Of a DNA stretch of 64,000 nucleotides, positions 1 to 64,000 are shown one piece after another. The position numbers and the translations under genes are program-made. Source of the DNA: Octopus vulgaris (lineage: Eukaryota). The first letter of the stretch is position 1. The number at the start of each line of letters is the position of its first letter. The notes beneath the pieces are model-generated. The model was not told the DNA's origin and did not search any database. It saw only the letters and a program-made list of their open reading frames with translations. The stretch covers positions 89,032,001 to 89,096,000 of the forward strand of contig OX597817.1 in the NCBI GenBank assembly GCA_951406725.2. The letters are read 5' to 3'.

Positions 1-675
1 CGCGCCCGTCGCATCGACCGCACTACCGCCTTGTCTCCTTCCCCCCGCCCACCCCCCAACCGCACCCCCTTCCCCCTCCTTTTCCACCCCTCTACCCTAC
101 CCCTTCGTCGCAAGATACTACGTGCCTTCCGTCGCCTCCAGCTTGATCCCACCACCCGCCCCATTTTCCCTAACCCACCCCTGTCCTCTTTCAAACGAGC
201 CCGCAATCTGCGTGACCTCCTGGTCCACAGCACCCTCTCCCCTTCCCCCTCAGCCCCACACGGATCATTCCCTTGCTCTAGATCCCGCTGCAACACTTGC
301 CCCTTCATCACCAACACCACCGCTGTCACCGGCTCCAACCTGCATACTGTACGCATTAGGCACTCTTTTACGTGCACCTCGTCTGGCCTTATTTACTGCA
401 TTAAATGCAACCTATGCGGGATGCTGTATGTAGGTCAGACGGGACGCCGGTTGTCCGACCGTTTCACTGAACACTTGAGGGACGTTCGCCTACACTCTTT
501 TTCTCCCGTCGCACGCCACTTCCGCTCGGCCGGCCATTCCCGAGATGACATCTCAGTGTTTGGTCTCGCCCCCCACAATGGTCGCCCACTTTCCAGGCTC
601 CACTTGGAGCAACGCTACATCTTCACCCTACAAACTACCACCCCACACGGACTTAACACAGCCCCCTCCTCTTGA
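1..675 (+). CDS. C-terminal end of a Penelope-like retroelement ORF (Cys-rich linker + GIY-YIG endonuclease), open at the 5' window edge
   Basis: Stop-free frame with FKRARNLRDLLV, CxxxxCxxC (PCSRSRCNTCPFI), FTCTSSGLIYCIKCNLCGMLYVGQTGRRLSDRFTEH, SPVARHF, LEQRYIFTLQTTTPHGLN. A Cys-rich linker ahead of a C-terminal GIY-YIG is typical of Neptune-type PLEs. Confidence 0.92.
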   Translation, partial: RARRIDRTTALSPSPRPPPNRTPFPLLFHPSTLPLRRKILRAFRRLQLDPTTRPIFPNPPLSSFKRARNLRDLLVHSTLSPSPSAPHGSFPCSRSRCNTCPFITNTTAVTGSNLHTVRIRHSFTCTSSGLIYCIKCNLCGMLYVGQTGRRLSDRFTEHLRDVRLHSFSPVARHFRSAGHSRDDISVFGLAPHNGRPLSRLHLEQRYIFTLQTTTPHGLNTAPSS

Positions 676-1477
676 GACCGTTTTTTTTTTTTTTTTTTTC
701 CGGACACACCACCCACACACACCCACCCACCTACCTACCTCCAACCCACCTACCTACCTCCCACACGCCTGTTCACACACACACATACGTAGACCCATCT
801 ACGTACATACATTCACACATTTAATCACACACACTTACAGACACACATGCACATACACACACACATACATACATACACACACGCATACATACTTACACAC
901 ACACACACACACACAGACATACATACACACATACACACACATACATACGCACATACATACACACACACTCACACACACTCACCGCACGTACATACTTCAC
1001 ACACACACACATGCACACATACATGTAGGCACATACATACATACATACCCACACATGCACACCCGTACACTGAATGCACACACACATACACCTTTTTGCA
1101 TCCAGGCAGCCCCCCTCTTTTCTGCTTTCCGGTTTTGGCTGATGGATCCTCGGTTCCCGCGTAGCGGGGCGTTCGAGGGCCTTTGCGCTCGCGCGCCTTG
1201 GCGCGCGCTGGGGGCTCGGTCGGCCCCTTTGGGCTTGCGTTGCACTGCTTGTGCGTTGTGTGCGTGAGCGCGCTTCGTGTGTGTGGGCTTGCTTCGGATG
1301 TGCGCTTGCGTATGTTTGCATACATACCCACACACTCGCATGCATCCCTACCCACATACATACACGCACACCTACTCACACACACACATACACACACACA
1401 CATACCCGCACACACACACACATACATACATACACACACATACCCACTTCAGACATACACACACACATACAGACATA

Positions 1478-1534
<57 letters not shown>

Positions 1535-3591
1535 ACGCACACGTACACATACACACACACACACACCCACATACATACATTACACTTGTATACACACACA
1601 CTTACATTCATACACACACACACCTACACAGCCATACCCTCACTCAGACACACACATCTACCTACACACACACAAACACACACTGACACACACCCATACA
1701 TACATACATCTACACACTCACGCCTACACACATACATACACACATACATAAACACACACACATACACATACACACACATACGCACACACGCATATACTTA
1801 TACACATGCACACACACACACATACATACATACACCCATATACATACACACACACATACCTACATACTCCTATACGCACATACATACACACAGACATACA
1901 CACATACACACTCACACAAACATACACACACACATACTTACACACACACTCACCTGCACGCGCACACACATGCATGACAAACACTCAAACACTCATACAC
2001 TCACACTCACATACGCACACACCAACATAAACACGCACACGCACACACACACCTACACTCCCACACACATACACACGCACCTACATACACACACGCGCGC
2101 ATACACACGCATACACACATACATTACACACGTACACACACACCTACATACACATGCATACACACACACACACAAACATGCACGGACACACCCAGACATA
2201 CATACATACACCTATATACACACGCCTACACACCTACATACACACACATATACACACGCCCACACAGCTACATACACACACATACATACACACATACACG
2301 GACACACCCATACATACTTACATACATACACCTATACACACACGCCTACACACCTACACACACACATGCACACACACACACATGTACGCACATACACACA
2401 CATATACGCACACACATATATACCCACACACATGCACACACACACATACGCACATACATGCACGCATGCACACGCGCACACCTACACGCATACACACACA
2501 CACACACACGCACGTACACATACATACATACACACACGCATACATACACCCATACACATACATGCATCCTACACACACATACATACACACTCACACATAC
2601 ATACACACACACGCACTCACTCACACACCTGTATGTTCGCGCACACACATGCACATACACACACTTCCCCACACCCACACGTACATACATACACACTCAT
2701 ACACACATACACACACACACACACACACGGACATACATCTATGCACACACATATATACACACATACTCACATACATTCATCGGACACACTGCCACCCAGA
2801 CATACACACAGACACACTCACACATCCACACGCACACATACGTACGCGCACACTCGCAGGCTCGCGCACACACGCGTTTGCGCCGGTTCGCGCACGCATG
2901 CGCCCCGCATGCACCTCGCCCTTGGACCCGACGAGACCTCCCGCCCGTTCCTGGGATGTCGCTTGTCGTTGGGTTTTCCCACGCCCGTCTCCGCGGGACC
3001 ACTCTTCCATCTTCCCCTCCGCTGGAGTCCTTTTCCTAACCCCCCCTTTTTTTCGTTACACACACGCGCACACATATACACACATTGCTTAAACATATAC
3101 ATCACTCTTACACACATTCAATCTACTCGCCACTAATACTACCACGACACTGGACACACACACACACTACTACTCAACACACGCTGGCACGCTACATACG
3201 CCCCCACCCCTTCCCCTCCCTCCCTTCCTCCTTCCTCCCTTTTCTCACTACTGACCTTTGTCTGCTATGCTGCTGCTATGTTGACCACCGTCTCGCCCTA
3301 CCTCACACGCCTACACACAGACGCACACACTAACACATACATATATTTTTTGTTTTTTTACCTCGCCTCACACACACACATACACACACGCACACGCACA
3401 CACTCACACATACACACACATCTGTTGCGTTACCAACCTTGTCTCCACTCTTTTGCCTTTAAAAACCCACTTTGCTCTTGTTATCGTAAACATCCGCCTT
3501 TCACCATGTGCTACTCCTAACACCAGCCGTTTTTTTCTCTATCTCCGTTGCCCGCTCCGGGATCTTTCTTTCCTCTCTCTTCCTTCTTTAT

Positions 3592-3626
3592 GTTTCCGAC
3601 GAAGAGCTCCGCTCGAAACGTCATAC
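3592..3626 (+). ncRNA. Minimal Penelope-type type I hammerhead ribozyme (U4C core)
   Basis: GUUU CCGACGA A GAGC-UCC-GCUC GAAAC GUC AUAC: 4-bp stem II, palindromic ACGU stem III, GUC site, stem I with one mismatch. Confidence 0.75.
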
Positions 3627-3712
3627 CTCCCTGCTTCCATTTCCTGAGCGCCTATTAATAATAATACTGTAATTGTTCCATTGTTGTTGTTTTTTTGTTT
3701 CCCGTTTGGATT

Positions 3713-3783
<71 letters not shown>

Positions 3784-3797
3784 CATACATACATACA

Positions 3798-3844
<47 letters not shown>

Positions 3845-3847
3845 GCG

Positions 3848-4010
3848 TATGTGTTTGTCTCCACAACATCGCTTGACAACCGATGCTGGTGTGTTTATGT
3901 CCCCGTAACTTAGCGGCTCGGCAAAAGTCCTGGGTCGATTTGCTCGAGTAAAGGCGGTGCTCCAGAATGGACGCAGCCAAAATGACTGAAACAAGTAAAA
4001 GAATAAAAGA
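3848..4010 (+). mobile_element. 3' half of the CORE-like microsatellite-containing SINE
   Basis: CGCTTGACAACCGATGCTGGTGTGTTTATGTCCCCGTAACTTAGCGGCTCGGCAAAAG...GACTGAAACAAGTAAAAG recurs at about 6225, 22300, 29330 (-), 41300, 47680, 49450 (-) and 56380 (-). Confidence 0.8.
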
Positions 4011-4510
4011 ATATATATATTGGTTTTTCATTATATTCCCCTTAATATGATAATCAAAATAAGTATTGGCCATCCCTATCCTTCTTCCTTCCAATTATCA
4101 CCCCTTTCTCATCAGACATTCCCTTACTACTAACTCTACGCCCTACCCTTTTGTGTAGATAAAGCTAGATCAATGGTCCAGTACACTGAGTCTAGTAGAT
4201 TGTCGAACATTAATTGATTTATCACCATTTACTAGAATACAGTTGACAATTGCCAATGGATTTGATTCTAAACGGTTGAAGACTACATTCTTCATAAAGT
4301 CTTCTAAATGTAAGTTACTAGGTCACCACTCTTTTTATCCTGTCCCCCCCTGCTACTCTCTAAATTATAGTAAACTTAACATGGTATGCGTTATTTTCTA
4401 AACTCATTCTGCCACAAATATGGCAAAGGAAACAAAGTAAATATTTTGAGTACCATTATTGATGTGAATACGTTAAGGAAATATTGTATACTTATGTTTG
4501 AAGTATATGT

Positions 4511-4597
4511 GGTCGTCTGACGAGAACGGCTTCTTTCAAATGATGTGATGTTTTCACTAATCAGTTAAAGGAGTCGCTTGAAACGGCCGTAGTGAAT
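4511..4597 (+). ncRNA. Type I hammerhead ribozyme in a non-coding repeat (about 4330-4620, paralogous to about 34700-34990)
   Basis: CUGACGA 4517-4523, 13-bp stem II GAACGGCUUCUUU/AAAGGAGUCGCUU with one mismatch, GAAAC-GGCC-GUA (palindromic ACGGCCGU). Stem I is weak and G-U rich. Confidence 0.75.
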
Positions 4598-4639
4598 TTT
4601 CGCCTGTACATCTTTGTTTTATATATATATAAGAAAAAT

Positions 4640-5250
4640 GCAATAAATACTAAAAAACGTACACATAGGAAAGACACAGAAGGACCCTAACTCTTCATCA
4701 GTTATCGACTGAAATACTAGTACACAATTTCATGCCTTTAACGACAAGACTGACAACTTTGTATAGTGGCGGCACTCGCAAAATTTGCGGAGAATTGGGG
4801 CTCAAGTAAACAAAACGATAGAGAGTAGACGTTCGAAAGTAAACAAATGTAATTTGAAACGATTGACGAAGATTGAATAAATATCGCCTTTCTGTCAAAC
4901 AGACGGGAATGATGGGTAATGCCTGGAAGAAATCCTGAATGGATATAAAAAGAGAAGAGATAGATGTTGACCGGCAAGCTAAGCGTCTGGTGGCAAAAGA
5001 CAGACAGATGAGAAAATTAGTCACGGGTCACATGTGGGCAGTAGATAGAAGGGAAAGAGGATGAGAGAGAGGGAGAACGAGCGGCAGAGAGAGGAAGGAA
5101 GGAAGGAAGGGAGAGAGGAAGGGAGAAGGTCTACAATTACAAGTGAGAAAACGAGACAGAGGAAGAGAGGAAGTTGGGATGTTAGAAAAGGAATATGAAG
5201 ACGAGAGAGAAAGAAAGAAGATAGCGTCCCAAAAAATATATAAAACCTTA
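4640..5250 (-). mobile_element. Non-coding element carrying re-ordered hammerhead copy A
   Basis: On the minus strand: CT-rich 5' part, CACATGTGAC motif, T-rich linker, ribozyme and T-rich 3' end. Same layout as 18190-18830 and 45205-45680. Confidence 0.6.
4685..4800 (-). ncRNA. Re-ordered (NUH-GAAA-CUGANGA) hammerhead-like RNA, copy A
   Basis: Minus strand: X AAUUCU | hairpin C-CGCAA-AUU-UUGCG-A | Y GUGCC ... CAGU-C-UUGUCG ... GGCAU-GAAAUUG ... CGAUAA-CUGAUGA-AGAGUU. All helices can form. Confidence 0.75.
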
Positions 5251-5458
5251 CTGTTAACAAAAGTCAGGATGCGTGGCGTTCAGTTACACAATAAATGAAA
5301 AATGCATTAATAACGAAAAGAACGTACACACCCGCCCACACATACACACAATAAATAAATAAATAAATATATATTAATAATATAGAGTAAAATCAGTAAT
5401 AATTTTACCAGGTAGCCAGTACGGAAATAAAAACCTTTTAGGTAAATTTTACAAATTA

Positions 5459-5868
5459 TTTTATAATTATATACATAATTATAACTAGGGGTTAACTTTA
5501 TGCTTCGCCACGTACTGATTAGAAATAGACGCTAAAGTCTTTTTTTACTACCATAAAATCTCCGTGAAATAACACACTTTTAATGTAGGCAAAAGAAAAG
5601 TGATGAATCAACAAGGTCGGTCAATTATGAACGCGTTTCGAACTTAGTAAAACCTATTACTTACTAATATGTTTTACTTTAAGTTCGAAATGCGTTCATA
5701 ATTGACCGACCTTGTTGATTCATCACTTTTTTTTTTTGCCTACATTAAAAGTGTGTTGTTTCTCGGAGATTTTATGGTAGTAAAAAAGACTTTAGCGTCT
5801 ATTTCTAATCAGTACGTGGCGACGCATAAAGCTGACCCCTAGTTATAGTTATGTATATGATTGTAAAA
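5459..5868. repeat. Inverted repeat, about 195-bp arms
   Basis: 5459-5653 is the reverse complement of 5671-5868 with scattered mismatches. Both arms carry GAAA(C/T)GCGTT next to the centre. Confidence 0.92.
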
Positions 5869-5984
5869 TGACACACACACACATATATATATATTCACAC
5901 TCATACGTTTGTGTGTGTATGCTTTTATATTTTTTACTAGTTTCACTGTATTTTTACGAGTTTTGCTATATCCCAACTGTATTG

Positions 5985-6130
5985 GGACATTGGATTAAAG
6001 GGTCTACTTCCGAACCATGTGGTCTTAGGTTCAGTTCTACAGCGTGGCACCTTGGGCAAGTGTCTTATGTTATGGTCTAGGGCCGACAAAAGCTTTTTGA
6101 GTGGATTTGGTACACCGAAACTGAAAGAAT

Positions 6131-6164
<34 letters not shown>

Positions 6165-6405
6165 TGTATGTATGTATGTATGTATGTATGTATGCATGTA
6201 TGCGTCTTTGTGTTTATCCACCACCGCTTGACAACCGAACTTGGTTTGTTTAGGTTCTTGTAAATGTAGCGTTTCGGCAAAAGAAAACGATAAAATACGT
6301 CTCAAGCTTAAATAGTAAGTACGCGAAGGATTTTGTTCGACTAAACCTTTCAACATGATGCTTCAGCATGGCTGCAGTCCAATGACTGAAACAAGTAAAA
6401 GATAA
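5985..6405 (+). mobile_element. Full-length tRNA-derived CORE-like SINE with an internal (TATG)n
   Basis: B-box-like GGTTCAGTTC, CORE-like GGCACCTTGGGCAAGTGTCTT, microsatellite, then the conserved 3' half. 5' halves also at 16925-17040, 18030-18187, 20780-20925, 34185-34332, 49177-49325 (-), 50811-50960 (-) and 56700-56850 (-). Confidence 0.85.
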
Positions 6406-6477
6406 ACGGTATACACACCATACATGCAAACACACACGTACAAGAACATATATATATATATATAAAACACACGCACT

Positions 6478-6565
<88 letters not shown>

Positions 6566-7649
6566 AATACATGCTCATGTATATATATATACACATCTGT
6601 CTGACTTCCAAATAATTTCTACTCAAAAAAAATTTCCCTTAACAAAGCTATCGTCGTCTCGAGGCTATGGCAGAACATACTTATCCTCGATACATCCGCT
6701 TTGGGAATAAACGTGGAACCAACTGTCTGCAAAGCAAACTTCTCGACCACACACCCATGGCTCTCACGACACACACATACACACATTTCTGTTGTTTTTA
6801 AAACATTTATCTGTTTCGAACATTTGAAAATAGCTTTAAATAAATATCTTTATTACGATTTGAAATATTAAAAATAGATTTCAACATATTTCTAACTCTG
6901 AAAAACTTTGTTTCTGTTTTTGCTTCTATGTCTATGTTGATGGCTTACAAATAGCTTCAAATAGCCGAAATGTATAGACTAGCTTTTGAGTACATGTTCT
7001 CATAAATGGCAACCAACAGGTTCATATACACACGCATGCACACACATACATACACACACACATGCACACATACATACATACATATACACACACACACACA
7101 TACACATACACACACTCATGCATACACGCTCACATACACATACATACACGTTGCTTAAAATAAAAGAGCTCAACTCAAAAGGACCAAAACGATTCACGGT
7201 GCTAAATGATAGAAATGAAGTTAGCCACTGTCATTAAAAGAGTACTGGGAGTACTCGATACATAGAATGTAGAACTGGACTAATAATTCAACGGCATCTC
7301 TTCAGTTATAGGGCCATCAAAAAAAAAAAAAAAAAAGCAAGCTATGAAAATGATCGTTAAACAAAGGGAAATTACTGTGTGATTGACCATTATTAAGACA
7401 AAAGAGCTATTAGAATGACCGCTAAGTAAGGGGAGAGAGTAAAGGTAAGGGAGTAAAAATGTTCATAGCAATTGCATAAGCGCGCATGACCATACATACA
7501 CACGTGCGCTCGCACACCCATGTACATGTGCCTATATGTATATACTCATCCACCCTCACTTGAAACACACACATGCTCACCCACACATTCGCCAAAAAAT
7601 ATATACATACCCGCATACATGCTCGCACACACATACAAAAGGTTTCAAG

Positions 7650-8770
7650 CTAACGATTCTGTCAGCTCGCCACCTTACACTGCCTGAATAATGGTTTCAA
7701 ATTTTAGGAATTTCAGAGGAGGGGTTAAGTTGATTGAATCGACCCTAGTGCTCAACAGGTACTTATTTCATCGACTCCAAAAGGATGGAAAGCAAAGTCG
7801 ACCTCAGCGGTATTCGAACGCAAAGCGTAAAGAAGTGAAAGACATGCTGCTAAGCATTTTCTCTGACATTCTAACGACGCTCTTTCAATAATAACAATAA
7901 TCCTTTCTAATTTTGGCACAATGCCTGGAGTTTTGGGGGAGGGATATCATTGATTAAATCGACCTCTGCTGAACTGTCACTTATTTTATTGATCCTGAAA
8001 GGAAGGCAAAGTCGACCTCGGTGGATTTGAACTCAGAACCTAAACAAAATACCACTGAGCATTTTGCCCAACGAGCTACAGATTCTGCCAGCTCTACTAC
8101 AACTACTAACAATAATAATAATCCTTTCTACCATAAGCACAAGGCCTGGAATTTGTGGGGAGGGGGATAGCCGATCAAATCGACCTCAGTACTTGACTGG
8201 TACTTAATTTATCGACCCCAAAAAATGAAAGGCAAAATCGACCTCGGCAAAATTTGAAGGCAGAACGTAAAGACGGGTGAAATGCTGCTAAGGATTTTGC
8301 CCGGCGTACTAACGATTCTGCCAGCTCATCGCCTTACTAACAACAATAATAACAATCCTTTCTACTAAAGGCACATGGCCTGGATTTTGTGGGGAGGGGG
8401 AGAGTCGATCACATCGACCCCAGTACCCAACTGGTACTTAGTTTATCGACTACGAAAGGATGAAAGGCAAAGTCGACCTCGGCGGGATTTGAACTCAGAC
8501 CGTGCAGACAGACGAAATACCTATTTCTTTGCTACCCACAAGGGGCTAAACACAGAGAGGACAAACAAGGACAGACAAGCAGATTAAGTCGATTATATCG
8601 ACCCCAGTACGTAACTGGTTCTTATTTAATCGACCCCGAAAGGATGAAAGGCAAAGTCGACCTCGGCGGAATTTGAACTCAGAACGTAGCGGCAGACGAA
8701 ATACCGCTAAGCATTTCGCCCGGCGTGCTAACGTTTCTGCCAGCTCGCCGCCTTACTAACAACAACAATA
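7650..8770 (-). mobile_element. Tandem cluster of about five copies of a second tRNA-derived SINE
   Basis: Repeated ATCGACCCCGAAAGGATGAAAGGCAAAGTCGACCTCGGCGGAATTTGAACTCAGAAC...CTGCCAGCTCGCCGCCTT units separated by AAC/AAT runs. The central domain resembles Meta-type SINE domains (from recall). Confidence 0.88.
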
Positions 8771-8929
8771 ATAATGAAATGTTATCTTTAGAGACCACAA
8801 AGATTATTTTTAAGAAATGTGATCGATACAGTGTGGGATTACTTAAAACTGGCTGAAAAAATGTATAAACATCAAAAATATAAAATTTAAGAAGACTGCA
8901 AAGAGAGACCTCCGAAGGTTACACGTGGA

Positions 8930-10230
8930 AGTGCTTTTCTCCAGCTGTCCTTCTCCAATGTTCAAGCACATGTTCAGAGGAAGTCCGTTTACTCGGCCAT
9001 GCTCCTTTCTTATCCACCTTTCAATAAATTTGTTGGGAAGTAGTACTTCTCTCCCCAACTTCATTTTCCTTTTCAAGTTGATGATAGTTTGGCCAAAAAG
9101 GAAAGTATCTGTCTTCAGGCCTTTCTTCTCGTTCAGAGCACAACTTCTTTCGCCTACACATGTACGTGTAGGGCGGTTTCGTTGCCCAGCGCGTATCTCA
9201 GATCGGCCCGACGGACACTACTTTCGTGTCTGCAGAGTTTATCTGGAACCGGTATTGCCACTCCCAATCCTTTAGAAGTGCCAGCCCAGGGATTTCTGGA
9301 AATTATCCATGAATACCGGTCCGAGAGCCCCCTGCATCAGTCAAACGAATTGATTTTCATTAACGCCGAGCGTTACCTCGATAACGTCCTTGCTTTTGTC
9401 CACATCTAATCATCTATAGAAAGCCAAGGTGGAAGTTCTGCCTACTGTATTACCCGACTTGACATTGTAGATGCCAAGCACTCTGTTTCGGACTGTAGAT
9501 CTGTGAAAGAAACGAGTTATAGAAAAAATTGCACCTCATAAACCTCGATCACACGTGTTCACTGTGTTGGAATTGCTGAAAATGTTACAGTCTCAGCACG
9601 TGCCTGAGCAGCATCAGTGATGGCATGCTCAGTCCTCTAGGAAGAAGGCATTGACAGTAAGTGGAAACCTCGATCACTGGTACATATTCCTTTTACAAAA
9701 AGCGGGAAAGCAATTGCTCTAACTCAGTGAGACGTGAACCGGGGCAAGGCACAAAAGTTAAACGATCATAGAAATTGGACTTAATGTAGGAATTCGACAT
9801 CTCTGCTCCGCCTTACAGAAATAGCTTCTTCTCACATATTTCTAGGTGAAATTAGGCACTCTGCTCATCTTCTTGTCCCAGGTGCTAGCAATTTGTTTGG
9901 TCTGTCCGCTCAGCGCTCTATGATGTAGCTGGATAGCATAGATCTACCTTTCTAGGTGCCGAGCAGCAGACGCACCTATTGATTTTAGCTGCTGTTACAG
10001 CCACATGCTCCTTAAGAGTGGTGCCGATCATCTTGATATGCTTGGTTTCCGGCGCTATTGTGCTGACGTCATCTGCACATGCCACATCATAGACTGCGCA
10101 GATGCTCTTCAGTATCTCCAGTTCCCGCAGTGGTGGCTTTAGATTCAGTACACATAGAAAATGCGACAGAGGACAGCCTTGACAGACCAATTAGATGATT
10201 CTGAATGGCTTCGACGGGTGGCCATTTATA
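8930..10230 (-). pseudogene. Degraded L1/Tx1-like LINE reverse transcriptase fragment
   Basis: VCQGCPLSHFLCVLNLKPPLREL...VACADDVST matches the RT QGCPLSP and YADD motifs. Many stops and frameshifts; the lower boundary is approximate. Confidence 0.7.
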
Positions 10231-11276
10231 GCAACAACATTGTTATCAATGGAGACAGAATGAAAAGAATTCCAGCCGTGGCCATACAGCCATTTTCCTA
10301 TATCATGGAACTATAGAATCATATTTTCTAAAATAGTACGGCATACTTTGAGAGAGTTAGGTCACTATTTCTAGCAAATCTAGCGACCAGATAGGGCGTT
10401 TCGGTTTACAGAAGCTCAAACCAAATATTAACCACACTATTTAGACCAATCTGGGAGGAACTGAAAAGATTAATGGATGTTGCGCCTCCTGTTTTGTATA
10501 ATTGATAACAACAGCTGCTTGTATGCTTATGTATAAAGTCTCTCCTCCGTTTGGTTTATCTGTGTAGTTAATATATACACATGCGTGTGTGTTCGTGCGC
10601 TTTCGTATATGTGTTCTTATATACATACATATGTATGTATGAACTTTTGTACGAATGTATATCTGTATCTGTGCAACATTTGGAATCATGTGTAGATGTG
10701 TAGGTTTTGATTTAAGTATGTATTATCATAAATTATGTATGTATGTATGTATGTATGAATGTATGTATGTATGTATGTATGTATGTATGTATGTATGTAT
10801 GTATTACATTGATTCATGCGCGTTGGTGTGAGTCTGTCCATGTGCATATATAATACATGTATGAGTGTGTCTATGTGTGTATGAATATATACATATAGAT
10901 ATATACATATATGCATACACATGTGTGTGTGTATATATATATATGTATATATACATTTATGTATGTGTGTGTGAGAAAGAGAAAGAGTGAGTATATGTGT
11001 ATTTATATGTGCGAATGCATATGTGCACGTACATGCCTGCTAGGAAAAGAGGGAAAAAGAGGCAACATAATTGTTGAAAAGTGAACAGCTAAAATTCTGA
11101 TTAGTTCCGTCTGTCGGCCGAATTCGGCTACCATACCAACCGACAGATGCGCACATACATATGCAGACACACACACGCATATAGACAATCACATGCACAT
11201 ATACACAAATATATGCAATCAGGCGCATCAGACGTACATGTAGCATATATGCTACTTACATATGTATGCATGTATA

Positions 11277-11319
<43 letters not shown>

Positions 11320-11664
11320 TATATATATGTGTGTGTATGTATGTATACATATATATAGTCTTTATATAATATATGTATATATGTATGTATACATATATAT
11401 AGTCTATCTATCTATATATATATATATATACACATATATGTATATATATGTATACACATGTATCATATATAAGCAAACAGTTGTGCATATATACATATAT
11501 ATATATGCATATGCGTGTGTATAATATGTATACACACACACATTTATGTGCAAAGAGATGTAAACAGATACATCAAAGGCATACACATACATACAGGTAT
11601 ATATTCAGATATACACAGACAGTCCTATCAAATACACATACACACACACACGCACAGACGCACA

Positions 11665-11750
<86 letters not shown>

Positions 11751-12261
11751 GAGACACGTATGCAAGACACGCATCAACACATACGTAATTTTTTGATGCT
11801 CTGCATACGCACTCCTTAGCGCGTGAATACATGCATTCTACACATTTTCTCCAGCGTAATTATAAAGCCAATTATTTTATTGTACTTTATAGAAATGAGA
11901 GACAGCAAGAATTAAAAAACAACAACAAAAAACAAAGAACAGAAAAAGAAATTAGAAATAAAAAAAGAAAGCAAAATTACAAGAAATTTTGTAATTTGAC
12001 TGTCAGAAGTAACTTGGTGCTTAGTTAAATCAATCAATATAATATCGTTAAAAACGTGCATACTATTTGCAATATATTGTGCAATCCTATTTGAGCGCAT
12101 AATGCAACGTTCGTAAACAGCAGTCGAATGTGCTGACCGAGACTACCAGCTCTCTTATTCATATTTCATTAGAGAAATGGTATTGAAAAGAAAGCGTGTT
12201 AATATGTTTAAGTCCAAACCACACTCTTACACACACACACACAAATATATATATACATACA

Positions 12262-12293
<32 letters not shown>

Positions 12294-12514
12294 CATGTGT
12301 GTGTGTGTGTGTGTGTGTGCATGATGTTACGTTATGAAATATTAATCCTAGGCAAATTCTAGTATATTGAGGTCATCTATTTTATTTCCATTTCGTGCTG
12401 TTCTGCTCTTTGGTTTGTCTTTCGACGATTCCAGTGGTATTATCCTGTTTCTTGTAAATAGAAATTGCTGGAGAACAGAGGCTGCATGTAATTCCCGCAC
12501 GACCTTTCTAATAG

Positions 12515-12697
12515 CAAAACCTAACCAATCACTCGAAACTGAGAGTGAAAATCGATCAAAGTACTTGATTGGTACTTTATTGACCTGAGAAAGTTGAAAG
12601 TTAATGTTGATCGCGGCGGGATTTGAATGAAGAGTGTAGAGAGCCAGAACAAATAGCTCGAACATTCTAACCGACCTCTTAACGATTCCGCCAGTTA
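12515..12697 (-). mobile_element. Degenerate copy of the second SINE
   Basis: GTACTTGATTGGTACTTTATTGACCTGAGAAAGTTGAAAG...GGATTTGAA...AACGATTCCGCCAG. Confidence 0.65.
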
Positions 12698-12699
12698 AG

Positions 12700-13030
12700 A
12701 CGTCGGATAGACCCACCAGTCTACAGGTACGACTGTGAGACGAAGCAGCAGTTGTTACAATGGAAGAGGCCTTCATCTCCACGACCGAAGAAGGTGCGCC
12801 AAAGCCACAGTTCAAACAAAAGTATGCTCGTTGTTTTTTGTCAACATCTGCGATATTGTACATCGAAAATTCGATCCCCAGGTCCTGACTATTAATCAAA
12901 AGCGACCGGATCTGTGGAGCGTGAAGAATTAGATTCTTCACGACAACAATGTTTCCTGTCATCAAGCTCTCCTCACTCGGGAGTTTCACGCCAAAAGCAA
13001 CTTAGTATCGCTCCTGCACCCGTCCTATTC
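12700..13030 (+). pseudogene. Internally deleted mariner transposase fragment
   Basis: Translates KVCSLFFVNICDIVHRKFDPQVLTINQ-KRPDLWSVKN*ILHDNNVSCHQALLTREF, i.e. decayed mariner GIVH, KRP and LHHDNAP motifs. Confidence 0.65.
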
Positions 13031-13689
13031 GTTAGATTTAGCACCTGGACCTTTTTGTTACCACCTCGTGCCTACCTTATAATAACAAAAGTTACCACAA
13101 ACCAGATTAATTTACAACAGATCAGGTTTGATAAAAGGTATTCTACATGACTGTACTGTGCAGTAAGTAGTTTGTTGTACTTTACTGAAGTACAAATGAC
13201 ATTGAATGTGTCGATTTGTATTCGGGAGGGAAAACTGCACACCTTAGAATAAATTGAATAAAAACAATTCTGCGTATTTAGTGGACGTAGTTGTGATTGG
13301 TGTTGTGTAGCCCCAAGTCAACTTTGATTAGATACAATAGCACCAGGTGGTAGTCGGTCGAACATCAAGGTACGATTCACAGATCTGATGATCCATATTA
13401 ACAATACTTGCAACTAGCTGTCGGCAGTGCTGCACATTCTGGCAAGCAACGATAAATCGTGTGCGGTGAGACACTCTCTACATATGCTTTCTTTACCCTC
13501 AAGCGGGTTTCCTTGTGTTGGTAATCTTAATCGACGACCTACATTAACAAAACTTTCCAGCTGTGATCCTCTCATCTTCTTTGCCCATAACCACATTACC
13601 TAGGCTTTTATCTTTTACGTGCTTCGGTCATTTGACTGCCGCCATGCTGATTGCTATATAAGTAATTTAGTAACTATATTTTTCATCTG

Positions 13690-13895
13690 AGGGCGACGAG
13701 CTGGCAGAATAGTTAGCACGCTGGGCAAAATGCTTAGCGGCATTTCGCCCGTCTTTACGTTTTGAGTTCAAATTCCACCGAAGTCCACTTTGCCTTTCAT
13801 CCTCTCACTGTCGATAAAATAAGTATCAGTTCATCACTGGGGTCGCTGTAATCGACTTAACCTCTCCCCCGAACTTGCTGGCCTTGTGCCAAAAA
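13690..13895 (+). mobile_element. Second SINE family, full-length copy
   Basis: GGCGACGAGCTGGCAGAATAGTTAGCACG...GAGTTCAAATTCC...TTTGCCTTTCATCC...GTCGATAAAATAAGTATCAG. Confidence 0.85.
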
Positions 13896-14482
13896 TTTTA
13901 AACCTATATTATGTCACCTGCTAGATATACTAGGTAATTTAGTAACTATACTATGTTATCTGCAAGCTACGGTATGTTATCTTTTAGCTATGTCACATTT
14001 TCAAATAAATTATATTACCATATAAACAGGGTAATGGAGGGTAATTGAGGACACTTAATTATCAGTATTTTGCTCACCTCAAATCAATTTAAAAGTTATT
14101 TATGTCAGATTTCCTCATGGCAGATGAAACTCTAACATAAAAAATGAAAGGACATACAGTCATTCTTGCCATATATGGGGTATACAGCGATTTAGAAATT
14201 GTCAAATTTCTAAATGTTGCAAGATCTTATGTGCACAAAGTTAAGATGGAATTAGAAGCTTCTGATAGGAATAAGAATGTTTCAACTATCAAAGAGTAAA
14301 AAAAATGTTCGGGAAATAAAAGGCCACCGTAATACATCCAATGGGTTCATTACATCAATGAAGATGCTGGAAAATTAATGAGGGTGATCACCAAAGAACT
14401 TCAAATCGTAGTGGACTATCAGCAGTATGGTGCTTGAGAAACATTCGATAACAGTTGTATGTACTGAGGAGAGGTAAATTTA

Positions 14483-15744
14483 TCAGGTCATCCCATAAGT
14501 TCTATCCGAATTTTGAATAAAGAAAACAAGTGATCAAATGTTATATTTAATTGAAATTTAACCATCACTGTACTTTCCCTGAATATATATGACTTCCTTC
14601 CATCTATTTACAAGCTTTTTAATCCCATCAATGTAAAACTCTTTTGGTTTCAAAGCGAAGAACTCTGAAATGTCAATTTCGACCTCCTCCTGGCTTGCGA
14701 AAATTATCTCCCCCAAATGATTCTGTAAACTACGAAACAAATGGTAGTCTGAAGGAGCAAGGTCGGGAGAATAAGGTGGATGAGGAATTTTTTCCCAACC
14801 AAGCTCTTCGATCTTCCGTGATGTGATCTTTGCAGTGTGGGGTCGCGCATTGTCCTGATGAAACATCACTCCTTTTCGATTCACTAAAGTGGGTCTTTTT
14901 TCTTCAAAGCTTGATTCAAACGCTTTAGTTGCTGACAGTAGATTTGAGCATTGATTGTTGCATTAGGTGGTAACAATTCAAAGTGAATTACATGGAGAGA
15001 AGAACTTTTTTTCCAGGAAGTTTCCTTCTCGGTTGTGGTTGAGCTTTTTCCCTTTTACCAAGCCACTGCTTATGACGTTTAACATTTCGATAGAAGATCT
15101 ATTTTTCGTCACCAGTCACAAGTCTATCCAAAAAGGGTGAAATGAGTTCGTGAGAATGGAGAGAAGAGCAGATGTCAACTCGGGATTTGCAGTTGCTTTC
15201 GGACAATTCATGAGGCACCCATTTTCCAAGTTTAGGAACCTTTCCAAGTTGTTGAAGATGACGATGAACAGTTGTCTGGTTTGAACTAAGCCTTATTGCC
15301 AATTCTTCGACTGATAATGCACGATTTTCTTTAAGTAATGCCTCAAGGAGCTTATCATCAAACTCAACAGGATATCCAAGTTCGATCTTCATCTTCAAGG
15401 CTGAAATCATCACTACTGAATTTTGCAAACCATCTTCTGTAAGTTCTTTCATTCAAGCATTCTTTCCCATAAACTGAGTGTATGTTTCGACTCGCTTCGG
15501 CTGCAGAGTTTCCTTTTTTGTACTCATAAAGCATTATGTGCCTTAAATGTTCTTTGGATATTTCCATATTAGAAAGGGTTTTAATCAAAGAAATTTTAAT
15601 TCTATTATTCTGTAAAATAATATTTAACTAGTTTAAATGTACACAAATGCATAAAAATAATTTTTAATTCCAATCTAAAATACTATTAAATTTCATTCAA
15701 TTTAAAAAACGGTAAAATCGGACAGAACTTATGGGATGACCTGA
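14483..15744 (-). mobile_element. Full-length mariner (DD34D) with a frameshifted transposase
   Basis: TIRs TCAGGTCATCCCATAAGTTCT(A/G)TCCGA at both ends with flanking TA. MEISKEHLRHIMLYEYKKGNSAAEA, WVPHEL, TGDEK, HQDNARPH and YSPDLAPSDYHLF lie in three frames (15567 to 14558). Confidence 0.95.
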
Positions 15745-16284
15745 TATGTCCGCAAATTCATAGAAAAACCGCTTGATCCATACCAAAACGGTGACCTAAC
15801 AAGCTTAAAAGCCCTTTCTCTGGTTTTCCTCTAATGAGAAAAACCTCGAGCAAAAACTTCAATCAAATGTGCAACAAGAGAAATGATAAACAGTTGTGTG
15901 CAGATACTTCTGATATCTCCATAGTGATGCACATTAACTTTCCAGCAGCTGTGATGATTTTAAGAGTGGAGAATAACGAAGGTCATGTCATGCTACTTCA
16001 AATCTTTTTACAAGGTTTTAGAAATAAAGGTGCTGAAAACGTTGAGGTGCTGAAGACAGCTGTTAGGTCCTGGATAGATGAAGTGCGCAATAAAAGATCA
16101 TATGTGTTTCAATAGGACTCAGTATCTTCTCACAAAGCTCACGAAACTCAAGAATGGAGGTCAGATAATCTTTATGATCATATAGCATCAAACTTCACTC
16201 CTCCCAACTCACCAGATTTAAATAGCATGGACTACTATATTTGGAGCGCTGGTAAAAGGGAAACTAATCGACATCTTCCCAATA

Positions 16285-16497
16285 TTCTTTTCTTCTCTAG
16301 GTACAAGGCCCGAAATTTTTCGGGAGGGGGCCAGTCGATTAAATCTACCCAGTACGCAACTGGTACTTAATTTGTCGACCCCTAAAGGATGAAAGGCAAA
16401 GTCGACCTTGGTGGAATTTGAACTCAGAACTTAAAGACACGAAATACCGCTAAGCATTTCGCTCGGCGTGTTAACGTTTCTGCCAGCTCGCCGCCTT
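16285..16497 (-). mobile_element. Second SINE family copy with a 15-bp target-site duplication
   Basis: Flanked by GACATCTTCCCAATA (16270-16284) and GACATCTTCCTAATA (16498-16512). Confidence 0.92.
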
Positions 16498-16840
16498 GAC
16501 ATCTTCCTAATACTGTAGCTTCACTGAAGGTCACCATTGTCCAGATGACGTCCGAAATAAATAAGGACCATTGAATGCGAGCATGTCAACGATTTCGGTC
16601 CCGTATTAAAGCAGTCATCGAAGCTGAAGGCAGATTCACAAAACAATCTTATAAGAAAGCTGATCAAGAAAATGTGGTTTAATTTTTATTAAACTACGTT
16701 TGTTTTTTTGCTAGATTAGAATTGCTTTACTAAATTACCAAATACCTCTCGTACTCTGTGTGCATGTGTGTGCGTATGACTGTATGTGTGTGTGTGCGCG
16801 CGCGTGCGTGTGTGTGTATATAAATATATGTATATATACG

Positions 16841-16922
<82 letters not shown>

Positions 16923-17038
16923 CATGGTTCCGGTTTTAGTCCGAGTGGCACCTTGTGCAAGTGTCTTCTACTATAGCCTAAGGCCGACCAAAGCCTTCTG
17001 AGTGGATTTGGTAAAAGGAAACTGAAAGAAGCCCGTCG

Positions 17039-17091
<53 letters not shown>

Positions 17092-18189
17092 GCATGTATA
17101 TATGTATGTATGCATGTATGTATGTATGTACGTATGTATGTAATGTTATGTTGCCAAATAACTAACTACGCTCCATCCTACGTAGCTGTTGTGTTGTCTA
17201 GTATCTATGTTATATCATATGGAGTAATGCTATCTGGCCCAATAGCTACACAATATCATATATAACAATGCTATGTTGCGTAATATCTATGTTCTATTAT
17301 CTGATTGCCATAGATTTTTGATTTAATTCAATTCAGTTCAATAAACTTCAGTGCTGTTGTATTTCCAACGAACATTTCTTTGTAGTCCAAGTTATAAAAT
17401 TGATTTATAGACAATATTAAAACAATACATGTATACTAACATGCGATGACAACAATAACAACAACAACAACAACAACAGAACGTTAAAATTATTATTATG
17501 ATGATGGTGACGACGACGACGACGACGATGATCATTGTGGTGGTGGTGGTGGTGGTGGGGATGTTGTTGTTGATGATGATGATAATAAATGCAGTGATAA
17601 TTACAAAAATAACTGAAAATTTCTTGCTGCGATATTGATTCATAAACATTACTAAAAGAACAATGAAAATGATAACATATGATAATAAAATAGTAAATAC
17701 GTTAATAATAGGAAACAACAATAGCAGCAACCTATAAACACACACACATAAAATTATATTTGATGATAATAATTATAACAACAGCAACAACAACAATAAT
17801 AATAATATTAATACATAAGTAACATTATCGAAGTCAATAACATAAAAATTATTGCTCGGTTTTTAGTTTCATTTTCTAACATATTTTTTTATGCCTGTGC
17901 AGCATTTTTCGTGTACCTATATCACTTGATTATTCAAATTCATGCTATTGGCTCATTTGAGCTATTTTCCCGTACTTTTACACGTGGAGTCATGGCGGTA
18001 GTTATTGTAAGGGAGATAATCATGTCTAGGCGCAAGTGTGGCTGCGTGGTAAAAAGCTTGTTTTCCAACCACATGGTTCCGGGCTCAGTTCCACTGCGTG
18101 ACACCTCAAGCAACAAGTGTCTCCTACTATAGCCTCGGGCTGACCAAAGCCTTGTGAGTGGATTTGGTAGACGGAAACTGAAAGAAGTT

Positions 18190-18830
18190 CCATTGTCTCT
18201 ACCTCTCTTGTTCTTCATCCTTTCTGGTTTTCTCTCCGACACTTCCCTATTCTTCTCCACTCCCCATTCACCGTTCCCTCTTTCTTACTCCTCCTCGACT
18301 CTCTCGTCGCTGACACGTGATCAGAGGGAAGCCATCTTTCCAACTATCTTCCGACTATCTTCACAAAGACCAGACCAGCTTATCCCGTCTCTACATAAGC
18401 TGTCTCCTTAAGCGTTCAGAATAATGTTTCCCTCGTCTTGACTTAACAGCCCTCATCGTTTGTTTTTACTGTTTTGTTCTCATTGTTCTGTCTTTTACGG
18501 TTTGTACTTTTTTATTGTTTTTACAGTTTTGTTCTTACTGTCCTGTTCTTGTTATCACTTTCACCCTCCGCAAAAAATCCCAAATTTTATTTAATTTGCT
18601 TTGCGGGAAGGACTGTTTCAACGAAGTCGTGTCTTGTCCTTACCTTCGAACGCAAATTAGATAAAACAGGGACAACTGAAGAAGGGGAATATTCCTTGTG
18701 CTGTATATCTTTTTTCTCTGTTATTTTCGTTGTTTGAAAAAAAGTTCGTTCCTATGTTTTTGTTTTTATGCTTTCGTTTCTCATTATGTTCAACGTTTTT
18801 TTTATGTCCTGTACTCATATATGTATGTAC
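18190..18830 (+). mobile_element. Non-coding element carrying re-ordered hammerhead copy B
   Basis: Shares TTAACAGCCCT, the ribozyme region and the 3' end GTTC(A/G)ACGT..TTTT..TGTCCTGTAC.CATATATG with 49625-50085. Confidence 0.75.
18560..18689 (+). ncRNA. Re-ordered hammerhead-like RNA, copy B
   Basis: CCCU|CCGCAAA..UUUGCGG|GAAGG ... GUGU-C-UUGUCC ... CCUUC-GAACGC ... GGACAA-CUGAAGA-AGGG. One A of GAAA is missing. Confidence 0.7.
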
Positions 18831-18833
18831 TCA

Positions 18834-18879
<46 letters not shown>

Positions 18880-18959
18880 TATATATATATGTATACATAT
18901 ATATATGTAGCTATGTACATATATGTATGTATATATGCATATATTTATATACTTATATA

Positions 18960-18996
<37 letters not shown>

Positions 18997-20083
18997 CAAA
19001 GTAGCTAGATAGAAAATCTCTATAAGAGATGAAAGTAGTAACTGTACTGAGAAGTAATGTTTGTCGTCATTTCAACATTGTTGTTCCGTTCGAACCCACA
19101 GTTAGATAGTCTGTGTCCGTGTCGTCTGTCTGAATCAATTGCTTAAACCATTCGTTGGACGGTATTGCATTGATGGACCGATTAGAAGTGGGTTCTCTCA
19201 CATTTCAGACGTATTTTGGAGGATGTGTAGATGAATTTTTTATTGCATTTTTCAGTGGTTCAACAACTCCTGTTTGTTGTAATTGTTTTGGTATGATCTC
19301 CATGCGGCTGGTCCGGAGAGCAGGAAGAACGATTGGCAAGTAAATACGATCGATTTTCAGGTAAAAATTGTGGCTGAAATTCAGGGGCTCACAGATGCGA
19401 TTTAATGCACTTCGTAATTCGGATTTCAAGAGTCCTCTTTTTTGTTCTTTCTTTTCTTATTTCTTGTTGTTCGTTCAATGGCTCCTGGTAGATGCTCGTA
19501 TCTCGTGGGCTATCTGTAATGTGAAAACCGAATGTCATTTTTAAAGGTTTTGTCTCTCTCGTCGAGTGAAATATGGACTTTCCATCACTTGAGCTAAAGT
19601 TTTCCAGACCAGCGTATATTTTACGCTGTTATTTCTCACTCCATCGAGACATACGGAGAAGACGAATTAAATATACTGAAAAAAAAACAAAAAAAAAACA
19701 AACTATCATTTATTTTTTTACTAAAACTGACAGTAATAAATCGACCATAGACATGCAAAATATTTTCGCCTCAAACATATTTTTTTAATCATTCAACAAT
19801 TACATGTCTCTATGAACGAGCTCGTTGACTGCACCAATGACATTGCACTTTCTCACTTGCTTTGCCATTCGAGTCTCGCGTGCTTCCCGCTACTTCTCAA
19901 CGTATTTGTTTTTATTATACATGCAATGATTGACCAAATTGTTCGTTATTATTCCTGAAGATTCGAGAAAAGAAACCGTTATAAAATTGGTATTAGAAAA
20001 TTATTTCAGCTTTATTCTTTGTTTTACTACACTAATACACTAATATTGATATTATATACTTTGTACTTCTGTATAATAAATAC

Positions 20084-20124
<41 letters not shown>

Positions 20125-20172
20125 ACACACATGTATATATGTGTGTGTGTGTGTATATAGGGTCGGTACCTT

Positions 20173-20210
<38 letters not shown>

Positions 20211-20289
20211 CATCTCTGTCTGTCTGTATGTATATACATACATACATACATGCATACATACATACATGCATACACACATTTATAGTTGC

Positions 20290-20696
20290 ATGTACAGGTA
20301 GTTAGGTGTGTGTCTCTTGGTTACTCTAATATAAAACCAAATATGCAAAGAACGGCATCCATCATTTTGGGGATCTTTTGCTTGCTCATGAGACCATGGC
20401 ACTCCTACATTCCTGAGACTGCTACCTACATAGGGACTGGATGTCTTGCCTTTGCTTGTCTCTGGTTCATAACAATAGGATGAAGAAGTTCTGTGAGGTG
20501 CAGTGTAAGCCTTATTGGACATAAAATTTTAGCTTGCGTAAACACTCTCGAGGGCGCTGCATCGAGCATGGAAGGCACGGGAACAAATACATGTGAATAA
20601 TCTCATGCACGTGCATTGCTGAAATTTTGCATGGCAACGATCAGCAGTAATGGTCTTCCTCGGTCACGATTGGTCAGCCATCATCATCATCATCAA

Positions 20697-20730
<34 letters not shown>
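20290..20730 (+). mobile_element. Probable 3' fragment of an RTE-like LINE
   Basis: Decayed coding-like sequence ending ...GGTCACGATTGGTCAGCC followed by an (ATC)n tail. Confidence 0.4.
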
Positions 20731-20769
<39 letters not shown>

Positions 20770-21104
20770 AAAATATATGATATAAGAAGCTTGCTTCCCA
20801 ACCACATGGTTCTGGGTTCAGTCTCACTGCGTGGCACCTTGGGTTAGTGTCTTCTACTATAGCTTCAGGCCGACCAAAGCCTCGTGAGTTGATTTGGTAG
20901 ACGGAAATTGAAAGAAGCCTGTCGTGTATGTATGTATGTATGTATGTATGTATGTATGTATGTATGTATGTATGTATGTATGTACGTACGTATGTATATA
21001 TATATATTAATTATATTACATTATATTATATTAAAAGAAAAATGAAAAACCAAAGCAGAACGCGCATCTCAAGTCATTTAGAATAATTTAATTAGGGTAA
21101 GGTG

Positions 21105-21195
21105 AATTTGTAGTCTTACAGCCGTTTCTGGGATAACCCATGTTGTAGGTTAGCATGTCCACATACTGGGCATTCCGTCATCAGAGACAAAATTT
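21105..21195 (-). ncRNA. Type I hammerhead ribozyme
   Basis: Minus strand: GUCU-CUGAUGA, long imperfect stem II (GGAAUGCCCA...UGGGUUAUCC), GAAAC-GGCU-GUA-AGAC. Stem I GUCU/AGAC is perfect and extendable. Confidence 0.85.
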
Positions 21196-21329
21196 GAATA
21201 TTTTAGACAGAAAATTTACAAATTACAAGGAATAAAATTTACAGCTTATAAGGAAGAAAATAGAAGAATAAAGGAATAAATAGACGTATAAAGAGTAAAG
21301 TTAGCTAGAAGAATAATATTCACAACTTC

Positions 21330-21499
21330 TCTTTTTCCCAGAGGATATGGATGTTGGTCGGTACTTCCATGAAGGTACAAGTCCTTAGTTAAAATCCCTG
21401 GTAAATCCAGGCGGTATTTTGGCAGAATACCGCCTGGATTTACCTGGGATTTTAACTAAAGATCTGTATCGACCAACATCCATATCCTCTGAAAAAAGA
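21330..21499. repeat. Inverted repeat / long hairpin
   Basis: CAGAGGATATGGATGTTGGTCG...GGTAAATCCAGGCGGTATTTTG is mirrored by CAGAATACCGCCTGGATTTACC...CGACCAACATCCATATCCTCTG. Confidence 0.9.
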
Positions 21500-21580
21500 T
21501 GGTAGACGATGAACATTATTCTCCTGCTTATTCGTTTAGATCGCAAGTGAACTAAACCCCACATATTCTTTATATGTATA

Positions 21581-22129
21581 CGAGGGTGAGTCAAAAAGTA
21601 ATGCCATTTTGTTTCGGACAAGTATAATTACCAACACAGGAATATGTATCATACATCACAATGAAGCTGGTCCTCTGTGGATCACATCCCTACTTCTCAA
21701 TATAGTTACTGTTTCTCTCAATAGCAATGTTTCACCTTCGAATGAAAGCATGCATATCTGTCCGGTAAAATTCTGTTCACTGTTCTTTGAGCTACTTATT
21801 CACTACAGTTTTCACTTCCTCATCACTAGAATAATGTTTACCTCTCAAGCTCTCTTTCATGGGGCCGAAAAGATGACAGTCCAGTGACAAGGAAGTGAAA
21901 ACTGTAGTGAAGAAGTGTCTCAAAGAACAGTCAACAGAATTTTACGGGACAGGGATACATGCTCTCATTCGAAGTTGGTACATTGCTATTGAGAGAAACG
22001 GTGACTATGTTGAGAAGTAAGGATGTGATTCACAGAGGACCAGCTTCATTTTGATGTATGATACATGTTCATGTATTGGTAATTATACCTGTCCTAAACA
22101 AAATGGCATTACTTTTTGACTCACCCTCG
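21581..22129. mobile_element. Fold-back MITE built from two mariner 3' ends
   Basis: TA-flanked ends CGAGGGTGAGTCAAAAAGTAATGCC, arms of about 245 bp. Arms translate as a transposase C-terminus (DKEVKTVVKKCLKEQSTEFYGTGIHALIRSWYIAIERNGDYVEK*). Confidence 0.93.
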
Positions 22130-22152
22130 TATAACATACATACATACATACA

Positions 22153-22247
<95 letters not shown>

Positions 22248-22452
22248 ATAAATATATATCTATGTGTCGGTGTGTGTGTCTTTGTGTTTGTACTTGCCGT
22301 TTGACAACCGGTATTAGTGTGTTTACGTCCCCGTAACTTAACGGTTCAGCAAAAGTCACCGATAGAATAAGTACTATGCTTAATAAATAAGTCGATTCAT
22401 TCGACCAAAGACCCCTTCAAGGCTGTGCTCCAGCATGGTCGTAGTCAAATGA

Positions 22453-22487
<35 letters not shown>

Positions 22488-23769
22488 GTAAAATAAGGAT
22501 TCAGATAGAATAAGGTAACTAAAAAAATATGCACCAGGTAGGTTTGAGTAAACCTGTGGTTCCGGCCAATGGATGGTAAGTATCAAATAGGATATTCCGG
22601 TTGTGTACACAGAGAAAACCTGCCAAATTTGATTTGAGTTGGGACATCATTAGTGTTGTTAAACCGTACTCAAACAACAAATACAGGTGCAGGCTTTGTT
22701 GCATGGAGCTGTTAATAAATAAGAAAGTAGACCTACACCTTTAGACATTTTAAGGACATTAAACAACCTCTATAATAGCTCCTAACCTAGGGCCAAGCTA
22801 ATTTACTCTCCCTATTGTTGAACCAAAAGTTAATTGATCTCCTTAATTGTTCGAGTCATTCTAGTTTCGTTCTTCTTTACCATTATTTCGTAACTACTCT
22901 TACTATACTTGCATGGTATGCTATATTGAAGGAACTAACCGTTCTATTTGTGATGTACCCAGTTTTATGCATTAGTGGTAGCAAAGATATCTAACCTAGA
23001 AGTTGCAGCATATAAACCCTAGCCATTTTAAACCATTTTCACTGAGTAATCCTTATATCAAGATACAGCTATTTGTGCTGCGCATATTAAATAATTGATG
23101 AAACACGCTATCCAAACCTCTTACCCGCGACTATTGTTCTGAGCTGAATTACCTGATTTACACAATGGTGATTATACTGTCTAATTAGATAATATCAAAG
23201 CCACTTATATAACATTCCAAATTATTAATCATTTGACTACTTCCTAATGCTGGCTTTCTTTATATCCGATCTGGTATTTCCTCTAACTCGGTACTTGGTG
23301 TAGTTTATTATATAAGCCCCTTTTTCTTTGAACCTCTTAATGATTAGTAGTACTCTTCAGGTTTTTTCCTCATCAGGCAAACATGTCCTAATACTACAAG
23401 CGGGTTCCACAAACCCTTATAACATATTCTTATCTAAAACAACACCCTACATATTTTCACTTTACCAGATAAATCAATCGCGCATAACACTACAATTCCT
23501 TAAAAGTTAGAGCTTATCATTCGATTGCCTTCGTACCCTCCTCCAACATTCAACCATTATCCGCAGAATACCCTAAATTCTGTGTATCTCTGCTCTCTTC
23601 CCTTTGTTCTTTAGCCTTAGCTAGCGAATCCTAAACCCCGAGCCTATGCCTAACTGGCTTTATTTATACATTTATTCTCCTTCACTTTTACTTTTTGCTT
23701 TCTTTATTCTTTATCTTTACTTTATCTTCGGTCCTCTCCCAGTTACTCACTTCTCTAAGCCTACTATGA

Positions 23770-24111
23770 TAAAGTATCTCAACCAGGGTCCATATGGCTC
23801 CTGAAGGTCCATATAAGATTTTTGGAGGCCCATGCAACGAAATAGTAAATTGGGGATCCACAGTAGTATTTTAAGGGTCCCTGGAAATTTTTTTTACCTT
23901 AGACGTATTTATTGTAAGAAACAGCTACGAAGTCTCTTTAACATTTTGCATAGTTCAAACTACACATGTTAATATGTGAAAGACAGAATAGAAATTTTGA
24001 AAGAAGTATATTTAAAATTAGGTTTTAAAAATCAAATGGCTATTGAGGTCCACCAGAATAAAATGGTAATCAAAGGGGTCCATAGATAAAGAAAACGGTT
24101 GAGAACCCCTG
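23770..24111. mobile_element. hAT-type non-autonomous element
   Basis: Right end GGTTGAGAACCCCTG, degenerate left end ...TCTCAACC, repeated subterminal GGGTCCA motifs. No clean 8-bp TSD. Confidence 0.6.
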
Positions 24112-24485
24112 ACCTACACAACACTCTAGCCTACCAAAGAACCAGTTAGGCAGACTCCTATCTAACCCGGGTTGCTGACCTTAAATACCATATTACACCC
24201 TTCCAAAAACTGTATTCTTAATCTAACTCCATCCATTAGTGCTCACAAAGGCCAACTTTGTTGGTTATTCTCCCATTTCATAGCCAGCCTCGACGGATTT
24301 CGGCCACATCCCTGTTGTATTCTTGGGATATTGCTACGTTTGTAAAATTACGTTTTATGTGACGATTACGGTTTTTTTGTTATGAAGTAATGATCTCATT
24401 CTTCCATTAAAAAAAAAGCGTAAGAAACTAGTAATGAGCTGACATTTATCCATCGTCTATTATTATTCAATTGATTGTATATATA

Positions 24486-25759
24486 TTAGTTTGTCAAGAA
24501 AGTTCTTGCGGAATTTTAAATTTTGGTTTTAAATGATGTATTTTCAAATTAATTTTCGTTAAATTACTTTGACTTTGTATATCATTCTAATGTCTGTTCT
24601 TCGCTCTATCTAATCGTGTTACTCATTTTCTTTTTGACTAATTTGGCCATTTTTTCCGGAACGTTGAATACAACATGGACAAAAAGCAAATTCGCACAAT
24701 TTTCTGATTCCAGTTCAAGCTAGGCCGAAAAGCTGCTGAAACAGCTCGCAATATCAACGATGTGTTTGGCCCTGGAATCACTAATGAACGTACAGCACAA
24801 TGGTGGTTCAAGAAATTTCGTAGCGGTAACAAGAGTCTTTAAGATAATAAGCGTAGTGGTCAACCATCGGATGTTGACAACGATCAACTAAGAGCCTTAG
24901 TCGATGCCAGTGCACGCACAACTGTTTGAGAGCTTGTTTCTGAATTAGACATAACATATACGACAATTTTCAACCATTGAAAGAGATTGGAAAAACAAAA
25001 ATACTTGAGAAATAGATGCCGCACGAATTGAACGACCCCACTCCTCCAAAAGAAAACGTCGTTTTGAAGTCTCGTCTTAACTTCTTTTATGCAACAAGAA
25101 CGATCCGTTTCTCGACCTGATTGTAACTTGCGATGAAAAGTGGATTCTTTATGACAACCAGCGACGCCCAGCTCAGTGGTTGGACGCCAAAGAAGCTCCG
25201 CGGTATATCCCGAAGCCAAAGTTGCACCAAAAGAAGGTCATGGTGACTGTTTGTTGGTCTACGGCCGGACTCATCCATCACAGCTCTTTGGATCCAGACG
25301 AAACCATTACGGCGGAGAAGTACTGTCAGCAAAGGAATGAAATGCATAATAAACTCCGACAACAACAGCCAGCATTGGTCAAAATAAAAGGACCAATTCT
25401 TCTCCACGACAACGCTCGACTGCACACCTGCCCCTGCAGAAGTTGAACGAATTGGGCTACGAAACTCTGCCTCATCCGCCATACTCACCAGACCTCTCGC
25501 CCACCGACTACCACTTTTTCAAGCATCTAGACAACTTCCTGCGTGAGAAATGCTCCAAAAACCAAGACGATGCCAAACACGCCTTCAACGATTTCAGAAC
25601 GCAGGATTTTTACGCTACTGGCATAAATAAACTTGTTTCGCATTGGCAAAAGTGTGTTGATTCTGATGGTGTTCATTTCGATTAATAAAGTTTTGTTTGA
25701 GTCGAGATATGTGCATCTGAATTTAAAGGTTAAAAACTACAAGAACTTTCTTAAACTAA
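24486..25759 (+). mobile_element. Full-length mariner (cecropia/Hsmar1-like) with a pseudogenised transposase
   Basis: TA-flanked TIRs TTAGTTT(GTC)AAGAAAGTTCTTG. MDKKQIRTIF*FQFKLGRKAAETARNIN from 24675, [54 protein letters not shown], stop at 25685. Confidence 0.95.
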
Positions 25760-25813
25760 TATATATACTGTCATGCATATGTACACACACACACAAACAC
25801 ACACACACACGCA

Positions 25814-25898
<85 letters not shown>

Positions 25899-26114
25899 AT
25901 CGAAAATTATGATAAAGTTTATATCATTTGTTCCCTACGTACATTTCCCCTTTATATTCGATGTTCCAAGTGCAGATGGATGCTGAACAACACCCAATCG
26001 TTAGGGAAACACTAAACTCAGCAATAGCAGTCGCACATCTAATTGAAATTACAGGATACTGTGTGTGTGTGTGAGAGAGAGAGAGAGTGAGTGTTTGTGT
26101 CTATATATATATGT

Positions 26115-26168
<54 letters not shown>

Positions 26169-26550
26169 ATGTATGTATATACCCATAAAATACAGTGTAC
26201 ATTTAAACACATAAGTAATCGACTCGTGGGATTCAACACGCTAAAAGAACAGCTAGGTTCTATAACCACAAAAATTAGGGATAAAATTCGACAGGAACGA
26301 AATGAAAAATTAAAAAGTTTTTACCATCTTTTTCCTGGACCAATAGGTTTCTGATTTAATTTAGCAAATAAATAACATTCGCTATGTGAAATCTTCTTCA
26401 ACAGGTACACCTTAGATTAAATATATAATGTTTATGCATCCTAACTTTTTCAAAATCTACTGCGCAGACGCAGCCCCGCGTCGGCAATAAAAAATGCCAA
26501 CTTTTAAAATCCGAAAATTATCCGAAAACTTACAATACTTAATCATGTCT

Positions 26551-26651
26551 AAGGGAAATGGAAATTAATAGAAATTTTCACTTCCAGTGGCCTAGCGTGT
26601 AAAAAGTTAGGCCACCGGAAGTGAAAATTTCTATTAATTTCCATTTCCCTT
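26551..26651. repeat. Near-perfect inverted repeat, about 45-bp arms
   Basis: AAGGGAAATGGAAATTAATAGAAATTTTCACTTCCAGTGGCCTAGC / GTTAGGCCACCGGAAGTGAAAATTTCTATTAATTTCCATTTCCCTT. Confidence 0.92.
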
Positions 26652-26696
26652 CGGTATGAATATATATATGTAGATATGTAAATGTATATGTGTGCG

Positions 26697-26731
<35 letters not shown>

Positions 26732-26764
26732 ACATATATATATATGTATATGTACATGCATATA

Positions 26765-26821
<57 letters not shown>

Positions 26822-27202
26822 ATAGCCATTTTGGACTTCCTGCAATTCTTCATTCGGCAATCCACAGCCTGAAAGAGACGGAAGCGAATCAGACTGTTTG
26901 AAATAATACATGTACCTCCGTGCCTTTTTCTTTCGTTTGACCACTTACTCGTGTATGTATATATATATATATAGTCAATTCAAATAAGCGAATAAAATTA
27001 ATGGACAACAAGAGGACGTGCACAAGAAATGTATTAACTTGACGCCCGGTGAGAAGAGAGTGGGACGGCTCGAACATAGCTCATAGTAAAATATATATAT
27101 TAGAGAGAGGGAGAGAGAGAGAGAGAGGGGGGAGGGAGGGGAGGGAGGGAGAGATAGATAGATAGATATAGATATAAAAGATATATAGATAGATATACGC
27201 AT

Positions 27203-27478
27203 ATCACAGTACTGACCAGACTATCGGTAGTTGCTATACACCGCTCGTCACGATGCGCTTCTTCGCATTATTGATGCCTTCAAATTATGCTTCCCCGCTG
27301 GCTTGGGGTCTAAGTTCACATTCCCTCTCGAACGGATACTAGTCCGTTGCAAGGTTATACGTTAGAAGTTGACTGGACTAAAGTGGTGTGAAATGAAAGC
27401 ACCGCCGATCTGGGAATCGAAACTACAATCAAGGGATCGTGAGTGCAGCATCCTAACCACTTAGCCATGAGTCTTCAC
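27203..27478 (-). mobile_element. Third tRNA-derived SINE-like element
   Basis: Minus-strand head ATGGCTAAGTGGTTAGG...GTTTCGATTCCC (A and B boxes). A related head lies at about 30600-30700 (+). Confidence 0.6.
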
Positions 27479-28219
27479 ACGCACAATCATACACGTACTT
27501 ATACGTACACTTATAAACACACATACACACACATACATACATATATATATATACATACACATACACTCACAGCTAGCTCTTATGTTTTATTGGACTGCGG
27601 CCATGTTGGGGTACCAGCTTGAAGGGTTTAAGTCTAACGAATCGATCCCAGTACTTATTATTTTAAGCATTGTACTTATTCTGTTCCACGCTGCTGAAAA
27701 TACAGTAAATAATTCTTTAATGGTAGACAAACGTGTAGTAACCAGGAAGTTTTGAGTCTTTCATCTGAAGTAGAATAAAATAGACATGTGTATATATAAA
27801 GATAAAGCAAAATAAAAAAAAAAGTTAAATTCGGACATTGGCGCTTCAAAGAAAAAAATAAATAAAAAAAAGGCGAAAAGGGGAGGAAAGCATAGAACGA
27901 AGCGAATAGAACCGAGTTTGGAATCGAATGAGTGCCAGTATTCGAGTAGAAAGAAGGATTATAGGGAAAAGAACAAGGAATTATGGGATAGAACGAATGT
28001 CGGTCAAAGATGGGAGGAGAGAGGAAAGGGGAAGGAAGTGATTTAGAGAGAGAGAGAGAGAGAGAGAGAGTGTGTGTGTGTGTTTCAGAGAGAGACCGTG
28101 AGAGAGGGAAACAAAAGAATGTAATGTTTAACATACATAAGTGCACACACACACACAACCACACACACACACACACACGCATATATACATACACACGCAC
28201 ATAGATAGGATCTATCTGT

Positions 28220-28360
<141 letters not shown>

Positions 28361-28530
28361 CACATACACATGTGCACGCGCACATTGACGCAATTTCTCA
28401 CCCTTTATCTTTGGGTATGTATGTATTTATGTCTACATCGCTATCGACATAATTATTAGCCCCTCAGTTTCTCCTTCTCCCTATCTGAATATGAATGTGT
28501 ATGTGTGTGTGTGTGTGTGTATGTATGTTT

Positions 28531-28565
<35 letters not shown>

Positions 28566-29079
28566 ACATACATATACACATACACATATATGTAGACACG
28601 TACACTTTTAATTACTCCATTAAAAGTAACGTGCGCACACGCATACACACACTACCACACACACACACACACACAAACCAAAATAAATACAAAATAGAGA
28701 AGAAAACAAAATGACGACCGCAAACTCCAATTTATTTCTAGGAACGATTGTTTCAAGTAGTTTCTCTCAATTTAAAAGATATTTTTTTTTATTTATTTCT
28801 CTGCCTCAAGTTTTTCCTTGTTAGAATTCCAATATTTACTGTTGTAGTGAAAAACCAGCGAAAATCTGAAATAAAAACAAAATATGATTATATATACATG
28901 CATACGAACATACATACATATATGTATACACGCATGCATACTTTCATACAAACGCATAGATACGCATACATGCACACATATTTACAAAGCGCACGCGCGC
29001 GCACACATATATATGTATATGTGTGTGCGTGTAATATATATATATGTGTATAACAATATGTATGTAAATGCACATGTAC

Positions 29080-29132
<53 letters not shown>

Positions 29133-29796
29133 ATATATACCTACATATATATGTGTGCATACACACACATATAGACATACATACATATAAACATACAAAC
29201 GTACACAGGACATACGCTTGTATGTGTGTGTGTATGTCTATATATGTTGTGTGTATGTGTGTGTATATATATATATATATACAGACACACACTCATATAT
29301 ATATATATGTATATATATATACATATTCTTTTATTCTTTTATTTGTTTCAGTCAGTTGATTGTAGCCATGCTGGAGCACCGCCTTAAAGAGGTTTTTGTC
29401 GAAGAAATTGATCCCAGGACTTATTCTTTGTAAGCCTTGTACTCATTCTATCAGTCTCTTTTGCCGAACAATGAAGTTACAGGGACGTAAACACACGAAC
29501 ATTAGTTGTCAAATGATGGCGGTGGTGGTAAACACTGACAGACACGCAAACACATACACAGGGTTGTTTTCCTGTGTTTACTTGTCCTGTTTTCCATTTT
29601 CCCCATTTTTCTCCGTTTGTTAACGTACTTAACTCGTTTGTCTACGTATTTCATGTTGTTTACACAGTTGGTGACCTTCTGTACTCATATATATATGTAT
29701 ATATTATTTATTATTCATATATATATATATATAAAATTTATTATTTATTATTTATTATATATATATATTATTTATTATTTATTATATATATATATT

Positions 29797-30110
<314 letters not shown>

Positions 30111-30114
30111 ATGA

Positions 30115-31410
30115 TGACTGGCTTTATTCTAGTGGGTCGATGTTCTGAGGAAGAGAAAGAATAGATGTTAGTTCGATGTTAGTGGGGTAGTGGTGGTGGA
30201 CGTTAGAACGATGAATAAAGGTGGAAAGGTGTGTGGGTTTGGGCTGCTTGTGTCGAGGAGGTAGCAGACGAGAGTAGCTAGAACTGTAGCGAGAGAGAAG
30301 ATAGAGAATGGAGAGAGGGCGATTGCAGTCCAGAATTTGGAGCGTGTCCGTTAGTGATGTAATGTTAATCAGTCAAATGGCCCTACTCTGGATGCAGTTT
30401 GGGACGTATTTGTGCTGAGTAGCAACCTCGCCCTAGGTGTGGGAACCTTGTACAATGCCAGCAGCTGTTAGTGGGTGACATCTTTTCAGGCCCAGAAGAG
30501 AAGAGCCGGCCTTGAGAATGAAATCTTTGATAAGTTAGGGGTGTTCTTTTACTAGGCGAGATTCTCGATCAAATATTTGGAGTGTGGTGAAAGAGTTTAG
30601 CTTAGTGATTAAGGTGTTACATTCACGATTGCAGGATTATGGTTTCGATTTCTGGGCCGGGCGTTGCGTTGTGTTTTTGAGTTAAACACTGTATCTCATG
30701 TGCCTTTGCGATTACTTTAGCCATTTAACGTGTGGAATACTGTGCACCTGTTCAGGCAACGTCAATTTGATGGACAGTGTGTGTTAAAGTGCAGTACGTA
30801 TATTTGATCCCTATAAACAAATCATCCGTGCAGGCTTTTCTGAAAGAATTTGCGGAACCTCATCCGTCGGCTACAACTAAAGTGTATTTGGAGCTACAGT
30901 AAGGACTTTAGCTGAGTGTTGCTAATATTTAGCCGGTGTTGAGAAGCTTTCTTTATGTGAGTAGTTCTTAAAATTTTTTCTGCTAAAAAAGATAAACATT
31001 AGCATGGCCTCACTGAAAGATACTCTCATTTCTGTTCTTGGAGTCAACGCATGTGTGTGGTGCCAAGACTGCTTGTGGATTAGGCATAGCTGGAGAAAGT
31101 TAGGGACAAATGAAGAGTCGTGTAACGGCATTAGGGTAAGCGTTGTTGGATGGAATGGTAAGTGGGTCATTGATGTATAGAAGTAAGAGAGGAAACAAAA
31201 CCCTGTGGTACATCAGAATTACTGGAGAGTGAGTCGGAAAGAGTCCTGTCAAAACATGCCTCGGTGATGGGATCAGCTACCGATCCAAGGGATGAGAAAT
31301 TAGTGAAACCCGTAGGTGGGAAGCTTTGATAGTCGATTCACATGTCAGACGCGGTCCTACACTTTGCTGATATCTAGGGCAACGGCATTGATTTCACCGA
31401 ACTTGATTTC
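30115..31410 (-). pseudogene. Degraded CR1/jockey-group LINE RT and C-terminus, with a SINE-like insert at about 30600-30890
   Basis: Minus-strand remnants SDVPQGFVSS and SHT*G...CIQSRAI*LIN...LQILDCNR resemble the GVPQGSVL and IQ.RA.RLI...L..L..RR motifs. Confidence 0.55.
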
Positions 31411-31437
31411 ACACTCTCACACTCGCTCACACACACA

Positions 31438-31550
<113 letters not shown>

Positions 31551-31619
31551 TTACATGTCAAAATACACAAACACAGATATGCACAGACATAAACACAAAA
31601 TATGCAAACATGCACAGTG

Positions 31620-31694
<75 letters not shown>

Positions 31695-31725
31695 GTATGT
31701 ATATATATATATATATATTTATGTT

Positions 31726-31775
<50 letters not shown>

Positions 31776-32506
31776 CATATATATATATGTATATGCGTCC
31801 GTTTATATCCTCTGTATACATACATTTACACACATACTCCACCCCCACATGCACGCACACCATCCCATACATGCACACACACGCGCACACACACGCACAC
31901 ACACACACAGAGGCACGCACACAAATATGAGTGTGTGTGTGTGTGTAATAGAAAGCAGCAAAGAAAGATTGATTCTGAATAGAACACTAATTTCATGCTA
32001 CAAAAGCCAGAAATAAACATAAAGCTCATCATCATCATCATCATCATCATCATCACCCCCATCACCGCTGCCGCCGCCGCCGCCGCCGCCGCCACCTTCA
32101 CCACCACCACCACCACCACCACCACTACCAATGTACCCCCCCACCAACACCAGCACCATCACCACCACCGCCGCCATCATCATCATCATCATCATCATCA
32201 TCGTGGTGAACGTAGTTAGGAAAAGCAAATACAAATGCAGTAACAGCAACGAAAACAACAATAACAAAAAACAACAACAGCAATAACAACAGCAACAACA
32301 ACAGCAGCATTATTGAATCTCTGCTGCAACAATGTCAAGAATAACATTAAAAATATATAACAATAACTGAAAGCAGTAAAAGCAACAATGTTATATTGGT
32401 ATTGGTATAACCCAAACACAACCACACGCATATATATGTATATGTGTATGTATATACATACACAAATACATACATACATACAAACACATGTACATATATG
32501 TGTGTG

Positions 32507-32546
<40 letters not shown>

Positions 32547-32838
32547 CACAGGCACACGCGCAGACACACACACACACACGCACGCGCACACACACATATA
32601 TATATAGGCATGCACATACACGTACATATATCAACGTATAACATTTACAGATGCACACGCGCAGACAAGCACGAACACGCTGCATTCATATATTTATATA
32701 TATGTATATATGTACGCTCGAGTGTGTGTATGTATGGAAATAGAGAGAGAGGGAGAGAGAGAAAGGAGAGAGAGAGAGGGAGAGAGAGAAAGGAGAGAGA
32801 GAGAGAGAAAAGAGAGCGTAACATAAAGAGTGGTATAA

Positions 32839-32869
<31 letters not shown>

Positions 32870-33127
32870 CGTATTGCATATACATATACATATACCTGTT
32901 CATACATACATACACACACACATAATATAATAATATAATATAATGTTAAACCTTCTATATATATGTATGTTGTACATATATTTATAAATATGTAGATATA
33001 TATATATTCACATGTATTAAATATATAATATATACATACATGTATACATAAATACATAATACATGCATATATATATATATATATACACATATACATATAT
33101 ATATAAGTATATAAGCATATACATATA

Positions 33128-33217
<90 letters not shown>

Positions 33218-34332
33218 TACTTAGGTGTATGCACACACGCACATACACACTCACACACACATATGCAGATAGACTACTCGATTGATAGATATATAAGGAA
33301 ATAGGTAGGTAGATTGATAGATACATAGATAGATGATAGATATATGTTTGCATTCTTATCAACCTATTTTTCTTTGTGTATTATTGCATTCCACTAAGTG
33401 AATGATGCTGTTGTTGCTGATGATGTTGGTGTTTGTGGTGGACAGATTTATCATATGAGTTGCAAAAATGGTGATGTTGCTACAGCTGTTGGGGGTTGCT
33501 TTTGGTGTTGCTTTGGAGGTGCCGGTGATGATGGTTGTGATACCGGAATACAGGAATATACAATAAAGCGCTCTAATGATTGAACTGAGTAAAAATAAAT
33601 ACAATCACTGCCAACTCCATCACCGCAACAACAGCAATAACAAGACAATAGACAAGACATCGTGCATCAAAATGCAGAATTAAAAAGTTATATGTGTATG
33701 CTTGCATCGTATTCGCATATAACTCACAAATGTCCACGTACAAATTTTCAGACTCACACAGACATTCCCATTAGCGTACAAGTATATACAAATGCATATG
33801 TGCGTGTGGTGACGGATATTTGTTCATATGCTTGCACACATATATGCTTTGATCACGCTTTTATATAGATGTAGATGTTCCTAGAAACGTACAGATATCG
33901 ATGTATATGAATGCACATATATACAGAGAAACATGTATGCATACATAGAGGGGGAGGGAAAAGAAATAAAAAAGGGGCAGAGAGAAGAAAAGGGTAGAGA
34001 CAGAGGAGAAGGAGAAAATGAGGAGACACGGAGGGAAGGAGAGAGAGGTAAAGACAAACAATTGTTCAATAAAATACATTTTAATTCGTGAAAAATGAGG
34101 CGGATATACACGAAAGTGCTCAACAGAGGATTTAAGATGCCTTAAATGCAAATATATAAATGTGTGTGTGTGTGTGTGTGACTGTGAGGTAAGAGGCTTG
34201 TTTCCCAGCCACACGGTTCCGGGTTCAATCCTACTGCGTTGCATCTTGAGTAAGTGTCTTGTGCTATTGCCTCGGGCTGACCAAAGCCTTGTGAATGGAT
34301 TTAGTAGACGGAAACTGCAAGAGGCCCGTTCG

Positions 34333-34380
<48 letters not shown>

Positions 34381-34384
<4 letters not shown>

Positions 34385-34545
34385 GAAATTTACAGAAAAG
34401 TAAAAGACGAAGACAGGTGTATGAACAACAAGCAGGTGTAATAGTTTGACGCTTGGGAAAGTGAGAAAGTCTTTTACTTTCGAGCCTATGTTCTTCAGAA
34501 ACGAATGAGAGAAAATAAACAGAGAGAGAATAACATAACTTGGAG
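34381..34545 (-). mobile_element. Truncated PLE-like 3' terminus with a decayed minimal HHR; relatives at 26973-27085, 35845-36070 and 46225-46335
   Basis: Minus strand GGCTCGAAA(C)GT(A/C)AAAGACTTT...GCGTCAAACTA.TACAC...CTGTAAATTT.AAC then (TA)n; same layout as 3590-3717. Confidence 0.65.
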
Positions 34546-34872
34546 ATTTAGCAATTAACCATAGTAGTTGACAGTTAAGTTCCAGTTAACTGTTAACTCC
34601 CAATAGATTTAACTCTAAAGAATTGTAGACTATATGCTGCATAAAATCTTATAAATAAGATAAAGATAAATATAGAACAACTATCTCACTATTTCTTTTT
34701 CTTGGTCCCCACTATTTTCCTCTGCTAGGCTTTAGAAATTCATTTCCCCATAAATTCCTTCTGCCACAAACATAGCAAAGGAAAGCAATGTAAGTGTTTT
34801 TGTTTCTAGTACTGATGTAAAATGTGCTAAAAAGTGGTTTACCCATTATATTGGAAATCTATAAGGTCGTCT

Positions 34873-34957
34873 GCGTCTGAGGAGAGCGGTTTCTTTCAAA
34901 CTGATGTACTGTTTTCATTGATCGATTAAATGGAGCCGCTTGAAACGGACACAATGC
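34873..34957 (+). ncRNA. Type I hammerhead, paralogue of 4511-4597, cleavage triplet mutated
   Basis: GCGU-CUGAGGA-GAGCGGUUUC...GGAGCCGCUU-GAAAC-GGAC-ACA-AUGC. Confidence 0.65.
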
Positions 34958-35069
34958 TGGACATCCTTGTTACTTATTTGCCTTTTATGCACCTAACTTC
35001 GAGTTGCGCGGACTATATCGAACATGCTTGGTGCCTCAATTTAAGTACCTAATTCAACTGAATCTTAAT

Positions 35070-35100
<31 letters not shown>

Positions 35101-35148
35101 TGATATTTGCAAAGGTAGGCCTACTTTTCATCGACAACTAGTGATTGT

Positions 35149-35193
35149 CACACGCTGATGACAGGTCAATACTCAGAAACTCGAGTCCGTGTG
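35149..35193 (+). ncRNA. Minimal type I hammerhead ribozyme
   Basis: CACACG-CUGAUGA-CAGGUCAAUACUCA-GAAAC-UCGA-GUC-CGUGUG: perfect 6-bp stem I, palindromic ACUCGAGU stem III, weak stem II. Confidence 0.82.
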
Positions 35194-36298
35194 TATCATA
35201 GGCTGAAGACGGGAAGTATGGCTTCCCTTTGCTGATAGAGCACAGAAAGTGTATCAATAGCCAGCAGGAGGAGGTGTCATCCTGGGGCTAGAAGCTACAG
35301 TAGCTTAGATGTTAGTCATATTTAAGTGGCAAATATACTTCACGTTGTGTTGCAGCTACTGTTTGTACCTCGCTCAGAGATTTATGTAATATATATGTAT
35401 GTATGTTTGTATGTATGCATGTATGTATGGCCGCAGTCAAATGACTGAAACAAGTTAAAGAATAAAATATACACTATCACACACACAATCATGTACACAA
35501 TCGCACACATAAGCACGCGCACATAATCACACACCCATGGGCACTCGCATATATTAGCCCAAAACTTCATCGCTATGATCCTTTCCCAGCTACTGTAAAT
35601 TTCATGAAAAAGGCACCCCTATTAGCATCCCTTCATTCTACTGATGGTATCTCGAAGGTCTCGAAACATTTAAGGGCTAGCGGATAAGGAACACTATTGT
35701 TTTGAACTAAACATAAAGGTCTAAACGAGGAAATACGATAAACCGTTAACAGAAAAGATCAAAGTCGGACACAGTCATATCTTTAATACAACATATGTCA
35801 TATCATACACACGCGCGCGCACACACATACAGATACATACATGCAGTGGCAAATCAAAAATATAAACAAAATAAAAACAAAACAATAAAAGTCAAAAGGA
35901 CGTAGACAGTGAATGTATGAGGTTGACGCTCTCCTTATAATGAAGCAATAACAAGAAATGGACTCACTGAGAAGTTAATATATAAAGAGGAAAGAGTGGA
36001 CAACTGGTAATCATCATCAGAAACAGGAAAGAAGAACGGTCCGGAGAGAACGAAAAGAACGTTCCGAGAAAACGCTCACGCTCGTGTGTGTGTATGTATG
36101 TATGTATGCATGTATGTATGTATGTATATATGTATGTATGTATGGACGGATGCATGCATGCATGCATGCATGCATGGGTGTATATGTGTGTGTATATATA
36201 TATATGTGTGTATATATATGTATATATATGTATCTATATTGCCCCTTCCAGGATCCTCCCAGTTCACGGAGAGTTCTATCAGAATCGCCTAATATATG

Positions 36299-36371
<73 letters not shown>

Positions 36372-36433
36372 TTTTCAGAATGAGATAAAAAAAACCAAGG
36401 CTGTGAAGATTTTAGAACATTTATAAATAGAAG

Positions 36434-36481
36434 GACTTACAGATGTTTCTAGGATATTTATTATATCCCTTCATCGGAGCC
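36434..36481 (-). ncRNA. Type I hammerhead ribozyme (U4C)
   Basis: Minus strand GGCU-CCGAUGA-A-GGGAUAU-AAUAA-AUAUCCU-A-GAAAC-AUCU-GUA-AGUC. Confidence 0.8.
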
Positions 36482-36651
36482 GGTGTGAGAAAATGGTTAA
36501 GCAATAGTTAATTTAGATAAGATACGAAATAGAGAGTGAAGTGGAGGCATGAAAATAGATGTGAGATATGCAGGGATATTGCATTTGTAGATCCATTATT
36601 TAGGCAGAATGGTATACATATATGATTCCAATACTTTGTGAGTATATGTTA

Positions 36652-36783
<132 letters not shown>

Positions 36784-36860
36784 TTGAGTTGTGGGGTATC
36801 GCACGAGTGGGATTATATAAGAAAAAAGGTTTGAAAATGCAATTTAAACGATGTTTATTT

Positions 36861-36901
36861 ACTTAACCGGTTTCACTCTTTGGTAAAAGATTGTCAAAAG
36901 T
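36861..36901 (-). ncRNA. Minimal hammerhead with U3-A8 core variant (left arm)
   Basis: ACUU-UUGACAA-U-CUUUU-ACCA-AAGAG-U-GAAAC-CG-GUU-AAGU. Confidence 0.65.
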
Positions 36902-37901
36902 TACATTTAAGGAAACATTGAATAATATGGGTTCAAAAAAGTTTTTTACATAATTGTCACATTGAATATTATGCATTCAAAAAAGTTTTTTACATAATTG
37001 TCACATTGGATATTATGGGTTCAAAAAAGTTTTTTACATAATTGTCACATTGAATATTATGCATTCAAAAAAGTTTTTTACATAATTGTCACATTGGATA
37101 TTATGAATTCAAAAATGTTTTTTTATACATAATTGTCACATTATTTGGGAAAATTTGGCAGAAAAGGATAAAACAAATATATTATTGGGAATTGGTTGCG
37201 TTAATTATTGGTTGTCGCAAATTGTCACATTACATGTATATATATACAATCTTTGGTATATATATACAGCGTTTTGACAGCAAAAATTAAAATGGATTTT
37301 TTGTCCATCTCAGAATATTTTAAGTATGTTTTTACTGACCTGTCAGTATTAGCAGAAAGAGCTGAACTGAGAGAACAGAAGTAGCCAATGTGGTGCATAA
37401 AGGGGAAGTATACACCACATTGGCTACTTCTGTTCTCTCAGTTCAGCCTTTCTGCTAATACTGACAGGTCAGTAAAAACATACTTAAAATATTCTGAGAT
37501 GGACAAAAAATCCATTTTAATTTTGCTGTCAAAAAACGCTGTATCTATATACCAAAGATTGTATATATATACATGTAATGTGACAATTTGCGACAACCAA
37601 TAATTAACGCAACCAATTCCCAATAATATATTTGTTTTATCCTTTTCTGCCAAATTTTCCCAAATAATGTGACAATTATGTATAAAAAAACATTTTTGAA
37701 TTCATAATATCAATGTGACAATTATGTAAAAACTTTTTGAATGCATAATATTCAATGTGACAATTATGTAAAAACTTTTTTGAACCCATAATATCCAATG
37801 TGACAATTATGTAAAAAACTTTTTTGAATGCATAATATTCAATGTGACAATTATGTAAAAACTTTTTTGAACCCATATTATTCAATGTTTCCTTAAATGT
37901 A

Positions 37902-37942
37902 ACTTTTGACAATCTTTTACCAAAGAGTGAAACCGGTTAAGT
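37902..37942 (+). ncRNA. Minimal hammerhead with U3-A8 core variant (right arm)
   Basis: Identical to the left-arm motif; stem I ACUU/AAGU, palindromic AACCGGUU stem III. Confidence 0.65.
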
Positions 37943-38106
37943 AAATAAACATCGTTTAAATTGCATTTTCAAACCTTTTTTCTTATATATATATATATAT
38001 ATATAACATATACCACATCTATATTTATGAATATACAGACAGACGCACATACAGACGCATACATATATATATACACACATACATATATATATGACAGTCA
38101 CAATCT

Positions 38107-38150
38107 GGGACCCTGAAGACTGCTTAAATGCAAGAAAGCATACTATTCCC
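38107..38150 (+). ncRNA. Degenerate minimal hammerhead
   Basis: GGGACC-CUGAAGA-C-UGC-UUAAAU-GCA-A-GAAA-GCAUAC-UA-UUCCC. Core intact; stems I and III damaged. Confidence 0.5.
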
Positions 38151-38297
38151 GTAACATTTTATATTCAATATTTCATCTATTCAAGAAGACAATCAATATT
38201 GCATTTCATTTTGCTATATATACTACTTATACTATATATTCTATATTCTACTTTAATATTATAAAGACTATAAATAAAACATAAAAAATAGACAGTT

Positions 38298-38356
<59 letters not shown>

Positions 38357-39109
38357 CATATTACATATGTACATATATGTATACTTGTTTATATGCATGT
38401 ATGCATATGTACATGCGCATAAATACTCATATATACGCATGATTACATTCATGCATACATACATACATACATACATACATACATGCATATAACTGAGGCC
38501 TGCTATGTAAATAGGCGTCTTAAATTCGGATTCGTGCATTTTTTCCTTTTCCTTCTCTCTCACCCAAAACGTTAGATTCCCTTCTGTTTTCTCATGTAGC
38601 ATACTTACCTTCAATGTACACTTCTTTGTTTATTTTTTTGTTTTACATTTCTACGCTTTTTTCAGACACTTGCTTTCAATTGTTTGACCTCATGTATCAT
38701 TTGTTTGTCGTCTCTTTCCTTCGTACTCTTACTCGCATATTTGTCACTTATTTATGTATTTGTCACAAATGCGCCCAGGTAGTATGATCTTTGTTCCTGT
38801 AAGCAAGTTTCGCTGACAGTGCGCAACGATTCTGAAGGTAGATGATGCTATGACTTTATATTAATTAAAGAAATGGAATGAATGAATATCAAATATATCA
38901 CATAAAAAGAAAAGCAAAAAAAAAAAAAAAACAACAAAGAATAGTAACCAAGTTGTCTCGTGGGAAATCTCGATATTTTAGTGATTATTTACCTCACCAT
39001 GTGCTGTTGAATTAGAGAGTTATACGTTTACTCATAGAAAATATATTACACGCACCACACACACACAAATACACACACACACACACCACACACACACGAT
39101 ACACACATA

Positions 39110-39310
39110 CAGGTTAGGGTTTAAAGTCAGGATTAGGGTTAGGGCTTAAGGTAAGGGTTATGATTAAGAATTAAGGTTAAGGTTAAGCTTTATGATTTAG
39201 GGTTAGGGTTAGGTTAGAATTAAGTTAGGGTTAGAGTAAGGATTAGGATTAGGGTTTAGAGTTATGGTTAAGGATTAGGAGTAAGAGTCAAGTTTAGGTT
39301 CAGGGTTAGA
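39110..39310 (+). repeat. Degenerate interstitial (TTAGGG)n tract
   Basis: About 33 hexamers of TTAGGG, TTAAGG, TTAGGA and TTAGAG type. Confidence 0.85.
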
Positions 39311-39758
39311 ATGCACACTAAAGTGCAAACGGCCAGGTAGACTGCACGCTTATGTGACAACCTAAAATCTTTATACCGCCGCACATATATTTCGGCATAT
39401 TGCACTTTCTTCACAATATGTCCTCGTCCTTTTATCTAGATAACTGATTTTATGAATTCGTTTTGTTTATGGTAAACGGATTTGAAATATCAACTTTATA
39501 TTATTTCACTGGTAACATTAAGCATTTGCTCGAAATTACCAGAAGTCAACAGGTTGCTGTAAACGTTTTGGAGTGAAACTTAATGCGGAATGATTAAATA
39601 TCACAAATATAAGAACGTATCTCAGCGATCTCTTTATGAGTGAGTCATTTAAAAAAAATATATGATGCATGCAAGAAATAACACTACAAACACTCGCGCT
39701 CGTGGCGCGCACAAACATATATGTAGGCATATATACATCAATGTGTGTGTGCGAGTGC

Positions 39759-39798
<40 letters not shown>

Positions 39799-39894
39799 AT
39801 TGTACATCGTATTAGTTTGGAAAACGTATATACACTTCAACTAATTCCTATGGTTAGTTACCAGTAACGTTGCTAACGCACACACCTTACTCCC

Positions 39895-40788
39895 ACCATG
39901 GCCGCCGCCGCCGCTGCCGCCGCTGCCGCCACCACCACTACAACCACCACCACCACCACCACCACCACCACCACCACCACCACCACCACCACCACCACCA
40001 CCACCACCGCCACCACCACCACCAATACATTTGCCACTACCATCGCTTCCAATCAACTACACTGTGCCCTCGTTTCCCATCAAATTCCACTACCACGAGT
40101 AAACACTGTAACAACTACGGTGCAGCATCTACCACCACCCCTACCACTATCACGGCTGTCGCCCCCACCCAACCCCGCTACCACGTGAGAAATTCTAGAA
40201 GGAATTCTTTCAAAAACCTGTCAGATATTCGAACATTAGTCGGCGTCAATTGACGTTGTTGTTATTGTTGACTGATGTCGATACTGATCTTGCTGTTTTT
40301 TTGTTTTTGTTTTTATGGTTGGTAATGATGGATAATAACGACAACGACGACAACGATAAAGATGACGGCGGTGGCGGCGGCGGCGGCTGAGGTAGTGGTG
40401 GTGTTGGGGTGGTGGGGGTTGACGATATTGATAATGATGACGAATATACTAATGATGGTGATGAAGATTATAACGATGATGATAATGCTGCTGCTGCTGA
40501 TGATGATGATGACGATGGAAGTAATGAAGATACTGCTGATGGTTATGGACATGATCATGATGTTTATGAGGACGAAGATGACCATGTTGTTGGTTTCGAT
40601 TAAGTCTATTATAATGGTCGTGATGGCGATGGTGGTGGTGGTGGTAGTAATGACGACGAGGACGACGACGACGACGACAATGATGATGATAATGACGATA
40701 TTAGTGATTATGGTGATGACGTTGGGGATTATAATCATGACAAAAACAATATTAGTGATGAAAATGATTAAAATATTGATAATGTTAG

Positions 40789-40820
<32 letters not shown>

Positions 40821-40880
40821 GTGATGGTTGTTGTTGTTGTGGTGGTGGTGGTGTAAGTGGTGGTAGTGATAATGATTGTG
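39895..40880. repeat. Compound trinucleotide low-complexity region (GCC/ACC, GAT/GGT)
   Basis: Mixed triplet runs; similar tracts at 17450-17820, 32025-32310, 46760-47040 and 55670-55910. Confidence 0.9.
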
Positions 40881-41085
40881 GTGTTGGCGGAGTGTTTCCC
40901 CTTTGATTCAATCCGATCCTGACAGCCAATATTTACTCCAGCTGATCGCGTTTGCTTTTCAATAAAGAACATTTTGAGGAAAATTACTTTGCCAATTCCA
41001 TGTGAGCAATCATTCTTGCCCTCCTATTGTTACCTTAAAAAAGGTATTGAACGTTCCCAGCAACCAATAATACACACACATACAC

Positions 41086-41145
<60 letters not shown>

Positions 41146-41904
41146 GCATACATATAGACATATACAAGCAGGCGTACACATATGCACACTTTACCTATGT
41201 ATATATGTGTGTAATACGTTGACATGTATACATATATACGTGTGTGTGTATGCGTGTGTGTGTTTGTGTGTCTTTGTGTCTGCGGTTGTTCCCTACCCCA
41301 TTACTTGACAACGGCGTTGGTGTTTTTACGTACCTGCAAATTAACGGTTCGGCAAAAGAGAATGATAGAATAAGTACCAGTCATTAAAAGGTATGTATAT
41401 ATATATATATATATTAACATCTAATGTAGGATAAAAGTTTTCGAAAAAAATTGTATCAATGGCCAGCATATTAAAAAATGCCTTTAAAGGTATACCCATG
41501 GAAGAAACTACACTAAGTCACGAGCACAATTAAGTACCCCAAATATATTCAAAATAGAAACTCTCCAGCCCATCTCGAGACACGTGCAATTCGAACTATC
41601 AACTCTCGTAAAGTGAGAGAGTCCGGAAGTGAATACTATTAAATTAACATCTAATGTAGGATTAAATTTTCCGAAAAAAATTCTATCAATGGCCAGCATA
41701 TTAAAAAATATCTTTAAAGGTTAAATTTATAAATAATTTATAAGTAAGGGCAAGAGTAAAATTTTCTAATGCCAAAATATGCCGAAAAAAAGACACAACG
41801 TCAATAACCAATTAATTTATCACTACAGGCACGCTTTTCGAAGAAAGCCGATAAAAATTTCTAAAAAATCCCGTTATTACCATATCGGACCCGATTTCAG
41901 AGAT

Positions 41905-43095
41905 AGTTCATATCTCATCGGTAGATAATACCGTGATGACATTTTCTAACAACTGCCTATGATGTGAGTGATATCTTCAGTTACCAGTAGTTACCAGTAA
42001 CGTTGCTAACGCACACACCTTACTCCCACCATGGCCGCATAGTCTGCATCGGTCGTCAAATATCACGGCTTTTTCTGCATCTCTATCCCTTTTGTGCATC
42101 AGGTACTTGGTTGATATTTCCTGTTCCCGGATTGCAAACGCCTACTCTTCAAAGTGGGAAGTAGTAATCCGGCTGTTCGTCCATAATAAACTGCTTTGAT
42201 GATCAATGTTACTATCATCACGGAGCTTTCTACAAACATATCCATACATAGTCTTCTGCTCATATAGGCTCATCCTTTTATCTGATGATATGTTACGGTA
42301 GATTCATGCGACTTCTTTGGGCATGTATTCTAGGTTATCAGACACAGAGTGTTGCTCAAGGAGCTGCCTTCCAAGTCTTATGATGTTATCAGCCTCATGT
42401 ATACAAACCTGGTCAGAGATGCTTGGTGGTTAAAAGATGTTTCCGAAGGGCAACAGTCAAAGGCATTTTGGACCGATGTTAAGCCTCTACCACCTTGTTT
42501 TCATTTTAGGTAGAAGCGGTCTACGTCACTGTTTATGTGGAAATTATGTGTGCTTGTTGGTATTTTTCGGGTTTTCACATCAATGGCTCAGATCTTGGTA
42601 TGAGTACTGGCACTGCAAATACATTGTGGGCCACTGTTTTATTGAATACAGAGTTCTGAGGTTCAAATTTTCTTTATTCGGCTGTAATATTCTTTAGTGA
42701 CATGTATTTTGTTACAGTTGCCATTGTAAGATATAGTTTCATCCACCCCTAGATACCTGTAACATTCCTCGTCAGATAAAGGGAAAACTGTCAAATCATT
42801 AATGGAGATGTTACTAGTCTGGTTTATAGTTTCCCCCTTTTCAGAACCATATAACAACATTTATCCTGACCAAACTCCAACCCTACATCCCTTGAGAATG
42901 TTGTAACTAGGTCAAAACTCTTTTCCATCTCATGCATTTTCTTTGCATAAAGTTTTAAGTCATCCACAAGGAAACAGTGTGAAATTTTGGTATTTCTGTT
43001 TCTTTGAGAACCAGTGAGATATCCTTCAGACTTCCTGAACAAGAATAACAAAATGTTTACAGAAAGTATAAACAACATCATAGAGAGGGTGTATC
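41905..43095 (-). pseudogene. Degraded R4/Dong-like (restriction-like endonuclease) LINE
   Basis: ISHCFLVDDLKLYAK...VTTFSRDVGLEFGQDKC, YRYLGV, FAIREQEISTKY, and CRLC..EDITHIIGSC*KMSSRYYLPMRY (CCHC knuckle followed by the RH-like motif). Confidence 0.8.
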
Positions 43096-43441
43096 CTTGG
43101 AATATGCTTTTGCGATATTGTATTTAATGTATGTATGTATGTATGTATGTATGTATGTATGTATGTATGTATTTACGTGTATTTATATGTGTGTTTGTGT
43201 GTGCATGTATGTGTATGTATGTATTATGTATGTATTTATGTATGTACGTATGTACGTACGTATGTATGTATGTATGTATGTATGTATGTATGTATGTATG
43301 TATGTATGTATGTATGTATGTATGTGTGTATGTGTATTTATGTATGTATGTATATATGTATATGTCGCTTTTGAGTGCTACTGGTAACATGTAATTCAGT
43401 ACAACTTGTTGCATGGTCCAGTCGTTGGCGCCTAAATTTGG

Positions 43442-43538
<97 letters not shown>

Positions 43539-43713
43539 GCTAGCTAGCTAGCTACATATGTATGTATGTACGCTTGTGTGTGTGTGTGAAAAGGTTGAAT
43601 TATATTTCATCCTTTAATTTGGAGGGTTCCAAAAATGCGATTTCTAATAAATATTCTTCATAGTTTGCTAGTAGCTTACTGGTGTAAGTTTGGGAATGTG
43701 AAAATAATACTTG

Positions 43714-43901
43714 TATATGGTGTATTAAGTGAATTTATGGAAAGGTATCCCATAGAACTCAACAAATTTGTTAAAAATGGAGATGTTAAAATTTCAAAGA
43801 ATTTTAAATAGTTTCAAATTTTAACATCTCTTCTTCATTTTTAACAAATTTGTTGAGTTCTATGGGATACCTTTCCATAAATTTTCATAACACACCATAT
43901 A
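43714..43901. repeat. Inverted repeat, about 80-bp arms
   Basis: AATTTATGGAAAGGTATCCCATAGAACTCAACAAATTTGTTAAAAATG is mirrored at 43836-43883. Confidence 0.92.
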
Positions 43902-44053
43902 TGTATATATATATATTTATATATACATACATATATGTATATTTCTGTATGTATGTATGTATGTATGTATGTATGTATGTATGTATGTATGTATGTATGT
44001 ATGTATGTATGTATGTATGAATATGTATACATAGGTATATATGCATACATACA

Positions 44054-44134
<81 letters not shown>

Positions 44135-44139
<5 letters not shown>

Positions 44140-44358
44140 ATCCAAACAAGAAAACACAAAAAACCAAAAAAAAACACAGCAACGCGAGGACGTGGAACAA
44201 ATAAAGTATTATTGGACGCTCAGGAAAGAAGGGAAGAAGGAGGGTTTAACGTTTCGGGCGGAGCTCTTCGTCGGAAACATAGGAGAAGGAAAGATCCCGA
44301 GAAGGGAAGACAGAGGGAAAAAATCGCCAGCGGTACTCACGAGATCACATATTGAAAG
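44135..44358 (-). mobile_element. 5'-truncated 3' terminus of the PLE family at 1-3717, between (TA)n tracts
   Basis: Minus strand TATGTTTCCGACGAAGAGCTCCGCCCGAAACGTTAAAC...TTTCCTGAGCGTCCAATAATACT...TTGTTCCA...GTTTGGATTAAC aligns with 3589-3715. Confidence 0.85.
44244..44278 (-). ncRNA. Minimal PLE-type hammerhead (paralogue of 3592-3626)
   Basis: GUUU-CCGACGA-A-GAGC-UCC-GCCC-GAAAC-GUU-AAAC; perfect stem I, one mismatch in stem II. Confidence 0.75.
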
Positions 44359-44749
44359 CTATATATATATATATATATATATACACTTTTTTTATCGGAA
44401 GGGAGGCAATGCGAGTAACAACCACAGGAACATCACAAAATCCGCAGAAAGACCAAACACATACAAATCTTCATATACTCATTTATATCTATAAAGCCCG
44501 ACATTTAGAAATTTAAACATTTAGTAATATATAAATATATCATATAAAAATATAAATTTTGCATATTTACGCTTAAAACATTTAGTATAAATTTGTTACT
44601 ATAAGAGAAATAAATATAATAATAATAAATAAAAATAAAGCATACAAAGGCATATTAAAAGACGAATTAAAATTCTAGCGAAATGTACATAGAAGATAAT
44701 AATTATACAAGTTTACAAAAATATAAGTTTACAAAGATACACAGAAGTC

Positions 44750-44831
44750 CATCTACGAGCCGTTTCGGAGACGCGCCAATTAATATTAGACATATCATAT
44801 ACTTAAAATTGGCACTCACCTCATCAGGATG
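44750..44831 (-). ncRNA. Canonical type I hammerhead ribozyme
   Basis: Minus strand CAUC-CUGAUGA-GGUGAGUGCCAAUU...AAUUGGCGCGUCUCC-GAAAC-GGCUC-GUA-GAUG: consensus core, G10.1-C11.1 pair, perfect stem I. Confidence 0.9.
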
Positions 44832-44931
44832 TCCTATACATACAACACACAGTAAACGTGAACAAATGCACAATCACATACCGGCCATATTCAGAACCGA
44901 GACATTACGTACTCCCAGAAATTTCTGATTT

Positions 44932-45202
44932 CAGATAGAAAACGATGAAGGGGAGAAAAAAGAATTAGAGAAAGGACGAGAGAGAAAACGAGGGGGGGGG
45001 CAGTAAAGGGTGCAGTCGCATCAAAAATATTAAGATGAACTTTGGACGCAACGTATCCATTTCCTACTAAGTTTATCTTAATATTTTTGATGCGACTGTA
45101 CCTATTACTGTTCTTTCTCTGTCTCTCTCGCTCTCTCCTCCTTTCGTTTTCTCTCTCGTCCTTTCTCTAATCCTTTTTCTCCCCTTCATCGTTTTCCATC
45201 TG
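44932..45202. repeat. Inverted repeat at the 5' side of the element carrying copy C
   Basis: GAAAACGATGAAGGGGAGAAAAA...CAGTCGCATCAAAAATATTAAGATGAACTT is mirrored at 45069-45202. Confidence 0.9.
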
Positions 45203-45496
45203 TCTGAGTGTCTGTCTCTCTCTCTGTTTCTCTTCCTCTTTTACTCTCTCTCGTTGCTCATACGTGACCATCGTCCTTCTTTGTTTTCCTCATGTGATCA
45301 TCTTTCTTCTCCTTCAGTTCTGTCGTACAGACTGCGCGTATTCCTATCTATCTCCTCTTCTATCTTTTCTTTTGTCAAAGACAATATTTCTCCAGTGTTC
45401 ACTACTTTACTTCGTCTGGTCTGTCGATCCTCCATGTTTGTTTTCGTTAAATTTCCTTGTATGTCTCCACTGCCCTGTTTTTGTTACCAACTTTGA

Positions 45497-45613
45497 CCCT
45501 CCTCAAACCCCAAATTTTATTTTGGCTTGCGGGAGCAACTGCCTTCAAAGTCTTATGTTGTCGTTCAATGCTCGAAATAAGGTGTAGAAGGACAGCAGAC
45601 AACTGATGAAGGG
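45497..45613 (+). ncRNA. Re-ordered hammerhead-like RNA, copy C
   Basis: CCCU|CCUCAA..UUGCGG|GAGCA ... CUUAU-G-UUGUC ... UGCUC-GAAAUAAG ... GACAA-CUGAUGA-AGGG. Position 17 is G, which is normally not cleavable. Confidence 0.72.
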
Positions 45614-45770
45614 CCGTTTTTTTAAAGTTACTTGTCTTGTTTCCCATTTGCTTCTCGTTGTTTGCGTGCACAAAGGTTAGGAGGAGTTTTCGTCGGGCTA
45701 CCCAAGCTTATAGATATGTCCCACTTGGATATAAGGAACCAAAACAACTATCATTGATACGGAACTTTCT

Positions 45771-45853
45771 TCCACTATCTAACCTATATGTCTCCGTTGG
45801 CGGAGATATATAGGTTAGATTGGTGGGATATCCCAGAAACAGCTGTCAGAGAC
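45771..45853 (+). ncRNA. 3' half of a hammerhead (long stem II, GAAAC-AGCU-GUC); CUGANGA lost
   Basis: 20-bp hairpin 45777-45796/45801-45820, then UAUCCCA-GAAAC-AGCU-GUC-AGAGAC, resembling the motif at 21105-21195. Confidence 0.6.
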
Positions 45854-46106
45854 TATTTTTACCATTCGTTATGTAGCTAAATTAAATTAAATTTTATATA
45901 TAACAAGAGTAAACAGGAGGGATGGTAAAATAGGACCACTAAAAAAAAGTTGTTATTGTATACAATTTTGTTTGGTTAAAAGGGATCTTTAGTAGAAAAA
46001 ATATATTAACTAACCAGGATCCGGTTTGCGCTGACGTTCGGCTTAGCAAAGTTGTGGGTAGTTTTTCCATATGTAAAAAACCCTATAAATATATATATAT
46101 ATATGT

Positions 46107-46202
<96 letters not shown>

Positions 46203-47335
46203 GCGTGCGTGTGTGTATATATATAGTTCAAATTTACAGAAAACAAAAGACGGAAACAGGTGAGTGAACAACAAGCAAGTGTATTAGTTTGACGCTCCGG
46301 AGGAATGGAAAAGTCTTTGACGTTTCGAGCCTATGTATGTATGTATGTATGCATTATAAATAAATAAATATATATATATATATTCACACAACCAATAAAG
46401 AGAGTGATGTAGACGAAGAGCTATTCATGGACGGATAGCTGAAGAGACTGATTTATTAATAAATAATGAGAGACAGATGATTTGTTGGTAAGACTGAGAA
46501 ATATGTGTATGCACCTACGTGTGTTAGATAAGCGTATACAAATGTCGGTGCGTGCTTTCGCATGTGTGTGCATGTGTGTGTCGAAAATATAGGCACATAC
46601 ACAAGCACACTATATTGATTTTTGGAATAAATCGGTTGGGAGGCGGGGTGGAGTGTCGGCAAAGGTCAAGAACAGTGAAAGGTCAAGTAACAGAGATCAC
46701 ACACTAGAGAAGTGGACTTGGAAATCAAACGTTACGGGATCAAATCACTTTAAGTATATTGCTGTTGTTGCTATTGTTTTTGCTGTTGCTGTTGTTGTTA
46801 CTGTTGTTCTGTTATTACTTTTGTTGTTATTGCTGTTGTTTCTTTTCTTTTTTATTTGACGTTGTCTTATAGTCATTATTGTTGATGTTGTTGCTATCGT
46901 TGTGGTTGTTGGTGTCGTTGTTGTTGCTGTTGCTGCTGCTTCTGTTGTTATTCTTACTGATGATGTTGTTGTTGTTGTTGCTGTAGTTCTAGTTCTGTTG
47001 TTGCTCTTGTTGCTATCTTCGTTGCTATCGTTATAGCTGTTGCTAACGCCGTTAGCCACAACAGCGTTGAACAAGCAGATATATCATCAAAAGTGTTCCA
47101 TCCATGATTATCCAATTTATTCACAGTCTATCCAATGTTACATTCCTTCTCTTAAAGTTGGTAGGAGATATTTTAGGTATCATTGATTGCTATTTCTAGC
47201 ATATCAAGTGACCACGTAGAGGTTCTCTAATCTGATTGTTATTGTTTCAGTCTTTGCAGCTGTTATTGTTCCAACTGTTGTAATAGTAGTTATTGTGATG
47301 TTGCCCTTCATGTTGACTTGTTTCTGTTGTGAAGT

Positions 47336-47392
<57 letters not shown>

Positions 47393-47418
47393 TACATATA
47401 TATATGTATGTATGTATA

Positions 47419-47450
<32 letters not shown>

Positions 47451-47451
47451 G

Positions 47452-47507
<56 letters not shown>

Positions 47508-47566
47508 TGCTATTAAGTTAGACATGGCCTGGGCCAATAATGGCCGAAACCTATCAAAGTATCAAA

Positions 47567-47643
<77 letters not shown>

Positions 47644-47848
47644 TGTATGTATAAATATATATTTCCCCAAAACTTGTCGGTTCGGCAAAAGATTCCGATA
47701 GAATAAGAACTAGGCTTAAAAAATAAGACTTGGAGTTAATTTGTTCGATTAAAGCCCTTAAAGGCAGTGCTCCAGCATGTCCACAGCCAAATGACTGGAA
47801 TAAATAAAAGAATGACAGAATAAAATAATATGTATGCATATATGTATA

Positions 47849-47903
<55 letters not shown>

Positions 47904-48552
47904 AACAAATTAAATATATATATGACAAAATAAATTTAAATGTTGAAGTGAATCTAAAGGTTTTTGAATGTTTCTTAAATGGCTTATAAACACCTTCCAC
48001 GCTGCAATTGCTTTCGTTCCAGCACACGATCTCAGATCAGGTAACTTGCTATGCAAGTACATCTCCGTAATATATATAAATATATATATATATAAATACT
48101 TTATTAATAAAACTGCAAAGCCACGACAAAACCTGTTACTCAGTTTCACGTTCTCGTTTGCGAGGACAGTTTTGATTTAGAATGGAACAAAATATGGTTA
48201 TATACATACGCACATACATACACACATATATATTCTTTTATTCTTTCATTCTTTTACTTGTTCTAGTTATTTGACTGCGGACATGCTGGAGCACCGCTGG
48301 TTGTCCTGCGGTGGCGGGGGCGGGTGGGTGGGAAAAACACAGACACAAAGACACACACATAGGTATATACAAATATATGTATGTGTATATAATCCCTATT
48401 AAATTCTATCAATTGAATACGGATTATATACATAATATATACCTATTGATCTAGGGAAATTTGGTTTCCGAAAATATTAGGTATAGAACCAGTGTTTTTT
48501 GTGATGCAATCATCCCTTTAAGAGGTTAATATATCCTCTAATTAAATACACG

Positions 48553-48598
<46 letters not shown>

Positions 48599-49163
48599 CG
48601 AGGGTAAGTCAAAAAGTAATGCCATTTTGTTTAGGACAGGTATAATTGCCAACAAAGGAACATGTATCAAACATCAAAATGAAGCTGGTGCTCTGTGGAT
48701 CACATCCCTACTTCTCAACATAGTCACCGTTTCTCTCAATAGCAATGTTCCATCTTCGAATGAGAGCATGTATCCCTGCCCCGTAAAAATCTGTTGACTC
48801 TTCTTTGAGCAACTTCTTCACTACAGTTTTCACTTATTCGTCCCTGGAATAATGTTTACCTCTCAAACCCTCTTTCATGGGGCCGAAGAGATGATAGTCC
48901 AGTGACGATGATAGTCTAGTGACGAGGAAGTGAAAACAGTAGTGAAAAAGTGGCTCAAAGAACAGTCAATAGAATTTGACGGGGCAGGGATACATACTCT
49001 CATTCGAAGGTGGAACATTACTATTGAGAGAAACGGTGACTATTTTGAGAAGTAAGGATGTAATTCACAAAGGACCAGCTTCATTTTGATGTATGATACA
49101 TGTTCCTGCGTTGGTAATTATACATGCCTTAAACAAAATGGCATTATTTTTGACTCACCCTCG
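48599..49163. mobile_element. Second copy of the mariner-derived fold-back MITE
   Basis: Same TIRs, arms and central spacer as 21581-22129; TA-flanked; short internal duplication near 48890-48922. Confidence 0.93.
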
Positions 49164-49624
49164 TATATACACACACGACGAGCTTTTTTCAGTTTCCGTC
49201 TACCAAATCCACTTACAAGACTTTGGTCGGCCCGAAGTTATAGTAGAAGACACTTGCCCAAGGTGCTACGCAGCAGGACTGAACCTGGACCCATGTGGTT
49301 GGGAAGCAAGCTTCTTACCATACAGCCTGTTTGTCATGTATCTTTTATCTTTTCCTTTTTTCACTCATTAGACTGCGACCATGGTGGGGCACTCCTTGAA
49401 GAATTTTAGTTGAACAATTACATTTCTTTTAAGCGTGATATCATTTTCTTTTGCCGAACCGCTAAGTTACGGAAACGTAAACACACTAACACCGATTGTT
49501 AAGCGGTAGTGGGTACAAAATGTAACAGACACATGCGCGCGCGCACACACACTATACTTGTTTCAGTCATTAGACCCAGGCCATTATGGAGCACCACCTT
49601 TATGTGTGTGTGTATATATATATA

Positions 49625-50085
49625 TATTCGACATCTTCCTCTCTCGTCGTCCACTATAATCCAGCGTTTGCAATACTTTTTTCGTCTGGCGTTAACAGCC
49701 CTTCTTATCTTGTTCTCCTTGTCCTGTCTCTCACTGTTATATATTTATTTTTCCACTGTTTATATATATATTTTTTACTGTTTATATGTTTGTACTGTCG
49801 TTACCGTCTTGCTTTTTTTACCCCTCTGCGAAAAGATCTCAGAATTTTAATTGATTTGCTTTTCGCAGGAAGGAATTTTTCATTCGAAGTATACGTCTCG
49901 CTTTTATCCTTCGAAACGTTTAGTAGATGAAACTTTAGCGACTGAAGAAGGGGATTTTTCGTTGTGCTTATTGTCCTGTATCTCCTTTTTTTTGCCTGTC
50001 TTGTTCCTTGGTTTGTGTCTATGTTTTTCGTCTCTCTATGTGTTCGACGTCTTTTTGGTGTCCTGTACACATATATGCGTGTATA
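49625..50085 (+). mobile_element. Non-coding element carrying re-ordered hammerhead copy D
   Basis: Homologous to 18400-18830; follows a short (TA)n and ends in TA-rich low-complexity sequence. Confidence 0.75.
49821..49953 (+). ncRNA. Re-ordered hammerhead-like RNA, copy D (best preserved)
   Basis: CCCCU|CUGCGAAAAG..CUUUUCGCAG|GAAGGA ... ACGU-C-UCGCU ... UCCUUC-GAAACGU ... AGCGA-CUGAAGA-AGGGG. All helices Watson-Crick, intact core, GUC site. Confidence 0.82.
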
Positions 50086-50142
50086 TGTACATGTAGAGGT
50101 AGGTACGTACATATATGTTTATATATATGCATATATTTTATT

Positions 50143-50193
<51 letters not shown>

Positions 50194-50456
50194 CTGTCAC
50201 TCGGTCACTGTCCCCTCTCTCTCTTACCCCCTTCTCTCTCTTATCTTGCAACTTGCTGCCTCGTTTCCATCGGCCGCTTGTTCAACATGTCTTATCACCG
50301 AAAAGGTACTTATTTTTCCACGCTGTTGATATTGTTTTTGTGTCTCTCTGTTTGTCTCAAAGCCGTAGGGCGCCTGTGTCATCCATGTTTTTAACAGTTA
50401 CAGTCCCCAAAAAAGATTTTTCGTTTCATATTCGTCTCTGTTGCGTTTCATTCTTT

Positions 50457-50546
50457 CCTTCTGTGGCTGGCGGATTCAGAGCGGATCTCAGAATTAAACA
50501 GCCGAAATCTGCGATGAGGGATCAGTTTCTGACTGAAGAATGAAGG
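50457..50546 (+). ncRNA. Re-ordered hammerhead-like RNA, copy E (no junction hairpin)
   Basis: CCUUCUGU|GGCUG ... GCGGAU-C-UCAGAA ... CAGCC-GAAAUCUGC ... UUCUGA-CUGAAGA-AUGAAGG. Lies in a (TA)n-flanked element at about 50190-50615. Confidence 0.78.
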
Positions 50547-50638
50547 CTTTGAATGACCCGTTTGTTTTTTTGTCCGTCCCTTCGTGTATTTCACGTTATT
50601 TATGTAAAGGTTTACTATATATATATATATATACACAT

Positions 50639-50692
<54 letters not shown>

Positions 50693-51202
50693 GCGCGCGC
50701 ACACACGTACACGCACATATATATGTGTGTGTGTGTATGTATATCTACGTATGTATGTATGAATGTATGTATCTATACATATATACATACACACATATAT
50801 ATACATATATACGACGAACTTCTTTCAGTGGTCCACCAAATCCACTGGCCTTTGGTTGGCCCGAGGCTATAGTAGAAGACACTTCCTCCAGTTGCCACGC
50901 AGTTGGACTGAACCCAGAACCATGCCGTTGGCAAGCAAACTTCTTACCACACAGCCACACCTATGTATATGTGCGCATATGTATGTATATGGGCGTATGC
51001 ATATGCATGCAACTGTATGTATATGTGTGTATATGTATGTATTTGGGTGTATGTTTGCGTGTTGTACTTATCTAAATGTATGCGTGTATTCATGGATATG
51101 TTTTTTAATGTGTTGGCATGTATGTGTGAGTGTATGTATGTATGTATGTATGAATGTATGTATGTATGTATGTGTGTATGTATGTATGTATGTATGTATG
51201 TA

Positions 51203-51235
<33 letters not shown>

Positions 51236-51579
51236 ATGTATGTATGTATGTATGTATGTATGTGTGTGTGTATGTGTGAGCGCATGTATGCATGTTTATG
51301 TAAATGCTAATATGTCAATGTGTGTGTGTGTGTATGTGCGTGTCTATACATCTGTAAGTGTACAATTATGAATATACGTGTGTATGTTAATATGTATGCA
51401 GATGTTTGCACGAGAATATGTATGTTTACATGCGAATTTTTAATTGTTTGTAAATGTTTGCGTATATAAAATTGTTTTTATGTATATATTTGTTTATATG
51501 TATATTTTTATGTGCTTTTGCCTGTATTTTGTTTGTATACTTGAGTATGTATCTGTTTGCTTGTGTATGTGTTTGTGTG

Positions 51580-51632
<53 letters not shown>

Positions 51633-52998
51633 TTTGGTTGTATACTTGTGTGTGCATGCGCACGTGCGCGTATTTTGTATGTATATGTATGTCTATATGA
51701 GTGTGTATATACGATTAGAGGTGTATGTGCATGTCTGTTTCCGTATATGTGTGTTTATATACATGTGTCTGTATATATCTCCGTCTGTGCATATGTGTAT
51801 GTGTGTGTGAGTGTGTGTGTGCGTGTGTGTGTTATATGCTGTTTATACGTGTGAATCTATATGCTTCTGTATATGTGAATGTGTCTGCAATTGTATGCGT
51901 TTGTAAATATGCGCATGTGTATGTGAGTGTGTGTATGTGTATGTTTGTGTATGTGTGAAATTTTGTGTATGCTACATTGATGTAGGTTCACCTATTACGA
52001 AGAAGTAGATAGGGCACGTGGACAGGTGGAAGAGCAGAGTGGATGTCGTGTTTTGCTGGTGGTGGTATTGATGCCGTTATTATTTTTTGTTGTTTGCAGT
52101 GGTTTGTGTTTTTGGTGTAGTTTGTTGTTGTTGGTAGTAGTGATGGTGGTGGTGGTGGTAATGTGGTTGTAAGAGATTTGATGATTAAGAAGGGCAATAT
52201 AGCCAGATACATAAAGAGGAAGAAGTGAGAGTGAGAGAGTGAGAGAAAGGGAGAAGGAGAGAGAGAGAGAGGAACCGGAGAGAGAAAGGGACGGAGAGAA
52301 AAACAGTGAATGGAGGAAAAGGGAGATAGAAAGAGAAGAGGGAGGGAGAGAGAGAGAGAGAGAAAGAAAGAGAGAGAGAGAGTAAAAGACGTGCAAAGGA
52401 GAGAGTGGAATAATAAAAAGGCGGGATCAAAGAAACGTTTTGAAGATATTGATTTGAAGGAGAATCCTCATTTCTGCCAAGCTGCCGCTGAAAACACCTT
52501 TTAATGGTACGGCGGCGTGGTCGTCGAACGCTTTGACAATTCGGTCAAAATGCCTTTGATGTGGTTCCTGATAGAGCGGGAGAGAATGAGACAGAGAGAG
52601 AAAGGGTGAAAGAATGGTTGAGAGAGAGAGGGTGAGTGAAACAGAGGGAGAAAGAAGTAGAGGGGGAGGTAGAAAGAAAGTGGGGAGAGAAAGTAGGAGA
52701 GGAATGAGTTGAGGGGGGGTATTGTAATTACACCCAATACCTGCTGTGTCATCCACTTCTCTTCCCGCACCTCTAACATGTGTGTGTGTGTGTATTTGTG
52801 AATATGTATAAACAAAATCATACACGCATTCATAGATATTTACCATATATTTACTTACACAAACTCACTTTCAATGTGTATGTATGTACGTACGTATATG
52901 CATATGTATGTTGTATGCGCATATGTATGTATATGTATATAAATATATACATATACACACATTATAAATATGTATATACGTATACACATATGTGTATG

Positions 52999-53039
<41 letters not shown>

Positions 53040-53485
53040 ACACACATACACACGCATACACACACACTCATGTACGTGTCTGGCGAGTTTGGTTCGTTTG
53101 ATGAGCCGATGAAAATTGGAGCCGAATCAAACTGTTATCAAGTAATAGGGTGTTCACACTAAATTTGACGATTTTTAAATGTCTCCCGTTTTCAGGAATA
53201 GCTTAAGGCATTGGTGATCAGTCATCGGCGTTTGAGCCCTTAAAGGTTAAAGTTATTGTTGAGTAAACGTTAACTGACATGGAGGACTGGAAGCCATCTG
53301 ACTATTGTTGGAAAGGAATTGCCTGTATTATGATGATTTACGTCGGGCAACAAAATGCCGACATCATGATTGCTGCACACTGCTACGTAAACACTGTACA
53401 GGCTGTGAAACGTGACAACTGCAACGAAAGCTATTAATCCGTGGCCAGCAGGAAGGGACACAGTAGGCGTTCTGACTGTGTCTAC

Positions 53486-54130
53486 ACGAAGGAGCTAGAT
53501 CAGCTCTATATACTGGGTGTAGCATCAGTTCAATTCCCTCAAGTTCCTGGAGTTTAATCCGGGTCGTTTGGGCTGTATGAGGTTTTTTGTTGTCTTGCTG
53601 CAGAAGAGCACGCGTTCTCTTAACCAATGTGGAGTATTTTTTGTCGCACATTGGTATACAACCGCACCAGCTGTTCACAGTACTGGTTGATATCGTTAGT
53701 TTGACCGTCCAGAACGAACTTGTAATGAATTATCCGTTTATAATTCCACCAGACACAGAGATTCACCTTGTGTTCGAAACGCCCATGTTTAGCGACAGGT
53801 TCTAGAAGCTGGCCGTTGCTCAGCCACTGCTTATGCATGACAAGACAGAAGGAAAATATCTCCCTCGGATTATCACCTGTTCCAGGGCATGACTCGCTTC
53901 TTGCGCTCGTGACTCTTCATCAACAAAGAGAAGGTGGAAGCTTCACTGAAGGAATTCTTTGCCTCGAAGGGCAAGAACTAGCATCAGCGTGGGATCAAAG
54001 AGCTGGCAGAAAGGTGGCTTCAGACGGTGCAGCACCATGACCTCTAGTTTTAAATGCTAGGCTTTTTTTTGTGTAATTAGACGAATGAAATAAGTGACCA
54101 AAATATTGCAAAACTTTTCTCTCAACACAA
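53486..54130. mobile_element. Rearranged mariner remnant
   Basis: Minus strand 53486-53838: KVNLCVWWNYKRIIHYK, LLQQDNKKPHTA, HPVYRADLAPS. Plus strand about 53898-54050: KEKVEASLKEFFASK..RGIKELAERWLQTVQH, then a TIR-like end ...AAAACTTTTCTCTCAACACAA-TA. Confidence 0.8.
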
Positions 54131-54310
54131 TAGATGTATGTATGTATGTATGTATGTATGTATGTATGTATGTATGTATGTATGTATGTATGTATGTATG
54201 TATGTATGTATGTATGTATGTATGTATGTATGTATGTATGTATGTTTGCATGCATATGTATGTATGTTTGTATGTATGTACGTATGTATGTATGTATGTA
54301 TGTATGTATG

Positions 54311-54341
<31 letters not shown>

Positions 54342-54348
54342 GTATGTA

Positions 54349-54397
<49 letters not shown>

Positions 54398-54455
54398 GTA
54401 TACATACATACATACATCTATACATCCATACTTACATGCATTGTGTATGCGTATA

Positions 54456-54499
<44 letters not shown>

Positions 54500-54684
54500 T
54501 GTATGTGTGTGTGTATGAATCAGCATTCCATCAAATGCGTACTGATTTGTGGTACTGATTTGACCCATGCTGAATTTCTTCATCAATGAACGGAAATCAT
54601 CTGAGATAGAAATCTTTACAATAAAATGGACTCAAAGCCTCTCTATAAAAGAGATTATAAAACCGAAGCAATTCATACAGATAA

Positions 54685-54878
54685 TTATTTCTACTAAAGG
54701 CTCAAGGCTTGAAAATTTGAGGGAAGAAGGATTATCGATTATATCCTCAACTGATACATATTTCGTCGACTCCGAAAGAATGAAAGGCAAAGTCGACTCT
54801 GGCGGAATTTGAACTCAGAATGCAAAGACGGACAAAATGCTGTCAAACAGTTTGTCAGATGGGACAGAATTTGCACCA
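54685..54878 (-). mobile_element. Second SINE family copy
   Basis: GTCGACTCCGAAAGAATGAAAGGCAAAGTCGACTCTGGCGGAATTTGAACTCAGAA. Confidence 0.85.
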
Positions 54879-54879
54879 T

Positions 54880-54947
<68 letters not shown>

Positions 54948-55082
54948 ATGCGCGCACCTATAGTATGTTTGTGTGTATGTGCGCGCGTGTGTGAGTGTGC
55001 ATGTCTGTTTAAGGATGAAAAAGCTGAAGTGAAGCATTGAACAAGCTTCGAAATGCATTCCAAGTTATCTCTATTAACGTAT

Positions 55083-55126
<44 letters not shown>

Positions 55127-55271
55127 AAGAGAGAGAGAGAGGGAGAGAAAGAAAGAGTGAGAAAGAGAAGTAGATGAAGGTTTAGGATGTTCTACCACTT
55201 GAGAACATTAAAAACGGAGGCATAATATGAGGTGTGTATATATGTTTGTCTCCATCGCCCGTCTTCTTTCA

Positions 55272-55323
<52 letters not shown>

Positions 55324-55727
55324 ATATACACACACATATATATATATATATACACACACATACACACACAAACACACACATGTGTATGCATGCAAGTATT
55401 TATGTATGTGTATGTCTGAGTGTTTGTGTGTGTGTCAACATGCACACACACGCACCCACACACACACGCACCCACACACACACGCACCCACACACACACG
55501 CACCCACACACACACGCACCCACACACACACGCACCCACACACACACGCACCCACCACACACGCACCCACACACACACTCACATAATCATACGCACTTAA
55601 ACGCGTAAAAACATACGCACAAACACATATATAGTCGGTCGACTGAGTTGCATGAATTAGAATAATTTATAAAATAACAAAATCAACAACAATAACAACA
55701 ACAACAGAAATACTACTACTGCTGCTG

Positions 55728-55821
<94 letters not shown>

Positions 55822-55844
55822 CAACAACAACAACAATAATAATA

Positions 55845-55905
<61 letters not shown>

Positions 55906-56051
55906 TAATAATATATGCACATATACTACCCATTTATAGAGATATATTCACATGTGAGTATATATATATATATGTATACACTTCTTTTTGGATTTGGTTT
56001 GCAAGATGCTTTATGTGAGTTCGTGTGTCGAAGCGCATGCATACATACATG

Positions 56052-56095
<44 letters not shown>

Positions 56096-56597
56096 TAGAT
56101 AGATACACATACATGCGCATACATTCTATCGTATAGTCTTGTAAATTTTTAAATTGTGCTATTTTGTATTTCATGAATACTTAATTATACAACGCCCATT
56201 CGACTTGTAAAATTCCAAACCAGAACGAAATGCTGATTTCGATGTTGTTCCACCTTTTTATTTTTCCACATTTCCAATTTTAAATATTTTATTATACAAT
56301 AGAATTTTTCTCTACCGGAATCATCCCTGGGCCTTTATTTGTCCCAACTCTTCTATTCTTAGTCTTGTGTTGTTTGTATTTGTCTCAGTCATTGGACTCC
56401 AGCCATTCTGGAGTAATACTTTGAAGTGTTTAAACAAACAAATGGACACTGGTATTTATTCTTTTATGTGTCTCGTAGGTATTCTATCGATTTCTTCGAC
56501 CGAAGCGCTAGATAACAGGGATCGCAAACAAATCAATACCGCTTCTCAAGTGCTGCGAGACTCACCAAAACATGCACACACATATATACAAGCACAC

Positions 56598-56700
<103 letters not shown>

Positions 56701-57143
56701 CGACAGGCTTCCACACAGTTTCCGTCAACCAAATTCAGTCACAAAGCATTGATCGATCTGAGGCTGGAGCACAACACATTTTCCAAAGGTGCCGCGCATT
56801 GAGACTGAAACCGAAACCACATGATCGCGAACTTCTTAACCACATATAGCCGTTCCTGAACCTGTATATGAGAAACTTGAAAATATCATTTCTCGCATCA
56901 ATAAACGGTTTATGTTTTTTTACCATAGTTTTTGAAAGTACCATGTAGCAATACACATTTCTCTCCGATTCAACGTTAACCGCTGGAAACTGTTTACACA
57001 TCTCACTTACAATACATTTTCGGATTCAAAGTAAATCCATATAAACGGAGGAAACATTCCTTGATTAGAAATTAAAGCTTTACAAACTTAGTTGAACCCT
57101 GGCAAAATATTAGAAATATTTCGATTACACACACACGCACACG

Positions 57144-57253
<110 letters not shown>

Positions 57254-57699
57254 TTTTTTTGCCAGTAAACAAGGCCATCAATGATTCCATGTAAAGAGAA
57301 ATCTTCACAATTTTCAAGCGAGCCACATTGAAACGTTGGTACTGGTTTCTATGTCGGACGATACTAGCGTGTATTTAATATATATATATATATTATGTAG
57401 TCGAGTAGTATATCCTTGATTATGGCCAACGAGAAAGTTATCATTGGTTTCATGCCTACAATTGCACCTGTCAATATAAGCCCTCACCAGATCTGTTGAA
57501 CGGAGGCACATAACTTCTTTAGTAATGGAGGTAAAAATAAGTCCGAATCAGTTTGGTGGTAAAAAAAATCCGAGACAAAAAAATGCTCTGAAACGGAAAA
57601 AATAAAACATTCTTAAAGAGACAGAGTTACCTTCTTTTGAACCAGTTCAGCTGTGTTCGAATTGGGTCAGTTTGTGAACGTCCAAACAAATTTTCTATC

Positions 57700-58700
57700 A
57701 TGAGGGCACTTTCTAAATCAAATTTTCTATCATAAGGGCACTGGCTAAAAATTACCGTTTTTGAATTCAATAAGGCATCTGGATCATGAAAATTTTTGAG
57801 AGTCATTGTCCTCTCGACCACTGTCTGCTTTCGTTGAGATACGGTCCAGGTTGTTGAAGCGTCTTGAAATTCTGTATAGCGTTCCCTCATCTTTTAAACG
57901 CCATATGTAACTGGCTGATGTCATAACATTGTGCCTCCTTGGGATGCTAAAAGAGGCTCTGTGGTTATTTAGTCTGGTCTTCACGGGACCTCCTGTTACT
58001 CAATCATATTTCCGTGTGTCTGTGTTCCCTTATGCTGCTGTTGCTGCTGCCGTTGTTGCTGCTACTGTACGATGTCACCTCTGCTTCGTAGACCACAGCC
58101 TCAGAGTTGCGTCGACCATCTAGTGGACACTCCCTGTTACTCCTACATGGACATCCCCTAGATGCGTGGGGTTTTGGGAGTTCCTTAATATCTTTTTGTT
58201 TACACTCAGCGTATAGCTGAACGAAAACCTAAGTTATATCAATTGAATGATCTCATATACCATGAGACTATGTAAAATGTCTATGCACTAATCTTGGAAA
58301 ACCCTTCCTACGCAGGTCTTGACGTTGAGTGAGAAGGGAAGGGTAAACTAAAAACCATTACTGCGACACTTTCTTTTGAGAGTGTTAGGTCCGGCATAGA
58401 GGTGATGCGGTCCTTTAGCTGGCTGCTAAAGCTGCAGTATCAAAAATGAAGAAAAAGATCTAAATTCTCTTACCTTCACAAGGTTTTTAAGCCCAATAGA
58501 TGGACGACAGGAGTCTGAGTTAATATACGAAAGTCTTACATTTGGTTGGCGGTAAGGTCTGTATGAACCGGTGCACAAATCGAGTGTGGCATCAAAAAAT
58601 CTTAACTACGGTAAGGTTGGTCTCAGTTGTAACCTTTAAATCAAATGAGATAAGTATATGAATCAGGTCTATATTAAGCCTGTCCAGGTCTAAACGAGAT
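57700..58700 (-). pseudogene. Decayed Penelope-like element (RT thumb, linker and GIY-YIG end)
   Basis: FDATLDLCTGSYRPYRQPN...YINSDS, FTLPFSLNVKTCVGRVF, KTRLNNHRASF...SASYIWRLK, LLNSKTVIFSQCPY. A different subfamily from the ORF at 1-675. Confidence 0.78.
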
Positions 58701-59333
58701 GGTCACTCGGCTTGCTAGAAAGAGAAATAAAATCTCGTCTCATACCATCTATTATTATTGGATAATGTAATCAAGAGTACACTACTGTTCTGTCTCTCCT
58801 TCTGTTCTCAGTTTTCTAGCCTTTTTTTTTAACGCTAAATGACTGATAACTAATTTTCATGCGTTATTTTTTAGCGCAACTTTTTTTTCAAATTATCATT
58901 TACGTCAAAAGATCATATATTTCCATGTCTGTTTTGTCTTGTATTTCCCATATCGTCCATATATACTTCTTTTGTATAATAACTTTTTCTCTTTTAGTAT
59001 CTGCTCCATACTGTTGATTCAGTGAATTGAATGAGTCGAAATTAGCGTGACCACAAGCTGACCATTAACAATAGAATTGAAATTTTACATCCGTTTCTGT
59101 TGTTTTCGTTTTCCTAGTAAAATTGTCATTCATCTTGTGCCACCTTCTCTCTCCCTCTTTCTATGTCTCTCTCTTTCTCTGTCACTATCTCCTTCTCTGT
59201 CTCTCTCTCTTTCTCTGTCTCTCTCATTCTCTGTCTGTCTTTCCTCTCTCCTCTCTCTCTTTATATATATATATATATATATGTACACACACACACACAC
59301 ACGCGCACACACATACACACCTACACACATATA

Positions 59334-59407
<74 letters not shown>

Positions 59408-59697
59408 TTTGAGAATTTTCGTTAACTTTGAACGTGAGTGGGTGGTAACACAGTAAAAAGACAGCTGAAACATAGAGAGTGCTAATGTGCAAGTGATTGT
59501 TGAACGTGTGTAGGTAGATGAAGTCAGATTGATCACCTAAGTCAATAACAATTCACACCTCTTCGTTAAGAAACTTAAGTCTTGTAGGGCAACCTTGTTT
59601 ATGGAACCAATACTGTTGACTATAATACTTAATATTGGTTGTTTGTAGTAGTTAGTATTTGGTAATAGTAGTGGTTAATAATTTTGGTGGTTAGAGA

Positions 59698-59731
<34 letters not shown>

Positions 59732-59773
59732 CAGTGTTTATTCATGGTCAGAGTTGTTCGGAAACCGAGTTAC

Positions 59774-59863
<90 letters not shown>

Positions 59864-59866
<3 letters not shown>

Positions 59867-60782
59867 CATACTACATGTGTGGAAAATATACTACATATGT
59901 GGGAAATTCTGTCTGTGGGTCTGTTTGTGGAGTTGTTAGCTAACTCCTCCTACATCGTTTTATCGATTTTGATGAAACTTGACGCATGAGTAGAACTCAT
60001 GTCTGGGAACCTCATGGCATACTCAGATTGTTGTTGAGAAAATCGATAATAGGGCCCTGGAAGGGATCCTTATATATATCTAAAATATTTTATTTTAGAA
60101 ACCAAGGGAAATAACCCATTCGCCCCGGAAGTGATCCTTATACATATAGTCAAGGGAAATAACCCAATCATTTTCTTAAATTATCTGGTAAAAATGAAAT
60201 TGAGTATGCCTATTTCTTAGTATTTGATCTCTTAGAGTCATTTTCGCAATTTATCCAGTACAACCCTTAAACAAGTAAATAATATTTTCCTAAACAATAG
60301 AACTACTTATTTCGGTTAGTGACTTATTCACGAATATACCAACACTAGCACTCCTAAGGATAATATTCTCTGGGAACGCACAAAAGCCTTTTTCAGAGTT
60401 ATTTACTTTTAATTATTATCTCATATCTGATTAGCCTGTTATTACTTAACATGCTTCACGATATTAGTATACATACCTTATTAGTATTTCCTTCTATGTT
60501 CTATATACCGTTTTTGTGTCTACTTTATTTGAATTGTTACTATTGGGTAACCAATTTTATGTTATTACATAACTGACTTCACAATTTGGGTATTCATAAC
60601 TTATTGGGAATTCTTAAAAACAGGATCATGTGTAAGACAGTTCGGTATTCTGTGTAAATGCACAAAAACCGTTTTAAGGGCTACATACTTTGTATTGTTG
60701 TTATTAGATTAGCGAAACAATTATGAGAACGGAACCAGAGGATAAGCCCGCTTTCCCGGAAATTATCGGATACGTCAGCTAG
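59864..60782 (+). mobile_element. Probable non-autonomous Helitron
   Basis: 5' TCTG-type tetramers followed by AACTCCTCCTACATCGTTTTATCGATTTTGATGAAACTT; 3' short hairpin CCGG-AAATTA-TCGG and terminal CTAG before T. Confidence 0.6.
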
Positions 60783-61072
60783 TATATATATATATATATC
60801 GGTGGTTATGTTATATAGTATTAGCAACTGTAATAGTTTTGCGTGTTTATATCAGATAGCATTGGCAATAATAAAAAAAGCAGTTATTGGTACCTACAAG
60901 AGGTAGTATTGTTCTTCCCTATTAGTTATTGATGGTTAAAATATTGAAATCGAACACTATAATATTTGTTATTGGTAGATATTGTATACGTTATTAGTGA
61001 GTATAGTCGTTATTTCCTGCTTAAAATAATATAAACACAAAAACACATAGTACACACATATATGTGCGTTTG

Positions 61073-61151
<79 letters not shown>

Positions 61152-61592
61152 ATACGTAATACGTGGGTGTGTGTGTACGTATATATTACAATATAGTGTT
61201 TGCATGCATCTGCCATATTTACACAGCTGCATTGACCTAGAAATTCCGAATCAACCAAATGGCACACTCCCAAATTTACCTGTTAGTTAAGAGAAAAGGA
61301 AAACACCTCTATGGCCCCCGAAATACGCATACACACGTACACACAAACACAAACACACGCATACATACACACACACACACACACACACGCATCAATACAA
61401 ATGTATGTGCATATGTGTTTCTGGGCTTGTGAGAGAATATATATGTATTGTACGGCTCAACGTGGTTATTAGTGAAATGGTACAGTGTTTGTAAAAAGTA
61501 CTATATGTATATATATACATACATACATGCATATATATATATACATACATACATACACATACACATTCACACACACATACATATATATATAC

Positions 61593-61623
<31 letters not shown>

Positions 61624-61630
61624 CACACAT

Positions 61631-61667
<37 letters not shown>

Positions 61668-61708
61668 CATGTATATATATGCGTGTGTATATATATGTGT
61701 GTGCGAAT

Positions 61709-61762
<54 letters not shown>

Positions 61763-61843
61763 TACTACTTGTATTTAGGTGGATAGAAAAACTGTGTATG
61801 CTTGCGCGCGCGCGTGTCTGTATGTATATTATATATATACATA

Positions 61844-61889
<46 letters not shown>

Positions 61890-64000
61890 GGGAGAGAGAA
61901 AGAGAGAGAGAGAGAGATAGAGAATCGTAGATTTAGCGTCTCTGCGCGCGCGCGTGCGTGCATGTCTGTGTGTGTGTGTGTGTGTGTGTGCGTGTGTGTG
62001 TGTGTGTGTGTGCGCGCGTGCGTGTGTGCGTGTATGTTTGTTTGTGTGAGCTTCTCTATAAACTTTCCGTTTGAAGGTTACATTTCTCTTATAATTGGAC
62101 ATTACATCCAATTAATGGTATATTCTGGTGTTATGATATATCTTCCTTTCTCTCAAAGGATGTTACCCTCTCACCCCATATTCTCTCACTACAAATATAC
62201 TATGTGTGAGTGTGTGTGTGTGCGTTCGTGCCACTATATATATATATATCCACACACACATGTATTTTTTGTACATATATGTGTGTGTGTGTACATATAT
62301 ATATATATTTGAGCATGCGTGTTTATGTATGTGTATGTTAATTTATACGCGTATGCTTATATATGTGTATTTGTTTGTTTGTTTGTGTGTGTGTGTGTGG
62401 GGGGGGGGTTAAGTGAGTGTTTTGTATGTTTGCATGCTTGTATGTATGTATGTATGTATGTATGAATGTATGTATGTACGTATGTATGTATGTATAATAG
62501 ACTCACCGATCAAGAACGATGTAGGATCTCACGTTAACAAACATGAGGATACAGTAACACGGGCAACCCGAGGAGCGTGAAAACTCCTTTTATACTACAC
62601 CTACTGTGTCCTCAAGTGATGAGACTGACGAAAGGATCGTATTTTATTATCACAGACGCGCTTCATACATCCTCCATCGCACTATCAACATTAAGCACTT
62701 TCGAGATATAAATGAAAAATGGTTTGTTACTGTACAAACTGAACAAAGAATTAGTTTTTTGGTGTAGCACATTTTCGCAGACTCTACATCATTCTCTCAT
62801 GTCTGTATCTCCTGAACTCCAGAACAGTGTGCAGAAGTGTCAGATATAATAGAGCTTTTCAGGGTAGTTAGAATTGTGTAACCCAAGCAGATCAATGCTG
62901 ATATCTCTTTCCGCAATGGACATAATTATTCTTTTGCTAAAGTTTTTATATTAATACCACACATACATTCATATAACTTGCAGACATAAATTGGAATATA
63001 CGAAATAACATATGTAACCGCAATGTTATTTTAACAAATCACCAGCTGCCGTGATTGAAAATTTTGAGCGAGTTTACTTCTGCTTTGTTAGCAAAGGGCA
63101 AAGGTTGAAACTTTCCATGAGGTACACTTCTGGAAACTTTCCTAAGCTAATACCCACGCATGCGGACGCACACACATGCGCACAAATACACAAGTACAAA
63201 TATATATATATGTATATATACATATATACACATGTACATATATATGTTACAAACGTACGTACAAGATTACTTGCGCACGTATATACACATACAGATTCAT
63301 ACAGACACATGTATACACATACACACAGACACATATATGGATACAATATATCTGTGTGTGAGTGCGTGTGAGTGTGTTTCTGTGTGTACGTGTATGTGTG
63401 TTTGTGTGTATTTGTGTGTGCGCGCACACATTCATGTGTGTGTGTTTATGTGCGTGTGCGCGCACGTATTGTTTTTTAATTTCTCTGTGTGTACATTAAG
63501 ATCAGTTTTTTTTGTTTTTACTTCTTATTTAAAATTGTTGAATGATAGTGTATGACTTGGAACATATATTTGAGGTAGAGGTCATGTGAATTTGATTCAT
63601 TCTTAAATGCCTTTACTGTATCTCACAACGCTCATGAAATGCTGCTAGCCTCTCCTTAGTCTCTGTATTCCAAATATACCCTGAAAGAGCTGCGGTGTAT
63701 TTTTAGGTAGCAATGTTAGAACAAATAGTTGTGCTAGTGCAGGTAACTCTTCAAGAAATTCACTGTAATCTTATCTAGTTTACTGATGTGCTGCAGGTGG
63801 TGACATCTGCCCAGTAATTATTTTACGTTTGTTTTCAGTAGTATTGCATTGCGGTTATTGATGACTTTAGACATTTTTCACTCAACTGTATTTCACATTT
63901 AATGTTGTTCTTGTATGGCCGATATAGAAATGATTTCAAATGAAAGAGCAAATGATTTGCAGTGTGTGTTTATACACCAAAATTGAACTGTCAGTTATGT

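Follow-up and report, generated by a model that had tools for sequence, protein, structure and literature searches.

Hammerhead ribozyme parts in a rearranged order in a high-copy, non-coding repeat of Octopus vulgaris: a decayed copy of a probably self-cleaving motif

The minus strand of a short segment (4685-4800) of the window, that is, of the whole stretch of 64,000 nucleotides of the Octopus vulgaris assembly that was analyzed, carries the conserved sequence blocks of a hammerhead ribozyme in an unusual order, which raises the question of whether such an arrangement could cleave itself and of what this locus is a copy. On the sequence evidence assembled below, we consider it reasonably probable that the locus derives from a high-copy non-coding repeat and has since decayed. 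Toward its 3' end the repeat holds a hammerhead core that runs from the 5' strand of stem II through the cleavage site and GAAA to CUGAUGA, and its well-preserved family form would likely self-cleave, probably as a domain-swapped pair of copies. A preliminary description had placed CUGAUGA, GAAA, GUC, helix X, a junction hairpin and helix Y on the minus strand, and we located all of them at the places given. The elements are as follows:

4622..5330, minus strand: non-coding repeat of family A, full unit about 710 nt, 3' end beside a TA run
4685-4800, minus strand: copy A, hammerhead parts CUGAUGA, GAAA and GUC
4791..4800, minus strand: helix X, 5' strand CCCCAAUUCU, which pairs at each position in 30-35 of 36-37 siblings
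4776..4790, minus strand: junction hairpin CCGCAA-AUU-UUGCGA, base pair C-A here and C-G in 29/37 siblings
4771..4775, minus strand: Y, the stem II 5' strand GUGCC, G4775 being the probable G10.1
4761..4770, minus strand: helix Z, 5' strand, broken in copy A; corresponds in place to the 'interaction I' helix of types SGC and CSG
4748..4752, minus strand: stem III 5' strand CAG, U16.1 and C17, with GUC at 4750-4748
3' of C4748, minus strand: predicted cut, by analogy with hammerheads
4742..4747, minus strand: stem I 3' strand UUGUCG (sibling alignment), then UUAAA before Y'
4732..4736, minus strand: Y', the stem II 3' strand GGCAU, U11.1 here and C in 12/37 siblings
4725..4731, minus strand: G12-A13-A14-A15.1 (GAAA, 4731-4728) and stem III 3' strand, U15.2 here and C in 33/37 siblings
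4708..4717, minus strand: helix Z, 3' strand (sibling alignment)
4702..4707, minus strand: stem I 5' strand CGAUAA (sibling alignment)
4695..4701, minus strand: core C3-U4-G5-A6-U7-G8-A9 (CUGAUGA)
4685..4694, minus strand: X', the 3' strand of helix X, AGAGUUAGGG, immediately 3' of A9

The limits of the 4622..5330 unit were set by comparison with other family A loci, and the unit showed 80-81% identity over 712-730 nt to the tandem copies L013 and L015. In copy A the core (C3 U4 G5 A6 N7 G8 A9, G12 A13 A14 A15.1, U16.1 H17) is complete and is abutted by helices I, II and III: stem I (UUGUCG/CGAUAA) has six pairs, stem II (Y/Y') five with a G-U pair on the core side, and stem III (CAGU/AUUG) four, the second of which is also G-U. 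X/X' consists of six pairs, a C-A mismatch and three C-G pairs, the extension by CCC/GGG that had been described being present beyond the mismatch. The C after which a cut had been predicted ends the GUC at 4750-4748 and pairs with plus-strand G4748. With a core in SGC order and its helices in place, the proposal of a hammerhead-like RNA on the minus strand was upheld, and a ribozyme on the plus strand at this locus was ruled out, as that strand has no CUGAnGA. The strand is given by the core sequence itself; the G-U pairs, which had been taken to favor the minus strand, are Watson-Crick pairs in most siblings (U-A in 31/37, A-U in 34/37 and G-C in 33/37) and thus reflect decay and provide no strand evidence. 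The Rfam covariance models gave no hammerhead match in the 64-kb window at the gathering score, and no hammerhead model matched up to E 10 in a family A copy (L029) or in two further loci (L032 and L253).

We then addressed the wiring of the core. The blocks of copy A follow one another as cleavage site, GAAA and CUGAUGA, the non-circular order of type SGC. The 5' strand of stem II does not follow CUGAnGA; it has moved ahead of the cleavage site, into the 5' part of the RNA, and A9 runs into helix X rather than directly (0-2 nt) into that strand. Among 88 matches to the descriptor introduced below, the first base of Y was G in 87 (75 G-C and 12 G-U pairs), a base that the descriptor did not demand, and the other Y positions varied among three to four pair types. 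G10.1-C11.1 is the conserved closing pair of stem II in hammerheads, and this signature therefore identifies Y/Y' as stem II and not an accessory helix; the preliminary description had overlooked helix Z. We infer that the first base of Y would be G10.1 and that helix X and its hairpin would replace the A9-G10.1 backbone link, so that the motif would belong to the cyclic class of SGC/CSG, with its opening placed in the X loop. If that loop were joined, a hammerhead in CSG order would result whose core holds a branched insertion.

Two conventional solutions were tried and rejected. If X' paired directly with Y' as stem II, leaving an A bulged, four weak pairs would be possible in families B, C and D, one in family A and none in family E, and this helix was therefore rejected as a shared fold. 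X' starts with CU, AA or UG in families E and N, which makes a direct stem II by X' impossible there, and A-C follows CUGAUGA in coral Naiads (read by eye), which excludes it there too. A canonical hammerhead built from tandem neighbors fails because tandem repetition preserves the S-G-C cyclic order, so that types I-III cannot arise. To our knowledge, no hammerhead is known in which the chain is broken between A9 and G10.1, and this counts against the cleavage reading. No published description of the scrambled wiring was found in a literature search whose reach excluded most subscription papers. CUGAnGA and its two flanking stem strands have been treated as one block, assumed to be uninterruptible, in the available text of Eckert et al. 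(2023, PMC10085705); since this block is broken here, the motif lies outside every described hammerhead type. Judged from sequence, it is a real and conserved RNA motif, a known ribozyme in a new wiring, and very likely works like a hammerhead.

The descriptor, comprising the core, stems I and III, Y, X and the hairpin, was written after copy A had been seen. It matched the window twice (copy A, and copy D at 49942 on the plus strand) and had no match in 300 block-wise Markov shuffles of the window with both strands scanned; because it was modelled on copy A, the independent part of this result is copy D and the genome-wide families. In the octopus assembly, which has 2.8 Gb and is rich in microsatellites, the pattern GAAAC-N15-32-RACUGANGAAGGG had 4005 matches compared with 13 for the reversed control, and a Naiad-type pattern read from the octopus Naiad consensus had 553 compared with none. 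When a descriptor that left the first base of Y free was run over 412 loci (1.18 Mb) that prior searches had enriched for these repeats, 88 distinct motif matches were obtained. They belonged to families A, B, C and D, all with copies in the window, to family N, found by pattern, and to an unsought family E, which turned up in the flanks of other loci. Up to four pair types occurred per helix position across nine clusters, helix pairing among the 88 matches being partly built into the descriptor. In all clusters, 13-16 nt separate the cut from GAAA and 23-27 nt separate GAAA from CUGA, and the NUH triplet varied among GUC, AUC, AUA, GUA and UUC across the families and Naiads. All six families form X/X', the hairpin and Y/Y' from differing sequences, which bears out the preliminary description in taking them as real helices. 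In family E (flanks of L010, L320 and L329) the helices differ from those of the other families, and a loop resembling a kink-turn separates stem III from helix Z.

Family A aligned with families B, C and D only over a short stretch (E 0.1). Families B, C and D share a common origin (66-70% identity), and the likeness of the hairpin arm among them is to be read in this light. The reported similarity of this arm in copies A-D holds for the family majorities (CCGCAA in A, B and C, and CUGCGA in D) but not for the window copy of family C, which has CCUCAA; the hairpin loop of copy A, described as reduced, is with its 3 nt the norm of family A.

The intact core of copy A had been given weight in the preliminary description. 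All 12 core bases are indeed kept, but the core is also complete in 23 of the 37 family A siblings in the sibling alignment, and the flanking helices of copy A have decayed; its intact core is what drift at its divergence would leave. Copy A differs from the family A majority at 15 of 121 positions. Its G16.2-U15.2 pair is G-C in 33/37 siblings, its G10.1-U11.1 pair is a product of CpG decay (G-C in 10/37 siblings), and C-A mismatches occur within X and at the base of the hairpin. In helix Z only 6 of the 10 positions are paired, with four unpaired in a row. The arm formed by stem III and Z ranked 35th in stability among 38 family A copies, the minimum free energy (MFE) z-score was -1.65, and neither Z nor stem III formed in the MFE fold. 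Copy A is thus likely a weak or dead relic. Within family A, core bases deviated less than other bases (4.8% and 10.4%), a comparison confounded by CpG decay and match selection and given no weight here. The other copies in the window differ in state:

18281..18862, plus strand: family B copy, CUGAAGA at 18676, one A of GAAA lost
45135..45673, plus strand: family C copy, CUGAUGA at 45603, G at position 17
49628..50154, plus strand: family D copy, truncated at the 5' end, flanked on either side by TA runs, 99.6-99.8% identity to other copies
49821-49953, plus strand: family D motif, predicted cut after 49897

The B copy is decayed, as one A of GAAA is missing, and the C copy is a predicted non-cutter because of its G17. 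The D copy, as judged from its sequence, is young and its motif is intact; the best 40 genome matches of family D were 100% identical to rounding.

The families consist of non-coding units of about 670-834 nt. Family A occurs as direct repeats about 670 nt apart (L013, L014, L015, L020 and L028) and as inverted pieces (L004, L009, L019 and L027). Family D has a period of about 834 and forms arrays of up to 6 units, with 602 exact matches of a 31-nt anchor; a TA run lies within 12 nt of the 5' end in 43 of 64 insertions, and the 5' breakpoints are spread over the unit, as in variable 5' truncation. Partial tandems, inverted 5' pieces, TA targets and 5' truncation are the anatomy of Penelope-like elements (PLEs). 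Contigs of four presumed-RNA runs cover most of the D unit, ends and strand not being readable from them; none of these contigs matched copy A, which speaks neither for nor against its expression.

An autonomous partner of families A-D was sought at 30 GIY-YIG loci and 30 C-terminal-GIY-YIG loci, and no motif was found behind an open reading frame (ORF) there; the exceptions among these 60 loci were a head-to-head junction (L167) and two pieces close by on the same strand (L285 and L298). At the junction (L167:982-1790), a PLE ORF fragment is fused head to head, with no spacer, to an inverted B-like tandem, which is twin priming or a template switch between two RNAs. In L298 (oriented), CUGAUGA and GAAA stand in canonical order with a possible stem II at about 2000-2080, adjoining a B/C-like stretch. 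An intact element encoding a 781-aa reverse transcriptase (RT) with a C-terminal GIY-YIG, or a relative of it, was considered as partner and rejected, no motif lying downstream of their ORFs. This PLE-like family (L271:744-4006), with its 781-aa ORF and many copies of equal length, is apparently active; the ORF is preceded by a 333-aa frame, the 3' side has tandem repeats with TGATGACGTC, and no hammerhead core was seen behind the ORF. No RT frame was found beside family N at 20 N-motif loci or at 7 extended loci, and family N is therefore called Naiad only by its match to published ends. Families A-D, being non-coding, do not have the Naiad ORF with its N-terminal GIY-YIG and C-terminal RT.

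Helix Z forms between two linkers, one that follows Y and one that precedes the 5' strand of stem I, and lies at the place of the 'interaction I' helix of SGC/CSG hammerheads. In family A, nine of its ten positions are paired in 30-35 of 36-37 siblings. Z is continuous with stem III as a rod of 14-18 pairs in 26 of 38 family A copies; the rod formed in the MFE structures of L029, L024 and L351 and was absent from that of L253. We scored the arm of stem III and Z in seven single copies against 2000 shuffles of the linkers. It was clearly above the shuffles in two of the seven, the A copy L029 (3/2000) and the B copy L351 (0/2000), and marginal in a family E copy (66/2000 as good); it was no better than the shuffles in the copies of families C (275/2000), D (418) and N (808) and in copy A (1117).

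Both strands of Z are linked to stem III, and 0-2 nt join the rod to Y and to the stem I 5' strand. An RNA helix rises 2.8 A per pair, so a rod of 14-18 pairs measures about 40-50 A, and with such short linkers its tip loop should be unable to pair at the base of its own rod. The rod thus makes a one-molecule fold hard and a domain-swapped dimer likely. A direct link from the interaction helix to stem III is also hard to fit to the crystal structure, as far as it is described in the available text of Eckert et al. (PMC10085705). Whatever the length of the rod, a two-fold dimer would allow all helices to form, and a tandem copy could serve as the partner. Families N and E have what we take, by eye, to be a kink-turn-like hinge between stem III and Z, and this hinge might allow a one-molecule fold.

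We proposed that each RNA would first fold in a nested manner into X, the hairpin and the rod of stem III and Z, whose 20-nt tip loop would hold C17, the 3' strand of stem I, Y' and GAA. The base of another copy, either a tandem neighbor or a separate transcript, would receive this loop; stems I and II would form in trans, and two active sites would result. Element RNA might in this way be cut from read-through or tandem transcripts for Penelope-like reverse transcription. Metazoan PLE hammerheads are described as built to act as dimers in the accessible part of PMC4209133.

If the motif cleaves in the animal, insertions might begin at the predicted cut. We mapped 5' ends with anchors downstream of the cut and counted those at 0..+16 within the range -60..+47. 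For family B, 70 of 591 pattern matches were sampled, and 69 were scored after removal of a duplicate, four internal deletions being dropped. Here, 25 of 38 ends fell in the interval compared with 6.0 expected (p 5e-12), at a density of 1.47 per nt compared with 0.10 upstream and 0.23 downstream. The peak begins at the predicted cut with a drop of about 15-fold upstream, and it lies at +1..+16 and not exactly at 0; TA density does not explain it, since TA/AT is less dense in the peak interval than upstream. No peak was observed in family A (30/34 matches; 4 of 20 ends in the interval, 3.1 expected, p 0.39) or in family D (70 loci of 602 matches, giving 64 insertions; 3 of 11, 1.7 expected, p 0.24). 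That 5' ends accumulate at the cut in all families, as a biased sample had initially suggested, was thus rejected, the peak being absent in D and A and present in B only. The B peak fits reverse transcription that ran off a 5'-OH end with the loss of a few bases; a transcription start or a stop of the reverse transcriptase or polymerase could also give it. For the anole Poseidon element, insertion without hammerhead cleavage has been described, with no RNA ends at the cut (PMC11167929), and this independence was counted against a cutting role.

The motif appears to extend to Naiads as well. These elements were reported without a canonical hammerhead, with 10 'HHR_core' and 8 'HHR_half_core' cases and Naiad_Ovul among those marked, in the available text of Craig et al. 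(2021, PMC8557442). In File S5 of PMC8557442 we inspected the terminal ~420 nt of 47 Naiad consensus sequences by eye, and within these stretches 11 of the 47 3' ends showed the same strand order and helices in unrelated sequence: Bfor, Chem-3, Amil, Aacu, Anas, Movir-2, Plae, EuTe, Obim, Ovul and Esco. Amil, Aacu and Anas are three near-identical corals and Obim and Ovul are near-identical, stem I of Bfor has only two pairs, X of Plae lies outside the stretch shown, and Esco is imperfect. In the same reading, six nematode Naiads (Nbra-1, -2, -3, Hcon, Hpol and Asuum) were of type CSG, and within the stretches shown the fold was not parsed in the remaining 30 of 47. The nematode CSG hammerheads are clean and have an interaction helix; this type was previously known from two metagenomic sequences only, according to the accessible part of PMC10085705. 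Naiads may always carry some self-cleaving ribozyme. The ends of Naiad-1_Movir, Naiad-1/-2_Chem and several bivalve Naiads, read by eye, are without hammerhead and have what we presume to be twister-like motifs.

Families A-D share with Naiads, as presented in the available text of PMC8557442, the (TA)n targets, partial tandems, inverted 5' pieces and 5' truncation, but they are non-coding and 700-830 nt long; the architecture is common, and sequence homology was not found. Cephalopod Naiads are described there as old, long-dead remnants, whereas family D is very young. Compared with type SGC/CSG hammerheads, as far as the available text of PMC10085705 describes them, the motif has the same cyclic S-G-C order, the 3-5 nt link of the 3' strands of stems I and II and, in helix Z, a probable equivalent of the helix that connects the far sides of these two stems; it differs by X and the hairpin between A9 and G10.1 and by both Z strands running into stem III. 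Type SGC/CSG hammerheads cleave in vitro and, in that text, come from metatranscriptomes and metagenomes and none from the genome of a known organism, whereas the octopus motif has thousands of copies.

The minimal dimeric hammerheads of metazoan PLEs (Cervera and de la Pena 2014, PMC4209133, in the part available) resemble the octopus motif in lying in PLE repeats, in the extra base after CUGAnGA (families A-D), in tandem dimers and in low expected monomer activity. They are of type I and swap stem III, whereas the octopus motif forms stem III within one molecule and would swap stems I and II. Animal non-LTR retrozymes are likewise non-autonomous, tandem, tied to PLEs and hammerhead-bearing, but their hammerheads are classical type I (available parts of bioRxiv 10.64898/2026.07.22.740005 and PMC7229834). 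Natural core insertions and helix-type contacts between stems I and II also occur in core-variant hammerheads; in the available text of Perreault et al. (2011, PMC3088659), these insertions have 1-2 nt, no helix is inserted between A9 and stem II, and no variant is non-circular.

A bolder proposal can be made only tentatively from these comparisons, and we hold it somewhat more doubtful than not: the motif might be a seventh natural hammerhead wiring, with the chain entering by way of the catalytic core, and the missing ribozyme of Naiads and related PLEs from ctenophores to octopuses, an obligate two-fold docking dimer that would cut only tandem or crowded transcripts, and would do so in the animal, as the B ends suggest. 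The main competitor, which we regard as rather unlikely, is the same ribozyme cleaving as a single molecule, with Z bent at a hinge or melted and the arm of stem III and Z serving as an off-state until a protein or the cell context opens it. The kink-turn-like loop in families N and E speaks for such a fold, together with bulges of 5-7 nt or a branch between III and Z in coral, box-jelly and hydrozoan Naiads (by eye) and the single-motif nature of most B copies that end at the cut site. On the other side, the family A arm is nearly continuous, with up to 18 pairs and links of 0-2 nt to Y and stem I, and families B, C and D carry an AGUA/GAA loop between III and Z, a loop usually regarded as straight; in the consensus stretch shown for Naiad_EuTe, the arm has one single-base bulge by eye. 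SGC ribozymes with a link of 0-44 nt between stem III and the interaction helix cleave in vitro (available text of PMC10085705), and an anole PLE hammerhead cleaved only with the protein of its element (PMC11167929), both of which agree with the single-molecule fold.

We consider it improbable that the motif is a hammerhead-derived but no longer cutting signal of a retroelement (protein binding, RT stop or promoter), with the B peak as a start or stop. The missing 5'-end peak in A and D, and the fact that D spreads in multimers of up to 6 units that span the motif, would agree with this, as would the transcription starts that PLE pseudo-LTRs contain and the dispensability of cleavage in vitro for the Poseidon element (PMC11167929); however, the core bases, NUH and G10.1-C11.1 persist across unrelated sequences and phyla, and the B peak starts at the predicted cut with about 15-fold fewer ends upstream. 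That short motifs merely co-occurred by chance and were amplified with the repeat is hardly credible: the MFE z-score of copy A (only -1.65) and the missing Rfam match would suit it, but the 0/300 shuffles, the six families with different helices and the counts of 4005 to 13 and 553 to 0 do not.

If the self-cleaving motif that we favor does cleave, the rule that CUGAnGA and its flanking stems form an uninterruptible block, and hence that there are six orders, would be broken. Non-circular hammerheads, hitherto from environmental RNA, would then be present in animal genomes in thousands of copies, the apparent lack of a hammerhead in Naiads would be explained, and self-cleavage would again be a near-general trait of PLEs. 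A head-to-tail docking dimer would be a new way of tying cleavage to copy number.

Other features were observed in the window. About 220 nt beyond the 5' end of the family A unit lies a long, MITE-like inverted repeat with arms of more than 100 nt (5545-5660 and 5690-5850). Fragments at 14558-14962 (minus), 25081-25446 (plus) and 53364-53729 (minus) are what we take to be mariner transposase-like sequences. Two GC-rich islands within CA-rich microsatellite (1000-1300 and 2950-3100) are unlike the surrounding DNA and are possibly promoter or rDNA-like pieces.

Follow-up and report, generated by a model that had tools for sequence, protein, structure and literature searches.

The window, a 64,000-nt stretch of Octopus vulgaris DNA, contains five copies of an RNA motif that is probably a core-opened hammerhead ribozyme of the SGC/CSG family, residing in Penelope-like retroelements that are non-autonomous (non-LTR retrozymes) and use the proteins of Naiads. 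The conserved RNA structure itself is almost certainly real, and the intact copies very likely encode an active hammerhead, as judged from their sequence. The five copies represent five different families, among at least ten families of (TA)n-targeting, 5'-truncated and partly tandem retroelements. A preliminary description had recognized the hammerhead core in a non-circular strand order, C-B-A, and had considered that order undescribed. In the type copy, D, the sequences it gave for blocks C (49893-49902), B (49907-49919) and A (49937-49953) are all correct, and the core in this order is borne out by the descriptor search and the covariation reported below. The order itself is not new, because it has been published as type SGC (Eckert et al. 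2023, PMC10085705, in the portions available to us). The retroelement-tail nature (Naiad type) of the copies was absent from that account.

A strict C-B-A descriptor (stem I >=4, stem III >=4, CUGANGA, GAAA and NUH) matched three of the five window copies, whereas 60 windows shuffled by dinucleotides gave 0.07 on average, with a maximum of 2. Family-derived profiles detected exactly these five copies in the window, at the places originally reported, and no others. The core (CUGANGA, GAAA, A15.1-U16.1 and H17) is intact in three of the five; the two copies missed by the strict descriptor (18560 and 45497) are decayed, and their family majorities keep GAAA and H17. Changes from the family majority number none in D, one in E1 and four plus a deletion in B, with more in the C and A copies (Table 1). 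Chance origin of the C-B-A layout was ruled out by the shuffled windows together with search-matched helix controls. Rfam hammerhead models gave no match on copy D or on eight loci, in agreement with the expectation in the preliminary description that type I/II/III descriptors would miss this ribozyme, and the best 150 of the 419 matches in a whole-window Rfam scan were all to microsatellite-driven miRNA models. Two features of the surroundings were also recorded: families D and E1 lie head to tail (window 49612-50630) with one (TA)n run between them, that is, a repeated insertion into the same microsatellite, and window positions 1-4000, strongly C-rich (GC skew about -0.54) and containing long open frames that overlap, are probably repetitive DNA of simple or tandem type.

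Table 1. Ribozyme copies in the window and the parts of copy D (window coordinates)
Feature	Position	Strand	Remarks
Copy D element, 5'-truncated insertion of ~835-nt non-coding unit	49628..50145	+	99.2% identity to tandem unit over 529 nt; (TA)n flanks; fixed 3' end
X, 5' strand of ribozyme-closing helix (copy D)	49821..49825	+	pairs with 49949-49953
Hairpin H, 10-bp basal stem (copy D)	49826..49868	+	flush between X and Y
Y, displaced stem II 5' strand as read from pairing (copy D)	49869..49874	+	G49869 = G10.1; pairs with 49907-49912; covariation in 10 families
L 5' strand (copy D)	49878..49884	+	pairs with 49926-49932; by analogy, counterpart of the type SGC stem I-II interaction helix (available text of PMC10085705)
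Block S (copy D): stem III 5' strand, GUC triplet, stem I 5' strand	49893..49902	+	C17 = 49897
Predicted cut (copy D)	3' of C49897	+	from the hammerhead consensus
Block G (copy D): stem II 3' strand (Y'), GAAA, stem III 3' strand	49907..49919	+	
L 3' strand (copy D)	49926..49932	+	pairs with 49878..49884
Stem I 3' strand and CUGANGA core (copy D)	49937..49948	+	block C minus its stem II strand
X' (copy D)	49949..49953	+	immediately 3' of A9
Family E1 ribozyme	50457..50546	+	without hairpin H; C17 at 50487; element ~50190-50614
Family B ribozyme, decayed	18560..18689	+	GAAA short of one A; C17 at 18633
Family C ribozyme, decayed	45495..45615	+	G at position 17 (45557); 9 substitutions relative to family majority
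Family A ribozyme, decayed	4684..4801	-	12 substitutions; C17 at 4748

The motif has the layout X-H-Y-L-S-G-L'-I'-CUGANGA-X'. To evaluate its helices, we took ten family majorities (49-81% identical) and compared Watson-Crick pairing of cognate strands with that of strands swapped between families. Cognate pairing was far higher in stem I (1.00 vs 0.43), stem III (0.93 vs 0.29), Y/Y' (0.98 vs 0.41) and L (0.90 vs 0.23), each at permutation P <= 1e-5, values that overstate independence because the ten families are related (six distinct Y strands). Since Y and L had been found by search, the test was repeated with equal search freedom for the controls: the best run in Y was 5.3, compared with 2.5 for swapped and 2.3 for shuffled strands, with 0 of 2000 shuffles reaching 5.3, and the best run in L was 5.6 vs 3.0. 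Neither the core words nor U16.1 vary, C or A occupies position 17 in all ten family majorities, and CUGANGA, GAAA, A15.1-U16.1 and H17 are present in 10/10. All three hammerhead stems, I, II and III, show covariation.

The proposal that pairing is kept while sequence changes is therefore strongly upheld for I, III, Y and L and less so for X. That the two long linkers pair, as L, had been correctly perceived; its placement needs correcting for the 50457 and 4800 copies, in which the true L follows immediately upon Y. The first pair of Y/Y' is G10.1-C11.1 in nine of the ten families and G-U in the tenth. Because Y begins with a G facing C11.1 (U in one family), we read it as the 5' strand of stem II: on this pairing evidence, Y is the displaced 5' strand, with X and H inserted between A9 and G10.1, so that the chain is open at that link via X and H. 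What had been taken for a splint replacing stem II is thus more aptly regarded as that stem itself.

The upstream X|H|Y strand that had been postulated is substantiated most strongly at Y. For X, which together with H was assigned by folding, the comparison gives -7.2 vs -4.3 kcal/mol (P 5e-4), weaker support than for I, III, Y and L, and folding returned no X prediction for family N or for E3 (short majority). X, H and Y are flush in six of the ten families (A, B, C, C2, D and E4), separated by a 1x1 mismatch in family F and 1-2 nt loose in the E clade (single E2/E3 copies), whereas hairpin H is absent from family E1. The four-way junction envisaged earlier fails for the 50457 copy, where the junction is three-way, H being missing. 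The minimum-energy fold of copy D is a rod of X, H, L and III, of ordinary overall stability (z -1.67), and I and Y are crossing helices outside it. Each strand of L is connected to stem III, and in several families the two make up an almost uninterrupted helix.

Genome searches with each window family gave 345-3532 first-look candidates apiece, which overlap between families and hence are not copy numbers. The 40 best candidates, query excluded, matched at 100% for D, 98-100% for E1, 93-96% for B, 87-91% for C and 82-88% for A, and further families (C2, E3, E4 and F) were obtained from flanks. In 600 kb sampled at fixed places, profiles detected eight ribozyme fragments, one of which passes the strict descriptor, which also gave one chance match; at this density of ~13 per Mb, the 2.8-Gb genome would hold, very roughly, some tens of thousands of copies, the window being richer. 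The same random sample included a 1146-aa endonuclease-RT LINE ORF (L171:159-3596, minus strand), a Gypsy-like gag-pol region (L122:2631-7426, plus strand) and a BCL11A-like zinc finger (L155:1834-2460, plus strand).

The 133 nt of the copy D ribozyme occur in 72 exact genomic copies, 23 of them in eight clusters (control, 0). The D unit is ~835 nt long, non-coding and 68% pyrimidine, with one core per unit: there is one CUGANGA in sense and none in antisense, hence no second ribozyme, and no coding ORF, the longest ATG ORF being 120 codons of low-complexity DNA. Tandems were seen in families D, A and C, with units of about 670 and 765 nt in A and C; in one case (G000:C2:83360508-83366015, L025-L030), a six-unit D array is followed by an inverted, 5'-truncated copy. 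Among 30 locus rows, some of them overlapping, 24 end in (TA)n 187-208 nt past X', four run into the next unit, one has a short tail and one was not parsed, and family A has optional 3' tails. All ten of the 5' ends examined lie at different places, nine of them against (TA)n. Such (TA)n ends, 5' truncations, tandem or inverted copies and tails are marks of Penelope-like target-primed reverse transcription. As non-coding tandem units with one ribozyme each that are dispersed by retrotransposition, these elements behave as non-LTR retrozymes; their ribozyme is not the type I hammerhead by which such retrozymes are also defined. No data set recorded as containing the unit is annotated as RNA. 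Contigs from four of 22 sequencing runs, their RNA status being a guess, covered the unit; three runs included the unit-to-unit joint and one contig bridged the predicted site, although DNA, tandem RNA and circles are indistinguishable there.

The anatomy of the window elements, namely (TA)n targeting, 5' truncation, tandem and inverted copies and a 3' tail, matches that of Naiads. In the available text of Craig et al. (2021, PMC8557442), Naiads are described as preferring (TA)n and forming tandem, inverted and tailed insertions, the cephalopod members are described as remnants, long inactive, and the group is reported to be devoid of canonical hammerheads, with unexplained 'HHR_core/HHR_half_core' in some. 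We inspected by eye, using no program, the last 420-600 nt of 53 of the 54 consensus sequences published there, along with one motif passage. The split layout is recognizable in eleven of these 53 ends, which represent about eight lineages and five phyla: Clytia-3, three near-identical Acropora, Morbakka-2, Pomphorhynchus, Eulimnadia, two Octopus, Euprymna and Beroe. There are flaws among them, namely mismatches in one Acropora and in Euprymna, a stem I of 2 bp in Beroe and a weak X in Octopus, and in Acropora, Pomphorhynchus and Eulimnadia X|H|Y appears flush, with helix letters that differ from those in the window. By the same inspection, seven of the eight nematode Naiad 3' ends carry a complete type CSG hammerhead that includes an L helix (in Ascaris, A9 and G10.1 are separated by one additional base), the Stegodyphus mimosarum tail carries a standard type SGC with a 3-bp stem II, and Parasteatoda is weakly SGC. 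No hammerhead could be parsed by eye in the remaining 33 of the 53 ends. Morbakka Naiad-1 and the bivalve and hemichordate Naiads have what we take to be twister-like words instead of a hammerhead.

In the octopus genome, 388 exact matches were obtained for a motif taken from the published Octopus Naiad 3' end (control, 0), and sixteen fetched loci with this motif yielded family N, which has the same split layout and by eye matches the published Naiad 3' UTR. One locus (L239) starts at an apparent Naiad stop codon, also by eye, about 900 nt upstream of the listed motif match. No intact Naiad ORF was found in this genome, nine longer Naiad-tail loci being devoid of a usable ORF, and a Pfam scan of 73 of 103 long ORFs for an autonomous partner identified two GIY-YIG domains, both C-terminal and neither with the split ribozyme downstream. 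The link to Naiad by sequence concerns family N, not the five window families. Two Penelope-like loci were recorded along the way: L145:4400-6182 (minus strand), a Neptune-like remnant (RT end, Cys linker and C-terminal GIY-YIG) that ends in (TA)n, and L129:9284-10000 (minus strand), where a PLE-like element has its GIY-YIG ORF end and the following 1.3 kb lack CUGANGA. The 3' UTR of L145 contains, by eye, a canonical type I hammerhead with a short stem III.

We also scanned metagenomes, with a pattern whose linker word was known from the window families and the coral Naiads, so that the search was not blind. It returned at least 119 loci, seven of which pass a loose parse and two of which are convincing (L258 and L310), from one record set and another organism. 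L258, L285, L295, L310 and L336 come from one metagenome record set, and four aligned loci, two complete and two 5'-truncated, form a repeat family that by eye is near the Acropora Naiad tail. The best reading of the elements is that they are non-autonomous Naiad retrozymes.

We propose the following scheme. A tandem array or a read-through transcript would be made, in which each unit first folds as a closed rod of X, H, L and III, with the partner strands of stems I and II displayed in the loop of III. Stems I and II (the latter being Y) would then form a normal hammerhead core from which X and H project at the A9-G10.1 link, and cleavage 3' of C17 (C49897 in copy D) would give a unit-length RNA, perhaps circularized. 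Priming at (TA)n by a Naiad endonuclease/RT would start from one fixed site, some 250 nt downstream of the cut, and reverse transcription running over more than one unit would generate 5'-truncated, tandem and inverted copies, while the ribozyme would cut multimeric transcripts, perhaps with one unit acting on another. Whether the core-completing stems I and II are supplied by a neighboring unit or a second molecule (in trans, as a dimer) we consider an even call. In its cleavage, circularization and priming steps, the scheme parallels what has been proposed for PLEs and retrozymes.

The main rival on the folding side is that the same ribozyme acts as a single-chain, multiply pseudoknotted monomer in which the far ends of L or stem III fray, a possibility that we hold at appreciable but minority weight. 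Single SGC and CSG constructs cleave in vitro while being transcribed (PMC10085705), and the 3-6 nt that connect stem I with Y' resemble the ~3 nt of SGC; by a crude estimate, the span is ample in five of the ten families and about equal to the need in the other five (34-44 A available vs 36-39 A needed). However, L and III are linked on both strands and nearly continuous in several families, so a one-chain fold must bend back or fray; a single chain can accommodate all helices only if some pairs melt. The same holds by eye for the Naiads of coral, clam shrimp and acanthocephalan, with L-III links of 0-3 nt. In three published Naiads a monomer looks, by eye, impossible without fraying, and Eckert et al. 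flagged the same steric puzzle for 0-nt links, with no concentration test in the passages found. Far less credible is an ordinary type SGC in which stem II forms directly between the bases 3' of CUGANGA and 5' of GAAA, X, H and Y being regulatory or incidental. At least four direct pairs are possible in D and B, after an A-C mismatch, but across the ten families such pairing scores 0.18 for cognate vs 0.24 for swapped strands (P 0.91), and 0.32 vs 0.36 (P 0.83) with a one-base shift, against 0.98 for Y/Y', which refutes it for most families.

Other rivals concern what the RNA does and what moves it. A conserved, non-cleaving derivative of a hammerhead, serving RT/endonuclease docking or transcript stabilization, would accord with the genomic copies continuing through the predicted site to a fixed 3' end ~250 nt downstream, and with minimal PLE hammerheads cleaving poorly in vitro (PMC4209133 and PMC3705267, as far as available). 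We consider it improbable: every catalytic position and the NUH are kept in all ten families despite changing helix letters, and a religated circle serving as RT template would be expected to yield copies that continue through the site. It is also conceivable, albeit unlikely, that the ribozyme is real and the short elements are mobilized by another active Penelope-like clade, for example a Neptune-like one. The random sample did contain one Neptune-like ORF remnant that ends in (TA)n (L145). PMC8557442, in the available text, portrays cephalopod Naiads as remnants, yet family D is very young, and beyond the ribozyme layout families A-F have no tested sequence identity to Naiad. Against this rival, L145 has, by eye, a canonical type I hammerhead, and the split layout sits in Naiad tails.

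If correct, these findings extend the hammerhead to a wiring outside the six permutations thought to exhaust it, and take non-circular RNA permutations from anonymous metatranscriptomes into animal genomes, in roughly tens of thousands of copies here. They offer a testable answer to the apparent absence of hammerheads from Naiads, as opposed to other Penelope-like clades, and add many natural CSG examples to the two known before. If tolerated, a helix junction at A9-G10.1 would offer a new entry point for the design of switchable or trans-acting hammerheads. More tentatively, with somewhat less than even confidence, we suggest that the Naiads as a clade use several non-circular permutations of the hammerhead. 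Nematode members would have CSG and spider members SGC, and those of ctenophores, cnidarians, acanthocephalans, crustaceans and cephalopods would have a seventh wiring, opened at A9/G10.1. This last form may be a rod-shaped half-enzyme that cuts only upon loop-to-junction docking of two units, and in this way the element would keep count of its units. The forms would be circular permutations of one another, which would explain the rise and spread of non-circular RNA permutations in tandem retroelements.

Within the open literature, with subscription journals mostly beyond its coverage, we found no prior description of the opened core, of the animal-genome setting or of the missing Naiad ribozyme, and no tested precedent for a pair of helices at A9-G10.1; the strand order is known. 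The available portions of Perreault 2011 and Zhan 2024 contain no helix at this link, which the available text of PMC10085705 treats as unbreakable. As described in part of Zhan 2024, A9 turns sharply and forms a sheared pair with G12 on which G10.1-C11.1 stacks, a geometry that an insertion at A9-G10.1 could disturb. In minimal PLE hammerheads and CChMVd(+), one extra base is found between A9 and G10.1, and PLE hammerheads act as dimers (PMC4209133 and PMC3705267, in the portions available). The window RNA thus resembles them in having an insertion at the same backbone link, and the PLE forms share the proposed dimeric action; it differs in that theirs is one nucleotide, not a helix junction holding the chain ends, within a circular type I/III order.

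The closest relatives are the non-circularly permuted types SGC and CSG, known, as far as the available text goes, from metatranscriptomes or metagenomes only, with just two natural CSG sequences published (PMC10085705). The window RNA has the S-G-C order rather than the circular C-G-S order of Rfam types I/II/III, and shares with type SGC the full core, the short link from stem I to the 3' strand of stem II and a helix (L) that connects stems I and II at their far ends. It differs in that block C, unbroken in type SGC, is split between A9 and G10.1, in having the extra helices X and H, in that L is tied to stem III on both strands and in residing in the retroelements of an animal genome. Read as a circle (L', I', CUGANGA, II5', L, S, G), the RNA has the order of SGC/CSG, with the chain ends entering through X, at A9/G10.1.

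Among mobile elements, the Naiad PLEs, as portrayed in the available parts of PMC8557442, have in common with the window elements the (TA)n target, tandem and inverted insertions, 3' tails and core words in the 3' UTR, whereas the window elements are short and non-coding. With metazoan non-LTR retrozymes (PMC7229834; bioRxiv 10.64898/2026.07.22.740005, both in part) they share non-coding tandem units with one hammerhead each, low GC and a proposed mobilization by PLEs. Those retrozymes, however, carry type I hammerheads and usually measure 150-450 bp (Cervera and de la Pena 2020; Li et al.), whereas the window elements have a ribozyme that is not type I, units of ~670-835 nt and an extreme pyrimidine bias.
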